Shown here: positions 1-64,000 of the stretch, in pieces
Numbering within the stretch: position 1 is the stretch's first letter
Layout: each line of letters begins with the position of its first letter
Source of the DNA: an uncultured delta proteobacterium
Lineage (GTDB): Bacteria; Myxococcota_A; Polyangia; Polyangiales; Polyangiaceae
Direction: 5' to 3'
NCBI GenBank assembly: GCA_963782055.1
Contig: CAWAIF010000003.1
Span: forward strand, 3,936,001-4,000,000
Length of the DNA stretch: 64,000 bases
Notes under the pieces: generated by a model
The model's database searches: none
Told to the model about the DNA's origin: nothing
What the model saw: the letters and a program-made list of their open reading frames with translations, nothing else
Made by a program: the position numbers and the translations under genes

Positions 1-1424
1 ATCACGCGGCGGGTCAGCGTCGGCCACGCGGGCGTGACGCGCGCGGCGAGGGCGCGCTCCACCGCGCCGAGCAGCGCCTCGGGCGTCTCCCCGTCGAAGA
101 GGAAGCCGGTGCCGGTCTCCAGCTTGGCGTCGCAGTCGACCACCGTGTCGACGAGCCCGCCCACCGCGCGCGCGACAGGCGGCGCGCCGTAGCGCTGGCC
201 GTACTGCTGCACCAGGCCGCACGGCTCGTAGCGGCTGGGCACCAGGGTCACGTCGGCGGCGGCGAACATGCGGTGCACGAGCGGCTCGCTCGCCGCGCGC
301 ACGAAGACGGCGCGCGCCCTCCCCGCCTCTTCCCCCGCGGCCGGCGCGTCCAGCGTCCGCGACTTGCCGACCGCCGCCTCCACCTTGGCCACCAGCTCCG
401 GATCGCCATCGCCGGCCACCACCACCTGCGCGTCGGTCGCTTGCAGGATCTTGGGCAGCGCGGCGGCGAGGATGTCGGTGCCCTTCTGGTGCACCATGCG
501 CCCCACGCTCACCAGCACCGGGGCGGTGGGCTCCAGCGCCAGGCCGAGCTCCCGCTGCAGCGCGCCCTTGTCGCGCATCTTGGGGGCGGTGTCCTCGGCG
601 TCGTAGCGCGCGGCGAGCGCGGCGTCGGTCGCCGGGTTCCACACCGAGTAGTCGATGCCGTTCAGGATGCCGACCACACGCGTGGCGCGCGCGCGGACGA
701 CGCCGTCCAGCCCGTGACCGCCCGCCTCGGTCTCCAGCTCGCGCGCGTAGGTGGCGCTCACTGTGGAGACGGCGTCGGCGGTGAGGATGCCCAGCTTGAG
801 GAAGTTCACCTTGCCGTAGAACTCGATGCCGTCGACGTGGAACACGTCCCAGGAGAGGCCGAGCGATGGGAGCGTCTCCTTGGCGAAGACGCCCTGGTGC
901 GCGACGTTGTGCAGGGTGAGCAGCGAGCGCGTCGCCGCGAGCTCGGGCGTCTCCTTCTCGAGGGAGCGCAGGCAGGTGGGCACCAGCGCGGCCGGCCAGT
1001 CGTGGCCGTGCACCACGTCGTAGGGCTGGCCCGTCTGCGCGCGGGCGCGCGCGATCTCCGCGACGGCATGGCAGAAGAGCGCGAAGCGCTGCGCGTTGTC
1101 CGGGTAGTCCTCGCCGTTCTCCCCGTAGACGCCCGCGCGGTCGAAGAGGCCGGGCGCGTCCACCAGGACGATGTCCACCTGCGAGGCGAGGCGGCCGTCG
1201 AAGAGGGTCACCTCGACCGTCTTGTCGCCCATCGTCACCTTCAGCGGGGTGAGGCGGCGGGCGACCAGCAGGCCCCCCGACTCGAACGCGGCGAAGCGCG
1301 GCAGCACGACGGTGACCTTGTGGCCGAGGGCGCGGAGCGCCTTGGGGAGCGCCGCCGCCACGTCGGCCAGGCCGCCGACCTTCACGAAGGGCGCGAGCTC
1401 GGTGCAGGCGAAGAGGATGTCCAT
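1..1424 (-). CDS. glgA: Glycogen/starch synthase (GT5), 3' end runs off the window
   Basis: Read on the minus strand from ATG at 1424: MDILFACTELAPFVKVGGLADVAAALPKAL (KxGGL motif), later HGHDWPA, LTLHNVAHQG and PSRYEPCGLVQQYGQRYG. Not in the ORF track because there is no stop inside the window. Confidence 0.93.
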   Translation of the reverse strand, partial: MDILFACTELAPFVKVGGLADVAAALPKALRALGHKVTVVLPRFAAFESGGLLVARRLTPLKVTMGDKTVEVTLFDGRLASQVDIVLVDAPGLFDRAGVYGENGEDYPDNAQRFALFCHAVAEIARARAQTGQPYDVVHGHDWPAALVPTCLRSLEKETPELAATRSLLTLHNVAHQGVFAKETLPSLGLSWDVFHVDGIEFYGKVNFLKLGILTADAVSTVSATYARELETEAGGHGLDGVVRARATRVVGILNGIDYSVWNPATDAALAARYDAEDTAPKMRDKGALQRELGLALEPTAPVLVSVGRMVHQKGTDILAAALPKILQATDAQVVVAGDGDPELVAKVEAAVGKSRTLDAPAAGEEAGRARAVFVRAASEPLVHRMFAAADVTLVPSRYEPCGLVQQYGQRYGAPPVARAVGGLVDTVVDCDAKLETGTGFLFDGETPEALLGAVERALAARVTPAWPTLTRRV

Positions 1425-1482
1425 GTCGGCCCGGGGTTTAGCATCCTTTGCGTACTCCCGTGGATTGATCTACACGCCTGGG

Positions 1483-2526
1483 GTGACCCGCCTGCGCACC
1501 TCCGAGCATCCCCAGCCCCTGCCGGAGGGGGTGCCGGAGGGGTCGGTGCTCACGGTGTTCCGCGTACCGCCGGAGGTGGCGGGCATGCGCGTGGACGTCT
1601 TCCTCCAGTCGCAGCTCCGCCGCACCAGCCGCACGCGGGCGCAGTTCATCGTGCGGGCCAGCGCCTACGACGCGGAGGGCCGGCGGATGCGCCCGGGTGA
1701 GCGCGTCCGCGCCGACCAGCTCGTCCTGCTGTGGCGCGCGCCGTGGGACGAGGCCGCGGTGCCGACGGAGATCCCCGTCCTGCACGAGGACCCGCACCTG
1801 CTCGCGGTGGACAAGCCCGCCTTCTTGCCGGTGCACCCGACCGCTCGCTACCACAAGAACACCCTCATCAAGCTGCTGCAGGCGGAGCGGCCGGGAGAGT
1901 TCCTGTCGCTCGGCCACCGCATCGATCGCGAGACGAGCGGCGTGCTCCTCGTCGCGCGCTCGGCCCAGTGCGATCGCGAGCTCAAGCGCGCCCTGGAGGC
2001 GCGGGCCGGCATCCACAAGGAGTACGCGGCCATCACGTGGGGCGTGCCGGGCGGCGGTGAGCGCTCCTTCCGCGTGGATCTCCCCCTCGAGCTGGACCCG
2101 GAGAGCTCCTACAAGGTGAAGATGCGCGTGGGGGAGACGGCGCGGGCCCTGCAGGCGGCGACGATCTTCCACGTGGAGGCCACCGCGACCGGCGGCGGGC
2201 GCACCTACGCGCGCGTCCGGTGCGAGCTGCTCACCGGCCGACAGCACCAGATCCGCGTGCACCTCGCGGCGCTCGGTACGCCCATCGTGGGCGACAAGCT
2301 CTACGGCCCCGACGAGACCCTCTTCGCGCGCGGGGCCGACGACGCCCTCACCGAGGACGACCTGCGCGTGCTGGAGCTGCCGCGCCACGCGCTGCACGCG
2401 GCGTCGATGCGCCTTCCCCACCCCATCACCGGCGCGCCCTTGCACGTCCTTGCGCCGACGCCCCCCGACCTGCGCGCCTTCTGGAGCGCGCTCTCCCCCT
2501 CCCGGGGAGAGCAGACCTGGGCGTGA
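1483..2526 (+). CDS. RluA-family RNA pseudouridine synthase
   Basis: Motifs [14 protein letters not shown] and [12 protein letters not shown]...PIVGDKLYG. Likely start is GTG at 1483, since the longer ORF from 1171 overlaps glgA. Confidence 0.9.
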
Positions 2527-2530
2527 GCGC

Positions 2531-2827
2531 TCACATCCCGCGCGGGACGCGATCCAGGTCCACCTGGTCCAGCGCCGCGCGGATGAGCGCGCTGCGGTTG
2601 GCCTTGGTCACCCCGCGCGACTTGAGCGCGTCGACCAGCGCGTCCAGGCGCTTGAGGTCCTTGGTGTACATGGAGATGCAGATCACCTTGTAGTGGGAGG
2701 GCTTCTCGGCGCGCGGGGCGGGCCGCGAAGGCGGGGGTCCCTCCGGTCGCGCGGTGTAGAAGCGCCCGCTCAGCACTCCCTCCACCTCGTCAGCATCCAG
2801 CACACTCATCTCGTCGCCCTTGGCCAT
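2531..2827 (-). CDS. Small protein with C-terminal ribbon-helix-helix-like region; probable ParA partner
   Basis: [10 protein letters not shown]... then a Pro-rich linker, then [23 protein letters not shown]...[12 protein letters not shown] (beta-strand, helix, turn 'NRS', helix). Starts 7 bp after the parA stop. Confidence 0.7.
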
Positions 2828-2834
2828 GGCACTC

Positions 2835-4082
2835 TCACGCGGACGCGGCCGCGCGCTCCTCGGGGTGATGGCGGCTCGACGCAGGCCCCTCGATGAGGGC
2901 ACGGGCGGTCCGCTCGTAGTCTTCGGCGGCGTGGGAATCGGGCGCGTGCTCGAAGATGGTCTTCCCCTGCGCCGGGGCCTCCTTGATCTTCGTCGCCATG
3001 CGGATGGGCGGCAGGCAGCGGTCGCCGAAGTGCTTCTGCAGCGTCTCCACCGCGTCGCGGCAGATGCGCGCGCGCCCGTCGTAGAAGGTCGGCAGCACGC
3101 CGTAGATCTGCACCGCGTGGTGGAGCAGCGAGTTGACGCTCTTGACCGTCTTGATCACCTGCCGCACCCCCACCAGGGAGAGGAAGTCGCACGCGACCGG
3201 CACCACGATGCCCTCGGCGAAGACCAGCGCGTTCTGGTTGAGCAGGGAGAGCGAGGGGGAGCAGTCCAGGATGACGACGTCGTAGTCGTCGGCGACGTTG
3301 GCGAGGCGGTCGCGCAGGACGCGGTCGCGGTTCTGCCGCCCGGCGAGGTAGAGCTCGGCGGCGGCGAGGGTCTCGTTGGAGGGCAGCACGTCGAAGCCGG
3401 GTCGCACGTTCACCGCGGCGTCGCGCGCGCGCAGGCCCATCACCAGCACGTGGTAGAGGGAGCGCTCGCTCTTGATGCCCAAAGAGACGCCGACGTTGCC
3501 CTGCGAGTCGGTGTCGACGAGCAGCACGCGCGCGCCGTGGCGGGCGAGCCCCGCCGCCAGGTTCACCGAGGTGGTGGTCTTGCCGGTGCCGCCCTTGTGG
3601 TTGAACACGGCCAGACGACGCGGGCCCGCCATGGAGAAACCACGCGGCGGGAGCGGAGGCGCGAGCGAACGAACCGAGGCGCGCGGCGCGCCGCGGAGCG
3701 CCGGCGGCGGCGGAGCGGCCGAGGAGGGGCGAAGGACCGGCGGGAGCTCCTTCTCGCTCTCCGGCGGGATCACCGCGCGCGGCGGCGAGAGCTCGCCCAG
3801 GCGCACGCCCTCCGACTCGGCGAGGAGCTGCGCCCGGCACACCTCGGCGCACGCGTAGCGCCGGGCGCCCTTGACGTGGAGCACCTGCAGCGCGAGCTCC
3901 ACCCGGAAGCTCTTGTGACAGGCGTCGCACACCACCGCGCCCGTGTCCCCGCGCAGGCTCGCCGCGTGGCACTTCTGCGAGCAGAAGAAGGAGAACGCGC
4001 CGTCACGCTCCTCCATCTGGTAGCGGAACTGCATCTCGAACTGGCGCCCGCACACGCTGCAGGCCTCGCACATTCCGGCCAT
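2835..4082 (-). CDS. ParA/Soj-family ATPase with N-terminal tandem Cys-rich (TRASH/zf-FCS-like) domains
   Basis: Deviant Walker A KGGTGKTT, VDTDSQGN, Walker B ILDCSPS. N-terminus has CSVC...FCSQKC and CDAC...YACAEVC. RBS AGGAGAGG upstream of the ATG. Confidence 0.9.
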   Translation of the reverse strand: MAGMCEACSVCGRQFEMQFRYQMEERDGAFSFFCSQKCHAASLRGDTGAVVCDACHKSFRVELALQVLHVKGARRYACAEVCRAQLLAESEGVRLGELSPPRAVIPPESEKELPPVLRPSSAAPPPPALRGAPRASVRSLAPPLPPRGFSMAGPRRLAVFNHKGGTGKTTTSVNLAAGLARHGARVLLVDTDSQGNVGVSLGIKSERSLYHVLVMGLRARDAAVNVRPGFDVLPSNETLAAAELYLAGRQNRDRVLRDRLANVADDYDVVILDCSPSLSLLNQNALVFAEGIVVPVACDFLSLVGVRQVIKTVKSVNSLLHHAVQIYGVLPTFYDGRARICRDAVETLQKHFGDRCLPPIRMATKIKEAPAQGKTIFEHAPDSHAAEDYERTARALIEGPASSRHHPEERAAASA

Positions 4083-4162
4083 GGTCCTCTCCTGACCGGA
4101 CCACCCCTGTCACGGGCGCGATGAGAGGGCCAACTTTCCGAACGCCCGCACCTGGGGGTTGC

Positions 4163-5728
4163 TCAGTGCCTGAAGTGCCGGATGCCGGTGAAGATCATCG
4201 CGAGACCCAGCGCGTCCGCCGCCGCAATCACTTCGGAATCCCGGATGCTGCCGCCGGGCTGCGCCACCGCCTTGACCCCCAGCTTGGCGGCCGCCTCGAT
4301 GCCGTCGGGGAAGGGGAAGAAGGCGTCCGACGCCATCACGCCCCCCTTCGAGAGCTCCCCGGCCTTCTCCCCCGCGATCTGCACCGAGATGACCCGCGAC
4401 ATCTGCCCCGCGCCGACCCCGACGGTCCGCAGCGGCGTCTGCGTCGACGCCAGGACGATCGCGTTGGACTTGACGTGCTTGCAGACCTTCCAGGCGAAGG
4501 CGAGCGCGGCGATCTCCTCCGCGGAGGGCGCGCGCTTGGTGGCGACCTTCCCCTTCTCCACCTCCCCCGCGCCGGTGGCGTCGCGCGTCTGCACGACGAG
4601 GCCCCCGCCCACCCGCTTGTACTGCATCGCCGCGTGGTCGGCCCCCAGCCAGGAGCCGGTGGCCAGCAGGCGGAGGTTCTTCTTGGTGCGCAGCACCTCC
4701 AGCGCCTCCGGCGAGAAGCTGGGGGCGACGACGCACTCCAGAAACGTCTCGATCATCAGCTTCGCGGTCGCCACGTCGACGGACCGGTTGAGCGCCACGA
4801 TGCTCCCGAAGGCGCTCACCGAGTCGGCCTCCCGCGCCAGCTTGTAGACCGCCGGCATGTCCGGGCCCGTCGCCACGCCGCACGGGTTGGTGTGCTTCAC
4901 CACCACCGCGGCCGGCTCGTCATACTCACGTACCGCATCAAGAGCCGCTTCCACATCCACGAGATTGTTGAAGGAAAGCTCCTTGCCTCCGACCCCGAGG
5001 CTCTCCGCTCGAGCCACCGACCCCGGCGCGGCCCCGCGCTCGACGTAGAAGGCGCCGCGCTGGTGCGGGTTCTCCCCGTAGCGCAGGCCGTAGCCCTTCT
5101 CGAAGGGCAAGGTGAGGTAGTGCGGGAACTCCTCCGCCGCGCCGTCGGGCTTGCGGGCCGAGAGGTAGCGGCTGATCGCCGCGTCGTACGCGGCGGTGTG
5201 GGCGAACGCCTTGGCGGCCAGCTCGGCGCGCGTCTCGCCGGAGACCTCCCCCTGCTCCCGGATCTCCCCGAGCACGCGGTCGTAGTCGGACGGGTCGCAC
5301 ACCACCGCGACGCGCGCGTGGTTCTTGGCGGCGGATCGCACCATCGACGGCCCGCCGATGTCGATGTTCTCCACGATCTCCTCGTGGGTGCTCTTCGGGT
5401 TGGAGGCCACCCGCTCGAACGGGTAGAGGTTGACCACGACCAGGTCGATCTCCCGGGCGCCGAGGCGCTCCAGGTCGGCGAGATCGCGCTCCCCGCGTGC
5501 GAGGATGCCGCCGTGGATGCGCGGGTGCAGCGTCTTGACGCGCCCGTCCATCACCTCCGGCGAGCCGGTGTAACTCTCCACCGTCTCCACGGGCACGCCC
5601 TCCGCCGCCAGGGCCTTGGCGGTCCCGCCGCTGGAGAGCAGCGTCACGCCTTTCTCGGCGAGCGCGCGGGCGAAGGGGATGAGGTGCGTCTTGTCCGAAA
5701 CGGAGAGGAGGGCTGTGCGGACGGGCAT
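4163..5728 (-). CDS. purH: Bifunctional AICAR transformylase/IMP cyclohydrolase
   Basis: ALLSVSDK, GRVKTLHP, IDIGGPSMVRSAAKN, LRYGENPHQ, SDAFFPFPD, FTGIRHFRH. Confidence 0.97.
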   Translation of the reverse strand: MPVRTALLSVSDKTHLIPFARALAEKGVTLLSSGGTAKALAAEGVPVETVESYTGSPEVMDGRVKTLHPRIHGGILARGERDLADLERLGAREIDLVVVNLYPFERVASNPKSTHEEIVENIDIGGPSMVRSAAKNHARVAVVCDPSDYDRVLGEIREQGEVSGETRAELAAKAFAHTAAYDAAISRYLSARKPDGAAEEFPHYLTLPFEKGYGLRYGENPHQRGAFYVERGAAPGSVARAESLGVGGKELSFNNLVDVEAALDAVREYDEPAAVVVKHTNPCGVATGPDMPAVYKLAREADSVSAFGSIVALNRSVDVATAKLMIETFLECVVAPSFSPEALEVLRTKKNLRLLATGSWLGADHAAMQYKRVGGGLVVQTRDATGAGEVEKGKVATKRAPSAEEIAALAFAWKVCKHVKSNAIVLASTQTPLRTVGVGAGQMSRVISVQIAGEKAGELSKGGVMASDAFFPFPDGIEAAAKLGVKAVAQPGGSIRDSEVIAAADALGLAMIFTGIRHFRH

Positions 5729-5913
5729 GGACGCGAGGTACCGCCGCGCGCCGCCGCGGTCAACGGACGGCGCCGCCCCGGGACAAAAGAAACGCGGGGA
5801 AACAGGGCCCATCCCTGCTTCCCCGCGCCGATCACCATCAACGAAAGGACCCTAGTAAAGCTCGGCACCCCAGTCCACAACCCGACGCTCGTGCAGCCCG
5901 CGCGAACAACCTC

Positions 5914-6636
5914 TCAGTCGAAGTCCGCGGAGGCGAACTCCTCCGGGTCGAGCACCCGGACCACGTCCGCCGTGCCTCCGGCGGTCTCCGCCTCGTCCAG
6001 GTCGTCGGAGTCCTGGTCGGCCTCCGTCTCTTCCTCTTCCTCGTCGCGCGCCAGCACCGGCAGCCGGCGCTTGCCGACCGGGCCCTCGTCGACGTAGTCG
6101 CGCAGCGCGGCCATGTCGCGCAGCGCCTGGAGCTTGGCGAGGCCCTTGACCTCGACCTGCCGGATGCGCTCGCGCGTCAGGTTCATGATGGCGCCGACCT
6201 CCTCCAGCGTCGTGCCGCCGCGGTCGGCGACGTCCAGGGCGCAGGTCTCGGTCATCTCCCACACCTCGAGGTCGGGGAAGTTCAGCTTGATGGCGCCGGT
6301 CCGCGCCGAGACGTCCAGGTACAGGTGGTGCTTGCACGAGACGAAGGGGCACGGCCGCGCGCCACCCTCGCAGTCGGCGCGGGTGACCGGCCGCTCGACG
6401 CCCTCGACGTCCGGGTAGAGCAGCCGGCCGAGCTCCAGCTCGCGCTTGGTCATGCGCTTGACGCTGATCGTCCGGGCGCGCACGTCGCGCTTGCGGCGCG
6501 AGCGACGCTGCTCGCGCGTCACCGCCGGCTCGTCGTCCGCCACCGTGGTGGTCGCGAGCGCCAGCGCGCCCTGCGTCTGGGGTACGTCCACCCCCACGTC
6601 CCCGCTCACCTGCTCGACCGCGTCCTTCGGATCCAT
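5914..6636 (-). CDS. Sigma-70 region-4-like HTH protein with Cys/His motif (no sigma region 2)
   Basis: [27 protein letters not shown] is a sigma4.2-type HTH. It is preceded by [16 protein letters not shown]...TC and followed by an acidic tail. GGAGG RBS before ATG 6636. Confidence 0.8.
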
Positions 6637-6874
6637 CGTTGCCTCCCGCTCGTTCACACCCTCGGCACCCTTCGCGGCGAACCACCGCGCACGAAGGACG
6701 GATCGGTCCTGGTCACCGGGTCGGCCGCCTCTGCCTACACCCGGTTACATCACCCTATCTTTTGAAACGAGCGGCGGGACCATCCGCCTGCGCCGCCCGT
6801 GCGCGCACCGCGCGCCGTCACCGAGTTCACGACCCTTCCGGCCGTCGGCCCGCGCAGAGCGCGGGTCCTCAGTT

Positions 6875-7390
6875 CTAGACGGCCTCCCGCTGCAGGCGTG
6901 CCTGCATCGAAAGCCTCGTCTCCACGCTCGACAGCTTCGCCATCAGCTCGGCCGCGAGCGATCTCGCCTCGGTAAGCTCCCTAAGCACCACGCGGGCGTG
7001 GGAATCCTGCCCGCGCTGCGGCTTCGCCGCGGTCGCGAGGGCGGAGAAGACGCGTTCGAGGGCTCGTTCCAGCTCCTCGATGTCCCCACGTACGAACAAG
7101 AACTCTCTCTGAATCTCTTCGATCGTGTACTGCGTCAGCATCGACTTCAGCCGCACGATGCGGCGCACGACGGTCGCCGGATACAGCCCTTGCGAACCGC
7201 GCTGACCTGCCTTGATGGCGACTCGACGGCTCCTCGGCAACAGCCCGAGTTGCACGTACTTGCGAAGGGTGGCCTCGGTGAAGCGGATGTTTCTTCGTGT
7301 GAATAGATCGACGATCTGCTCCGAGGTGATGCCGGCGGCGTGCTCTCGCTCGATGCGCGCGAGCTCGTCGTCGGTCAGCACGTCGGTCAT
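6875..7390 (-). CDS. MerR-like HTH transcriptional regulator
   Basis: TEATLRKYVQLGLLPRSRR...LY...VRRIVRLK...YTIEEIQ fits a MerR winged-HTH, followed by a coiled-coil. Confidence 0.75.
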   Translation of the reverse strand: MTDVLTDDELARIEREHAAGITSEQIVDLFTRRNIRFTEATLRKYVQLGLLPRSRRVAIKAGQRGSQGLYPATVVRRIVRLKSMLTQYTIEEIQREFLFVRGDIEELERALERVFSALATAAKPQRGQDSHARVVLRELTEARSLAAELMAKLSSVETRLSMQARLQREAV

Positions 7391-7508
7391 CGTCCGCCGC
7401 CCTTCGCTCTTTCTGGGCCCGATTCCCGGTCGCGGCATGCTGCTCTCCGCGACCGGATCCCGCGAGGCCCCGAACGGAAGATCCGGGCAGCCTCGCTGAA
7501 CGGTCGCG

Positions 7509-7538
7509 ACTGTATTCTACTCAAAAGATCCGCGTCAA
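7509..7538 (-). promoter_or_regulatory. Candidate sigma-70 promoter for the MerR-like gene
   Basis: Minus strand TTGACG-N18-TACAGT inside an AT-rich intergenic stretch. Confidence 0.35.
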
Positions 7539-7618
7539 TCCATGGACAGGCTTTTTTTTGGGCCATTCCATGATGGAACGGATATCGCGCGCTTAGCCCC
7601 ATGCCATGACGATCAATG

Positions 7619-8611
7619 TCATGGCTTCGGGCTGCTGGCGCGCGCCGGAACGGCCGAGTCGCCGTGGAGGGCGGCGGGCGTCTCGCCGCGCGTGGCGGCG
7701 GCGCGAAGGGGCTCGGGAACGCTGTGCGCCATTGTGCGCAAGATCGAGGCGAGACGCAAAGAACCGAGGTCTCCGGCGCCGAAGGGCGCGAGGGCCCGGA
7801 GGGCGTCGTCGGCGGTGGCGAAGCGGCGGTCACGCTCGTGGGCCAGCAGGCGATCGACGACGGCGGCCAGCTCCCGCTCGACCGAGGGAACGCGCTCGCG
7901 CAGGGGCATGAGCTCGCCGTGGGCGATGGCGCCGAGCTCCTTCATCCCGCGCAGCGGGTGGCACGGCCGCACACCCGCCAGCAGGTCGTAGAGGATCACC
8001 CCCAGGGCGAAGAGGTCGCAGCGCGGGTCGAGCACCTCGCCGCGGACCTGCTCCGGCGCCATGAAGCCGTACTTGCCCTTCACGTGCGAGGGGCGCGTCC
8101 AGCGCACCCTGTCGGCGGCGAGGGCGATGCCGAAGTCGGCGAGCTTGACCTCCCCCTCCCGGGAGACGAGCACGTTGTGGGGGGTCACGTCGCGATGGAC
8201 CAGGCCGGGCAGCGCGCGCTGCACCGCCGCCAGGCCGCGGAGCACGCCGCACGCGACGTGGACGGCGACGCGCGCCGGCAGCCGCGGGTCGGGGGTCTGC
8301 TTGAGCGCCTCCGAGACGCCGCGCAGGTCCAGGCCGTCGATGAGCTCGAGCACCAGGAAGGGGGCGTCGCGGTCGTCCTCGCCGATGTCGTAGAGGGTGA
8401 GGACGTTGGCGTGCCGCACCCGGGAGAGCAGGCGCGCCTCCTCGCGCAGCGCGGCCACCGACTCCGGTGGCATGGTGCCCGAGAGGCGCTTGATGCAGAC
8501 GTCGCGCTCGCCGAAGGGACCGCGCTCCACGGCCCGGAACACGTCACCGCCGGCCCCGCGGCCGAGCCGCGCGCGGAGCTCGTACCGGCCACCCGAGAGA
8601 TGCCTCATCAT
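7619..8611 (-). CDS. Hanks-type Ser/Thr protein kinase (cytoplasmic)
   Basis: LGRGAGGDV, VCIKR, HRDVTPHN, DFG, GKYGFMAPE, DLFALG. Confidence 0.9.
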   Translation of the reverse strand: MMRHLSGGRYELRARLGRGAGGDVFRAVERGPFGERDVCIKRLSGTMPPESVAALREEARLLSRVRHANVLTLYDIGEDDRDAPFLVLELIDGLDLRGVSEALKQTPDPRLPARVAVHVACGVLRGLAAVQRALPGLVHRDVTPHNVLVSREGEVKLADFGIALAADRVRWTRPSHVKGKYGFMAPEQVRGEVLDPRCDLFALGVILYDLLAGVRPCHPLRGMKELGAIAHGELMPLRERVPSVERELAAVVDRLLAHERDRRFATADDALRALAPFGAGDLGSLRLASILRTMAHSVPEPLRAAATRGETPAALHGDSAVPARASSPKP

Positions 8612-8676
8612 GGGGACCTTTCGCCTCGTGTGACGCCCTCGTTGCTCCCTTTCGGCCTGCGGCCTACCCTCCCGCC

Positions 8677-9525
8677 ATGGCGCCCCGAGACCTGGCCGTG
8701 CGCGACTGCGTGACCAAGCGCGCGCGCGTCCGCTACGTCGAGGCAGGCGCGGGGCCGGGGCTGCTCCTCATCCACGACTTTCTCTCCAGCTACAAGGAGC
8801 ACGACAGGCTCCTCGGACCGCTGGCGGAGGAATTTCACGTCATCGCCCCCGACCTGCCCGGCTTCGGAGAGAGCGAGAAGCCGCCGGCGTCGCGCTTCGC
8901 CTACCGCGCGGAGGACTTCGCCGAGTCGATGCTGGACGTGCTGGCGGCGGCGGGCGAGGCGCGGGTCTCGGTCTGCGGGCACGGCCTGGGCGGGGCGGTG
9001 GCGCTGGCCCTGGCGGCGTCGCACCCGCACGTGGTCGACAAGCTGGTGCTGGTGTCGCCGTCGGTGCCGGGGACGCGGCCGGTGGCCCTCGCGCGGGTGG
9101 CGCCGCTGCCTCTGGTGGGGCCGCTGCTCTTCAAGCAGCTCTGGGGGCGGACGCTCTTCGGCGCGCACTTCCACAACCACGTCTTCGGCGGGCAGGCGCG
9201 CACGTGCGCACCGCTCGACGAGCTCTTCTCGCACTTCGACTCCCCGCAGGGCCGGGAGTCGGCCTACGCCACCCTGCTCGCCATGCTGGACGCGCGCTCG
9301 CTGGAGGCGCGGCTGCCGCGGGTGCAGGCGCGCTCGCTGGTGGTGTGGGGACGCGGGGACCGCACCGGGCCGCCGACGCTCGGGAGGAAGGTCGCGCGCG
9401 AGCTGCGGGGCGCGCGGTGCGAGGTGCTGGAGGCGGGCCACTCGCCGGCGGAGGAGGCGCCGGAGGCGATGGCGCGCGTGGTCACGCGCTTCGTGCACGG
9501 CAAGAACAGCGAGAGGGCCGCCTGA
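8677..9525 (+). CDS. Alpha/beta hydrolase-fold protein with an atypical nucleophile elbow
   Basis: APDLPGFGES, elbow GHGLGG (Gly where Ser is expected), WGRGD, AGHSP. Confidence 0.85.
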   Translation: MAPRDLAVRDCVTKRARVRYVEAGAGPGLLLIHDFLSSYKEHDRLLGPLAEEFHVIAPDLPGFGESEKPPASRFAYRAEDFAESMLDVLAAAGEARVSVCGHGLGGAVALALAASHPHVVDKLVLVSPSVPGTRPVALARVAPLPLVGPLLFKQLWGRTLFGAHFHNHVFGGQARTCAPLDELFSHFDSPQGRESAYATLLAMLDARSLEARLPRVQARSLVVWGRGDRTGPPTLGRKVARELRGARCEVLEAGHSPAEEAPEAMARVVTRFVHGKNSERAA

Positions 9526-9526
9526 G

Positions 9527-10558
9527 ATGCGGCTGATGGACCCGCGCGCGCGGCGGCGTTTCAAGAAGAACCGCTCGGCCCTGGTCGGTCTCGGCATCGT
9601 CGCCCTGCTGATGGTCTTCGCGGCCGTGGGTCCCTACTTCGCGCACCACGACCCCTACGTCAGCGACTTCGTCCGCGGGGCGGGCGAGGGCGGCGTGCCG
9701 GTGCCGCCCGGCGCGCGCTTCTGGCTCGGCACCGATCGCCTCTTCCGCGATGTCTTCGTGCGGCTGGCGTACGGCGCGCGGGTGTCGCTCTTCATCGCCA
9801 TCGCGTCCACGGTGATCGCGACGGTGATCGGCTCCGGCCTGGGGGTGATCGCCGGCTTCTACGAGGGGTCGGTCGGGCTGCGAGTGCCGTACGTGACCGT
9901 CGCGGGGGTGCTGCTGGCGGTGGTGCTGCTCATCGGCGGTCACTCGCACGCGGCGGGCGGCGCGCTGGTGCTCGGCGTGGCGCTCGGGGCGGCGGCGCGC
10001 GTGCTGAAGGTGGAGCAGCTCGCGCGCGGGCCGGGGCTCAACGCCGACACCGCGCTCATGCGGGTGGTGGACATCGGCCTGTCGTTCCCCTTCCTCTTGC
10101 TGGTCATGGCGCTCGGCGCCGCGTTCGACAGGACCAGCGCGACGACCATCCTCTGGACGCTCGGGCTCACGAGCTGGCTGACGATGGCGCGGGTGGTGCG
10201 CGCCAAGACGCTGCAGGTGCGGGCGCTCGACTTCGTGACGGCGGCGCGCGCGCTCGGGCAGCGGGTGCCCAGCATCATGGTGCGCCACGTGCTGCCCAAC
10301 GTGGCAGGGCCGATCATCGTGCTGTCCACCGCGCAGGTGGCGCAGATGATCGTGGCCGAGAGCGTCCTGTCGTACCTGGGCGTGGGGATCTCCCCGCCGA
10401 CGCCCACCTGGGGCCACATGCTCTTCGAGGGGCAGGACAACTACATCATGGCCCCGTGGCTGCTGATCGCGCCGTCGATCGCGATCCTGCTGAGCGTCCT
10501 GGGCTTCAACATGGTGGGAGAAGGGCTGCGCGATGCGCTGGACCCGAAGGAGGACTGA
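9527..10558 (+). CDS. Peptide/nickel ABC transporter permease (OppC/DppC-like)
   Basis: WLGTDRLFRDVFVRLAYGARVSL, FVTAARALG, HVLPN, GEGLRDALDP. Confidence 0.92.
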   Translation: MRLMDPRARRRFKKNRSALVGLGIVALLMVFAAVGPYFAHHDPYVSDFVRGAGEGGVPVPPGARFWLGTDRLFRDVFVRLAYGARVSLFIAIASTVIATVIGSGLGVIAGFYEGSVGLRVPYVTVAGVLLAVVLLIGGHSHAAGGALVLGVALGAAARVLKVEQLARGPGLNADTALMRVVDIGLSFPFLLLVMALGAAFDRTSATTILWTLGLTSWLTMARVVRAKTLQVRALDFVTAARALGQRVPSIMVRHVLPNVAGPIIVLSTAQVAQMIVAESVLSYLGVGISPPTPTWGHMLFEGQDNYIMAPWLLIAPSIAILLSVLGFNMVGEGLRDALDPKED

Positions 10559-12293
10559 GCCCCGGGGCGGCGCGACCGTCGTCGCGGTGACGGCGCTGGT
10601 CGCGGTGCTCGCGGGGACGGCATGCAAGGACCCGGTCACGGCGCCCATCGCCGCGGCGCACGGTGACGACCAGACGCCGGTGCGGGGCGGGCACCTGCAG
10701 CTCGCCAGCTTCGCCGACATCAAGACGCTGGACCCGGCGGTCGCGGCGGACACTCTCACGGCGGAGGCGCTGGAGCTCATGTTCGCGGGGCTCGTCGACT
10801 TCGACGCGCAGGGCAACGTGGTGCCCGACCTGGCGGAGCGCTTCGAGCAAAGCGACGACGGCCTGGTCTACCGATTCTTCCTGCGGCAAAGCGCCCTGTT
10901 CCAGGACGGCACGCCCGTCACCGCCGAGGACGTCAAGCAATCCATCGAGCGCGCGCTGCACCCGGACACGCCGAGCTCCTTCGCCAGCTTCTACGACCAC
11001 ATCGCCGGCTACGACGACTACACCGCGCGCAAGACGCCGCACCTCTCCGGCGTGGTGGTGGAGGGCGAGCGCGTGGTGGCCATCCACCTGCGCGAGCCGG
11101 ACGCGACCTTCCTCGCGGCCTTCGCCATGATGGCGCTGCGGCCGGTCTGCAAGTCGGCGGGGAGCACCTACTCCGACACGTGGAAGCCGTGCGGGGCGGG
11201 GCCGTTCAAGCTGCTGCCGGGCGGGTGGGACCGCGGGCGCAGCCTCACCCTGGTGCGCCACGAGGGCTACTTCCGGCCGGGGATGCCGCACTTCGACGCG
11301 ATCACCTGGTCGTACGGGATGAACGTGGTCACCCAGCGCTTCAAGCTGGAGGCGGGCGATCTGGACATGACCCACGAGCTCGGGCTGGGCGACACGCTGC
11401 GCTTCCAGCACGACCCGCGGTGGAAGGGCCTGGGCGCCTACGACGCCGCGCCGTCCATCCAGGGCGAGGGCATGAACGTGGAGATGCCGCCCTTCGACAA
11501 CGTGGAGGTGCGGCGGGCGGTGGCGGCGGCGATCGACCGCCGCGAGATGGCGCTGCTGCGCACGCCCAACCTGACGGCGCTGCACCGCGTGCTGCCGAGC
11601 ACCTTCGTGGGCGATGCCCCCTTCCCCGCTGCGAAGTACCAGAGCTACGACCTCGCCGCGGCGCTCGAGCACATGAAGCGCGCGGGCTACCCCTACGACC
11701 CGAAGACGGGCAAGGGCGGCTACCCCAGGACGATCACCTACGTCGTCTACAAGCAGGGCCTCTTCGAGGCGACGGGGCAGATCCTGCAGCAACAGCTCGC
11801 GCGGATCGGCATCCACATCGAGCTCAAGATCGTCAGCTACCCGACGTACCTGAGCCTCACCAAGCGCCGCCACACCGTGGCCATGGCGCCGCAGGCGTGG
11901 CTGCAGGACTTCCCCGACGAGAGCGACTTCTTCGAGCCGCTCTTCGCCAGCTCGGCCATCAACGACGAGGACTCCAACAACGGCGCCTTCTACTCCAACC
12001 CGAAGCTGGACGCGCTCCTGAAGACCGCGCGCAGGGAGCTCGACCCGGCCACGCGCAAGAAGATGTACGACCAGGCGGACGCCATCGTCTGCGAGGACGC
12101 GCCGTGGGCGATGACCCTCACCTACCGGTCCTTCGGCGTGCACCAGCCCTACGTGAAGGGGCTCGTCTCCCACGCGGTGTGGCCGGACTTCGTGCGCGAG
12201 GCCTGGCTCGACAAGGCGGCGAAGGCGGTGACGGCGCGCGCGGGCGTGCTGGACGGCCTGGGCGTGCGCCTCGCCTACGGGGCCCGCCGATGA
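10533..12293 (+). CDS. Peptide ABC transporter substrate-binding lipoprotein (family 5); start uncertain
   Basis: Lipobox-like LAGTAC, TLDPA, VPDLAER, FQDGTPVTAEDV, GAGPFKL, PFDNVEVRRAVAAAIDR. Confidence 0.9.
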   Translation: MRWTRRRTEPRGGATVVAVTALVAVLAGTACKDPVTAPIAAAHGDDQTPVRGGHLQLASFADIKTLDPAVAADTLTAEALELMFAGLVDFDAQGNVVPDLAERFEQSDDGLVYRFFLRQSALFQDGTPVTAEDVKQSIERALHPDTPSSFASFYDHIAGYDDYTARKTPHLSGVVVEGERVVAIHLREPDATFLAAFAMMALRPVCKSAGSTYSDTWKPCGAGPFKLLPGGWDRGRSLTLVRHEGYFRPGMPHFDAITWSYGMNVVTQRFKLEAGDLDMTHELGLGDTLRFQHDPRWKGLGAYDAAPSIQGEGMNVEMPPFDNVEVRRAVAAAIDRREMALLRTPNLTALHRVLPSTFVGDAPFPAAKYQSYDLAAALEHMKRAGYPYDPKTGKGGYPRTITYVVYKQGLFEATGQILQQQLARIGIHIELKIVSYPTYLSLTKRRHTVAMAPQAWLQDFPDESDFFEPLFASSAINDEDSNNGAFYSNPKLDALLKTARRELDPATRKKMYDQADAIVCEDAPWAMTLTYRSFGVHQPYVKGLVSHAVWPDFVREAWLDKAAKAVTARAGVLDGLGVRLAYGARR

Positions 12294-13300
12294 TGCGCCG
12301 GGTGATGCAGCGGATCGCCTGGGCGGTCTTCGTCGTGTGGGCGACGACCACCCTCACCTTCTTCATCAACAACGTGCTGCCGAGCGATCCAGCGCGCATG
12401 GTGGCCGGCCCGCAGGCGCGGCCGCAGGAGGTGGAGAAGATCCGCGTGCAGCTCGGCCTGGACAAGCCGGTGCTGGTTCAATACGGGCTCTTCATGCGTC
12501 GGCTCGTGCACTTCGGGCCGATGGACACGAGCAAGTCGCCCGAGCACGCGACGTGCGTGGCCATCGGGCCGCTGCACATCGACCTGGGCAAGAGCTACCT
12601 GCAGCGGCGGCCGGTGGCGACGATCCTCGCCGAGAGGGCGCCCCGCACGGTCATGCTCGCCCTCGCGGCGATCGTCGTGGAGCTGCTCATCGGGATCGCG
12701 ACAGGGATGCTCGCCGCGGCGAAGCGCAACACGCTGCTCGACCACCTGGCGGTCGGCGGCAGCCTCCTGGGCATCTCGGCGCCGACCTTCATCCTGGGTC
12801 TGGCGCTGCAGTTCGTGCTGGCGCACAAGCTCCGCCTGCTGCCGCTGGACGGCTACGGGCGGGACGCGCCGGAGCACGCCGTGTCGCTGATCCTGCCCGC
12901 GCTCACCCTCGGCATCTACGGGGCCGCGTACTACACGCGCCTGGTGCGCGACGAGCTCATCGGCGCGATCAAGCAGGACCACGTGCGCACCGCGCGCGCC
13001 AAGGGGCTGAGCGCGTGGCGCATCTGGACACGGCACGCGCTGCGCAACGCGCTCCTGCCGCTCGCCACCGTCGTCGGGCTGGACCTGGGATCGCTCGTCG
13101 GCGGCGCCATCGTCACCGAGACGCTCTTCCGGTGGCCCGGGCTGGGCGCGCTCTCGGTGAACGCGCTCCTGGACCGCGACGGCCCGGTGATCCTGGGGAC
13201 GGTGCTCCTCGCGTCGACGGCGATCGTGATGTCCAACCTGCTGGTGGACCTCTCCTACGCGGTGCTCGACCCGCGCGTGCGCCACCAGTCGGCGAAGTAG
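12290..13300 (+). CDS. Peptide ABC transporter permease (OppB/DppB-like)
   Basis: Starts at ATG 12290, overlapping the SBP stop. LGLDKP, DLGKSY, HVRTARAKGL, HALRNALLP, ETLFRWPGLG, DLSYAVLDPRV. Confidence 0.92.
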   Translation: MMRRVMQRIAWAVFVVWATTTLTFFINNVLPSDPARMVAGPQARPQEVEKIRVQLGLDKPVLVQYGLFMRRLVHFGPMDTSKSPEHATCVAIGPLHIDLGKSYLQRRPVATILAERAPRTVMLALAAIVVELLIGIATGMLAAAKRNTLLDHLAVGGSLLGISAPTFILGLALQFVLAHKLRLLPLDGYGRDAPEHAVSLILPALTLGIYGAAYYTRLVRDELIGAIKQDHVRTARAKGLSAWRIWTRHALRNALLPLATVVGLDLGSLVGGAIVTETLFRWPGLGALSVNALLDRDGPVILGTVLLASTAIVMSNLLVDLSYAVLDPRVRHQSAK

Positions 13301-13304
13301 CCTG

Positions 13305-15641
13305 CTACTGGGTGATGAGCGCCTTGCACTCGGAGACGCGCGGGCCCTGGGCCTTCGCGGCGCAGCTCTTGAAGGCGGACTGGGCGGCGCCCTTCGCGCC
13401 CATCATCTCGTAGGCGCCGCCGAGCATCAGCCAGGCCTCGGCGTTGGTGGGGTCCTTCTGCGCGGCCTGCCGGGCGAGCGACGCCGCGAGGGCCGACTGG
13501 CCCTTGTCGAGGGCGTGCTGGGCGCGCTGAAGGAGGGTGCCGCCGGACGGGGCGGCGGTGGCGGTGGCGGTGGCGGTCGCCGTCTCGGTGGGCGCGGCGG
13601 TGGCGGTCGCCGTCCCGGTCGGGGCCGCCGTGGCGGTCTCGGTGGGCGCGGCGGTGGCGGTCGTCGTCGGGGCGGTGGCCGCGGCCTCCGCGTCGGCGGT
13701 CTCCGCGGCGGCGTCGGTATCGGCGGCGACGGTGTCGGTGGGGACGGGCGCGGTGACCGAGGTGGGCGGCGGGGGGATCGCCGGCTCGTGCGTGTCGGTG
13801 GGGATGGCGCTCGCGCTCGGCGCCGGCGGTGTGGGCGACCTGTCACGCCACTTCACGATGGTGATGCCGATCCCGGCGACGACGACGAAGGCGACGATCG
13901 CTGCGATGGCCTTGCCGAAGGACGAGGTGGGGATGGCGGCGGCGAGCTCCGCTTCATCGTGCGCCGGCGTCGCCTCGACGCGACGGGGCACGGTGGCGAC
14001 ACCCGGCGCGACCGGAACGGCGGGAGCGACGTCCTCTTCCTCCTCGTCGTCCTCTTCCTCCTCGTCGTCCTCTCCCTCCTCGTCGTCCTCTTCCTCCTCG
14101 TCGTCCTCTTCCTCCTCGTCGTCCTCTTCCTCCTCGTCGTCCTCTTCCTCCTCGTCGTCCTCTTCCTCCTCGTCGTCCTCTCCCTCCTCGTCGTCCTCTT
14201 CCTCAGCGGCCGCGCGTCCGCTCTCCACCAGCGTCGGCTCCGCCGGAACCGCGGCCTGCTTCGGCTGCTGCTCCTCCTCTTCCTCTTCACCTTCCTCCGC
14301 CGCCTTCTCGCTCTCCTCCGACTTCTTGGCGGGCGGCGGCGACGACGGCTCGCGCACGGTGTCCGGCGCCATGGGGAAGGCGCGCAGCGTGGTGGACCAC
14401 TTGCGCGGGGTGCCGGCCACCTTCACCTCCGGGATGGCGGCAGGCTTCGCGGCGGGCTCAGCCGGCTTCGCCTCAGGCTCCTTTGCCTCGGGCGCGGCCG
14501 CGGGCTCCGGCTCCTTCGGCTTGGCCGCGGCCGGTGCGGGCGGCGGCGTCGCGATCGCCACGGCGGGTGGCGGGGCGCTCGTCTCGGCACCGGGGACGAT
14601 CAGCATCTCGTCGCCGGGCGGCGGCTTGATGCTCTCCTTGCCGCCCTCGCCCGGGACCACCTCGTCGTGCGACTCCTCGGTGATGGTGACCGTCGTCTTG
14701 GGGACGAGCAGCTCCTCGAAGTACAGCTTGGTGATGGTGGAGAGGGTCGAGAGGTCCTCGAAGGGAGACTGGTCGACCACCTGCATCAGCGTGCGCTTGC
14801 CGTCGAAGAGCTTGAGGATGCCGTTGAGCTCGTCGGGGATCTCGTTCAGCCGCTCCAGGAGCTGCTGGTGGTCTATCTCGAAGATGGTCGACAGCGGGGG
14901 GAGCTGCTCGAGCAGGCGGCCCCACTCGTCCACCCGCCGCATGCCCTCCATCAGGATGCCCTGCGTGGAGGTGCCGATGATGTCCTCGTTCTTGACCGGG
15001 CAGAAGACGACCTCGAACTCCGCCTCGTTCCAGATGAGGGTGCGGTAGATCGCCTCCTCCCCGCGCAGGGGGCCGAGCTCGGCGTCGACCACCTTGCCGT
15101 CGCGGAAGTAGACGTGCGCCTCCTGGGTGCCGCTCTTGAGCGTGATGATGCCGCTCTTGCGGGAGACCTCGAAGGTCTGGAGCAGGTCCACCACCGCCAT
15201 GTCCTGGATGGACCCGGTGAAGCGGGTGCGCCCGGTCATGGTCCGGGTGGTGGCGATGGACTCCTGCGTACGCCGGGCCAGCAGCAGGTTCACCCGGGCG
15301 AGCAGCTCGCGGACGAAGATGGGCTTGGTGAGGTAATCCTCCACCCCCAGCTCCAGGCCGCGGATCTTGTCCTCGATGGATTTCTGGCTGGTCAGGAAGA
15401 CGACGGGGATGCCCGCCCACTCCGGACGCTCCTTGAGCCGGCGGACCAGCGCGTAGCCGTCCAGCTTGGGGAGGCGGGTGTCGGACAGGACGAGGTCCGG
15501 CGTGGAGAGCTCCAGCTTGGAGAGCGCGTCGAGGCCGTCGGTCGCGGTGGTGACCGAATACCCGGCTTTCTTCAGGCTGACTTCGAGGACCCGCACACTG
15601 CGGGGGTCCGCGTCGACCAGCAACAGTTGCTGCTTTGCCAC
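13305..15641 (-). CDS. Membrane-anchored response regulator: REC - DUF4388/PatA_N-like - acidic repeat - TM - Pro/Thr linker - TPR
   Basis: REC motifs LLVDAD, LVLSD, FLT, KP. DUF4388-like [15 protein letters not shown]...SGIITL...[32 protein letters not shown]-terminal TPR ([12 protein letters not shown]). Likely start GTG 15641. Confidence 0.82.
14032..14204. repeat. 18-bp tandem repeat (TCCTCTTCCTCCTCGTCG), about 9-10 copies, encoding (EEEEDD)n
   Basis: Seen directly. Two copies carry the variant encoding EEGEDD. Confidence 0.95.
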
Positions 15642-15920
15642 TCGCTCTCCTTCGACGCCGCGGGGAGAGGATGGTCGGGCGGTCGGGAGGGTGTCAAGCT
15701 GCTTTGGATTTTTACTGCGTGTCGCGCGGCGGATGCTCTTGCCCGCGGCGAGCCGCGGCTCCACCGGCAGGTCCCGCGCCACGTCGGCGAAGGCGCCCTT
15801 TTGCCAGCGCCCGACGTTCCCCTGGCCCGGGAGCTCGCCACCGCCTGGCCCGGCTGGAGGACGTGCAGGTCCCTGGCCTTCCCGCCCCTTCGGGGACCTC
15901 GAGGAGGGTGCTCGCGCCGC

Positions 15921-17468
<1,548 letters not shown>

Positions 17469-17515
17469 GATCAGGTGGCGGAGGTCGAGGGTGTCGCTTC
17501 CCACCACCGGCCCCG

Positions 17516-17746
17516 TCACTCTTCGTCGCCGGCGGCGTCCTGCGCGGCGGCGGCGTCGCCCCCGGCCTCGTCCCCGGCGTCGGGCAGCACGCAGACGCCG
17601 CTCGGGCACACCAGGCCGGCGGCGCAGTCCTTGGCGCGCGTGCAGGGCGCGTTCAGTCCCTTCGAGGAGGAGTCGACGGACCCGCACGACGGATCGTGGG
17701 CGGCAATCCCGAGCAGGACGCCAGCGATCGCGGCGTGCCGTATCAC
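17516..17746 (-). CDS. Small secreted Cys-rich protein
   Basis: Hydrophobic N-terminus, CTRAKDCAAGLVCPSGVC, DAG-rich tail typical of myxobacterial exported proteins. Confidence 0.6.
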   Translation of the reverse strand: MIRHAAIAGVLLGIAAHDPSCGSVDSSSKGLNAPCTRAKDCAAGLVCPSGVCVLPDAGDEAGGDAAAAQDAAGDEE

Positions 17747-17767
17747 GGCTTCAGTCTATCACCACCT

Positions 17768-18976
17768 TCAGCCGGCGGCGGCGCCTGCGGCGGTGCCGCA
17801 GTTGGGGCAGAACTTGGCTGCAGCCCCCACCTCGCCCCCGCAGGAGGTACAGAACTTCTTCACCGCGGCGAGGGGGGTGCCGCACTCGCTGCAGAACTTC
17901 CCCATGGGCTGCGCGGTGCCGCACTTGCCGCAGGTGGTGGTCCCGCCGCCGCCCCCGATGGGGAACTGGGGAGCCTGCTGCGGCTGCGCCGGCCGCGCGA
18001 GCTGGTTGGCCATGTTCGCGCCGACCGCCATCTGCACGCCCAGGCCGGCGATGCTGCCGCCGTCGCCCACGCCGTGCTCGGCCATGCCCTGCCCCGCGCC
18101 GATGACGGCCTGGCCCGCCGCGTAGTTCTGGTAGTTGCCGGCGAGGTTCTGCACGTAGCGGGAGTCCTGCTGGTACTTCTGGTCCAGCTCGAACTGCTTG
18201 GCCTGGGCCTCCGCCTGGGCGCCGGCCACGCCGATCTGCTTGACCTTCACCGCGCGCTGGGCGCGGGCGATCTCGGCGTTCGCCTCCTTCAGGCGCTCGC
18301 GGTCCTCGTCGGAGAAGTTGATCTGGTAGTCCCCCATCTGGAGGATCTTCACGCCGATGTCGGCGAGGTCCGGGCAGTGGGAGACGAACTGCTGGGCCAG
18401 CTTCTGCCGCAGGCTCATCGCCTGGAGCACGCTCTTGCCCTCGACCTCGCACAGCTCGCCCAGGGTGGTGCGTACGCCGTTGAGGAAGACGCCCTTCACC
18501 CAGCTCAGCACCGCGTCGTTATCGCGCGCGGCGGCCTGCCCGGAGTAGCCCACGATGAAGCGCACCGGATCGGTCACCACGACCGAGACCTCACCGAAGA
18601 TGCGCGGCGCGACCTGCTCGCCCGTGAGCGGGTCGAGCATGTCGCCCACGGGGCCGCCGAAGGGCACGCCGAAGATGGGCGAGATCTTCACGAAGAAGAT
18701 CTCGCTGATGAACACCTGGCCCCCCGTGTAGTTGTTCACGATGGAGTTGAGGAAGGGGATGTTCTGCGTGCTGAGCGTGTGGCGCCCGGCGGGGAGCACG
18801 CCGACGACACGGCCGTCCTTGAAGAAGACGGCGCACTCGTCGCTGTCGACGGTCAGCTGGGACCAGAAGGGGAAGTTCTGGTCGGGGTGCTTGTAGACGA
18901 TGAGGTTCTTCAGATGATCCGGGCGAGCGATCATCATCTCCTGCACGCCTTGCTTCACGAAGTCGAACACACCCAT
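17768..18976 (-). CDS. SPFH (Band-7-like) domain protein with C-terminal double zinc ribbon
   Basis: MGVFDFVKQ...SQLTVDSDECAVFFKDGR...GRHTLST. C-terminal CGKC/FCSECG/FCTSCG/FCPNCG. GGAGG RBS before ATG 18976. Confidence 0.85.
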   Translation of the reverse strand: MGVFDFVKQGVQEMMIARPDHLKNLIVYKHPDQNFPFWSQLTVDSDECAVFFKDGRVVGVLPAGRHTLSTQNIPFLNSIVNNYTGGQVFISEIFFVKISPIFGVPFGGPVGDMLDPLTGEQVAPRIFGEVSVVVTDPVRFIVGYSGQAAARDNDAVLSWVKGVFLNGVRTTLGELCEVEGKSVLQAMSLRQKLAQQFVSHCPDLADIGVKILQMGDYQINFSDEDRERLKEANAEIARAQRAVKVKQIGVAGAQAEAQAKQFELDQKYQQDSRYVQNLAGNYQNYAAGQAVIGAGQGMAEHGVGDGGSIAGLGVQMAVGANMANQLARPAQPQQAPQFPIGGGGGTTTCGKCGTAQPMGKFCSECGTPLAAVKKFCTSCGGEVGAAAKFCPNCGTAAGAAAG

Positions 18977-19093
18977 CGTTTCCTCCGAAGGCAGCCAGTG
19001 GTCGCGAGAGACCCAAGATAGAGCGAGCGGCGCGGGTTCGCCAGCGCGGAAAACCGCGGTGCCTTCGGCGCCGCCTGCGCTACCCTGAATCCC

Positions 19094-20218
19094 ATGCAGC
19101 CGCCCGTGGACGTGACCGCTCTGCCCGCACCGGCGCAGCGCCTGCTCGACCCCAAGTCGCCCGCTCCCCTGCGGCAAATGGCGGCGAAGGGCATCGCGCC
19201 GGGCCTCAAGCCCCACGAGGCGGTCACGGTGGTGGCGATCCTCGCCGAGGCCGACGATCCCATCGCGGAGGCCGCCCGGGCGACGCTCGCGGCCCTCCCG
19301 GGGCCCGTCATCGCCGGCGCGCTGGGCCCCGAGCTGCCGCCCGGCGTGCTCGCGGCGATGGCGCCGCACTACGCCAAGAACGCCGGCGTGATGGAGAAGC
19401 TCCTCCAGCTGCCGCAGCTCCTCCCGGACACGGTCGCGGACATCGCCGCGGTGTGCAACGAGCAGGTCGCCGAGCTCGTGGCGACCAACGAGGAGAAGCT
19501 GCTCAAGCACCCGAGCATCATCGAGAAGCTCTACATGAACAAGGCGACGCGCATGTCGACCTCCGACCGCATCCTGGAGCTCGCGGTGCGCAACGACCTG
19601 AAGCTGGAGGGCATCCCGGCGTTCGACGAGGCAGCGGCGGAGATCCGCGGGCAGCTCATCCCCGAACCCTCCGAGGAGCCGACCTACGACGACGTGCTCT
19701 TCAACGAGACGGAGAAGATCGCGCAGGAGATCCCGCTCGACCCGACGAAGGAGAGTACGCACCGCATCGACGAGGAGACGGGCGAAGAGGTGATCGAGCC
19801 CAAGTTCCAGAGCGTCGAGACGAAGCTCAAGGACATGACGATGACGCAGAAGATCCGCCGCGCCATGCTGGGCACGCCGTCGGAGCGCGCGATCCTCGTC
19901 CGCGACACCAACCGCAACGTGGCGCGCGCCGCCATCAAGAGCCCCCTCATCCAGGAGAACGAGGTGGTGCGCATCGCGGCCAGTCGCAACGTCTCCGACG
20001 AGGTGCTCGGCTTCATCGCCCGGAGCCGCGACTGGACGCGCAGCTACCAGGTCAAGATCAACCTGGTGCAGAACCCGAGGACGCCCTTCGGCTTCGTGAC
20101 CAAGCTCATCCCTCACCTCTTCGAGCACGACCTCAAGGCGCTGGCGAAGAGCAAGAACGTCACCGGATCGGTGTCCCAGGCGGCGCGGCAGCAGCTCCAC
20201 CGCAAGGGCAAGATGTGA
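19094..20218 (+). CDS. Hypothetical alpha-helical repeat protein
   Basis: Strong GC3 coding bias. C-terminal LVRDTNRNVARAAIKSP...LVQNPRTP resembles leucine-rich-variant helical repeats. Confidence 0.75.
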   Translation: MQPPVDVTALPAPAQRLLDPKSPAPLRQMAAKGIAPGLKPHEAVTVVAILAEADDPIAEAARATLAALPGPVIAGALGPELPPGVLAAMAPHYAKNAGVMEKLLQLPQLLPDTVADIAAVCNEQVAELVATNEEKLLKHPSIIEKLYMNKATRMSTSDRILELAVRNDLKLEGIPAFDEAAAEIRGQLIPEPSEEPTYDDVLFNETEKIAQEIPLDPTKESTHRIDEETGEEVIEPKFQSVETKLKDMTMTQKIRRAMLGTPSERAILVRDTNRNVARAAIKSPLIQENEVVRIAASRNVSDEVLGFIARSRDWTRSYQVKINLVQNPRTPFGFVTKLIPHLFEHDLKALAKSKNVTGSVSQAARQQLHRKGKM

Positions 20219-20283
20219 GCCGCAGCCCGCGGGGGAAATGACACGACGGGCCGCCGTGTTATATAGGCCCTGCTTTCGCGAGG

Positions 20284-22407
20284 ATGAAGCGTTACATCCC
20301 CTTCCTCTTGCCCTTTGCGCTCGTCGTGGCGCACGTGGTGCTCCTGTACCGTGCGGCGGCTTCGCATACGCGCGGCGAGTTCACCTACCCGCTCGACGAC
20401 ACGTACATCCACATGGCGCTCGCCCACCACATCGCCTTCGACGGCGTGTACGGGGTGACGCGCTTCGAGTTCACGCCCGCCGCGTCGTCGATCGTGTGGC
20501 CGTGGCTGCTCGCCCTCCTGGATCGCGCCTTCGGCGAGCACGTGCTGACGCCCCTGATGGTGAACGTCGCCGCCGCGGCCGGCCTGGTGTGGGCGGTCAA
20601 GCGGGCGCTGGATCGCCTCGCCCCCGAGGCGACCACCGTCACGCGGACCTTCTGGGTCGTGGTGGTGGTGATCGTGACGCCGCTCTCCACGCTGGTGATC
20701 ATCGGGATGGAGCACACGCTCCACGCCATGGCCACCGTCCTCCTCGCGACGGAGGCCGCGGTGTGGCTCGCCAGGGACCAGGACACCGACGCGCGCAAGC
20801 GGTGGCGCCTGGTCCTCATCCTCGGGGCGCTGGGCGCGCTGGACGCCGCGTCCCGCTACGAGGGCTGCTTCCTCGTCGCGCTGGTGTGCGGCCTGGGCGC
20901 GCTGCGGCACCGCCTGCGCGAGTCGGTGGTGCTGGGCGCGGTGGCGGCGGTCCCGGTGCTCGGCTTCGGCCTGTGGTCGATGCTTCACGGCGGCCGGCTG
21001 CTCCCCAACTCGGTGCTGCTCAAGGGGCACCCGCTGCGCGTCAAGAGCATCTCCGACCTGGGTGACTTCTTCGGCGGCGACCTCGTGCACCGCGCGACGA
21101 TCGAGCCGCACCTGTTCGCCTGCGTCGTCTCCGCCGCCATCCTGCTGCTCATCGTGCGCAGGCGGCTCGGCCCGCGCACCACGCAGGGGACGTTCCTCGT
21201 CCTGGCGATCGGCACGACGCTCGCCCACATGCAGTTCGCCAACCTGGAGTGGTTCTTCCGCTACGAGGCGTACACCGTCACGCTGACGACCGCCGCGGTT
21301 GGCGTGGCGTGCGCGCGGCTATGGCCCTCGGCGCGGGCCCTGCTCGCCCGCGGGAAGGAGGTCCCGCTCGCCTTCGGCACCGGCGTGGCGGTTCTGCTGC
21401 TGGGCGGCGCGCTCATGGAGCGGACCATCTCGGCGGCCAGCATCACGCCCATGGCGTGCGCCAACATCTACGACCAGCAGGTGCAGAGCGCGCGCTTCCT
21501 GGAGCGCTTCTTCCCGAACGAGCCCGTCGTGGTCAACGACATCGGCGCCGTCGCGTACATGCGCACGGGGCCCATCGTCGACCTGATGGGCCTCGCCTCG
21601 ATCGAGGTGGCGCGCGCGCGGCACTACGACATCGACAAGCCGCTGGAGCGGAGCTTCGTCGCGCAGGTGGCGGCCAGGAGCGACGTCGCCGTCGTGTACG
21701 ACGAGTGGTTCCCCGGCGCCATCCCGTCCACGTGGACGCGGCTGGGTCGCTGGAGCATCGACTTCTGCCGGTCCTGTGCTTTCGCCGACGTGAGCATCTA
21801 CGCGACGCGGCCGGAGGCCATCCCGCGCGTGGCGGCGGCGCTGCGGGCCTACGCCCCGGGCCTCCCCGAGGACGTGGACCAGGCCGGCTGGTACGTCAAC
21901 CTCCCGCCCCACACGCCGGGCGAGCCCACCCTGCTGGGCGAGGGCGACGTGGTCTCCATCGAGGTGCCCGGCAACGCGCGCTACACCGACCTCGGCTTCG
22001 TCGGGCCGAACGGGCGCGTGGCGTACCGGTCGCTCGTGCGCGGGGCGATGGCGCGCGGCAGGACGCCGGACCAGCTGGCCAACGCGCTGGTCGCCGGCTG
22101 GAAGAAGAGCAAGGACCACGACCTTCCGCGGGACCTGCAGCGGCCCCACGTGAGGCTGATCACGCCGCGCGCGATGCGCTACACGGTGAGCGGCAACGTC
22201 TTCCGCTGGGGGGATTCGTGGACCGAGCAGCCGATGTCCGTCTCGAAGGCGCTCGCCCGCGCGGGCGGCCCCACCGCCGCGGCGAAACGGCCGCTGGCCA
22301 TCTACCTCTGGCACCAGGAGGGGGGCGAGCTCGTCAAGGAGCCTGTCGCCCCGGCCGACCTGGACACCGTGCTCATCGACGCGAACGACATCCTCGTCGT
22401 GCCCTGA
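20284..22407 (+). CDS. Polytopic GT-C-like membrane protein fused to a C-terminal Poly_export/SLBB-like module
   Basis: TM1 followed by YPLDDTYIH, GMEH, RYEG, PNSVLLK, DIGAVAY. C-terminus LGEGDVVSIEV...VGPNGRV...GRTPDQLANAL...TVSGNV...ALARAGG...NDILVVP. Confidence 0.75.
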   Translation: MKRYIPFLLPFALVVAHVVLLYRAAASHTRGEFTYPLDDTYIHMALAHHIAFDGVYGVTRFEFTPAASSIVWPWLLALLDRAFGEHVLTPLMVNVAAAAGLVWAVKRALDRLAPEATTVTRTFWVVVVVIVTPLSTLVIIGMEHTLHAMATVLLATEAAVWLARDQDTDARKRWRLVLILGALGALDAASRYEGCFLVALVCGLGALRHRLRESVVLGAVAAVPVLGFGLWSMLHGGRLLPNSVLLKGHPLRVKSISDLGDFFGGDLVHRATIEPHLFACVVSAAILLLIVRRRLGPRTTQGTFLVLAIGTTLAHMQFANLEWFFRYEAYTVTLTTAAVGVACARLWPSARALLARGKEVPLAFGTGVAVLLLGGALMERTISAASITPMACANIYDQQVQSARFLERFFPNEPVVVNDIGAVAYMRTGPIVDLMGLASIEVARARHYDIDKPLERSFVAQVAARSDVAVVYDEWFPGAIPSTWTRLGRWSIDFCRSCAFADVSIYATRPEAIPRVAAALRAYAPGLPEDVDQAGWYVNLPPHTPGEPTLLGEGDVVSIEVPGNARYTDLGFVGPNGRVAYRSLVRGAMARGRTPDQLANALVAGWKKSKDHDLPRDLQRPHVRLITPRAMRYTVSGNVFRWGDSWTEQPMSVSKALARAGGPTAAAKRPLAIYLWHQEGGELVKEPVAPADLDTVLIDANDILVVP

Positions 22408-23124
22408 TCAGCGGCCGACGCCCCAGATCTCCCCGGTGGCCCAGGTCGCGTCCAGGAGCGCGAGCACGACGTGCACGACCTCCTCGGCGGTGCCGAAGCG
22501 CCCGAGCGGTGAGCGCGTCGCCAGGCGGTGGGTGCGCAGCGGGTCGGCGTCGGCCTCCGGGTCGGCCACGATCCCCAGCGCCACCATGTTCACCCGGACG
22601 TCCGGCGCGAGCTCCACCGAGAGCGCCCGCAGGCCGGTGGCGAGCGCGCCCTTCGCCGTGATGTAGGCCACGTGGTTCTCGTAGGGGCGCGACATGCCCG
22701 CGTCGCCCAGGGCGACGACGGCGCCCTTGGCCGCGCTCAGATCCTCCGCCAGCGCCTGCACCAGGAGCAGCGGCGCGATCGCGTGGACGGTGAGCGTGTG
22801 CTGCAGGTCCTCCCGCCGCAAGGTCTCGAAGGGCGTCCTGGGGAAAGGTCCGCACGCGAGCACCACGTCGTCGATGCGAATGCCCTTCTCCCGCAGGCCG
22901 GCGACGATGATCTCCACCGCGTCGGTCCGGGTGAGGTCGGAGCAGACGTAGGGCGCCGGGTCCCGCCCGTGGGTCGCGCCCAGGTCGGCCGAGAGGGCCT
23001 CCAGCTTGTTGGGATCGCGGGCGGTGAGCACGACGTGATCCCCGCGGGCGGCGAGCGCGTGGGCGATGGCCACGCCGAGCCTGCCGGTGGCCCCCACGAT
23101 GAGCGTCTGGCGACCGCTTCGCAT
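22408..23124 (-). CDS. SDR oxidoreductase (pteridine reductase/FolM-like)
   Basis: VGATGRLG, YITAK (YxxxK), VRVNMVALG, PLGRFG. Confidence 0.85.
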   Translation of the reverse strand: MRSGRQTLIVGATGRLGVAIAHALAARGDHVVLTARDPNKLEALSADLGATHGRDPAPYVCSDLTRTDAVEIIVAGLREKGIRIDDVVLACGPFPRTPFETLRREDLQHTLTVHAIAPLLLVQALAEDLSAAKGAVVALGDAGMSRPYENHVAYITAKGALATGLRALSVELAPDVRVNMVALGIVADPEADADPLRTHRLATRSPLGRFGTAEEVVHVVLALLDATWATGEIWGVGR

Positions 23125-23172
23125 GACTCGCTTGTATCACGCCCCGAGGGGCACGCGTGGTAGAGTGCCTGC

Positions 23173-24417
23173 GTGCGTGCGAGAACCGGTGTCTTCGCTC
23201 TGGCCGCATGCGGTGCCTGCGCCGTCCTCGTCGGCGCGGCGTGCACCGACATTCTCGGTATCCAGACGCTGAGCAACGGCACACCCCCGTCGCCCGACTC
23301 CGGCGACGACGTGATGGAGGCCGGCGCGCCGGACGTGAGCTGCGATCCGCTCCACCCCTTCGCCCGGCCCAACGCCGCCGACACCGACGCGAGCGACTTC
23401 CAGTTCACCCTCGCCACGTACAGTTTCAAGGCGGGCCTCGAGCTCACCAGCGGCGACGACATCTACTACGACCTGGACAACGCGTGCACGTGCTCCGGGG
23501 CGCCCAACTCGGAGTCGTGTCAGCGTCCGGACGCGGCGAGCCCCGACTCGTGCGACCTCTCCCGTGGGCGCGACGGCACGGGCAACCTCACGCTCAAGTA
23601 CCTCCACACCTACGTCTCCGGCGTCAGCGACAAGAACCTCATCGCCAACCTGGACCAGGGCATCTTCGGCATGCTGGCCACCATCCGCGGCTACGACGGC
23701 GCCCAGGACGACCCGAACGTCCAGGTCGACATCATCCAGTCGCACGGCACGGTGCAGGAGAGCGCCCCGGGCGTGCCGATGACGAAGCTGGACCACGGCG
23801 TGAACGTGCTCGACACCCCCGCCCTCAAGCGCGACGGCACCGACGAGTGGTCCTACGACCCCAACGACGGCACCGCCGACGACGCCGGGCTCATCAGCTC
23901 CGACGCCCACGACGGCAACGCGTACGTCGCCGGCGGGGTGCTCGTCGCGCACTTCCCGGTGCTGCGCATCAACGTGGACTTCAAGCTCACCAACGACAAC
24001 CCCATCGTGGTGCGCATCACCGACGCGATCGTCTCCGCCACGGTGACGCGCATCGACGACGCCGGCGCGCCGTACCAGCTCGACAACGGCAAGGTCGCCG
24101 GCCGCTGGCGCCTCGCCGACATGCTCGCCGCCTTCGGCGGGTGGACGGACCCCTTCGGCTCGGGCAACGAGGGCATCTGCCCCGGGTCGCCCGCCTACGC
24201 GCCGGTCCAGTCGGCGGCATGCCCCCGCAGGGACGTCCGGTCGGTGTCGTCGGAGGACGGCAAGAACCTGCCGTGCGACTCGCTCTCCTTCGGCATCGGC
24301 TTCACCGCCGGCCCGGCGAAGGTGTGGGGTCCGTGGCAGTACCCCTACCGCGACACCACGTGCTTCGACGCCTCCGTCGCCACCGGCCCGCCCGTGGCCG
24401 GCGACCCCTGCCAGTGA
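23173..24417 (+). CDS. Cys-rich lipoprotein
   Basis: Signal peptide ending VGAA-C followed by TDILGIQTL. Multiple Cys, Asp-rich. Confidence 0.75.
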   Translation: MRARTGVFALAACGACAVLVGAACTDILGIQTLSNGTPPSPDSGDDVMEAGAPDVSCDPLHPFARPNAADTDASDFQFTLATYSFKAGLELTSGDDIYYDLDNACTCSGAPNSESCQRPDAASPDSCDLSRGRDGTGNLTLKYLHTYVSGVSDKNLIANLDQGIFGMLATIRGYDGAQDDPNVQVDIIQSHGTVQESAPGVPMTKLDHGVNVLDTPALKRDGTDEWSYDPNDGTADDAGLISSDAHDGNAYVAGGVLVAHFPVLRINVDFKLTNDNPIVVRITDAIVSATVTRIDDAGAPYQLDNGKVAGRWRLADMLAAFGGWTDPFGSGNEGICPGSPAYAPVQSAACPRRDVRSVSSEDGKNLPCDSLSFGIGFTAGPAKVWGPWQYPYRDTTCFDASVATGPPVAGDPCQ

Positions 24418-24426
24418 CCCCGGCCC

Positions 24427-25479
24427 TCAGTTGCAGGACGTGGGGGCGTTGTTGCACTTCGGCGGCGGCGGTACGCCCCCGTCGACGTCCTGCCACGACG
24501 CCGCCTGCGCTTTGAAGTCGAAACCGACGGAGACCGCGTCGCAGGTCTTCCCCGTCCCGTCGTCCGCCTGCTTCTGCATGATGTCGCGCGACGAGCAGAG
24601 CGCGGTCTGGGCGACGGAGCCGGCGCACGTGTTGATCGGAAAGGGGATGAACTGGTTGGCGAGTGCGGCCACCGCGTCGTCTGCCTGCCAGCGGCCGCCC
24701 AGCGTCCCCTGGACGGACTTGTGATCGGAGGCGATGGTCCCCACCAGCACCGGCCCGTCCAGGCGCAGGACCATGTCGGAGAAGCCGAGCTGCGCGACCC
24801 GCACGATGAAGTCGAAGTGGTCGAAGAAGAGCACGACCTGGCCGCTGCTGACCCAGCCGCGGGTGGAGACACCGTCGCCGGCGGCGACCTCGTGCTTCCA
24901 GTCGAAGCCGGCGTCGGTGCCGCCGTCCCCGAGCGCCTCCCCACGGCCCGAGCCGAGGAAGCCGGTGACGCTCGGGTCGTCCGGCTGGCCGTCCCAGTCG
25001 GTGATGCGCAGCGTCAGCGCGGAGTAGCCGAGCTCCACCGCCTTCTCCAGCGGCGCCCCGAGCGGCAGGGGCGAGACGAGGGAGTCGTGGATGGCGTCGT
25101 CGATGCCGTTGCCGGAGACGTCCTTCTTGCCCCCGGCGGGGTCCGGGAAGACGCAGGGGTTGGCGCTCGCGCTGAGGGTGCACGCGTGGTCCAGGTTGAG
25201 CCCCTTGCCGGCCCCGCCCAGGCCGGTGCCCAGGCCGAAGTCCACCGAGGTGACCACGAAGGTGAGCGGGTCGTTGATGGCCACGCCGTCGCTCGCGTCG
25301 GGCTTGGGCGGGCCGGGATCGCTGGTGCACGGGTCGCGGTAGGTGTCCGGTGCGGCGTCGACGGTGGGGGGCTGCTCGCGGTCCAGCGTCTGGATGCCGA
25401 GCACGTCGGCGCACGCCACCGCCAGCCCGCAGCACGCGAGCACCACCACGCCGGCGCCGACGAGACGCGCGCGGCTCAA
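24427..25479 (-). CDS. Cys-rich lipoprotein, paralog of 23173..24417
   Basis: TTG start at 25479 overlaps the upstream stop. LAVA-C followed by ADVLGIQTL. Shares LDxACT, GRW and CDxxS motifs with the neighbour. Confidence 0.72.
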   Translation of the reverse strand: MSRARLVGAGVVVLACCGLAVACADVLGIQTLDREQPPTVDAAPDTYRDPCTSDPGPPKPDASDGVAINDPLTFVVTSVDFGLGTGLGGAGKGLNLDHACTLSASANPCVFPDPAGGKKDVSGNGIDDAIHDSLVSPLPLGAPLEKAVELGYSALTLRITDWDGQPDDPSVTGFLGSGRGEALGDGGTDAGFDWKHEVAAGDGVSTRGWVSSGQVVLFFDHFDFIVRVAQLGFSDMVLRLDGPVLVGTIASDHKSVQGTLGGRWQADDAVAALANQFIPFPINTCAGSVAQTALCSSRDIMQKQADDGTGKTCDAVSVGFDFKAQAASWQDVDGGVPPPPKCNNAPTSCN

Positions 25480-26498
25480 AAGACCCCGAACGCCATGACC
25501 CCGCCGAGCGTCGGCGCGACGTAGACGGCGGCCTGGTCCGGGGTCTGGCCCTCTTCGGTGTGCGGCGGCGCGCCGGTGAGGAAGACCGCCGCCCCGGCCG
25601 CGACCGCGGCGCCCCCGGCGATGAGCAGCACGGTCGAGGTGGTGGCGTAGGCGTTGGCCTGATCGCCCAGCTGCGGCGCGTTGCTGTCGAAGGGGCAGGT
25701 GGGGAAGCTGGGACCGCACTTGGTCTTCGCGTCGTTCCACGTGCTCGCCGCGACACCGCCGAAGATGCCGCCGCCTGCCATCGTCAGGGCGCCCACGCCC
25801 GCCACGACGGTGCCGATGATGCGCTGGGTGGTCCAGAAGCCCTGCACCTCCACCACCTGCTGCACGACGTGGGTCACGACCTTGGGCCCCTGCACCGGCG
25901 CGTCCTCCAGCTTGGCGACGGTGACCTCCGCGTTCTTGCCCGGGAGCACGGTGACGTGGAGGGTCTCGGTCTTCTTCGTCGGTGCGGTGACCTCGAAGGT
26001 GTGCTGCCCGGGGTCCATCGGGAGGGGGGCGCCCCACGCGCCCTCGGCGAGCAGCACCTTGCCGTCGCGCTTGATCGTCATGCCCGGCACGCGCACCTCG
26101 GGCGGCACGTTGACCGTCACGCGCAGCAGGCCCGGCTCCAGCGAGGCCACCTTGCGCTTGGCGTAGTCCTCGTACTCCGGGTGACCCTGCCGCCGGCCGA
26201 GGGTGATGGCGTCCACGTAGGCGCCCCACGCGCTGGCGTTCTGTCCGTTCTTCTCGTAGCAGTCGCCCAGGTTGAGCAGAGTGCCGACGCGCGCCACCTG
26301 ATCGTTGGACGCCTGGAACTTGGAGCACGCCTGCGCGTACTTCTTCTGGTCCATGAGCTGCTGCGCCTGATCGAAGAGCGTCTTGGCGGCCGCGACGCGC
26401 TCGGCGGGCGGCTGGCCCGCGTCCGGGCTCTGCGCGAGAGCCGGCGAGGCGATGCCGGCGAGGAGTGCTGCGGCGAGGAGCGTCGTACGGAATCGCAC
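25476..26498 (-). CDS. Secreted TPR + PEGA-like protein with C-terminal hydrophobic hairpin
   Basis: Signal peptide, AAAKTLFDQA...ACSKFQAS...TLLNLGDCYEKNG (TPR), PMDPGQHTFEVTAP (PEGA-like), Gly/Ala-rich hydrophobic C-terminal helices. Confidence 0.8.
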   Translation of the reverse strand: MRFRTTLLAAALLAGIASPALAQSPDAGQPPAERVAAAKTLFDQAQQLMDQKKYAQACSKFQASNDQVARVGTLLNLGDCYEKNGQNASAWGAYVDAITLGRRQGHPEYEDYAKRKVASLEPGLLRVTVNVPPEVRVPGMTIKRDGKVLLAEGAWGAPLPMDPGQHTFEVTAPTKKTETLHVTVLPGKNAEVTVAKLEDAPVQGPKVVTHVVQQVVEVQGFWTTQRIIGTVVAGVGALTMAGGGIFGGVAASTWNDAKTKCGPSFPTCPFDSNAPQLGDQANAYATTSTVLLIAGGAAVAAGAAVFLTGAPPHTEEGQTPDQAAVYVAPTLGGVMAFGVF

Positions 26499-26507
26499 GA
26501 CCGCAGG

Positions 26508-27917
26508 CTACTCGAAAGTCTTGGGCGGCGCAGTCACCGTCGGCGCTGGGTTGACGGTCTTGGCGGTGGCGGTGGCCTTGGGGTGGGGCGTGACGTGCTT
26601 GACCGTCGGGTGGGTGGCCGGCCTGGGCGGCGGCTTTGCGGTGGCGGTGGCCGCCTCGGTGGCGCTGGGCTTGGCGGAAGGGACGCTGGGGGTGGGCTGC
26701 GGCGGCGGCGTCGCGATCACCGCGGTGACGGTGGGGGCGGTCGGGGCGGCGGAGCCCGGTGGCGCTGCGCTGGCCCCGGCGGCCGGGTCGGCGGGGGAGA
26801 AGGCCACGCCGCGGATGGCGAAGAAGCCCCCCACCAGCAGGAGCACCCCCAGCGCGCCCGCCGCCGCGAGCAGCGTCGTACGCTTCTTGTTCTCCGGGAA
26901 GGCCTGCGTCGCGCCCCACGCCGTGCCGCCAGTGCCCACCTTCGCGTTGCGGGAGGTGTCGGTGACGATGCTCACCATCGGCGGACGGGAGGGGACCTGC
27001 AGGGTGGCGGCGATGCGGTCGGTCGCCCCGCGCGAGGCATCCGGGGCGTAGGGCTCGAGCGCCGCCGCGAGCTCCGCCACGTTCTGGAAGCGCTGGCCGG
27101 GATCCTTCTCCAGGCACTTGAGCACGACGGCGTTCAGCCCCTCCGAGACCTCCGGCCGGAGGCTGCGCGGGGGCTCCGCGGCGTCCTGCACGACCTTGAG
27201 GCAGAGCTCGGGGATGGCCTCCGCCTCGAAGGGCACGCGACCGGTGAGCAGCTCGTAGAGGATGACGCCCAGGCCCCATATGTCGGAGCGCTGATCCACG
27301 TTCTTGGACGAGCGCATCTGCTCGGGCGACATGTAAAGCGGCGAGCCCATGATGGACGACGTGCGGGTCAGGGAGAGGCCCGACTGGGTGTCGATGGACT
27401 TGGAGATGCCGAAGTCGAGCACCTTCACCAGCGCGGTGCCGTCCACGTGGCGGGTCACGAAGAGGTTCTGCGGCTTCAGATCGCGGTGGATGATGCCGAT
27501 GGAGTGGGCCTCGGCGATGGCTTCGCAGGCCTGCAGCACGTAGTTGACCGCGTCCCCCGGCTCCATCGTGCCCAGGTTGTGCATGACGTGCGAGAGGTCC
27601 GCGCCGTCCAGGTACTCCATGACCATGTACGGGGCGCCGGTCTCCAGGACGCCGACATCGGCCACCTTCGCGGCGTGCAGGCTCTTGAGTCGCACCGCGG
27701 CGCGCGCCTCGCGCTGGAAGCGCTCCACCGCCTCGTGGCTCTGCATGGCCTGCGGCAGCAGGAACTTCAGCGCGACCTTCTGATCGAGCTGCAGGTGCGT
27801 GGCCTGCACGACGACGCCCATTCCCCCCACGCCGAGCACCCTGTCCACGCGGTACTTGCCCGCGAGGACGTCCCCGATCGCGACGGGGAGGTCCGGGTTG
27901 GCGGCATCGTCCGACAT
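26508..27917 (-). CDS. Transmembrane Ser/Thr protein kinase
   Basis: LGVGGMGVV, VALK, HRDLKPQN, DFGISK, GSPLYMSPE, a TM helix, Pro/Thr tail. GGAGG RBS before ATG 27917. Confidence 0.92.
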   Translation of the reverse strand: MSDDAANPDLPVAIGDVLAGKYRVDRVLGVGGMGVVVQATHLQLDQKVALKFLLPQAMQSHEAVERFQREARAAVRLKSLHAAKVADVGVLETGAPYMVMEYLDGADLSHVMHNLGTMEPGDAVNYVLQACEAIAEAHSIGIIHRDLKPQNLFVTRHVDGTALVKVLDFGISKSIDTQSGLSLTRTSSIMGSPLYMSPEQMRSSKNVDQRSDIWGLGVILYELLTGRVPFEAEAIPELCLKVVQDAAEPPRSLRPEVSEGLNAVVLKCLEKDPGQRFQNVAELAAALEPYAPDASRGATDRIAATLQVPSRPPMVSIVTDTSRNAKVGTGGTAWGATQAFPENKKRTTLLAAAGALGVLLLVGGFFAIRGVAFSPADPAAGASAAPPGSAAPTAPTVTAVIATPPPQPTPSVPSAKPSATEAATATAKPPPRPATHPTVKHVTPHPKATATAKTVNPAPTVTAPPKTFE

Positions 27918-27954
27918 CAAGCCTCCAGAACCCTGGATCATCGCCCGCTTACGC

Positions 27955-27971
27955 CGCAAAGGCAATGCCAG
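27955..27971 (-). promoter_or_regulatory. Candidate sigma-54 (-24/-12) promoter
   Basis: Minus strand CTGGCATTGCCTTTGCG: GG-N10-GC with TGGCA and TTGC elements, about 40 bp upstream of the kinase start. Confidence 0.6.
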
Positions 27972-28082
27972 GAGCGGGAATTTTCATGGGGCAGCGCGCT
28001 CCGGCGGGGCGTCATCATGCCGCGCCACGCCGCGCTTTCGTAAGCACCCTGGCGCTCCTCCGGGGGGGGGCGGCCCGCGCTC

Positions 28083-29216
28083 TCAGAGCGCCTTCTTGTA
28101 GACGCGGTACTTCTTGTAGACCTTCGCGCCCATCGACTTGATGCCCAGGTTGATGGGGGCGTCGTCCTCGCGCGTCCAGGAGAGCTCGCCCCACCGGTAG
28201 CCCTTGGCGGCGCCGCGCTTCGAGACCTCCACGTACATCGCCGCGGAGAGGCCGCCGTAGCGCTTCACGTTCTGCCGCACCTCCTTCTTGATGCCGAGCA
28301 TCATCAGGCGGGCAGACTCGGGGTGCTTGACCTTCACGCGGTACAGGAGCTTCGCCCAGCCGAAGGGGAGGACCTTGCCGCCCAGGTCGGCCATGGCCTC
28401 GTTCAGGTTGGGGAGCAGGATGCACATGCCCATCGCCTTGCCGTTGACCTCCGCCATGAAGGCGATGTCCGGGTCGATGATGAGCTTCATGTCCTTGGCG
28501 ATCTTCTTCACCTCGTCGGGCAGGGCCGGGACCACGCCCCACTTGCCCTCCCAGGCGTCGTTGTAGATGTCCATGATGTCGCGGAGCTCGCGCTCCATCT
28601 GCGAGGTGTCGACCGAGCGCAGGCGCACCTCCGGCAGGCTCTTGATCTGCTCCCACGCCTTGATGACGCGCTTGGGCAAGTCGTGCGACTCGTAGCGCCA
28701 GGCGAAGAGGTCCTTCTCCTTCTCCAGGCCGCAGCCCTCGATCAGCTTGCCCTGGTACGGGCGGGAGTGCGCCATCATCAGGTTGGGCGGGTACTCGAAG
28801 CCCTCGATCAGGCAGCCGACCTCCTCGTTCGCGTACAGGGAGAAGGGACCCATCATCCGCTTCAGCCCGCGGACCTTCAGCCACTTGGCGGCGGCGTCCA
28901 TCAGCGCTTGCGCGACCTCCTGATCGTCCATGGTGTCGAAGAAGCCGAAGAAGCCGGTCTCGTCGTTCCACACGCGCAGGTGCTCGCGGTCGATGCTGGC
29001 GCTCGCGCGGCCCATGAGCTTGCCGTCCTTCCACGCCGTGAAGAGGGTGACCTCGGCGCGGTTGAAGAACGGGTTGGACTTGGGGTTGAGGCGATCCTTG
29101 AGCTCCAGGTCCAGCGGCGGGACCCAGGTGGGATCGAAGCGGAAGACCTCGTGTCCGGCGCGGACGAAGTCCTTCAGGTCGCGACCGGGGGTGTGCTCGC
29201 GGATCTCGATGGCCAT
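28083..29216 (-). CDS. GNAT-fold N-acetyltransferase (YghO-like)
   Basis: DPTWVPPL...LNPKSNPFF, GFFGFF, MMGPF...NEEVGCLIEGF, ELSWTREDDAP...KKYRVYKK. Confidence 0.8.
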   Translation of the reverse strand: MAIEIREHTPGRDLKDFVRAGHEVFRFDPTWVPPLDLELKDRLNPKSNPFFNRAEVTLFTAWKDGKLMGRASASIDREHLRVWNDETGFFGFFDTMDDQEVAQALMDAAAKWLKVRGLKRMMGPFSLYANEEVGCLIEGFEYPPNLMMAHSRPYQGKLIEGCGLEKEKDLFAWRYESHDLPKRVIKAWEQIKSLPEVRLRSVDTSQMERELRDIMDIYNDAWEGKWGVVPALPDEVKKIAKDMKLIIDPDIAFMAEVNGKAMGMCILLPNLNEAMADLGGKVLPFGWAKLLYRVKVKHPESARLMMLGIKKEVRQNVKRYGGLSAAMYVEVSKRGAAKGYRWGELSWTREDDAPINLGIKSMGAKVYKKYRVYKKAL

Positions 29217-29412
29217 GGCGGGGTGATGCATAGCAGAAGTTGCGCGCGGGCGTCCCCCCCGACCCCCGCGCTCCAGCTCGACCATCGCCGGGCGCTGGAA
29301 ACCCGCCCGAAACACTCCCCGGGCACCATTGCGCCGCGCGTCACAAGACGCTAGCACCCGGCCAACGCGCGCTACGCAAGCACGCCCCACGCATCGCACG
29401 TAACGAGGTCCC

Positions 29413-31639
<2,227 letters not shown>

Positions 31640-31659
31640 AGCGCGCCGCGGACGGAGTG

Positions 31660-32253
31660 TCACCGCGGCGGAGCAGGCTCGTACGCGCGCTCGAGGTCGC
31701 CGCGCCGGTGCTCGCGCCGCGCCTGCGCGCGTCGGGCGTGCGCTTCTTGCCGTGGAACCCAGAAGCCGCCCTCGGCGAACCTGTCGAGGACGGCCTCGTC
31801 GCCGAAGCCGAGCCGGATGCGCAGGCAGAGCACCTCCAGATGCCTGCGGGCGCGTTGGCACGCGCGGGTGGCCGGCCAGCGCCGCTCCCCCGGCGCAAGC
31901 GCGCCGTCGAGCGCCACCCCGACGTGCCCCACGAGCACCAGCCCGAAGAACGCGCGGCGCACGCGGCGCCGGCCTTCGCGCGTCAGCGCGACGATGCAGT
32001 CGCGGCCGTCACGCCGCCGCGTGACGAGCCCGAGTTGCTCGAGCGACCGCATCATCTGGCTGATGGTCGACCGCGCCACCCCCAGCCCGCGCCGTAGCTG
32101 GCTCTGAAGCGTGACGGTGTGCCTGCCCAGCCGGTAGAGCGCGTCGAGCAGGTCGTACCGCGCCGCCGTGAGCCCCATCGCCGCGAGCGCCCGCCGGGTC
32201 AGCCTGAGCGTCGCGTAGTACGCCCGCTTGATCGTGAAGAAGAGAGGGTCCAT
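31660..32253 (-). CDS. MarR-family winged-helix regulator
   Basis: MDPLFFTIKRAYY...GLTAARYDLL...QSQLRRGLGVARSTISQMMRSLEQLGLVTR...VALTREG. Confidence 0.78.
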   Translation of the reverse strand: MDPLFFTIKRAYYATLRLTRRALAAMGLTAARYDLLDALYRLGRHTVTLQSQLRRGLGVARSTISQMMRSLEQLGLVTRRRDGRDCIVALTREGRRRVRRAFFGLVLVGHVGVALDGALAPGERRWPATRACQRARRHLEVLCLRIRLGFGDEAVLDRFAEGGFWVPRQEAHARRAQARREHRRGDLERAYEPAPPR

Positions 32254-32484
32254 CCCCTCCCCCTCAGCACGCCCCGTGCCACCCCCCCCCTCCCCCAGGA
32301 TCCCGCTGAAACGTCGAACGGCGAGGAGCCTTGCAGTCCGACGTCTGGTGTCCGGGGACAGGAGGGGGGACAGGGGGGACAGGGGGGTGGGCGGCGGCGG
32401 GCGGCGGTGGGCGGGACGGGGGGACACGGGCGGCGGACGGCGGGAGGGGCACGCTCTCGTTCGAGAGGCGCTACAGTCCGGCGC

Positions 32485-33030
32485 GTGGAGCCCCTGCCCT
32501 TCCTGTCGCGGTTCTTCCTCGCCTACGTCTTCTTCTTCCGCGCCATCTTCGATGGCGACTTCGCCGCGCGTGCGCTCGCGGTGCGCGACCGCATGCCGGA
32601 GCTGCCCGCGCCCAAGCCCGAAGCGCCCCCGCCGCCCGAGAAGAAGGACCGCTCGTACGACGAGGCGCTGCTGCTGCTCGGCCTGCTCCAGCGCGAGGGG
32701 CGGCTCCTCGACTTCGTCGAGCAGGACGTGGCCGCCTTCTCCGACGCCGACGTGGGCGCGGCCGCACGCCTGGTCCACGACGGCTGCCGCAAGGCGCTCC
32801 GCCAGCACGTGGAGCTCGCGCCGGTGCGCGAGGAGGAAGAGGGCGCGAAGGTCACCGTGGAGACGGCCTTCGACGCCCAGCGCGTGAAGCTCGTCGGCGA
32901 CGTGAAGGGCTCCGGCCCCTACGCGGGCACCCTGCAGCACCGCGGCTGGCGCGCGAAGGGCATCACCCTCCCGGAGCCGATGAGCGGCCACGACGCGACC
33001 GTGCTCGCGCCGGCGGAGGTGGAGGTCTAG
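32485..33030 (+). CDS. DUF2760-like protein
   Basis: ALLLLGLLQREGRLLDFVEQD...DADVGAAARLVHDGC...GTLQHRGW...APAEVEV. Likely start GTG 32485. Confidence 0.8.
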   Translation: MEPLPFLSRFFLAYVFFFRAIFDGDFAARALAVRDRMPELPAPKPEAPPPPEKKDRSYDEALLLLGLLQREGRLLDFVEQDVAAFSDADVGAAARLVHDGCRKALRQHVELAPVREEEEGAKVTVETAFDAQRVKLVGDVKGSGPYAGTLQHRGWRAKGITLPEPMSGHDATVLAPAEVEV

Positions 33031-34833
<1,803 letters not shown>

Positions 34834-34835
34834 CG

Positions 34836-37574
34836 ATGGCGGGGAAGCGGCACGTCGTCGGCATCGACCTGGGCACGTCCAACACGGTGGTGGCGCGCGC
34901 CCGGCGGGAGGCCTCGAGCGAGGCGCCGGAGGTGCTCCCCGTCGCGCAGCTCGTCGCGCCCGGGCTGGTGGAGGGGCGGCCGCTCTATCCCTCGTGCCTC
35001 TTCGCCGCCCTGCCGGGCGAGGCCGGCGGCGATCCCTTCGGCGAGCTGCCCTGGGTCTCCGGCGAGCTGGCGCGCCGGCGCGGCGCGGAGGTGCCGGGCC
35101 GCCTGGTCGCCTCCGCCAAGAGCTGGCTCTGCCACGCCGGGGTGGACCGCGGCGCGCCCATTCTGCCGTACGGCGTGCCGGACGAGGACGTGCCTCGCGT
35201 GTCTCCGGTGGCGGCGAGCGCCCTCTTCCTCGCCCACCTGCGCCGGGTGCACGACGAGGCCTTCCCCGGCGATCCGTTGACGAGTCAAGAGATCGTCCTG
35301 ACGGTGCCGGCGTCCTTCGACGACGCGGCGCGCTCGCTCACCCTGCGCGCCGCGGCCGAGGCCGGCCTCTCCCCGGTGCTGCTGGAGGAGCCGCTCGCCG
35401 CCTTCTACGACTACCTGGAGCGCGAGCACGAGCTCGCCTCCCTCGTCGACGCGCGCGGGGGCGAGGCGCGCGTGCTCGTCTGCGACGTGGGCGGCGGCAC
35501 GACGGACCTCTCCCTCGTGCGCGTGGCGCGTCGCGCCGGCGGCGATCTGGACCTCGCGCGCGTCGCGAGCGGGCGGCACCTGCTGCTCGGCGGCGACAAC
35601 ATGGACCTCGCCCTCGCCCACCTCGCCGAGTCGCGGATGGTCCCGGCGCCGGAGCGGCTCGCCCCCGCCCTCTTCTCCCAGCTCGTCCACGCGTGCCGCG
35701 CGGCGAAGGAGTCGCTGCTGGGCGCCGGCGCGCCGGCGGAGGCGGTGGTCCGCCTGGCGCGGCCGGGGGCGAAGCTCGTCGGCAACATGCTCACGGCCAC
35801 CCTCACGCGGGAGGACGCCGAGAAGACCGTGCTGGAGGGCTTCTTCCCCGACGTCGATCCCGACGAGCCCCCCGCGCGCCCGCGCGCCGCGCTGGTGAGC
35901 TTCGGCCTGCCGTACGAGAAGGACGTGGCGGTGCCGCGGCACGCGCTGCGCTTCCTGCGCCGCCATGGCGGGCACGGCGCGGTGGACGCGGTGCTGCTCA
36001 ACGGGGGCGTCTTCCGCGCCGAGCGCATCGCCGCGCGCCTCGTCGCCTGGCTGTCGCGCGTGGCCGGGCGGGAGGTGGTGCGGCTGCCGCTCGCCGATCC
36101 CGACGTCGCCGTGGCACGCGGCGCGGTCGCCTACGGGCTGGCGCGCGCCGGGCTGCGGCCGCGCATCGACGCGAGCAGCGTGCGCGCGTACTACCTCGGC
36201 CTCGCCGGCGGCGCGCAGGCGGTGTGCGTGGCGCCGAAGGGCGCGCGGGAGGGCGAGCGGCACGTGGCGCAGGGCCGCGCCTTCCACCTGGTGGTCGGCA
36301 AGCCGGTGCGCTTCGACCTCTACGCCTCCGAGGATCGCGACGCCGACCGCCCGGGCAACCTCGTCACCGTCGACGACACCTTCGAGCGACTCCCGCCGGT
36401 GGCGACGGCCATCGATCAGTCCCACCAGCGGCGCGCCGCGGAGGACGTGACGGTGCTGCTCAGCGGCGAGATCGGCGCCACCGGCACGCTGGCGCTCCGC
36501 TGCGAGGAGCCGCCGGAGCCGGAGGGCATGGGCCGCGTCTTCGAGCTCGCCTTCGACCTGCGGCCGGAGCCGGAGCGGTCCGCCCGCGGCGCCTCCCTCC
36601 CGCCCCCGTCGGTCTCGCCGAAGCTGGAGGAGGCGCGCGCCGCGATCGAGCGCGTGTTCGGCAAGAGCGCGACGGCGACGCCGCGGGAGGTGAAGGACCT
36701 GCAGCGGGATCTGGAGCGCATCCTCGGCGAGCGCGCGAGCTGGACCGGCCCCACGCTCCGCGCCCTCTTCGACACCCTCGCGCACAACCCCGGCGGCCGC
36801 CGCCGCAGCGCGGATCACGAGCGCGTGTTCTTCGCCCTCGCCGGCTACTGCGCCCGCCCCGGCTTCGGCGACCCGGGCGACCCGGCGCGCGTCGACCTCA
36901 TGGCGCGCCTCTTCCCGGAGCGCCTCGGCTTCCCCTCCGAGACGCGCGGCTGGCAGCAGCTCTTCATCGCCTACCGGCGCGTCGCCGGCGGCATGGACGA
37001 GGCCGCGCAGGCGATGATCCGCGACACGCTCGACCCGGTGATCGCCCCGAAGGAGGCGGGCTTGCCGCGCAACAAGAAGTTCCAGCCGCTCGCGCAGGCG
37101 GAGCTCACCGAGCTCGCCTCCTTCCTCGAGAGGGTCCCCGCGTCGCGGCGCGAGGCCCTCGGCGAGTGGCTGCTGGAGCGTACCTGGACCGACGCCTCCC
37201 CTGCCCTCTGGGCGGCCATCGGACGCGTGGGCGCCCGCGTCCCGGCCTACGCGGGCGTCGACCACGTGGTGGCCCCGAAGGCGGTGGAGCGCTGGCTGGA
37301 TCACTTGACCCGTCAATCATGGAAGGGCATCGCCACCGCCGCCGACGCCGCCGCCCGGATGGCCCGCCTGACCGGCGACCGCGCGCGCGACCTCTCTCCG
37401 CGCGCGCGCAAGGACCTGGAGCGCAAGCTCACCCGCGAGGGCGGGCGGCCGGAGCAGCTCCGTGCGCTGCGCGAGGTGGTGCCGCTCGAGGCGAAGGACC
37501 AGGCCGATATGTTCGGCGACGCCCTGCCGGTGGGTCTCAAGCTGGCGGCCGGGCCCCGCGTGCGCGTGGACTGA
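34836..37574 (+). CDS. Atypical Hsp70-family protein with long C-terminal extension (DUF3731-like)
   Basis: VGIDLGTSN, LTVPASFD, DVGGGTTD, LGGDNMD. C-terminal RRRSADHERVF...GYCARPGFGDPGD...WAAIGRVGAR...FGDALPVGL. Confidence 0.88.
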   Translation: MAGKRHVVGIDLGTSNTVVARARREASSEAPEVLPVAQLVAPGLVEGRPLYPSCLFAALPGEAGGDPFGELPWVSGELARRRGAEVPGRLVASAKSWLCHAGVDRGAPILPYGVPDEDVPRVSPVAASALFLAHLRRVHDEAFPGDPLTSQEIVLTVPASFDDAARSLTLRAAAEAGLSPVLLEEPLAAFYDYLEREHELASLVDARGGEARVLVCDVGGGTTDLSLVRVARRAGGDLDLARVASGRHLLLGGDNMDLALAHLAESRMVPAPERLAPALFSQLVHACRAAKESLLGAGAPAEAVVRLARPGAKLVGNMLTATLTREDAEKTVLEGFFPDVDPDEPPARPRAALVSFGLPYEKDVAVPRHALRFLRRHGGHGAVDAVLLNGGVFRAERIAARLVAWLSRVAGREVVRLPLADPDVAVARGAVAYGLARAGLRPRIDASSVRAYYLGLAGGAQAVCVAPKGAREGERHVAQGRAFHLVVGKPVRFDLYASEDRDADRPGNLVTVDDTFERLPPVATAIDQSHQRRAAEDVTVLLSGEIGATGTLALRCEEPPEPEGMGRVFELAFDLRPEPERSARGASLPPPSVSPKLEEARAAIERVFGKSATATPREVKDLQRDLERILGERASWTGPTLRALFDTLAHNPGGRRRSADHERVFFALAGYCARPGFGDPGDPARVDLMARLFPERLGFPSETRGWQQLFIAYRRVAGGMDEAAQAMIRDTLDPVIAPKEAGLPRNKKFQPLAQAELTELASFLERVPASRREALGEWLLERTWTDASPALWAAIGRVGARVPAYAGVDHVVAPKAVERWLDHLTRQSWKGIATAADAAARMARLTGDRARDLSPRARKDLERKLTREGGRPEQLRALREVVPLEAKDQADMFGDALPVGLKLAAGPRVRVD

Positions 37575-37603
37575 GTGGGGGGCCTGGCGCTAGGCTTTCA
37601 AGC

Positions 37604-38083
37604 ATGCCCTCCGCCTCCGAGCTCGCGCCGCTGGTCATCCCATCCACAGGCATCACCCTCACCGAGAAGGAGGCCGAGGCCATCCTGGAGATCGCCTACC
37701 TGGCCATCGCCGCCGACAGGCGCCTCTCCGACGACGAGCTCGTCGCCTTCCGCGGCATGATGGGGCGCCTCCGGCCGCTCGCGGCGGGCGGCGCTCCGGC
37801 GACCGGCCCGGTCTCGATGAAGGATCTGGACCGCACCCTCGACCGCCTCAACGCCCTGCTGGAGCGCGTGGACCGCGACGAGCACCTGCGCACGCTGGCG
37901 AGCGACCTCTCCCCCGCGGCGCGCGAGCTCGCTTACAAGGTGGCGTACGCCCTCGGCCTCGCCGACATGGACTCCAGCGACGCCGAGTTCGAGTTCGACC
38001 TGCAGCTCGTGGAGGCGCTGGACCTCCAGAATGACGTCGCCGAGACGCTCGCCGACGAGGTGATGGGCGTCCTCAACGGCTAG
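37604..38083 (+). CDS. TerB-like helical protein
   Basis: AILEIAYLAIAADRRLSDDE...AYALGLADMDSSDAE: two AD-x3-SxxE repeats typical of the TerB fold. Confidence 0.7.
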   Translation: MPSASELAPLVIPSTGITLTEKEAEAILEIAYLAIAADRRLSDDELVAFRGMMGRLRPLAAGGAPATGPVSMKDLDRTLDRLNALLERVDRDEHLRTLASDLSPAARELAYKVAYALGLADMDSSDAEFEFDLQLVEALDLQNDVAETLADEVMGVLNG

Positions 38084-39509
38084 GGTCCTTGCCCGCCTTC
38101 ATCCGCGCGAGCCGGTCTGCCGCCACCTTCTCGTACGCCGGCCGCCGCTGCCCGGGCGGCAGCGAGCGGTACAGCGCGAGCTGATCCTCCACCGCCTTCC
38201 GGGCCTCCTTCTTCCGGCCCAGGGCGAGCAGGATGTCCGCGCGCAGGGCGTAGATGAGCCCCTTGCGCGGGCCGTACGCGAGCTTCAGCGCGCGGTCGGC
38301 GGCGGCGAGCGCGTCCTTCGGCCGCTTCGCCTCCAGGTACGCCTTCGCGAGGCGATGCGGCACGTTGTAGTCGTCGGGGAGCTCCTTCTCCCGCGGCTCG
38401 AGGAAGCGCACCGCGTCCGCCGGGCGCCCGAGGTAGAGCAGCGTCTCCAGCCGCGCGCCGTCGTAGGTCGTGGCGATGGCGGGGTCCGGCGCCCTCGCCG
38501 CCGCCGCCTCCACCAGCGCGAGCCGCGCCTTCGCCGTCGACACCGCGCCGTCGTGGTCGCCCAGCCGGTCCTGCACGTCCCAGAGCAGGCGCATCGCGTC
38601 CCCGCGGTCGTCGGCGGAGAGGGGCGCCGACGCGTCGGCCACCAGCGCCTTCATCCGCGCCTCCACCACGCCGAACAGCCGCTTCGCGCGCGGGTCCTCC
38701 TTCTTCAGGTGCGCGGCGCACTCCACCGCCGTCGTCGCGAAGTCGGTGCACGACGAGGAGCTCCCGGTGTCCCCCAGCGAGGCGAGCCCCAGGTCCGCGC
38801 AGGCGCCGTCGTCGCCCGCGCGCTCGAGGGCGTCGATGCGCGACACCAGCGCGTCGGGCAGGCGCGCCCAGCCCCCCGGCGCCTTCGCGATCGCCGCGGC
38901 GTAACCCCTCGCCGCGGCGGCGAAGCGCCCGGCGAGACCGAGCCTGTCGGCGTCGCGCAGCAGCGCCAGCGCGTCGTCGTGCGGGAGCTCGGAGGTATGT
39001 GCACTCTGCACGGATCGCTCGGCGTCGGCCAGGAACGCGCGCATCTGCGCCACCGAGGCCGCCCCCTCCCACCGGCCGTGCACGCTCTCGTCGGCGGGGT
39101 CGACGACGAAGAAGGTCGGGAGCACCTTGACCGGCAGCTTGCCGCACGCGGCCTCGTTCTTCGGGTTCTCCACGTCCATCGAGAGCCAGACGAAGCGCGA
39201 GCGCGGCAGGCCGGCGTCCTCCAGCACGTACGCGCGCATCGACCGGCAGGTGTGGCACCACGTCGCCCACGCGTCGATCACCACCGGGCGGTGCGTCTGC
39301 TTGCCGAGCGCGATCGCCCGCGCGTAGTCGTCGTCCACCCACGGCTCGGGGGCCGCGGCAGCCGGCCTCGCCGCCGGTGCCGCCGTCGCGCGCGCCGGGG
39401 CGGCGACCGACGAGGCCGCAGGGCGTGACGCGACCACCGGCGACGGCGGGCCGCCGCACGCCACCAGCGCCGCCAGGGCGGCCCACCTCGTCGCGAGCGC
39501 GTGTCTCAT
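38073..39509 (-). CDS. Thioredoxin-fold lipoprotein with TPR-like repeats
   Basis: Lipobox LVAC, WATWCHTC redox motif, helical TPR-like C-terminus. Confidence 0.8.
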   Translation of the reverse strand: MRHALATRWAALAALVACGGPPSPVVASRPAASSVAAPARATAAPAARPAAAAPEPWVDDDYARAIALGKQTHRPVVIDAWATWCHTCRSMRAYVLEDAGLPRSRFVWLSMDVENPKNEAACGKLPVKVLPTFFVVDPADESVHGRWEGAASVAQMRAFLADAERSVQSAHTSELPHDDALALLRDADRLGLAGRFAAAARGYAAAIAKAPGGWARLPDALVSRIDALERAGDDGACADLGLASLGDTGSSSSCTDFATTAVECAAHLKKEDPRAKRLFGVVEARMKALVADASAPLSADDRGDAMRLLWDVQDRLGDHDGAVSTAKARLALVEAAAARAPDPAIATTYDGARLETLLYLGRPADAVRFLEPREKELPDDYNVPHRLAKAYLEAKRPKDALAAADRALKLAYGPRKGLIYALRADILLALGRKKEARKAVEDQLALYRSLPPGQRRPAYEKVAADRLARMKAGKDPSR

Positions 39510-39516
39510 CCGCCCC

Positions 39517-41319
39517 TCATGGTGCCACGCCGCCCGACTCCAGCCACCTGCGCGCCTGCGCGCGGATGGCGTCGTCGGTCGCGTACAGGTCGATCGGCGA
39601 CTTCGTCCCCAGGATGGAGGCGAGCGCGTCGTCGGCGTAGAAGCGCACGAGCGGGTAGTCGTTGGTGAGCTGCCCGGCGACGAGGACCGCGACCGAACAA
39701 TCCTTGCGCTCTCCCAGCAGCCGCAGCGCCACCGCCTGCTCGTGCGGCTTGCCGCGCGCCAGCGTCGCGACGAGCGGCCGCGCGTCGAGGCTGCCGTACA
39801 GCTCGTGCTGCAGCGTGCGGTCCAGGTGCGTGCCCCAGAAGCTGTCCATCTCGTCCAGGATGGTGCCCACCGTCTTGTCGGTGTGGCAGAGCGCGCACTC
39901 CAGCGGGCGATCGCGGAGCACCATCGGGTCGTTGGGCGATTCGATGCGGTGGTAGCGCCCCAGCCGCACGTCCAGGGTCATGTTCTTCCGGGGCATGTGG
40001 CAGGCGACGCACCGTCCGCCCTCCCGCGCCGGGTCGTGGTGGGTGTGTGCGCGCTGGGCGGCCACGCTCGCGTACTTCGTGTGGCAGCCGGTGCACACCG
40101 CGTCGCCTGCGGGCGTCTCCAGCCTGTCGGTGAGCGACTTGTCGTCGGGGGAGTGCGGGTCGTGGCAAAGCGTGCAGTCTGCACGCATCGAGCACTTGGA
40201 GAGCAGGAAATCCCGCCCCTCGCCGGAGTTGATGTTGCTGCCGCCCGGGTCCTGCGCCCTCAGGCCGCCCTCCCACGTGTAGGGGTAGCGGGAGAAGAGC
40301 ACCTGGTGGCAGCGCGCGCAGGTCCGGTTGATCCGCTGGGCGCGCACGGCGGCGGGATCGCCCTCGTCGCCCGCCACGTGGAGGAACGGGGTGTGCGGCA
40401 GGAAGCTCGGGGCGACGCTCGGATCGCGCACGTGCTCCTTCGCGCCGCCGTGGCACGACTCGCAGCCGATGCCCACCTCGACCAGCTTCTTGCCGTCGAA
40501 GTCGGCGCGGGTGGTGGCGATGGCGCGATCGAGCAGGCGCGGATCCCCCGGCGAGGGGCGTGTGCCGGAGAGGAAGGCCACGTCGTCGGCCAGGGCGTCG
40601 CGCAGACCGTCCTCGTCGTCGACGACGGTGCGCCAGCGCAGGTCCTGTGGCAGGAGCGGGTCCACCACCTCGCCCTGGTAGACCGAGCGCCGTCCCTTGG
40701 CGTGCGGCAGCGGCAGCGAGCCGAGCATGGAGGTGAAGTACGGCGCGGTGTTGTGGCAGAGGATGCACGTCTTGCTCCACACCGGCCCGGCACGCAGCCC
40801 GTCGCGCTCGTGCGACATCACCGAGTAGCCCTTGTAGCGAAACCTGCCGTCGAAGATGAGGTACGAGACGGGCAGGATGAGCTCCTCGTGCGACTCGCCT
40901 CCCGGGCCGACCTGCACGCCGGCGTAGTCCTCGCGGTAGTGCCCGCCGATGACCCGCGTGACGCGGTAGCGCGCGTCACCGTAGCGCCGCGAGTACACCG
41001 AGACGAAGCGCTGGTCGCCCTTCTGGTCGAGCTCCACGCGGTCGTCCTTGAACCGCAAGGCGGTGCCGTGGAAGGGCGCGCGGACCCGAGCGCCCGGGAG
41101 GTCGCGCGTCATGTTGTGCATCGGAGCCCTGTCCCATTGCGCCACGATGGCACCGTGGCAGGGCGCACACGCCGCGGACCCGGCGTAGTCCGCGCGCAGC
41201 ACGTTGCTACGGACGACCCCACCCTCCCCGCGCGCCTGGGGCGAGCGCGCGCCGCGCGTCGACGCGCACGCCGCGGCCAGCGCGACGGCGACGAGGACGA
41301 GCGGGGTGGCGCTACGCAC
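39517..41319 (-). CDS. Octaheme c-type cytochrome lipoprotein with C-terminal HEAT-like region
   Basis: Lipobox LAAAC. Eight CxxCH motifs: CAPCH, CILCH, CESCH, CARCH, CTLCH, CTGCH, CVACH, CALCH. Confidence 0.88.
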   Translation of the reverse strand: MRSATPLVLVAVALAAACASTRGARSPQARGEGGVVRSNVLRADYAGSAACAPCHGAIVAQWDRAPMHNMTRDLPGARVRAPFHGTALRFKDDRVELDQKGDQRFVSVYSRRYGDARYRVTRVIGGHYREDYAGVQVGPGGESHEELILPVSYLIFDGRFRYKGYSVMSHERDGLRAGPVWSKTCILCHNTAPYFTSMLGSLPLPHAKGRRSVYQGEVVDPLLPQDLRWRTVVDDEDGLRDALADDVAFLSGTRPSPGDPRLLDRAIATTRADFDGKKLVEVGIGCESCHGGAKEHVRDPSVAPSFLPHTPFLHVAGDEGDPAAVRAQRINRTCARCHQVLFSRYPYTWEGGLRAQDPGGSNINSGEGRDFLLSKCSMRADCTLCHDPHSPDDKSLTDRLETPAGDAVCTGCHTKYASVAAQRAHTHHDPAREGGRCVACHMPRKNMTLDVRLGRYHRIESPNDPMVLRDRPLECALCHTDKTVGTILDEMDSFWGTHLDRTLQHELYGSLDARPLVATLARGKPHEQAVALRLLGERKDCSVAVLVAGQLTNDYPLVRFYADDALASILGTKSPIDLYATDDAIRAQARRWLESGGVAP

Positions 41320-41337
41320 GCCCGCAGGATAGGTCGC

Positions 41338-41439
41338 TCAATCGGTGAACGGGAGTTCCTCGAGCTCTTCCTCGTCGTCCGGCAGCTCCGGCTGCGACTC
41401 GTCAATCTCGGGGGCCTGTTCCAGCGGTTGGGGGTTCAT
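41338..41439 (-). CDS. Putative 33-aa acidic peptide MNPQPLEQAPEIDESQPELPDDEEELEELPFTD
   Basis: ATG to TGA ORF below the 60-aa track cutoff. It fills the intergenic gap and sits directly downstream of a sigma-54 motif. Confidence 0.5.
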   Translation of the reverse strand: MNPQPLEQAPEIDESQPELPDDEEELEELPFTD

Positions 41440-41451
41440 GCCTCCGCAACG

Positions 41452-41467
41452 AGCAACAGGCGTGCCG
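41452..41467 (-). promoter_or_regulatory. Candidate sigma-54 (-24/-12) promoter
   Basis: Minus strand CGGCACGCCTGTTGCT against consensus TGGCACG-N4-TTGC(A/T): one mismatch, exact GG-N10-GC spacing. Confidence 0.7.
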
Positions 41468-41558
41468 TCTTCCGTCCTGTGGAAAACGCGGGCAATTGTG
41501 CCCCTTCGCCGCGCTGAGCATGCGCAGCGCCCTTCGCGGACCGCGCACGTCCAGCGAC

Positions 41559-42995
41559 TCAGCGGCCGGAGTAGACCTTCACCTCCAGCGTGCCCAGCCG
41601 CGGGAACTCGTTCGCCGCGAGCGGCACGTCCTCCTCCTGGCCGTTCAGCGAGAGGCGAACGCGCGTCACGCCGGGGATGCGCTGCAGCGCATCGCGCAGG
41701 CGCCAGCCCATCTTCTGGTCCTCCGAGCCGAAGTCCACGTGCGGGTTGTAGACCGCGCGGGTGTTGGGCTCGAAGATCTCGGCCAGCTCCACCTTCGCCT
41801 CGCTCGCCACGGTCGCCGGGCTCGCGTCCAATCCGACGGTGAGCGAGGCGCTCACGTCGAAGGACCGGTAGACGGGATCCTCCACGCGCAGCGCCAGCGG
41901 GTCGCTACAAGGGATGCCCCGCGCGTCGGCGAGCGCCGCCGCCTTCATCGCCGCGGTGGCCACGCCGCCGGACTCCGGCACGAGCAGCAGCACGCCCTCG
42001 CCCTCCCGGATGGACCGGTCCTGCGCGCGGGTCAGCAGGACGGCCCGGCCCAGGCCATGGATGTCCTCCGGCAACCGCTCGGCGAAATACGCGCGCGCGT
42101 CCACGCAGCGGGGGGCCACCTCCATCGGCGTGGCGAGGTGCGCCGGCGCCGGCGGGGGCGCGTGGACGTGGAGGAACGCCGCGAAGGGCGCGGCGGCGAC
42201 CGCCACCCCCAGCATGCTCATCACCGCGCTGCCGCGCCGCTCGATCGGCGAGAGAGCGTCGCGCAGCGCGAGGTGGCACCGCGCCACGGCGCGCCCGGCG
42301 GCGCTGGAGCGGTACGACGCCACGCCCGCGTCGTCGCGACGGATGAGCACCGCGTCGGTGAGCGAGCCGCTGAGCAGCGGCGGGAGCGTCTCGTAGCCGT
42401 GCGCCTCCGCCTCGGCCATCACCCGGAACGCGCCGTGCTCCCCCCGGTGCACCTGGCGCAAGAACCCCGCGCGCGCGCGATCGCGATGGAGGATCATCGC
42501 GAGGGAGACCACACCGCTCGCGAAGGCGAGGGCGCCGAGCCCCACCGCGACGGCGGAGGGCGCGGCCATCGCCGCGACGCCGGCGATCGCCAGGCCGCCG
42601 CCCGTGCGCACGCCGACCCGCTCCATCCTGTCCAGCGCGCCCTCGGCGAGGGTGACGCGGTGCTCGCGCAGCGCGGGGCCGAAGAGCACCGTCGCGAGGA
42701 GCGCCGGCCCGGCGGCGCAGAGCAGGAGCGCGCCCCCGCCGCTCGCTCGGCCGACGAGCACGCCGCAGAGCGCGCCCACCAGCCCGCCGCCGACCAGCAT
42801 GGTGAAAGCCCACCGCATGCGCACGGCGAGCGCCCCCAGCGCCGCCCCGCCGGCGGCGCCCAGCGCCACGCCGAGCGACGAGGCGCCCTCCGCCCCGAGC
42901 ACGGCGGCGAAGAGCGCGCCTGTCGTCAGCGCGGCCGACACGCCGAAGAGCCGCCGCAGCACCTGCTCCGATGGGAAGGACGGCTCGAGCTGCAT
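41559..42995 (-). CDS. Multi-pass membrane protein with C-terminal phage baseplate J/gp47-like domain
   Basis: N-terminal Gly/Ala-rich TM helices. C-terminal RAVLLTR...GVLLLVPESGG...VEDPVYRSFDV...NPHVDFG...RIPGV...LSLNG...EFPRLG, which I recall as resembling baseplate wedge protein C-termini. Confidence 0.6.
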   Translation of the reverse strand: MQLEPSFPSEQVLRRLFGVSAALTTGALFAAVLGAEGASSLGVALGAAGGAALGALAVRMRWAFTMLVGGGLVGALCGVLVGRASGGGALLLCAAGPALLATVLFGPALREHRVTLAEGALDRMERVGVRTGGGLAIAGVAAMAAPSAVAVGLGALAFASGVVSLAMILHRDRARAGFLRQVHRGEHGAFRVMAEAEAHGYETLPPLLSGSLTDAVLIRRDDAGVASYRSSAAGRAVARCHLALRDALSPIERRGSAVMSMLGVAVAAAPFAAFLHVHAPPPAPAHLATPMEVAPRCVDARAYFAERLPEDIHGLGRAVLLTRAQDRSIREGEGVLLLVPESGGVATAAMKAAALADARGIPCSDPLALRVEDPVYRSFDVSASLTVGLDASPATVASEAKVELAEIFEPNTRAVYNPHVDFGSEDQKMGWRLRDALQRIPGVTRVRLSLNGQEEDVPLAANEFPRLGTLEVKVYSGR

Positions 42996-43089
42996 GCCTT
43001 CATGCTGATGGGCCAGCGGCGGGTTGGCAAGGCCTGCCGGCCATCGTCAGTCACCCTGCCCTTCCGGCTGTCTGCCGGCCTGGGTGACC

Positions 43090-43629
43090 TCAGGTCGACC
43101 GCTCGTAGACCATCAGCTCGCCGAACATGTCGGTCTCCCGGAAGCCGACGTGTCGCATGCCCACCTTCTCCAGCACACGGAGGCTGGATTGATGCCACGG
43201 GAAGGTGCACGCCTGCACCCGGGCGACCTCTCGCTGGTCGAGCGCCCAGGTCACCACCGCCGCCGTCCCCTCCGTCGCGTAGCCCTTGCCCTGGAAGGAC
43301 TCGTCCACGCCGTAGGCGACCTCGACGGTGCCGGCGTCGTCCGGCCGCCCGCTGAGGACCACGCTTCCGACGACCAGCCGCCGACGCTCCGCGCCCGCCG
43401 GGCGCGCCACGAGCACCCGCGCCCCCCAGAGCCACGCCTCCGGATCCTGCCGCAGCTTCTCGATGGGGCAGGAGAATGCGCGCTCCACGAGCGCCCGGCC
43501 CGGCCAGAGGTTGGGGAAGCGGGCGCCCACGATGCCCTCCGCGCCCGTGCGATCGCCCTGGAACACCGCCTCGACCAGGTCGCGGGTGATGGGCAAGAGC
43601 TCGAGCCTGGGTGTGAAGATCCGCTCCAC
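43090..43629 (-). CDS. RimJ/RimL-type GNAT N-acetyltransferase
   Basis: TPRLELLP, VEVAYGV...FQGKGYATE, SLRVLEKVGM. Confidence 0.85.
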   Translation of the reverse strand: MERIFTPRLELLPITRDLVEAVFQGDRTGAEGIVGARFPNLWPGRALVERAFSCPIEKLRQDPEAWLWGARVLVARPAGAERRRLVVGSVVLSGRPDDAGTVEVAYGVDESFQGKGYATEGTAAVVTWALDQREVARVQACTFPWHQSSLRVLEKVGMRHVGFRETDMFGELMVYERST

Positions 43630-43709
43630 GTTCGAGGCTTAGCGCGCGTCCGCGTCAGCGATCAACACCGCGCCGCGTCAGTCCGGGCGGTCGTGCGTCA
43701 AGGAAATGC

Positions 43710-43737
43710 TTGCTTACGGCGCGGAGGAGACTAGTTT
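43710..43737 (+). promoter_or_regulatory. Candidate sigma-70 promoter for tRNA-Pro
   Basis: TTGCTT-N16-TAGTTT followed by a GC-rich discriminator-like GCGCGCCGC. Confidence 0.3.
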
Positions 43738-43781
43738 GCGCGCCGCGGTGCGGTTCCCCTCGGGGACTCCGCGGCGTGGCT

Positions 43782-43856
43782 CGGGGCGTAGCGCAGCCTG
43801 GTTAGCGCACCAGACTGGGGGTCTGGGGGTCGGTGGTTCGAATCCACTCGCCCCGA
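43782..43856 (+). tRNA. tRNA-Pro(GGG)
   Basis: Acceptor CGGGGCG/CGCCCCG, D arm GCGC..GCGC, anticodon arm CCAGA-CTGGGGG-TCTGG, T loop TTCGAAT. CCA not encoded. Confidence 0.96.
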
Positions 43857-43863
43857 CGAGCTA

Positions 43864-43898
43864 GGCAGCCAAGCGAAAGCTTGGCTCGCCTCTTCTTT
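43864..43898 (+). terminator. Intrinsic terminator-like hairpin after tRNA-Pro
   Basis: AGCCAAGC-GAAA-GCTTGGCT stem-loop followed by a pyrimidine/T tract. Confidence 0.6.
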
Positions 43899-43954
43899 CC
43901 GGCGGGTACGGCTCCACCATGCCGCACTGCGCCGTTTTGGCGGCACGCGGGGCG

Positions 43955-46624
43955 TCACCGCCCGAGCGACTTGCCGTCGCCGTCGGCGTCCACCCAGAGC
44001 GCGCCGGTGAAGGCGAAGGGCATGACCTCGTCCGGGTCCCCCGCGAGCACCGGGGAGAGGGGGTCCTTCCCGCGCGCCAGCACCACGAACGCGTCGTCCT
44101 GGTCCACGTCCAGCGAGAAGACCACGTCGGCGGTCATCGCGCCCGACCTCGCCGGCCTCAGCTTGACCGGCGTCCACGCCGCCGGCGCGCCGGCGGGGCT
44201 CGCGGCGTCGCTCCCCGGCTTCTTCCTCGGCCCGACGGCGCGCAGCACCGAGACGCCGTCCACGTGCACCCACGGGGCGCACTCCACGTGCACCTGCACG
44301 CGCAGCTTGCCACCCTTCGCCCGCGCGACGCCCCCCACGCGCGCGCCGCCGGCGGTCACCCGCAGGAAAGGGCCGTTGGTCACCACCACGTCGCGCCGGA
44401 CGCGCAGGGCGTCCACGAGGTCCCGTGTGCGCGCCCCGTTCCACGCGTCCAGATCGCGGTCGTCGCCGACGCGCACGTAGGTGCGCGGGTAGCCCGCCTC
44501 CTGCCGGACCATGCCGTGGGTGTCGGTGTTGCCCGTCAGCGTGACCGGGTGGCCGGTGCGCAGCAGGGCGAGGGCGTCGGGCAGCACCAGATCGCGCGAG
44601 CCGACGTTGCGGCCGTTCCACACCTCCAGCGCGTCGAAGCCGGGGTCGTAGCCCGGATCCTTCCCCACGCCGGTGGCGCGATCGAAGCGGTAGCGGTCGA
44701 AGTAGCCGGTGGACCCCGAGCGCGGGTGGTTGATCTGCAGCACGAACTCGCCGCGATCCCGCCGCAGCGCCTCGAACAGGGCGCGGGCCCCACCGTCGCC
44801 GATGGCCGGGGCGCCGCCGCGCGGCTTGTCCGGGTCGGGGACGAGCGGGAAGACGTTCGCGTGGCCCCACGGGTGCGGACTGGCGTCGCTCGTCAGCTCG
44901 TCGCCGGGGATCTCCACCAGGTGCTGCTGCACGTGGAGGTCGCGCACCACCGGCATCAGGTCGGCGACGACGTTGTGCTCGCTGGCGACCGCCACCTCCA
45001 CGCCCTCGGCGACGTTGCCGATCACGCGGTCTCGGGTGGAGGTGGGCGCGTCGATGCCCAGCATGGTGTGCTGGTGGAAGTCGGCGGCGACGTACCCGGT
45101 GGTGTCCACCACGCGCCGCAGCACGCACCGGTCGCCGCCGCACGCGTCGGTGAGCGCGCCCGGCTTGACGTCCACGTCCACCGTCGCGAGCGCGTACTCC
45201 GGCCCGCGCGAGAGCACCAGCCGGTAGCGCCCCGGCGCCACGGCCACGTCCACCACGCCCGTCGGCGTCGTGACCTGGTTGCGCGCCGGCCCCGCCATGT
45301 GCGGGGGCCCGAAGTCGGGCGAGGAGCTGCCGCCCAGGCCGACGAGGGTCGCCTTGCACGGCACCGCCACCCGGTTCTGCTTGACGCCGCTGCCCGCCGC
45401 GAGCTCGACGCAGGCCGCGTGCAGGCGCCCCGGCGCGCTCACCTCCAGCGTCGCCTTCGCCGTCTCGCCCGCCTGCACGGTGACGGGCACCTTGGGGCCG
45501 CGCGAGGCGCGCCCGCCGCCGCCGAGGAAGGCGAGGAGGTACTTCCCGGGCGGCAGCTCCCCGCCGAGGACGCCCTGCGACGCGCGCAGGTCCATCACCG
45601 GCTTGCCCAGCGGGTTCTGTACCTCCACGTCGGCGTAGTCCGGCGCGGGCACGCGCGCGCCGGTGTCGTCGGTGAGCGCGACGTCGACCGTGCCCACCGA
45701 CCCGCCGGAGGCCTTCGTCAGCTCGGCCACCAGGCCGCTGACGTCGGCGCGCGGGCCGACGATGAAGACGCGCGCGTAGTCGGCGCCCTTGCCCGGGTCG
45801 ATGACCATCGTCTTGGACTGGAGGGTGTCGCTCCAGGAGGGCCCGTTGACCGCGTCGATCTGGCCGTCGGTCGTGGTGAGGGCGTAGCTCACGTACCGGC
45901 CGATGCCGCCCAGAAAGGAGCCGCTGGAGTAGCCCCTGTGGAAGCCGCGCCCGCGGTCCGGAGAGAACTTCTCCGCGCCGCCCCACTGCACGGCGTCGCC
46001 CAGGCGCACACCGCCGATGGCGTGGTCGCCGTGGTTGCGCAGGTGCGTCTCGATGAGCAGCGCGCGATCCCCCGGCCTCAGGGTGTAACGCGTGGTGACC
46101 GCGAGCGCCGGCTCGTTGAGCAGGTGGCCGCTCGCCTCCACCCAGGCCGCGCCGTCCCTGGAGGCGCCGCTCTTGAGCGAGTCGTAGACGCCCTGGCTCG
46201 GGAAGGTCCCGAGGGAGGTGAAGATCTGCCCCAGCTCGTCCTTGCGCGCGCGCGCGTCCGCGGCGTCGACGATGTTGCCGCCGCTCTCGGCGAAGCCCAC
46301 GCCGCCCCACGGGATGCCCCCGCCCTGCGCGGGCGCGGCGAGCTGATCGATGACGAAGACGACCTCGTCGTTCTGGAGGATGAGGTCGCCGGCGCGGCCG
46401 ATGGCGTTGGGACCGCCCAGCAGGTCCGCCGCCGTCATCACCCGCACGCGCGCGGCCGCGGCGATGGGCGTGGCGCCCGCATGATCGCCGCCATGGCCGA
46501 TCCAGAGCGCGCGGGCGGCCGCGCCCGGCGTCACCTTCACCTGCGGGGTGTAATCCGCCCCCGGGCCACAGCTCGCGAGGACGCCGAAGGCCCCCGCCAG
46601 CGCGACCGCGTGCCTAGCGCCCAT
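43955..46624 (-). CDS. CehA/McbA-like PHP-fold metallohydrolase lipoprotein
   Basis: Lipobox LASC, SRGPEY, metal ligands ADFHQHT, SEHN, GHAN, INHP, GNTDTH, and VVTNGPF. Confidence 0.82.
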   Translation of the reverse strand: MGARHAVALAGAFGVLASCGPGADYTPQVKVTPGAAARALWIGHGGDHAGATPIAAAARVRVMTAADLLGGPNAIGRAGDLILQNDEVVFVIDQLAAPAQGGGIPWGGVGFAESGGNIVDAADARARKDELGQIFTSLGTFPSQGVYDSLKSGASRDGAAWVEASGHLLNEPALAVTTRYTLRPGDRALLIETHLRNHGDHAIGGVRLGDAVQWGGAEKFSPDRGRGFHRGYSSGSFLGGIGRYVSYALTTTDGQIDAVNGPSWSDTLQSKTMVIDPGKGADYARVFIVGPRADVSGLVAELTKASGGSVGTVDVALTDDTGARVPAPDYADVEVQNPLGKPVMDLRASQGVLGGELPPGKYLLAFLGGGGRASRGPKVPVTVQAGETAKATLEVSAPGRLHAACVELAAGSGVKQNRVAVPCKATLVGLGGSSSPDFGPPHMAGPARNQVTTPTGVVDVAVAPGRYRLVLSRGPEYALATVDVDVKPGALTDACGGDRCVLRRVVDTTGYVAADFHQHTMLGIDAPTSTRDRVIGNVAEGVEVAVASEHNVVADLMPVVRDLHVQQHLVEIPGDELTSDASPHPWGHANVFPLVPDPDKPRGGAPAIGDGGARALFEALRRDRGEFVLQINHPRSGSTGYFDRYRFDRATGVGKDPGYDPGFDALEVWNGRNVGSRDLVLPDALALLRTGHPVTLTGNTDTHGMVRQEAGYPRTYVRVGDDRDLDAWNGARTRDLVDALRVRRDVVVTNGPFLRVTAGGARVGGVARAKGGKLRVQVHVECAPWVHVDGVSVLRAVGPRKKPGSDAASPAGAPAAWTPVKLRPARSGAMTADVVFSLDVDQDDAFVVLARGKDPLSPVLAGDPDEVMPFAFTGALWVDADGDGKSLGR

Positions 46625-47780
46625 GCCGTATGAGAAACCGCGCGAGGGCCTGGGCTTTGAGCAGCAGCGTCGCGACCTCGATCTGCTCGTCCTTGGTGTG
46701 GAAGCCGATGCCCCGCGGGCCGAGGCCGTCGATCGACGCGATCCCCATCGCCGAGGAGGTGCTCGCGTCGGACCCGCCGCCGATGAGGCCCGCCTCGCCG
46801 TCGCCCAGACCGGACGCCTTCGCGCAGGCGCCGTACGCGCGCATGAGCTCGGCGCTCGCCTCGGTGCGCTCGAGGGGCAGGCGCGCGATCCCGCCCGCCA
46901 GCGTGACGCGCGTCCCCTCCACCGCCGCCTCCGTCGCGACGCGCTCGAGCTCCCGCACCAGGGCCTCGCCCTCCGGCTTGCTCTCGAAGCGGATGTCCAG
47001 CTGGGCCTCCGCCCGCTCCGGCACGGTGTTCTTGCTGGTCCCGCCGGAGATGCGGCCGACGTTGACCGTCACCCCGCGCGCGTAATCGGTGAGGGCCTGC
47101 GCGCGGTCGACGAAGCGGGCGAGCGCCCAGATGGCGTTCTTGCCTTCCTTGTGCGCCGCGCCCGCGTGCGCGGCCTTCCCCTCGGCGATGGCGGTCATCC
47201 CGCCGGTGCCCTTGCGTCGCGTGATGAGGGCGTCCGCCTTGCGGCCGGCCTCGAAGACCAGCGCCGCCCGCGCGTCGCGCACCGCCTGCCGGATGACCCC
47301 CTGCCCTTCCGGCGAGCCCACCTCCTCGTCGGAGACCACGACCACCCGCAGCGGCGCGATCGCGTCCAGGCCGGAGGTCTCGGCGACCGCGCGCACCGCC
47401 CAGCCGACCACCACCAGCCCGCCCTTCATGTCCAGCACGCCGGGGCCCCGCGCGAGCTCCCCGTCGCGGCGGAAGCCCTCGAAGGTGCCCGGCGGGAAGA
47501 CGGTGTCCAGGTGGCCGATGAGCGCCAGCGGCGGCCGCGCGCTCGCGCCCGCGGAGCGGAACACCAGGTGATCGGCGAACCGTTGACTGGTCAAGAGATC
47601 CGCCGAGAGGCCCGGCACGCCGAAGGTGCGCTCCCGCAGCAGGGTGCCCACCGCCCGGCCTCCCTCCACGTTCTCGGTGAAGGAGTTGACCGTGACGAGC
47701 TCGGCGAGCTCCTCTTCCATCGCCCCCGCGCGGCTGGCGAGCCACGCGCAGGCGTCCGATTCGGCGGCTTCGGGCGGCAT
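46614..47780 (-). CDS. M20-family metallopeptidase (glutamate carboxypeptidase G2-like)
   Basis: GHLDTV, GPGVLDMKGG, SDEEVGS, FE, GKAAHAG, GGGSD, DGLGP..FH. Confidence 0.9.
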   Translation of the reverse strand: MPPEAAESDACAWLASRAGAMEEELAELVTVNSFTENVEGGRAVGTLLRERTFGVPGLSADLLTSQRFADHLVFRSAGASARPPLALIGHLDTVFPPGTFEGFRRDGELARGPGVLDMKGGLVVVGWAVRAVAETSGLDAIAPLRVVVVSDEEVGSPEGQGVIRQAVRDARAALVFEAGRKADALITRRKGTGGMTAIAEGKAAHAGAAHKEGKNAIWALARFVDRAQALTDYARGVTVNVGRISGGTSKNTVPERAEAQLDIRFESKPEGEALVRELERVATEAAVEGTRVTLAGGIARLPLERTEASAELMRAYGACAKASGLGDGEAGLIGGGSDASTSSAMGIASIDGLGPRGIGFHTKDEQIEVATLLLKAQALARFLIRHGR

Positions 47781-48341
47781 CGCCGGAGAAGGTCGGCCCT
47801 GGACGGGCCCGGCGTCAAGACGCGACGCGCGCGGCGGCTACTTCGTCGTCTCTGCGGGCGGCGGGGGCGCCGCGACGTCCCAGTCGCCCTGAGCATCACG
47901 CAGCCCCGCCACCGCGGCCGGGGGCACGCTCCAGGCAACATGCTCGGCGTCCTCTGCCGGCTGCTTCCCTTGCTTGCGCGCCTCGATCTCGGGATCGGCA
48001 AAACCAGTGAGCATCATGATCGTGTCAGCCTCTCTCCACCCGCCGCCTGGGCACTGGCCCGACCTGCCGCCGGACCCTGGTTCCCCCCTCCAAAGAAGCA
48101 CCCGCATCACCGACCACCACCGTACCCGCCGGCAGCAGCACCCAGGTGACGAGGCCGCGACATCCCAAGGAAAAGCGCCGGCCCACCATGGACTCCCATG
48201 TGAGCACGACGGATCTGCATACCTACATGTGCGCCAGCTGTCAACGGCAAAGCTGGGCCGGGGCGCGCAGGCGCGCAAGTGCGCGAGATTTGGGCTGCCC
48301 GGCCTGGCGGGGGGCGCCCCTTTTGCCTATACCGCAGGGCC

Positions 48342-49400
48342 ATGGCGAAGCAGCTGAAGGCGGCGGTCATCGGGGGGAGCGGGTACGGCGGCGGCGAGCT
48401 CATCCGCCGGCTCATGCACCACCCGGAGGTGGAGCTCGTCCGGGTGGCGTCGGTCGATTTCATCGGCGAGCCGATCTCGGCCGTGCACCCCAACCTGGAG
48501 GGGCTCACCGATCTCGTGTTCGAGGGCCTCTCCCCCGGCGAGGCGGCGCGCGGGATGGACGTGGTGCTGCTCGGCCTGCCTCACAAGGTGAGCGCGACCA
48601 AGATGCCGGAGATCATGACGACCGGCGCGCGCGTCGTGGATCTGTCCGGCGACTTTCGCCTGCGCGATCCCGCCGCGTACAAGAAGTACTACGGCGTGGA
48701 TCACCCCGCGCCGGCGGACCTGGAGAAGGGCACCTTCGTCTACGGCCTGCCGGAGCTCAACCGCGAGCGCATCCGCAAGGCGCGCTATGTCGCCTCGCCG
48801 GGGTGCTTCGCCACCACCATCGAGCTCGGCCTGCTGCCGCTCGCGCGCGCGGGCCTGCTCTCCGGCCCGGTGGAGGTCGTGGGGATCACCGGGTCCTCCG
48901 GCAGCGGCGTCAAGCCGAGCGCGGGGACGCACCACCCGGTGCGCGCGGTGAACCTGCGGACCTACAAGCCGCTGGCGCACCAGCACATCCCGGAGATCGT
49001 GGAGACGCTGGCGGCGGCGGGCGCGAAGCAGCTCGCGCTGCGCTTCGTGCCGGTGAGCGCGCCCCTCTCCCGCGGGATCTTCGCCACCTCCTTCGCCCAC
49101 GTCGACGCGTCGGTGGACGCCGACCGCATCCGGGCGATCTACGCCGAGGCGTACGCCGGCGAGCCCTTCGTGAGGGTGCCGAAGAACCGGCTGCCGGAGG
49201 TCGTCGCGGTGAGCGGCTCCAACTACGCCGAGGTGGGCGTGCAGGTGGGCGAGGCGGCGGGCGGCAAGCGCGTCGTCGCGTGCTTCTCTGCCACCGACAA
49301 CCTGATCAAGGGCGGCGCGGGCCAGGGCATCCAGAGCATGAACCTGATGCTCGGCCTGGACGAGCGCGCCACGCTGGAGGACCCCGGGGGCTACCCGTGA
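48342..49400 (+). CDS. argC: N-acetyl-gamma-glutamyl-phosphate reductase
   Basis: GGSGYGGGELIR, DLSGDFRL, YGLPEL, SPGCF, DNLIKGGAGQ. Confidence 0.95.
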   Translation: MAKQLKAAVIGGSGYGGGELIRRLMHHPEVELVRVASVDFIGEPISAVHPNLEGLTDLVFEGLSPGEAARGMDVVLLGLPHKVSATKMPEIMTTGARVVDLSGDFRLRDPAAYKKYYGVDHPAPADLEKGTFVYGLPELNRERIRKARYVASPGCFATTIELGLLPLARAGLLSGPVEVVGITGSSGSGVKPSAGTHHPVRAVNLRTYKPLAHQHIPEIVETLAAAGAKQLALRFVPVSAPLSRGIFATSFAHVDASVDADRIRAIYAEAYAGEPFVRVPKNRLPEVVAVSGSNYAEVGVQVGEAAGGKRVVACFSATDNLIKGGAGQGIQSMNLMLGLDERATLEDPGGYP

Positions 49401-50215
49401 AGGACCCGGTCGTCCTCAAGCTCGGCGGCGACGTCGCCTCCGGCCCGGCGATGGACGCGATCGCCCCCGACGTGGCGGCGCTCCGCGCGGCGGGGCGGCC
49501 GGTGGTCATCGTCCACGGCGGCGGCCCTCAGGCGACAGCGCTGCAGAAGCAGCTCGGGCAGACGCCCAACATCGTCGCCGGGCGCCGGGTCACCGACGCC
49601 GCCACGCTGGACGTGATGAAGATGGTCGTCGCGGGCAAGGTGAACGTCGACCTCTGCGCGAAGCTGCACGCCGCCGGGGCGAAGCCGGTGGGCCTGCACG
49701 GCGCGAGCAGCGGCGTCATCGCCGCGCGCAAGCGCCCGCCGAAGGTGCTCGCCGGCGGCGGCCCGGACCCGGTGGACCTGGGCCTGGTGGGCGACGTCGT
49801 CGGCCTGGACCACGCCCTGCTCTCCCTGCTGGTGGGCGCCGGCTACGTGCCGGTGCTTGCGTGCCTCGGCTGCGGGGAGGACGGACAGGTCTACAACATC
49901 AACGCCGACACCGTGGCCAACCGCGTGGCGATCGCCCTGGACGCCTCCGCGCTGCTGCTCGTCAGCGACGTGCCCGGCGTGCTGCGCGACGTGGCCAATC
50001 CCGCCTCGCGCATCCCGCGGCTCTCGCGCGAGGAGGGCAAGAAGGCCATCGAGGAGGGCGTCATCACCAAGGGGATGATCCCCAAGGTGGACGAGTCCTT
50101 CCGCGCCATCGCCGAGGGCGTGCGCGCCGTGCACATCGTGGGGAAGCTCGGCCGGGGAGACCTGGCGCGCGAGGTGGAGCAGCCGGGGAGCGTGGGCACG
50201 GTGCTCGTGCCGTGA
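49397..50215 (+). CDS. argB: Acetylglutamate kinase
   Basis: VVLKLGG, VHGGGPQ, GRRVTD, YNINADT, SDVPGV, GMIPKV, GTVL. GTGA overlap with argC. Confidence 0.93.
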   Translation: MKDPVVLKLGGDVASGPAMDAIAPDVAALRAAGRPVVIVHGGGPQATALQKQLGQTPNIVAGRRVTDAATLDVMKMVVAGKVNVDLCAKLHAAGAKPVGLHGASSGVIAARKRPPKVLAGGGPDPVDLGLVGDVVGLDHALLSLLVGAGYVPVLACLGCGEDGQVYNINADTVANRVAIALDASALLLVSDVPGVLRDVANPASRIPRLSREEGKKAIEEGVITKGMIPKVDESFRAIAEGVRAVHIVGKLGRGDLAREVEQPGSVGTVLVP

Positions 50216-50901
50216 CGGTGTCCGCGGGCCCTTCGGGCGGCCGGACGACCTCCGGCCGGACCTCAGGTCGCGTCGTCGTCGTCGACACCGGCCTGGGCAA
50301 CCTGCGGAGCGTGGTGCGCGCGCTGGAGGAGGCGGCGCGCCGCGAAGGTGTGGCGGCGTCGGTGGAGATCACCGGGCGGCCGGAGGATGTGGCGCGCGCC
50401 GACAAGCTGGTCGTGCCCGGGCAGGGCGCCTTCCGCGACTGCGCCGCCGCGCTGGAGGCCGGATTGAAGGAGCCCATCCTGGAGAGCATCCGGCGCGGCA
50501 CGCCGTACCTCGGCCTGTGCCTCGGCCTGCAGGTGCTCTTCGAGTCGAGCGAGGAGGCGGAGGGCTGCGCCGGCCTGGGCGTCATGCGCGGGAAGGTGCG
50601 GCGCCTCGCCGGCGGCACCGAGGCGCTGACCGGCCGGCGCCTCAAGATCCCGCACGTGGGGTGGAACAAGGCCGAGCCCGCGCGGCCGTCGCGCGTGCTC
50701 CCGGAGGCGGCGGAGTACTTCTACTTCGTGCACAGCTACGTCGTCGCGCCCCAGGACGCCTCGGTCGTCGCCGCGACGACGGAGTACGGCGAGCGCTTCG
50801 CGTCCGCCGTGGAGCGTGACAACGTGGTGGCGGTGCAGTTCCACCCGGAGAAGAGCCAGGCGGCGGGGCTCGCGCTGCTCGGCCGGTTCGTGAGGTCGTG
50901 A
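50212..50901 (+). CDS. hisH: Imidazole glycerol phosphate synthase glutamine amidotransferase subunit
   Basis: GNLRSV, VPGQGAF, GLCLGLQ, KIPHVGWN, YFVHSY, QFHPEKS. Confidence 0.95.
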   Translation: MTVSAGPSGGRTTSGRTSGRVVVVDTGLGNLRSVVRALEEAARREGVAASVEITGRPEDVARADKLVVPGQGAFRDCAAALEAGLKEPILESIRRGTPYLGLCLGLQVLFESSEEAEGCAGLGVMRGKVRRLAGGTEALTGRRLKIPHVGWNKAEPARPSRVLPEAAEYFYFVHSYVVAPQDASVVAATTEYGERFASAVERDNVVAVQFHPEKSQAAGLALLGRFVRS

Positions 50902-51644
50902 TGGTGGTCATCCCGGCGATCGATCTGCTCGACGGCAAGGCGGTGCGCCTGCACCAGGGGCGCTACGACGAGGTCACCGTCTACGACGACGACCCGGTGC
51001 GCCGCGCGCGCGCCTTCAAGGACGCCGGTGCGGAGCGGCTGCACGTGGTGGACCTCGCCGGAGCGAAGGCGGGCGCGTGCGTGCAGCGCGACCTGGTGCT
51101 CGCCATCGTCCGCGAGTTCGGCGCGGGCGTGCAGGTGGGCGGCGGGGTGCGCTCGCGCGGGGCGTTCGAGTCCTACGCCAACACGGGGGCCCAGCGCGTG
51201 GTGCTGGGGACCGCGGCGCTGAAGGACCTCGCGATGGTGCGTGCACTCTGCACTGATTTCCCCGGGAGGGTGATCGTCGCGGTGGACGCGAAGGACGGCC
51301 TGGTCGCGGTGGACGGCTGGACCGAGGTCTCGACCACGACCGCCGTGGACCTGGCGCGCCGCTTCGCCGACGTCCCGGTGGGCGCGATCCTCTACACCGA
51401 CGTGGCGCGCGACGGCACGCGCGCGGGGCCCAACGTGGAGGCGACGGCGCGCCTGGCGCGGGAGGCGGGTCTGCCTGTCATCGCCTCCGGGGGCGTCGCC
51501 TCGATGGACGACGTCCGCGCCCTGACGAAGCACCCGGGTGTCGAGGGCGTCATCGTCGGCCGCGCGCTCTACGACGGCTCGATCGCCCTCGACGAGGCGT
51601 TCAGGCTCCCCCTCTCCCGTGAGGGAGAGGGGGCTGGGGGGTGA
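50898..51644 (+). CDS. hisA: ProFAR isomerase
   Basis: IPAIDLLDGKAVRL, LHVVDL, QVGGGVR, YTDVARDG, IASGGV, GRALY. Confidence 0.95.
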   Translation: MMVVIPAIDLLDGKAVRLHQGRYDEVTVYDDDPVRRARAFKDAGAERLHVVDLAGAKAGACVQRDLVLAIVREFGAGVQVGGGVRSRGAFESYANTGAQRVVLGTAALKDLAMVRALCTDFPGRVIVAVDAKDGLVAVDGWTEVSTTTAVDLARRFADVPVGAILYTDVARDGTRAGPNVEATARLAREAGLPVIASGGVASMDDVRALTKHPGVEGVIVGRALYDGSIALDEAFRLPLSREGEGAGG

Positions 51645-54483
51645 GGACCCGGGCCAGGAAGACGCCGGTGTGGCTCTCCGCCACTCGCGCCACCGCCTCC
51701 GGCGTACCCTCCGCGACGACGCGGCCGCCGGCGTCGCCGCCCTCCGGTCCGAGGTCGATCACCCAGTCGGCGTTCTTGATGACGTCCAGGTGGTGCTCGA
51801 TGACGATGACGGTGTTGCCGGCGTCGACCAGGCGGTGGAGCACCGCGAGGAGCTTCTCCACGTCGCCGAAGTGCAGGCCGGTCGTCGGCTCGTCCAGCAC
51901 GTAGACGGTGCGGCCGGTGGCCACGCGGGAGAGCTCGCGGGAGAGCTTGATGCGCTGCGCCTCGCCGCCGGACAGCGTCGGCGAGGGCTGGCCCAGCTTG
52001 ACGTAGCCCAGGCCCACGTCGTCCAGCGTCCGGAGCGCGCGCACGATCTCCCGGTGCACCGCGAAGTGCTCCAGCGCCTCGCGCACGCTCATCTCCAGCA
52101 CGTCGGCGATGCTCTTTTCCTTGTACTTCACGCGCAGCGTCGCCTCGTTGAAGCGGCGGCCGTGGCACTCCTCGCACGTGACGTAGACGTCGGGCAGGAA
52201 GTGCATCTCCACCGTGCGCAGGCCGTCCCCGCCGCACGCCTCGCACCGGCCGCCCTTCACGTTGAAGGAGAAGCGGCCGGGGCCGTAGCCGTACTTGCGG
52301 GCCTCCGGCGTGCGGGCGAAGAGATCGCGCACGTGGCCCCAGAGCTTGGTGTACGTCGCCGGGTTGCTGCGCGGCGTGCGGCCGATGGGCTGCTGGTCGA
52401 TGGCGATGATCTTGTCGACGTGCTCGATCCCCGTCACCCGCTTGTGCGCGCCGACCGGGACGTGCGCCTCGTGCAGCGCCCGCGCGAGCGCCGGGTAGAG
52501 GATGCGGTTGACGAGCGTGGACTTTCCCGCGCCGGAGACGCCGGTGACGGCGACCAGGGTGCCGAGCGGGATGCGCACCGTCACCTTCTTCAGGTTGTGC
52601 TCCGACGCGCCGGTGACGGTGAGGGCGGTCTTGCGGCCGGGCCGGCGCTCCGCCGGCGTGGCGATGCGCCTGCGCCCGGCGAGGTAGTCGCCGGTGAGCG
52701 AGCCGGGCGTCCGCATGACCTCCCGCGGGGTGCCCTGCGCCACCACCTCGCCGCCGAGCGCGCCCGCGCCGGGGCCGAAGTCGATGAGCCAGTCGGCGGC
52801 GCGCATGGTCTCCTCGTCGTGCTCCACCACCACGACCGAGTTGCCGAGGTCGCGCAGCCGCTCCAGCGTGGCGAGCAGGCGCGCGTTGTCGCGCTGGTGC
52901 AGGCCGATGGAGGGCTCGTCCAGGACGTAGATGACGCCCTCCAGCTCGCTCCCGATCTGCGAGGCGAGGCGGATGCGCTGGCTCTCCCCGCCGGAGAGGG
53001 TGCCGGCGGCGCGGTCGAGGGTCAGGTAGTCCAGGCCCACGTCCACCAGGAAGCCCAGGCGCGCCTGGATCTCCTTGATCACCTCCTCGGTGATGGCGGC
53101 CTCCGCGCCGGTGGCGCCCGCCGCGGCGAAGAAGCGGCGCGCCTCGCCCACGGTGCCGCCGGTGACCGCGTCGATCGACTGCCCGCTGAAGCGCACCGCC
53201 AGGCTCTCCGGCCGCAGCCGCTTGCCCTCGCAGTCGGGGCAGCGCTTCTCCGAGAGGTAGCGCATGTAGTATGCACGCATCTCGTCGCTGGTCGCCGACT
53301 TGAAGCGGCGCATGAGCATGGGCGCGAGGCCCTCCCAGTCCCACTGCCGCGTGGAGCTGCCCCACATGACCGCCTCGCGAGAGGCCTTCGGCAGGTCCTT
53401 CCACGGCGTGGTCATGCTCACCCGCAGGCTGCGCAGCAGGCTCTGCACCCAGTCCGCCTTCCAGCCCTCCCCGCGCGCCATCGACGCGGCCCACACCGCG
53501 ATGGCGCCGTCGCGGATGGAGAGGTCCGGACGCGTCACGATGAGGTCGGGGTCCATCTCCGGGCGGGAGCCCAGGCCGTTGCACGACGGGCACGCGCCCT
53601 GCGGCGCGTTGAAGGAGAAGCTGGGCGGGGAGAGCTCGGGGAAGGAGACGCCGCAGTGCTCGCAGGCGTTGCGCTGGCTCATCACGCGGTCGCCCTCCGG
53701 CGTGGCCACGATCAGGATCCCCTGCCCCTCGCGCAGCGCGGTCTCCACCGAGTCGGTGAGGCGGGCGCCGTCGCCCGGGACGACGATGCGGTCGACGACG
53801 ATCTCCAGATCGTGCTTGGCCTTCTTGTCGAGCGGCGGGAGCTTCTCCCCGAGGTCCACCACGCGGCCGTCGATGCGCATGCGGACGAAGCCGCGCTTGC
53901 GCGCGCCGTCGATCACGCCGTCGTGCTCGCCCTTCCGGTTGCGCACCAGGGGCGCGAGGATCTGCGCCTTCGTCCCGGCGGGCATCGCCTGGATGGCGCG
54001 GACGATCTGCTCGGCGGTCTGCGCGCCGACGCGGCGGCCGCACCGGTGGCAGTGCTGCACGCCGGCGCGCGCCCAGAGCACGCGCATGTAGTCGTAGACC
54101 TCGGTGACGGTGCCGACGGTGGAGCGCGGGTTGTTGGACGCCGACTTCTGCTCGATGGCGATGGTCGGCGAGAGGCCGCGGATGGTGTCGTACCTGGGCT
54201 TCTCCATCTGCCCGAGGAACTGCCGGGCGTAGCTGGAGAGGCTCTCCACGTAGCGGCGCTGGCCCTCGGCGTAGAGGGTGTCGAAGGCGAGCGACGACTT
54301 GCCGCTGCCCGACGGGCCGGTCACGACGACGAGCTTCTGCTTCGGGATGCGGACGGTGACGTTCTTGAGGTTGTGCTCGCGCGCGCCGCGGATGACGATC
54401 GCGTCGTGGGCGCGCGCCGTCGCCTTCTCCGGCTTCGGAGCGCTGCCCTTCCCCGCGCGAGGTGCTTCGTGCGCGAGCGTCAC
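51601..54483 (-). CDS. uvrA: Excinuclease ABC subunit A
   Basis: [32 protein letters not shown], zinc fingers, two LSGGE signatures, GVSGAGKST. Confidence 0.97.
51608..51646. repeat. REP-like palindromic element in the hisA/uvrA convergent overlap
   Basis: CCCCCTCTCCC-GTGA-GGGAGAGGGGG (11-bp stem, GNRA loop) followed by CTGGGGGGTGAGG. Confidence 0.6.
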
Positions 54484-54490
54484 GCGGCGA

Positions 54491-54979
54491 TCACCCGAGG
54501 GCCTTCTCGATCGCCGCGCGCACCTCGGGCGCCTGCGGCTCCACCTGCGGCTCGAACCGGCCGAGGATCTCGCCGCGCTTGCCCACCAGGAACTTGTTGA
54601 AGTTCCACTTGATCTCGCCGGCGAAGTCGGGGTCGGTGTCCTTGCCGGTCAGGTACTGGAAGAGCGGGTGGATCCCCTCGCCCTTGACCACGACCTTGCC
54701 GAACATGTCGAACTTCACGCCGAACTTGGTCTCGCAGAACTGCTTGATCTCGTCGTTCGCTCCCGGCTCCTGCGCGCCGAACTCGTTGGCGGGGAAGCCG
54801 AGCACGCGCAGGCCCTTCGGCCCGTACTCCTCGTGGAGTTTCTCCAGGGCCTCGTACTGCGGGGTGAGCCCGCACTGCGAGGCGACGTTGACGATGAGCA
54901 GCACCTTGCCGTCGTAGTCGGCGAGCTTCTTGTCGTCGCCGGTGATGGTCTTGGCGGAGAAGTCGTGAACGCTGGGCAT
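54491..54979 (-). CDS. Cys-type glutathione peroxidase
   Basis: NVASQCGLTPQY, GFPANEFGAQEP, WNFNKFL. Confidence 0.93.
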   Translation of the reverse strand: MPSVHDFSAKTITGDDKKLADYDGKVLLIVNVASQCGLTPQYEALEKLHEEYGPKGLRVLGFPANEFGAQEPGANDEIKQFCETKFGVKFDMFGKVVVKGEGIHPLFQYLTGKDTDPDFAGEIKWNFNKFLVGKRGEILGRFEPQVEPQAPEVRAAIEKALG

Positions 54980-55042
54980 CGAGCTCTGGCCTCCTTGTGG
55001 GGGCTTGGATGCTACGTCATCGCATCCGGATGCGCGACCGCG

Positions 55043-56020
55043 TCACACGCCGACCGGATGCCAGACCGTCTTGGTCTCCAGGAAGCGCTCGATCCACCCG
55101 AGACCCTGCCCCTTGCGCGGATCGCTCCAGCGCGCGCGGGCAGGATCATGCGTCTTGGTTCGCTTCACGTTGTCGGCGCCGAGGCGCTCCAGCTCGGTCC
55201 GGAGCTTCGGGTCGGCGATCCAGGCGTCCACGCCGATCACCTCGCGGTGCTTGGCGATGACCGGGGCGACCTCCGCCGCGCGGCCGGTGAGCACGTTGAG
55301 CACGCCGCCGGGCAGATCGCTGGTGGCGAGACCCTCGCAGAAGACGAGAGCGGTGCGCGGATCCGCCCCGCCGGCCAGGACGACGCAGGTGTTCCCCCCG
55401 GCGATCACCGGCAGGACCGTGGAGATCAGGCCGAGCAGCGCCGGGCGCTCCGGCGCGATCACGCCGACGACGCCCATCGGCTCGGGCACGCTGAAGCCGA
55501 AGTGCGGACCGGCGACCGGGTTGGAGGAGGCGACCAGCGCGTGGAATTTGTCGGCGAAGCCGGCGTAGAAGACGGCGCGGTCGATGCTCGCGTCCACCTC
55601 GGCGGCGGCGTCCTCGGCGCTCGCCCCGCCGCGCACCAGCGCGGTGTGCAGCTCGTCCCGGCGCGACTCCAGCATCTCCGCCAGGCGGTAGAGGATCTGC
55701 CCGCGGTTGAAGGGGGTACGCGCGGCCCAGCCGGCGCCCGCGTTGCGCGCGGCGAGGACCGCGTCGCGGACGTCCTTGCGGGAGCCGCGGGGCACGTTGA
55801 CGATCTCCGGGTCGGCGTTGGGCACGAGCGCGGCGCTCTTCACTTGAAAGTACCTCCCCGACTCGGAGCGCACGAAGGCTCCGCCCACGTACATCTTGTA
55901 GGCCTTGTTGACCGTCACGCGCGCGGGGAGGCGGAAGTCCCCCTCGTGCTTCACCAGCGGCGCGTGGCGCGGCAGGGCGACACCGTTGGTCCGGCGGCGG
56001 GTCCTCGTCTTGGTGCTCAT
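55043..56020 (-). CDS. Truncated aldehyde dehydrogenase-like protein (NAD-binding and oligomerisation part only)
   Basis: KMYVGGAFVRSESGR, EPMGVVGV, GGVLNVLTG, ETKTVWHP. No ELGG or catalytic-Cys segment. Confidence 0.85.
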   Translation of the reverse strand: MSTKTRTRRRTNGVALPRHAPLVKHEGDFRLPARVTVNKAYKMYVGGAFVRSESGRYFQVKSAALVPNADPEIVNVPRGSRKDVRDAVLAARNAGAGWAARTPFNRGQILYRLAEMLESRRDELHTALVRGGASAEDAAAEVDASIDRAVFYAGFADKFHALVASSNPVAGPHFGFSVPEPMGVVGVIAPERPALLGLISTVLPVIAGGNTCVVLAGGADPRTALVFCEGLATSDLPGGVLNVLTGRAAEVAPVIAKHREVIGVDAWIADPKLRTELERLGADNVKRTKTHDPARARWSDPRKGQGLGWIERFLETKTVWHPVGV

Positions 56021-56023
56021 GGC

Positions 56024-57550
56024 TCAGTCCAGCTCCACGTACGCCGCGAGGCCCTGGCGGCCGCCCTCGCGGCCGAAGCCGCTCTCCTTGTAGCCGCCGA
56101 AGGGAGAGCTCGGGTCGAACTTGTTGTAGGTGTTGCCCCAGACGACGCCCGCCTTGAGGCGCTGGGCCATCCAGAAGATCTTGGCGCCCTTGTCCGTCCA
56201 GATGCCGGCGGAGAGGCCGTACATGGTGTTGTTGGCCTTCTCCACGGCCTCCTGGGGCGTGCGGAAGGTCAGGACGCTCAGCACCGGGCCGAAGATCTCC
56301 TCCCGGGCGATGCGGCTGGACTGCGCCACGCCGGTGAAGAAGGTGGGCGGGAACCAGTAGCCGCGGCTCGGGAGCGAGCACGGCGCGCTGTAGCGCTCGG
56401 CGCCCTCGTGCTCGCCGGCCTTGACCAGCTCCTTGATGCGCTCCAGCTGCGCCTTGGAGTTGATGGCGCCGACGTCGGTGTTCTTGTCCAGCGGATCGCC
56501 GAGGCGCAGGGTGGCGACGCGATTGCGGAGCTTGCGGACGACCAGATCGTGCGCGCTCTCCTCCACCAGCAGGCGCGAGCCGGCGCAGCACACGTGCCCC
56601 TGGTTGAAGTAGATGCCGTTGACGATGCCCTCGATGGCCTGATCGATCGGCGCGTCGGCGAAGACGACGTTGGCCGCCTTGCCGCCCAGCTCGAGGGTCG
56701 CGCGCTTGTGCGTGCCGGCGATGGCCCGCTGGATGCGCTTGCCCACCTCCGTCGATCCGGTGAAGGCGACCTTGTCCACGTCGGGGTGCGAGGCGAGGGC
56801 GGCGCCGGTGGCCCCGAACCCGGTCACGATGTTGACCACGCCGGGCGGGAGCTCCGCTTCCTCCATGATCTCGGCGAGCATCAGCGCGGTGAGGGGCGTC
56901 GTCTCCGCCGGCTTGAGCACCACCGTGTTGCCGCACGCCAGCGCCGGCGCGATCTTCCAGGCCGCCATGAGCAGCGGGAAGTTCCAGGGGATGATCTGCC
57001 CGGCGACGCCGAGCGGCCGCACCTTGCGGCCGTGGAAGGCGTAGTCCAGCTTGTCCGCCCAGCCCGCGTGATAGAAGAAGTGCGCCGCGGCGAGCGGCAC
57101 GTCCACGTCGCGCGACTCCTTGATGGGCTTGCCGCCGTCCATCGACTCCACGATGGCGAGGGCGCGCGCCTTCTCCTGGATCGCCCGGGCGATGCGGAAG
57201 ATGTACTTCGCGCGCTCCGAGCCGGGCATCTTCGACCAGTACTTCGCGTAGGCGTGGCGCGCGGCGCGCACCGCCAGGTCGACGTCCTTCGCGTCGGCGT
57301 CGGCCACCTCGGCGAGCTTCTTCTCGGTCGAGGGGCTGATGCTGTCGAAGTACTTCTTCGACGTGGGCTTGTGCCACTTGCCGCCGATGAAGAGCTCGTA
57401 GCGCTTGGGAAGGACGACGTGGTCGGTCGCCTCGGGGGCGGGGGCGTAGTCCCAGGCGCGCCCGAAATCGAGCGCGGGCTCGTGTCCCTTCTTGGCCAGC
57501 CCCCCGTTGTGACCGGCGTGGCGTGCCAGCGATTTCTTTTCTTGCGACAT
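56024..57550 (-). CDS. Aldehyde dehydrogenase
   Basis: IPWNFP, KPAE, FTGSTEVG, LELGGK, FNQGHVCCAG, EEIFGPV, PFGGYKESGFGRE. Confidence 0.95.
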   Translation of the reverse strand: MSQEKKSLARHAGHNGGLAKKGHEPALDFGRAWDYAPAPEATDHVVLPKRYELFIGGKWHKPTSKKYFDSISPSTEKKLAEVADADAKDVDLAVRAARHAYAKYWSKMPGSERAKYIFRIARAIQEKARALAIVESMDGGKPIKESRDVDVPLAAAHFFYHAGWADKLDYAFHGRKVRPLGVAGQIIPWNFPLLMAAWKIAPALACGNTVVLKPAETTPLTALMLAEIMEEAELPPGVVNIVTGFGATGAALASHPDVDKVAFTGSTEVGKRIQRAIAGTHKRATLELGGKAANVVFADAPIDQAIEGIVNGIYFNQGHVCCAGSRLLVEESAHDLVVRKLRNRVATLRLGDPLDKNTDVGAINSKAQLERIKELVKAGEHEGAERYSAPCSLPSRGYWFPPTFFTGVAQSSRIAREEIFGPVLSVLTFRTPQEAVEKANNTMYGLSAGIWTDKGAKIFWMAQRLKAGVVWGNTYNKFDPSSPFGGYKESGFGREGGRQGLAAYVELD

Positions 57551-57556
57551 GTTCGG

Positions 57557-58510
57557 TCAGTCCTTGGAGAAGTCTTCGACCGCCTGGTACGAGCCGGTGC
57601 GCTCCTTCTCGATCTGCATGAGGATGTCGTTGAGCAGCGTGCTCGCGCCGAAGCGGAAGAGGTCTGGCGTGAGCCACGCGTCCCCGAGCGTCTCCTTGAC
57701 GATGACGAGGTAGTGGAGCGACTGCTTGGCGGTGCGAATGCCGCCGGCGGGCTTCATCCCCACGCGCCGGCCGGTGGCGTAGTAGTGATCGCGAATCGCC
57801 TCCAGCATCACCAGCGTCACGGCGGGGGTGGCGGCCGGGGAGATCTTGCCGGTGGAGGTCTTGATGAAGTCGCCCCCTGCGGCGATGCCAATCTCGCTCG
57901 CCTTGCGCACGACATCGTAGCTGCCGAGCTCGCCGGTCTCCAGGATGACCTTGAGGTGCGCGTCGCCGCACGCCTCCTTGACGGCGGCGATCTCGTCGAA
58001 GACCTTGCGGTAGTCCCCCGCGAGCATCGCCCCCCGGTCGATCACCATGTCGATCTCGTCGGCGCCCATCTCCACGGCGCGGCGGACGTCGTCCAGCTTG
58101 ACCGGGAGGGGCGACTGGCCGCCCGGAAACGCGGTGGCCACGCTCGCCACCTTCACCTTGCTGCCGGCCAGGGTGCGCTTCGCCACCGGGACGAGGTTGG
58201 GGTACACGCACACCGCGGCGACAGGGCCGATGCTCGGGTCGGCGTCGAGGGGGGAGAGCGCCTTGTGGCACATCTGCCGGACCTTGCCGGGGGTGTCCTT
58301 CCCCTCCAGGGTGGTGAGGTCCATCATCCGGACCGCGAGCTTCAGGCCGGCCACCTTCGCGGCCTTCTTGATGGAGCGCTTGCCCAGGGCGGCGACGCGC
58401 GCCTCGACCGCGACCTGATCCACCGGGGGAGAGGCCGGGTTGAAGGTGGAGGGGGCGCCGAACTGCGAGGTGCGCTTCGGCTGCGAACGGCTGGGGATGG
58501 CGAGGGTCAC
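57557..58510 (-). CDS. deoC: Deoxyribose-phosphate aldolase
   Basis: DLTTLEG, AVCVYP, GADEIDMV, LKVILETGEL, FIKTSTGK, GMKPAGGI, FRFGAS. Confidence 0.95.
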   Translation of the reverse strand: MTLAIPSRSQPKRTSQFGAPSTFNPASPPVDQVAVEARVAALGKRSIKKAAKVAGLKLAVRMMDLTTLEGKDTPGKVRQMCHKALSPLDADPSIGPVAAVCVYPNLVPVAKRTLAGSKVKVASVATAFPGGQSPLPVKLDDVRRAVEMGADEIDMVIDRGAMLAGDYRKVFDEIAAVKEACGDAHLKVILETGELGSYDVVRKASEIGIAAGGDFIKTSTGKISPAATPAVTLVMLEAIRDHYYATGRRVGMKPAGGIRTAKQSLHYLVIVKETLGDAWLTPDLFRFGASTLLNDILMQIEKERTGSYQAVEDFSKD

Positions 58511-58559
58511 GCGCCGCAAAATATCACCGCTCGGCTCCCACCCGCGGGAAAAGATCCCC

Positions 58560-59093
58560 TCACTTCCACTTCACGGTGCACCCGACGGGCTGCGTCTCGA
58601 CCGCCGGGGGCTCCTTGCCGGCGAGCAAGGCGTCCAGGGCGCTGGTCAGGTCGGGCGAGCGGACCTGCGTGGCGTCGCGGTGGTTGTCGTCGATGCGGCC
58701 GTGGTAGCGGAGGCGGCGCGCCCGGTCGAAGACGAACACCTCGGGCGTGAAGCGCGCGCCCAGTGACCTGACGAACCCCTGGGAGTCGTCGCGCAGGTAG
58801 GGGAAGTCGAAGCCGCGCTCCTTCGCCCGCTCGACCATGTGCGCCATGTCGTCCTGGACGTAGTGGTCCGCATCGTTGGCGTTGACCGCCACCAGCGCCA
58901 CCCCCTTCGGCCCGTACTCGCGGGAGACGCGCAGCATGCGGTCCTCCCAGGCGATGACGTACGGGCAGTGGTTGCACGAGACGATGACGACCAGCAGCTC
59001 CCTGTCGGCGAAGTCACCGAGGGCGTGCGTCTTGCCATCGGTGCCGGGCAGCTCGAAGTCCGGACACGGCGACCCCAGCGCGAGCGTCTTCAT
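58560..59093 (-). CDS. Peroxiredoxin-like (AhpC/TSA) thioredoxin-fold protein
   Basis: PDFELPGTDG, CNHCPYV, FPYLRD, TPEVFVFD, YHGRIDD, GCTVKWK. Confidence 0.88.
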   Translation of the reverse strand: MKTLALGSPCPDFELPGTDGKTHALGDFADRELLVVIVSCNHCPYVIAWEDRMLRVSREYGPKGVALVAVNANDADHYVQDDMAHMVERAKERGFDFPYLRDDSQGFVRSLGARFTPEVFVFDRARRLRYHGRIDDNHRDATQVRSPDLTSALDALLAGKEPPAVETQPVGCTVKWK

Positions 59094-59205
59094 GTGGGGT
59101 CGCTTACCACACGAGGCGGCGGGTGCCCGCCCGGCACAAACGGCGCGAGCCCCGCGGCGCAACGCAGCGGGGCTCGGCGACGTCTCGGCCCGCGAGCGCG
59201 GGACC

Positions 59206-59439
59206 TCACGAACGCGGCGGGGCGGCGTCCATCTTGGCGCGCTTGCGGCGGCGCCGCGCGGCCTCTGCCTGCTTCTTGCGGCGCTTGACGCTCGGCTTCA
59301 TGTAGTGGCGGCGCATCTTGAGCTCGCGCAGCACGCCCTCCGAAGCAAGCTTGCGCTTGAGCATCTTGATGGCGCGCTCGATGCCCCGGTCGCTCACGAC
59401 GACCTCGAGGGGCTTGCACTGGATCGCTTCACTCGGCAT
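59206..59439 (-). CDS. rpsU: 30S ribosomal protein S21
   Basis: IERAIKMLKRK...GVLRELKMRRHYMKPSVKRRKK..A.RR. Confidence 0.93.
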   Translation of the reverse strand: MPSEAIQCKPLEVVVSDRGIERAIKMLKRKLASEGVLRELKMRRHYMKPSVKRRKKQAEAARRRRKRAKMDAAPPRS

Positions 59440-59603
59440 CGACTGTTCTCCACGACGGACCCGCGGCCTGGGCGCGCGGGTACGAAACTGCAAGGGCCGG
59501 CACTCGTAGCACGCCCGCCCGCGGCACGCCAAGCCCGTTTCGAGGGGGCCAGGCGGGGGTTTTCAGGGGCCGGACGGGCCGGGGAAGGGGGGCCGGAGCC
59601 AAA

Positions 59604-60023
59604 TCAGGCGGCGAAGTAGGTCGTCGCGCGCTTCTCGCCCTTCTTCCGGAGCGCCTTCTTCCCCAGACCGTGCGCCACCGGGCGGGCCAGCTCCTTGCGG
59701 GCAAGGCCGAGCTTCTTCTGGATCTCCTCCCCCCGGAGGCCCTTGGGGTTCTGCTTCAGCAGCGTGACGACGGACGCCAGGACCTTCTCCAGCTGGTCCG
59801 GCGAGCGGCGCTTCAGGCGGCCACCCTTGCGGCGACCTGCCCCCCGCGCGCGCCGGGCGGGAGCGGCGGCCTCGGCCGCGGGGCGCTTCTTCGCGGCGCC
59901 CGCGTGCCCGGGACGGCTCTCGGCCACGATGTCCTCGAGCGACGCGCCGCGCAGCGCCAGCAGCACATCGTGCGCGAACTGGCTGGCAAGCGACTCGAGG
60001 GTCCGATGAAGATCGTTCGACAT
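59604..60023 (-). CDS. Small basic DNA-binding (winged-helix-like) protein
   Basis: N-terminal helix, Ala/Arg/Lys-rich linker, C-terminal GLRGEEIQKKLGLARKEL...KKGEKRATTYF. Confidence 0.7.
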   Translation of the reverse strand: MSNDLHRTLESLASQFAHDVLLALRGASLEDIVAESRPGHAGAAKKRPAAEAAAPARRARGAGRRKGGRLKRRSPDQLEKVLASVVTLLKQNPKGLRGEEIQKKLGLARKELARPVAHGLGKKALRKKGEKRATTYFAA

Positions 60024-60130
60024 GCGTTTGCCAATACTGACTTGCGTGCAACCGCGTCAAGGACAGCTTCGTAAAAATTGACTGTGCATTTTGGCATCTG
60101 GTGATGAGACCCACTGCACGCTGTCGCTTG

Positions 60131-60213
60131 TGCCGAAGGAGGGGGTCGAACCCTCACGCCCTTTCGGACGGCGGATTTTGAATCCGCTGCGTCTGCCATT
60201 CCGCCACTTCGGC
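60131..60213 (-). tRNA. tRNA-Leu(CAA)
   Basis: Reverse complement GCCGAAG...GCGGA-TTCAAAA-TCCGC, long variable arm, GGTTCGACCC, CTTCGGC-A. CCA not encoded. Confidence 0.95.
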
Positions 60214-60361
60214 CGCTCGGGCCGGCCGGTTTAGCACGGACGCGCGGCCGCCGAAAATCGTGACATGCGCCCGTCGCGCGCGGCCCCAGCGCCGCAGCGC
60301 CGGGCGTCCACGTGCCCTTGGGCCGGCCTCCGGTCAGTCGCCTTCGGCCCCTGTCCGGGCC

Positions 60362-61444
60362 TCAGGCGAGGAGGCCCGGTCGCGCCGCGCGCCGCGAGTC
60401 CTCCGGACCCACCGCGGGGGCGCCTTCCTCCTGCATCGGCGGCACGGGGTCCACGCGCGTGCGCGCGCTGGCCTCCGCCACCCACGCGCGCCGCCGCTCG
60501 GCCTCGCAGGCGAAGAGGGTCTGCATGACCTCCGCGACGTCCGCCGCGCCGAGCTCGCGGCCCTCCAGGCGCGCGCATGCGTCCAGGTCGACCGCCATCT
60601 CCGCGGCGTTGCGGTACCGCCGCGCGGGGTCCTTCTGCAGCGCGCGTCGCACCACGCGCCACAGCGGGCGCGGGTAGCCCATCACCAGCGTGGTGGGGTC
60701 GGGCACGCGTGCCTCGTGCACGGCGAGCAGCGTCGATACGTTGTCCTTGCGCTTGAAGAGTCGTCTGTCGGTCGACATCTCCCAGAGCATGATGCCCAGC
60801 GCGAAGACGTCGGTGCGCCGGTCCACCGGGGCGCTCGCCGCCTGCTCGGGCGACATGTACGCTAGCTTACCCTTCACGACGCCGCCCGCCGTGCGCGCCA
60901 CGCGCCCGCGCGCCTTGGCGAGCCCGAAGTCGATGAGCTTCAGCTCACCATCGTAGGTGAGCAGCACGTTGCTCGGGGTGACGTCGCGGTGCACCAGCCC
61001 GAGGGGCTCGCCGGCCGGGCCGCGCAGCTCGTGGGCGTGGTGCAGCGCCTCGGCGGCGCGCGCGCCGACCCACGCGAGCATGTCGTAGCGAAGACGCGAC
61101 TTGCGCATCCGGCAGACGTCCCACACCTCCCAGAGCGACTGCCCGAGCAGCAACTCCATCGCGTAGTAGAGGCGGTTGCCTTCCCTGCCCGTCGCGTAGA
61201 CGCGGACGATCCCCGGGTGCGAGAGGCGCGTCACCAGGCTGGCCTCGTCGAGGAACATGTCGACGAACTCGCGGACGGTGGAAAATTCGTCCTTGATCAC
61301 CTTCAGCGCGGCGAGCTCCGGCAGACCGCCCCCGGGCTCCGAGAGCTTGCCCAGGTACACCGTCGCCATTCCGCCCTCGGCGATCTTGGCGACCACGTCG
61401 TAACGACCGAGTCGGGCGGGCGGCGGCAGCTTCAAAGGCGGCAC
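60362..61444 (-). CDS. Hanks-type Ser/Thr protein kinase (cytoplasmic)
   Basis: IAEGGMATVY, AALK, HRDVTPSN, DFGLAK, GKLAYMSPEQ. Confidence 0.9.
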   Translation of the reverse strand: MPPLKLPPPARLGRYDVVAKIAEGGMATVYLGKLSEPGGGLPELAALKVIKDEFSTVREFVDMFLDEASLVTRLSHPGIVRVYATGREGNRLYYAMELLLGQSLWEVWDVCRMRKSRLRYDMLAWVGARAAEALHHAHELRGPAGEPLGLVHRDVTPSNVLLTYDGELKLIDFGLAKARGRVARTAGGVVKGKLAYMSPEQAASAPVDRRTDVFALGIMLWEMSTDRRLFKRKDNVSTLLAVHEARVPDPTTLVMGYPRPLWRVVRRALQKDPARRYRNAAEMAVDLDACARLEGRELGAADVAEVMQTLFACEAERRRAWVAEASARTRVDPVPPMQEEGAPAVGPEDSRRAARPGLLA

Positions 61445-61503
61445 GCCAAGAAGCTATCATCGGCGGCCGGAGCCAAGCTCCTGCTTCTGATAAGGTCGAA
61501 CCC

Positions 61504-62385
61504 ATGATGCGAACGCCAACCTCGCGCCGTCTCGGTCAGGGCGCCGTCGTCGCCCTCCTCATCGCCGCCTCCGGCCTGTCCGCCTGCAAGGACCAGGGCA
61601 AGGAGAGCGCCGCCAAGGCCGCCGCCAACGCGGACATGCTCGCCAATCTGGTCGACAAGGACGTGGGCGAGGTCGATCGCGGCCTGCCCGACGGCGCCAA
61701 GAAGATGGCGGCCCTCTACGCGCAGGGGGCTGACCCGAAGCAGGACCTGCCCGCCGTCCGCCGCGCCCTGATCGACACGCAGCGCGAGGTCCCGGATCTG
61801 AACATCGCCAAGTCCACCTTCTTCGCGCTGGCGGACGACAAGGGTATCGGCATCCGCAACAACCTGGAGAGCGATGCCATGGCCGGGCAGGACCTGCTCA
61901 AGCTCTTCCCCGACCTGTCGAAGGCCATCGCCGGTCAGTACGTCACGACCACCGGCGCCTTCCCCGGGCCCGCCACGCCCACCGGCCAGGGCGATCGCGA
62001 CTGGATCGCCGCGGCGCCGGTGAAGTCGGCCGACGGCAAGGTCGTCGGCCTGTACGTCACCGGCTGGGCGTATCGCCGCTACGCCGTGCACCTGCAGGAG
62101 GCGCTCAAGCGCGACCTGCAGGAGGCGCTGAAGAAGAGCGGCGACACCGGCAAGCTCCCCGTCTTCTACGTGGGCGTGTTCGACCCGACCGGCGTCTACA
62201 CCGAGCGAACCACGCCGCAGGTCAACGAGAAGGCTCTCGCCGACGCCAAGCTGGTCGACAAGACGAAGGCCGGTCCCTACCAGGGCACCGTCACCATCAC
62301 CGAGCGCAAGTTCGGCTACGCCGCCAAGCGCACGCCGAAGCTCGGGCCGGACACCGGCGTGGTGGTGCTGCGCTCGGAGCTCTGA
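61504..62385 (+). CDS. Lipoprotein with a Cache/PAS-like periplasmic fold
   Basis: Lipobox LSAC, long N-terminal helix, then FFALADDKG...WIAAAPVKSADGKVVGLYV (Cache-like). No TM or output domain. Confidence 0.65.
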   Translation: MMRTPTSRRLGQGAVVALLIAASGLSACKDQGKESAAKAAANADMLANLVDKDVGEVDRGLPDGAKKMAALYAQGADPKQDLPAVRRALIDTQREVPDLNIAKSTFFALADDKGIGIRNNLESDAMAGQDLLKLFPDLSKAIAGQYVTTTGAFPGPATPTGQGDRDWIAAAPVKSADGKVVGLYVTGWAYRRYAVHLQEALKRDLQEALKKSGDTGKLPVFYVGVFDPTGVYTERTTPQVNEKALADAKLVDKTKAGPYQGTVTITERKFGYAAKRTPKLGPDTGVVVLRSEL

Positions 62386-62398
62386 CTCCGCGCTCGCC

Positions 62399-62563
62399 TC
62401 AGCCCTGCCGGCCGAAGGCGTGCAGGGCGTAGAGGCCGAGCGCCCAGCCGGCGACGACGATGGCGCCGCCGCCGGACTGGCTCACCGTGCCGGCGAGGGC
62501 GATGCCCGTCGCCGACAGGGCGGCGGCCACCAGCAGCAGCGTGCGCGGCGCGGTCAGCGTCAC
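62399..62563 (-). CDS. Small two-TM membrane protein (54 aa)
   Basis: MTLTAPRTLLLVAAALSATGIALAGTVSQSGGGAIVVAGWALGLYALHAFGRQG. GTGA overlap with the upstream lipoprotein stop and strong GC3 bias. Below the ORF track cutoff. Confidence 0.65.
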   Translation of the reverse strand: MTLTAPRTLLLVAAALSATGIALAGTVSQSGGGAIVVAGWALGLYALHAFGRQG

Positions 62564-63051
62564 GGCCACCCCTCGTGCTGCGCCTCGACGAGGAAGTCGC
62601 GCACGTCGCGCGCGATCTTGCGCTCGGCGGCGATGCTGGTCTCGGAGTGTGCCTCGCCGGAGAGGTCGTCCTGCATGTAATCGGTGTTCCAGAGCACGAG
62701 CACGTGGGCGTCGGCGTCGTCGCCGATGCCCGGCACGACCACCAGCGCGTCCGACTTGCGATCATGGCGAGGGAGCAGCGCGCCCAGGTCCTTGGCCTCT
62801 TCCCGGGTGAGGTACGCGACACCGAACTTGTGACCCGCGGCCGCCGCCTCCAGCTTCACGGTCTGGTCCGCCGAGAGCTTCACCGGACGGTTGAGCTCGG
62901 GGTTCACGCCCTCCTCCTGGAAGGTCCTGGCGATGACGTCCTGGGCCCGCAGCTCGTCCACGGGGCGCGGCGGACCGGCGTGCACGGGCGGCGGCTCGGC
63001 GCAGCCACCGAGCAACGCCGCGGCGACAGCGAGGAAAACCCGACGTTTCAC
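62560..63051 (-). CDS. Hypothetical lipoprotein
   Basis: MKRRVFLAVAAALLGG-C lipobox and GC3-biased codons. Confidence 0.75.
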   Translation of the reverse strand: MKRRVFLAVAAALLGGCAEPPPVHAGPPRPVDELRAQDVIARTFQEEGVNPELNRPVKLSADQTVKLEAAAAGHKFGVAYLTREEAKDLGALLPRHDRKSDALVVVPGIGDDADAHVLVLWNTDYMQDDLSGEAHSETSIAAERKIARDVRDFLVEAQHEGWP

Positions 63052-63098
63052 GCGCGCTACGCTAGCGAAAAGGCGCGACGCTCGCTACCTTCGCGCGC

Positions 63099-64000
63099 AT
63101 GGCAGGCGACGCCACCACCGGTCGCGCGAGCGAGAGGCCTCGTTCCCGGCGCCCCCCCGAGAACCGCAAGGGCGCCGCGGGCGACAGCGCCGGCCGCTTC
63201 GCCGCGGTGGACGTCGGGTCGAACGGCATTCGCCTCCGCATCATCGAGGCGACGGCCGCCGCGGCCGACAATCCCCCCGCGGACGACGGCGAGCAGGAGC
63301 ACGGCTTCCGCTGGCACGAGATCGTCAACCTGCGCGCGCCGGTGCGCCTCGGCACCGAGGTCTTCCTGACGAGCCGCCTGGCCCCCGCGTCGATCGGCCA
63401 GGCGTGCGCGGCGCTGCGCGAGTTCCGGCAGGCGATGGACGACGCCAAGGTGGACGCCTACCGCGCGACCGCCACGAGCGCGGTGCGCGAGGCGAAGAAC
63501 GGCTCGACGCTCGTGGAGCGCGCCCGCCGCGAGGCCGGCATCGAGGTCGACGTCATCGAGGGCGTGGAGGAGGCGCGACTCATCGAGATGGCGGTCTGCC
63601 GTCGCCTGCAGCTCGCCGACCGCAAGGCGCTCCTCGTGGACGTGGGCGGCGGCTCCACCGAGCTGACGATCCTCGACAACGCGCGCCACGCCTTCTCCAT
63701 GTCGCTGCCCATCGGCACGGTGCGCCTGCTGGAGACGCTCCTGCGCGGCGGCGCCTCGGTGGACAAGGAGCGCGGGCGGCTGCTCAGCGAGATGATCGAC
63801 CGCGCCCTCGCGGAGGCGCTGCCCCACCTGAAGAAGCAGTCCTTCGAGCTGCTCATCGGCACGGGCGGCAACGTCGACACCATGGCCGAGCTCTGCCCGA
63901 TGCAGGGCGGCGTGGGCGGCTACCAGCGCGCGGTGGACGTCGGCGCGGCGCGCGCCCTCTTCGCCAAGCTCCTCAAGATGACGCCGCTCGAGCGGCGCGA
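63099..64000 (+). CDS. ppx: Ppx/GppA-family phosphatase, 3' end runs off the window
   Basis: AAVDVGSNGIRLRI, PVRLG, ATSAVREAKN, IEGVEEARL, VDVGGGSTE, GTGGN. Confidence 0.9.
   Translation, partial: MAGDATTGRASERPRSRRPPENRKGAAGDSAGRFAAVDVGSNGIRLRIIEATAAAADNPPADDGEQEHGFRWHEIVNLRAPVRLGTEVFLTSRLAPASIGQACAALREFRQAMDDAKVDAYRATATSAVREAKNGSTLVERARREAGIEVDVIEGVEEARLIEMAVCRRLQLADRKALLVDVGGGSTELTILDNARHAFSMSLPIGTVRLLETLLRGGASVDKERGRLLSEMIDRALAEALPHLKKQSFELLIGTGGNVDTMAELCPMQGGVGGYQRAVDVGAARALFAKLLKMTPLERR

Follow-up and report, generated by a model that had tools for sequence, protein, structure and literature searches.

Can a single part of a phage tail, taken out of its machine, become a protein of the bacterial cell? 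It is established that bacteria domesticate entire phage tails, keeping them as T6SS, eCIS and tailocins. In the window analysed here (the whole stretch of 64,000 nucleotides), one gene joins a multi-pass membrane module and a baseplate-wedge head in one chain. A sequence-only reading of this DNA had taken it for a domesticated phage structural domain on a membrane anchor, and had offered as possible roles a decoy that poisons tail assembly, a phage sensor and an anchor for a contractile system encoded elsewhere. We asked what the two halves are, where the fusion comes from and which of these roles it could have.

A wedge head on a membrane module

The gene occupies positions 41559..42995 on the minus strand, starts with ATG and encodes 478 aa, as had been read from the sequence. 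Both halves show host-like codon use, with a GC3 of 0.97 in the N-terminal part and 0.96 in the head. Pfam and NCBIfam profile searches with the whole protein gave no match, and neither did a scan of the gene for sigma-70 promoters and terminators. In soil metatranscriptomes (four runs from two studies) a fraction of 0.05–0.06 of the words was present; since the contigs measured 112–168 bases at a depth of 2–3, they provide no evidence on the expression of the gene.

Seven hydrophobic helices are spread over aa 10–277, interrupted by a soluble stretch at aa 170–255, and are followed by a proline-rich linker and a head of 182 aa. The AlphaFold model of the protein has a mean pLDDT of 87, with lower values in the linker. 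The first four helices (aa 10–118, 42642..42968; all features of the protein lie on the minus strand) are Gly/Ala-rich and predicted as TM1–4 by hydropathy and models; alignment gaps indicate that their number differs between orthologues. A predicted TM5–TM6 hairpin with a short uncharged loop (aa 123–169, 42489..42629) lies 3' of a conserved LD.xER motif. The soluble stretch (42231..42488) is a predicted cytoplasmic subdomain, with an RD..R helix, three strands and the pair Tyr228-Arg229 (nt 42309–42314). It leads into the last predicted TM helix (aa 256–277, 42165..42230), which on the K/R bias would run from inside to outside. The Pro/Ala-rich linker (aa 278–296, 42108..42164) is the fusion joint, homology beginning at about aa 289–297. 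The head consists of the middle alpha/beta domain of a wedge (aa 297–372, 41880..42107) and a C-terminal domain (aa 373–478, 41562..41879) that in fold alignment is the equivalent of the lateral dimerisation domain of pyocin PA0618. The earlier description of about 290 aa of helices and linker was right in these two elements and missed the conserved soluble subdomain; the baseplate part had also been recognised, with an estimated length of about 170 aa that has to be corrected to about 182 aa (aa 297–478, nt 41562–42107).

All motifs on which the suspected resemblance to baseplate J/gp47 proteins had been built are found in the translation (LVPESGG, VEDPVYRSFDV, NPHVDFG, IPGV and LNG..EFPRLG), and the resemblance is borne out by profiles and by structure. 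The head matched phrog_6 (baseplate wedge) with an E-value of 4.6e-5, and 7 of 21 fusion proteins matched this profile individually. When the 21 fusions were compared with 35 full-length wedge proteins by hhalign, query residues 289–478 fell on template residues 296–503 with a probability of 99.8 and an E-value of 6e-30. PF04865 (Baseplate_J) was found in 34 of the 35 template proteins, and a PDB search with the profile of the long wedge proteins in turn retrieves T4 gp6 and the wedge of the Streptomyces CIS. A search with the head among 1.84 billion representatives gave 84 matches, fusions first and then proteins of about 500 aa, and its ESM Atlas neighbours were Baseplate_J_C/M at 0.94–0.96. 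Word-based searches were insensitive (4 matches in each of two, none in a third).

The fold comparisons point in the same direction. A fold search with the head gave 31 matches at E<=0.001, and when the AlphaFold model was compared with 48,161 chains, all of the top 21 rows were baseplate wedges. The A-1(L) wedge (8kea_b) aligned with a Z of 13.9 and an rmsd of 3.5 over 169 residues, Mu gp47 with a Z of 12.1 and the C-terminal crystal structure of T4 gp6 (3h2t) with a Z of 9.0, while the C-terminal domain of pyocin PA0618 (5ces_B 202–292) fell on aa 373–476 (Z 9.8, rmsd 2.9, 90 residues). Neither the fusion profile nor the last domain gave a useful match in sequence searches of the PDB, so that the bridge to solved structures is formed by fold and wedge profile only. 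By both, the head has the C-terminal middle and dimerisation domains of the gp6/J/gp47 family. The N-terminal core-bundle helices and the wing region are absent; homology starts at residue 296 of the 503 of the template.

The membrane module (aa 1–281) matched nothing in Pfam, NCBIfam, PHROG or the Atlas, and its probability against the wedge profile was 0.1. A fold search returned generic helical bundles (best Z 8.3) with no clear assignment, which is not proof of a new fold. In 39 modules with or without a fused head, R229 never varies and positions Y228 and R175 are conserved at 90% or more. We also read 39 module ORFs outside the fusions, 36 of which extend no further than the module or stop shortly behind it. 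Of the other three, one has an archaemetzincin-like head (L032:2228-3715 in G071; NF033823, E 8.6e-14), one a different, Cys-bearing head with no Pfam or PHROG match (L096:3336-4592 in G114) and one a tandem repeat of the module (L100:3326-4609 in G318). The heads of this module are swappable, and the module itself appears to be an uncharacterised family of its own. The zinc motif of the archaemetzincin-like head looks degenerate, and we take the motif of the Cys-bearing head to recall the C-terminus of GspG.

Some further observations concern headless modules. One locus (L083) has three copies within 5 kb and another (L080) two in tandem. Ser/Thr kinase genes adjoin headless modules at these two loci and at L078, L082, L106 and L109, a weak lead in that three of the six come from one genus, the scan covered only part of the neighbours and kinases are frequent at these loci. 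A search of the source genome for paralogues of the module gave one weak match (C3:4369509, E 0.03), which was rejected as it lies opposite another gene.

Distribution, genomic slot and donor type

The source genome, that of a soil myxobacterium, is a 7.58-Mb assembly that is 97% complete. We found the fusion in 10 of 383 Polyangiaceae genomes and 3 of 89 genera, counts that are floors because this census used a stricter filter: five of the seven genomes of the window's genus, two in g38 and three in g20, where a contig end truncates one of the fusions. Further orthologues come from nine metagenome contigs, and the search for the same fusion in relatives, which had been proposed as a check, was thereby answered. 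A phylum sample of 301 genomes (277 outside the family) contained no further fusion. The head was not found in G045 and G156, two of the seven genomes of the window's genus; given this absence, the gene is dispensable. Head-only matches, which are wedge genes, occur in 33 of the 383 genomes and the module alone in 47, some of the latter being weak.

The gene lies outside any tail operon. Upstream is a GNAT acetyltransferase gene (43090..43629, minus strand; PF13302, E 2e-17); downstream follow, also on the minus strand, a multihaem cytochrome c gene (39517..41319) and a gene for a thioredoxin-like (CxxC) and TPR protein with an N-terminal signal-like stretch (38073..39509). The latter two are likely exported redox proteins. 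With the fusion, these genes form a run on one strand (38073–43629) that may be one operon. Among 18 related loci, GNAT is upstream of the fusion at 12, cytochrome c downstream at 10 and thioredoxin-TPR within about 4 kb at 5; cytochrome or thioredoxin is found downstream on the same strand at 12. Six loci lack GNAT and six lack cytochrome and thioredoxin. In each count, four of the six end at a contig edge, and the remaining two, G019 and G098, retain a thioredoxin-TPR homologue 4 kb away. PADLOC, run on a chosen set of 60 proteins (fusions, their neighbours and modules lacking a head), did not match the fusions; its only output was weak domain-level matches to one Hsp70-like and one OmpA-like neighbour. 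The fusion has one fixed slot in three genera, a stable place among housekeeping genes and not, as far as this subset scan goes, a prophage, satellite or defence island; it appears to be chromosomal and vertically inherited. Further along the window (32485–37574, plus strand), a small gene precedes a tandem pair of Hsp70-like genes, the first for 600 aa (scanned, matching PF00012) and the second for about 914 aa, and this arrangement also adjoins the fusion in G108 and G037.

In a quick, midpoint-rooted tree of 110 heads, 34 fusions and 3 fragments fell on one side of a branch with an SH-aLRT of 100 and the 73 other rows on the opposite side. As judged from this tree, the heads form one clade, which would go back to one capture. 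The reading frame was open in all 15 fusion genes examined. In four close pairs, the dN/dS of the head (Nei-Gojobori) was 0.10 (L041/L043), 0.29, 0.33 and 0.38, with dS near saturation and probably underestimated at a GC3 of 0.96; these values indicate purifying selection on the heads. The head was more conserved than the membrane half in L041/L043 (88% vs 70%) and G108/G037 (68% vs 57%), whereas the pair G019/G098 showed the reverse. The whole fusion gene shares 33–46% identity with its orthologues, compared with 49–81% for its neighbours, and this faster divergence would also fit a conflict. The module tree is poorly resolved: the membrane halves of the fusions do not form one clade (2 changes, weak support), and headless clades placed among them may be head losses. 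The stable chromosomal slot, the open frames and the dN/dS below 1 agree with the domestication that had been suggested from the sequence. Neither of the two outcomes named beforehand as refuting that reading, a lack of similarity to baseplate proteins or a unique chimera in decay, was observed.

The nearest full-length relatives of the head (33–37% over the head) are encoded in tail operons of Polyangiaceae prophages of the myovirus type. In G114, the one donor-type tail operon examined in full, the wedge gene is accompanied by terminase, portal, major head, integrase, sheath, tube, hub, spike and gp25 genes. The donor, by these similarities, would be the wedge gene type of a myovirus-like prophage. 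A full wedge gene is present in 1 of 10 fusion genomes and in 32 of 373 others (Fisher p 0.6, at low power and with non-independent genomes); G098 carries both the fusion and a cognate prophage wedge gene. The wedge gene of this prophage family (L029, L030, L134, L135 (G114:C15) and L009–L021) is widespread in Polyangiaceae genomes and frequently multicopy; a literature search for such prophages found no publication.

Topology and remodelling of the head

In 17 fusions, the mean number of K and R per 15 residues was 4.8 after TM6, 4.2 before TM7 and 2.3 after TM7, and K/R in the TM5–6 loop was 0.3. The count was higher before than after TM7 in 13 of the 17 rows, tied in 3 and reversed in 1. 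Under the positive-inside rule, these counts would place the Tyr-Arg subdomain in the cytoplasm and the head in the periplasm. Taken together with the cysteine pair described below, the charge distribution makes a periplasmic head very probable.

The fusion heads have a fixed pair of cysteines. C297 (nt 42105–42107) is present in 36 of 37 fusion heads, the other having a gap, and in none of 73 wedge rows; C363 (nt 41907–41909) is present in all 37 fusion heads compared with 30 of the 73 wedge rows. Exactly two cysteines were counted in 33 of the 37 heads. In the model, C297 starts the first helix of the middle domain and C363 lies just past the second, an arrangement that would bring both to the same end of the domain, and a C297-C363 disulfide is predicted with good confidence. 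Cys338 of T4 gp6 is reported to be critical for the N-terminal dimer (PMC3004832). This residue aligns one position off C297, as counted in the alignment, so an inter-chain bond may be possible in the fusion protein.

The dimerisation domain has also changed. The helix at aa 427–441 (41673–41717) is charge-reversed, with a net charge of +3.5 in fusions vs -1.8 in wedges. We assume that the dimer-interface residues of pyocin R2 (about 250–257) correspond to helix 430–438 of the fusion head. The SD..F helix, highly conserved in wedges, has turned Arg-rich in the fusion heads and one loop is lost; therefore the dimer contact of the ancestor may no longer exist. Like charges on the remodelled helix could oppose self-pairing of the heads. 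The surface residues of wedges are not retained, and the positions newly conserved in fusions are C297, H323 and the basic helix. In the phage and tailocin proteins, the C-terminal part makes the inter-wedge dimer that closes the ring in T4 (gp6, PMC3004832) and the ring-closing lateral dimer of the diffocin wedge (PMC10996793).

Possible roles of the fusion protein

Our best explanation, to which we would give about an even chance of being right, is that the head has been domesticated as a contact or clustering domain in the periplasm, on a membrane protein that is receptor-like and not a tail part. The C-terminal fragment of a wedge would have been captured once by a family-wide membrane display module and locked by a new disulfide in the periplasm. 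The remodelled dimerisation domain would bring copies together or bind an envelope partner, and the state of the head would be relayed through a membrane core of three helices to the Tyr-Arg motif in the cytoplasm as output. As for the cysteine pair, it may be set or read by the likely exported thioredoxin and multihaem cytochrome encoded next door. Since no fold could be clearly assigned to the membrane module, the receptor role is proposed by analogy.

The head could instead be a structural passenger, a cap or spacer in the periplasm that is stable, locked by a disulfide and devoid of any specific partner, on a module that works as its headless kin do. The existence of headless modules (47 of 383 genomes, some weak) and of unrelated heads would suit such a passenger, as would the loss of the wedge surface residues and the weakly supported headless clades among the fusion modules. 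However, in most pairs the conservation of the head equals or exceeds that of the membrane half, and the new fusion-specific positions C297, H323 and the basic helix also speak against it. We regard this alternative as rather unlikely.

An anti-phage trap or sensor, whose head would bind wedge proteins or baseplates of Polyangiaceae myophages, also seems improbable. Such binding would take place as the cell lyses or, given an inverted topology, in the cytoplasm, and would block ring closure or be signalled via the module. It is true that the nearest relatives of the head are wedge proteins from prophages of the same host family, that the retained part is the ring-closing dimer domain and that divergence is fast and presence patchy. 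The charge reversal of a conserved acidic helix would, moreover, suit binding of the phage version, and the protein could be conceived as a membrane-tethered mirror of the ring-closing domain that captures host-family myophage wedge proteins through this helix, an idea that we consider doubtful. Phage tails assemble in the cytoplasm, whereas the head, with its invariant Cys pair, is predicted to be periplasmic; the subset scan with PADLOC gave no defence context, the slot is stable across three genera, and donor prophages show no sign of being excluded from fusion genomes. The tail-poisoning decoy of the sequence-only reading is weakened accordingly: a head that most likely lies in the periplasm would be away from tail assembly, and it lacks the core bundle with which wedges are built and sits in a housekeeping slot.

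A role in holding a contractile injection system encoded elsewhere at the membrane, also raised in that reading, is very unlikely. Membrane partners of such systems exist: CisA of the Streptomyces coelicolor CIS is a membrane protein predicted to contact the wedge component Cis11 (PMC12237407), and it resembles the fusion as a membrane protein tied to a baseplate wedge component. CisA, however, is bitopic, is described as binding Cis11 via its cytosolic part and comes with a complete CIS (PMC12237407), whereas the fusion has the wedge domain in its own chain and no CIS. The source genome does contain a lone tube-like gene and a lone sheath fragment, and G037 has the fusion and an eCIS-type locus. 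On the other hand, the fusion is the sole phrog_6 or wedge-profile match in its own 97%-complete genome, where a search for PF04865 and six-frame family searches for PF17482 and the T6SS sheath protein VipB came back empty (one of the six-frame searches missed the weak sheath fragment) and tblastn with the G114 tail proteins matched only the fusion. No other wedge, no sheath beyond this fragment, no hub and no T6SS module was found, and the earlier statement that the window holds no other tail gene is borne out for the queries used, which covered the whole genome. The ten fusion genomes, drafts of 83–98% completeness, include one with a tube over the cut-off and nine with none, and sheath-like matches occur in 2 of 10 compared with 72 of 383 overall. 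It is the sole wedge homologue and the nine genomes with no tube over the cut-off that make an anchor so unlikely. Since the core bundle, like the wing region, is missing and the gene is outside a tail operon, the fusion protein does not functionally belong to the wedge family.

The tail-like genes mentioned above deserve a short description. The sheath fragment (C3:2674027-2674443, plus strand; L121:2028-2444) is a lone C-terminal domain of 138 aa with a signal-peptide-like N-terminus, located between a kinase gene and a gene for a small membrane protein. It matches phrog_17610 (E 2.5e-10), with PF17482 under the cut-off, and is possibly a second exported tail fragment. The other six members of the genus gave no match to it, and a dispersed system of tail fragments was rejected on this ground; nor do other fusion genomes share it. 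The tube-like gene (C3:5168883-5169638, plus strand; L118:8884-9639) encodes 252 aa, matches PF06841 (T4 gp19-like, E 6.5e-8), looks like two tube-like halves and has non-tail neighbours. The eCIS-type locus of G037 (L119, G037:C6:96000-115999) comprises sheath, tube and baseplate J.

A one-off decaying chimera left by a prophage insertion can practically be discarded: the gene is alone in its genome and its best orthologues reach 43–48% identity, none of them close, but it recurs with open frames and a dN/dS below 1 in three genera and nine metagenome contigs, has a host-like GC3 and keeps a fixed slot.

How does the domesticated contact or clustering head compare with known systems? It shares the last two domains with the gp6/J/gp47 wedges (T4 gp6, Mu gp47, pyocin R2 PA0618, diffocin Tri2 and S. 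coelicolor Cis11; PF04865, phrog_6), and the likeness covers the fold, the sequence signature and the lateral (inter-wedge) dimerisation domain. Unlike these wedges, the fusion sits on a membrane module, has no core bundle, wing region or tail operon, and its head is predicted to be periplasmic, with a new cysteine and a charge-reversed helix. Host-side proteins that act on tail assembly provide another parallel. Tab is a tail-assembly inhibitor (PMC10884400), and in the case of Rta and the chimeric tails of PLE, the PLE encodes its own homologues of tail parts (PMC11838301). These systems are found on prophages or satellites and reportedly act via the tape measure protein, whereas the fusion is chromosomal, membrane-bound and likely faces the periplasm. 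A search of the open-access literature gave no description of this fusion protein. It is a single tail part exapted as a cell protein, and its fusion to a membrane module is apparently undescribed.

In the Polyangiaceae, a single wedge fragment has been excised from its machine, likely moved across the membrane and kept in three genera. Both parent types are still found in relatives, which makes this a tractable case of a virion part becoming a cell protein. The fusion also exposes an unannotated membrane module of the family, whose outer heads are interchangeable and whose Tyr-Arg motif is near-invariant. Binding of phage wedges by the head, if it occurs, would represent a new principle of defence or sensing; and if the head is a mirror of the ring-closing domain, the protein would be a new type of receptor or trap, directed at the baseplates of contractile tails and built on a myxobacterial display module that is itself undescribed.
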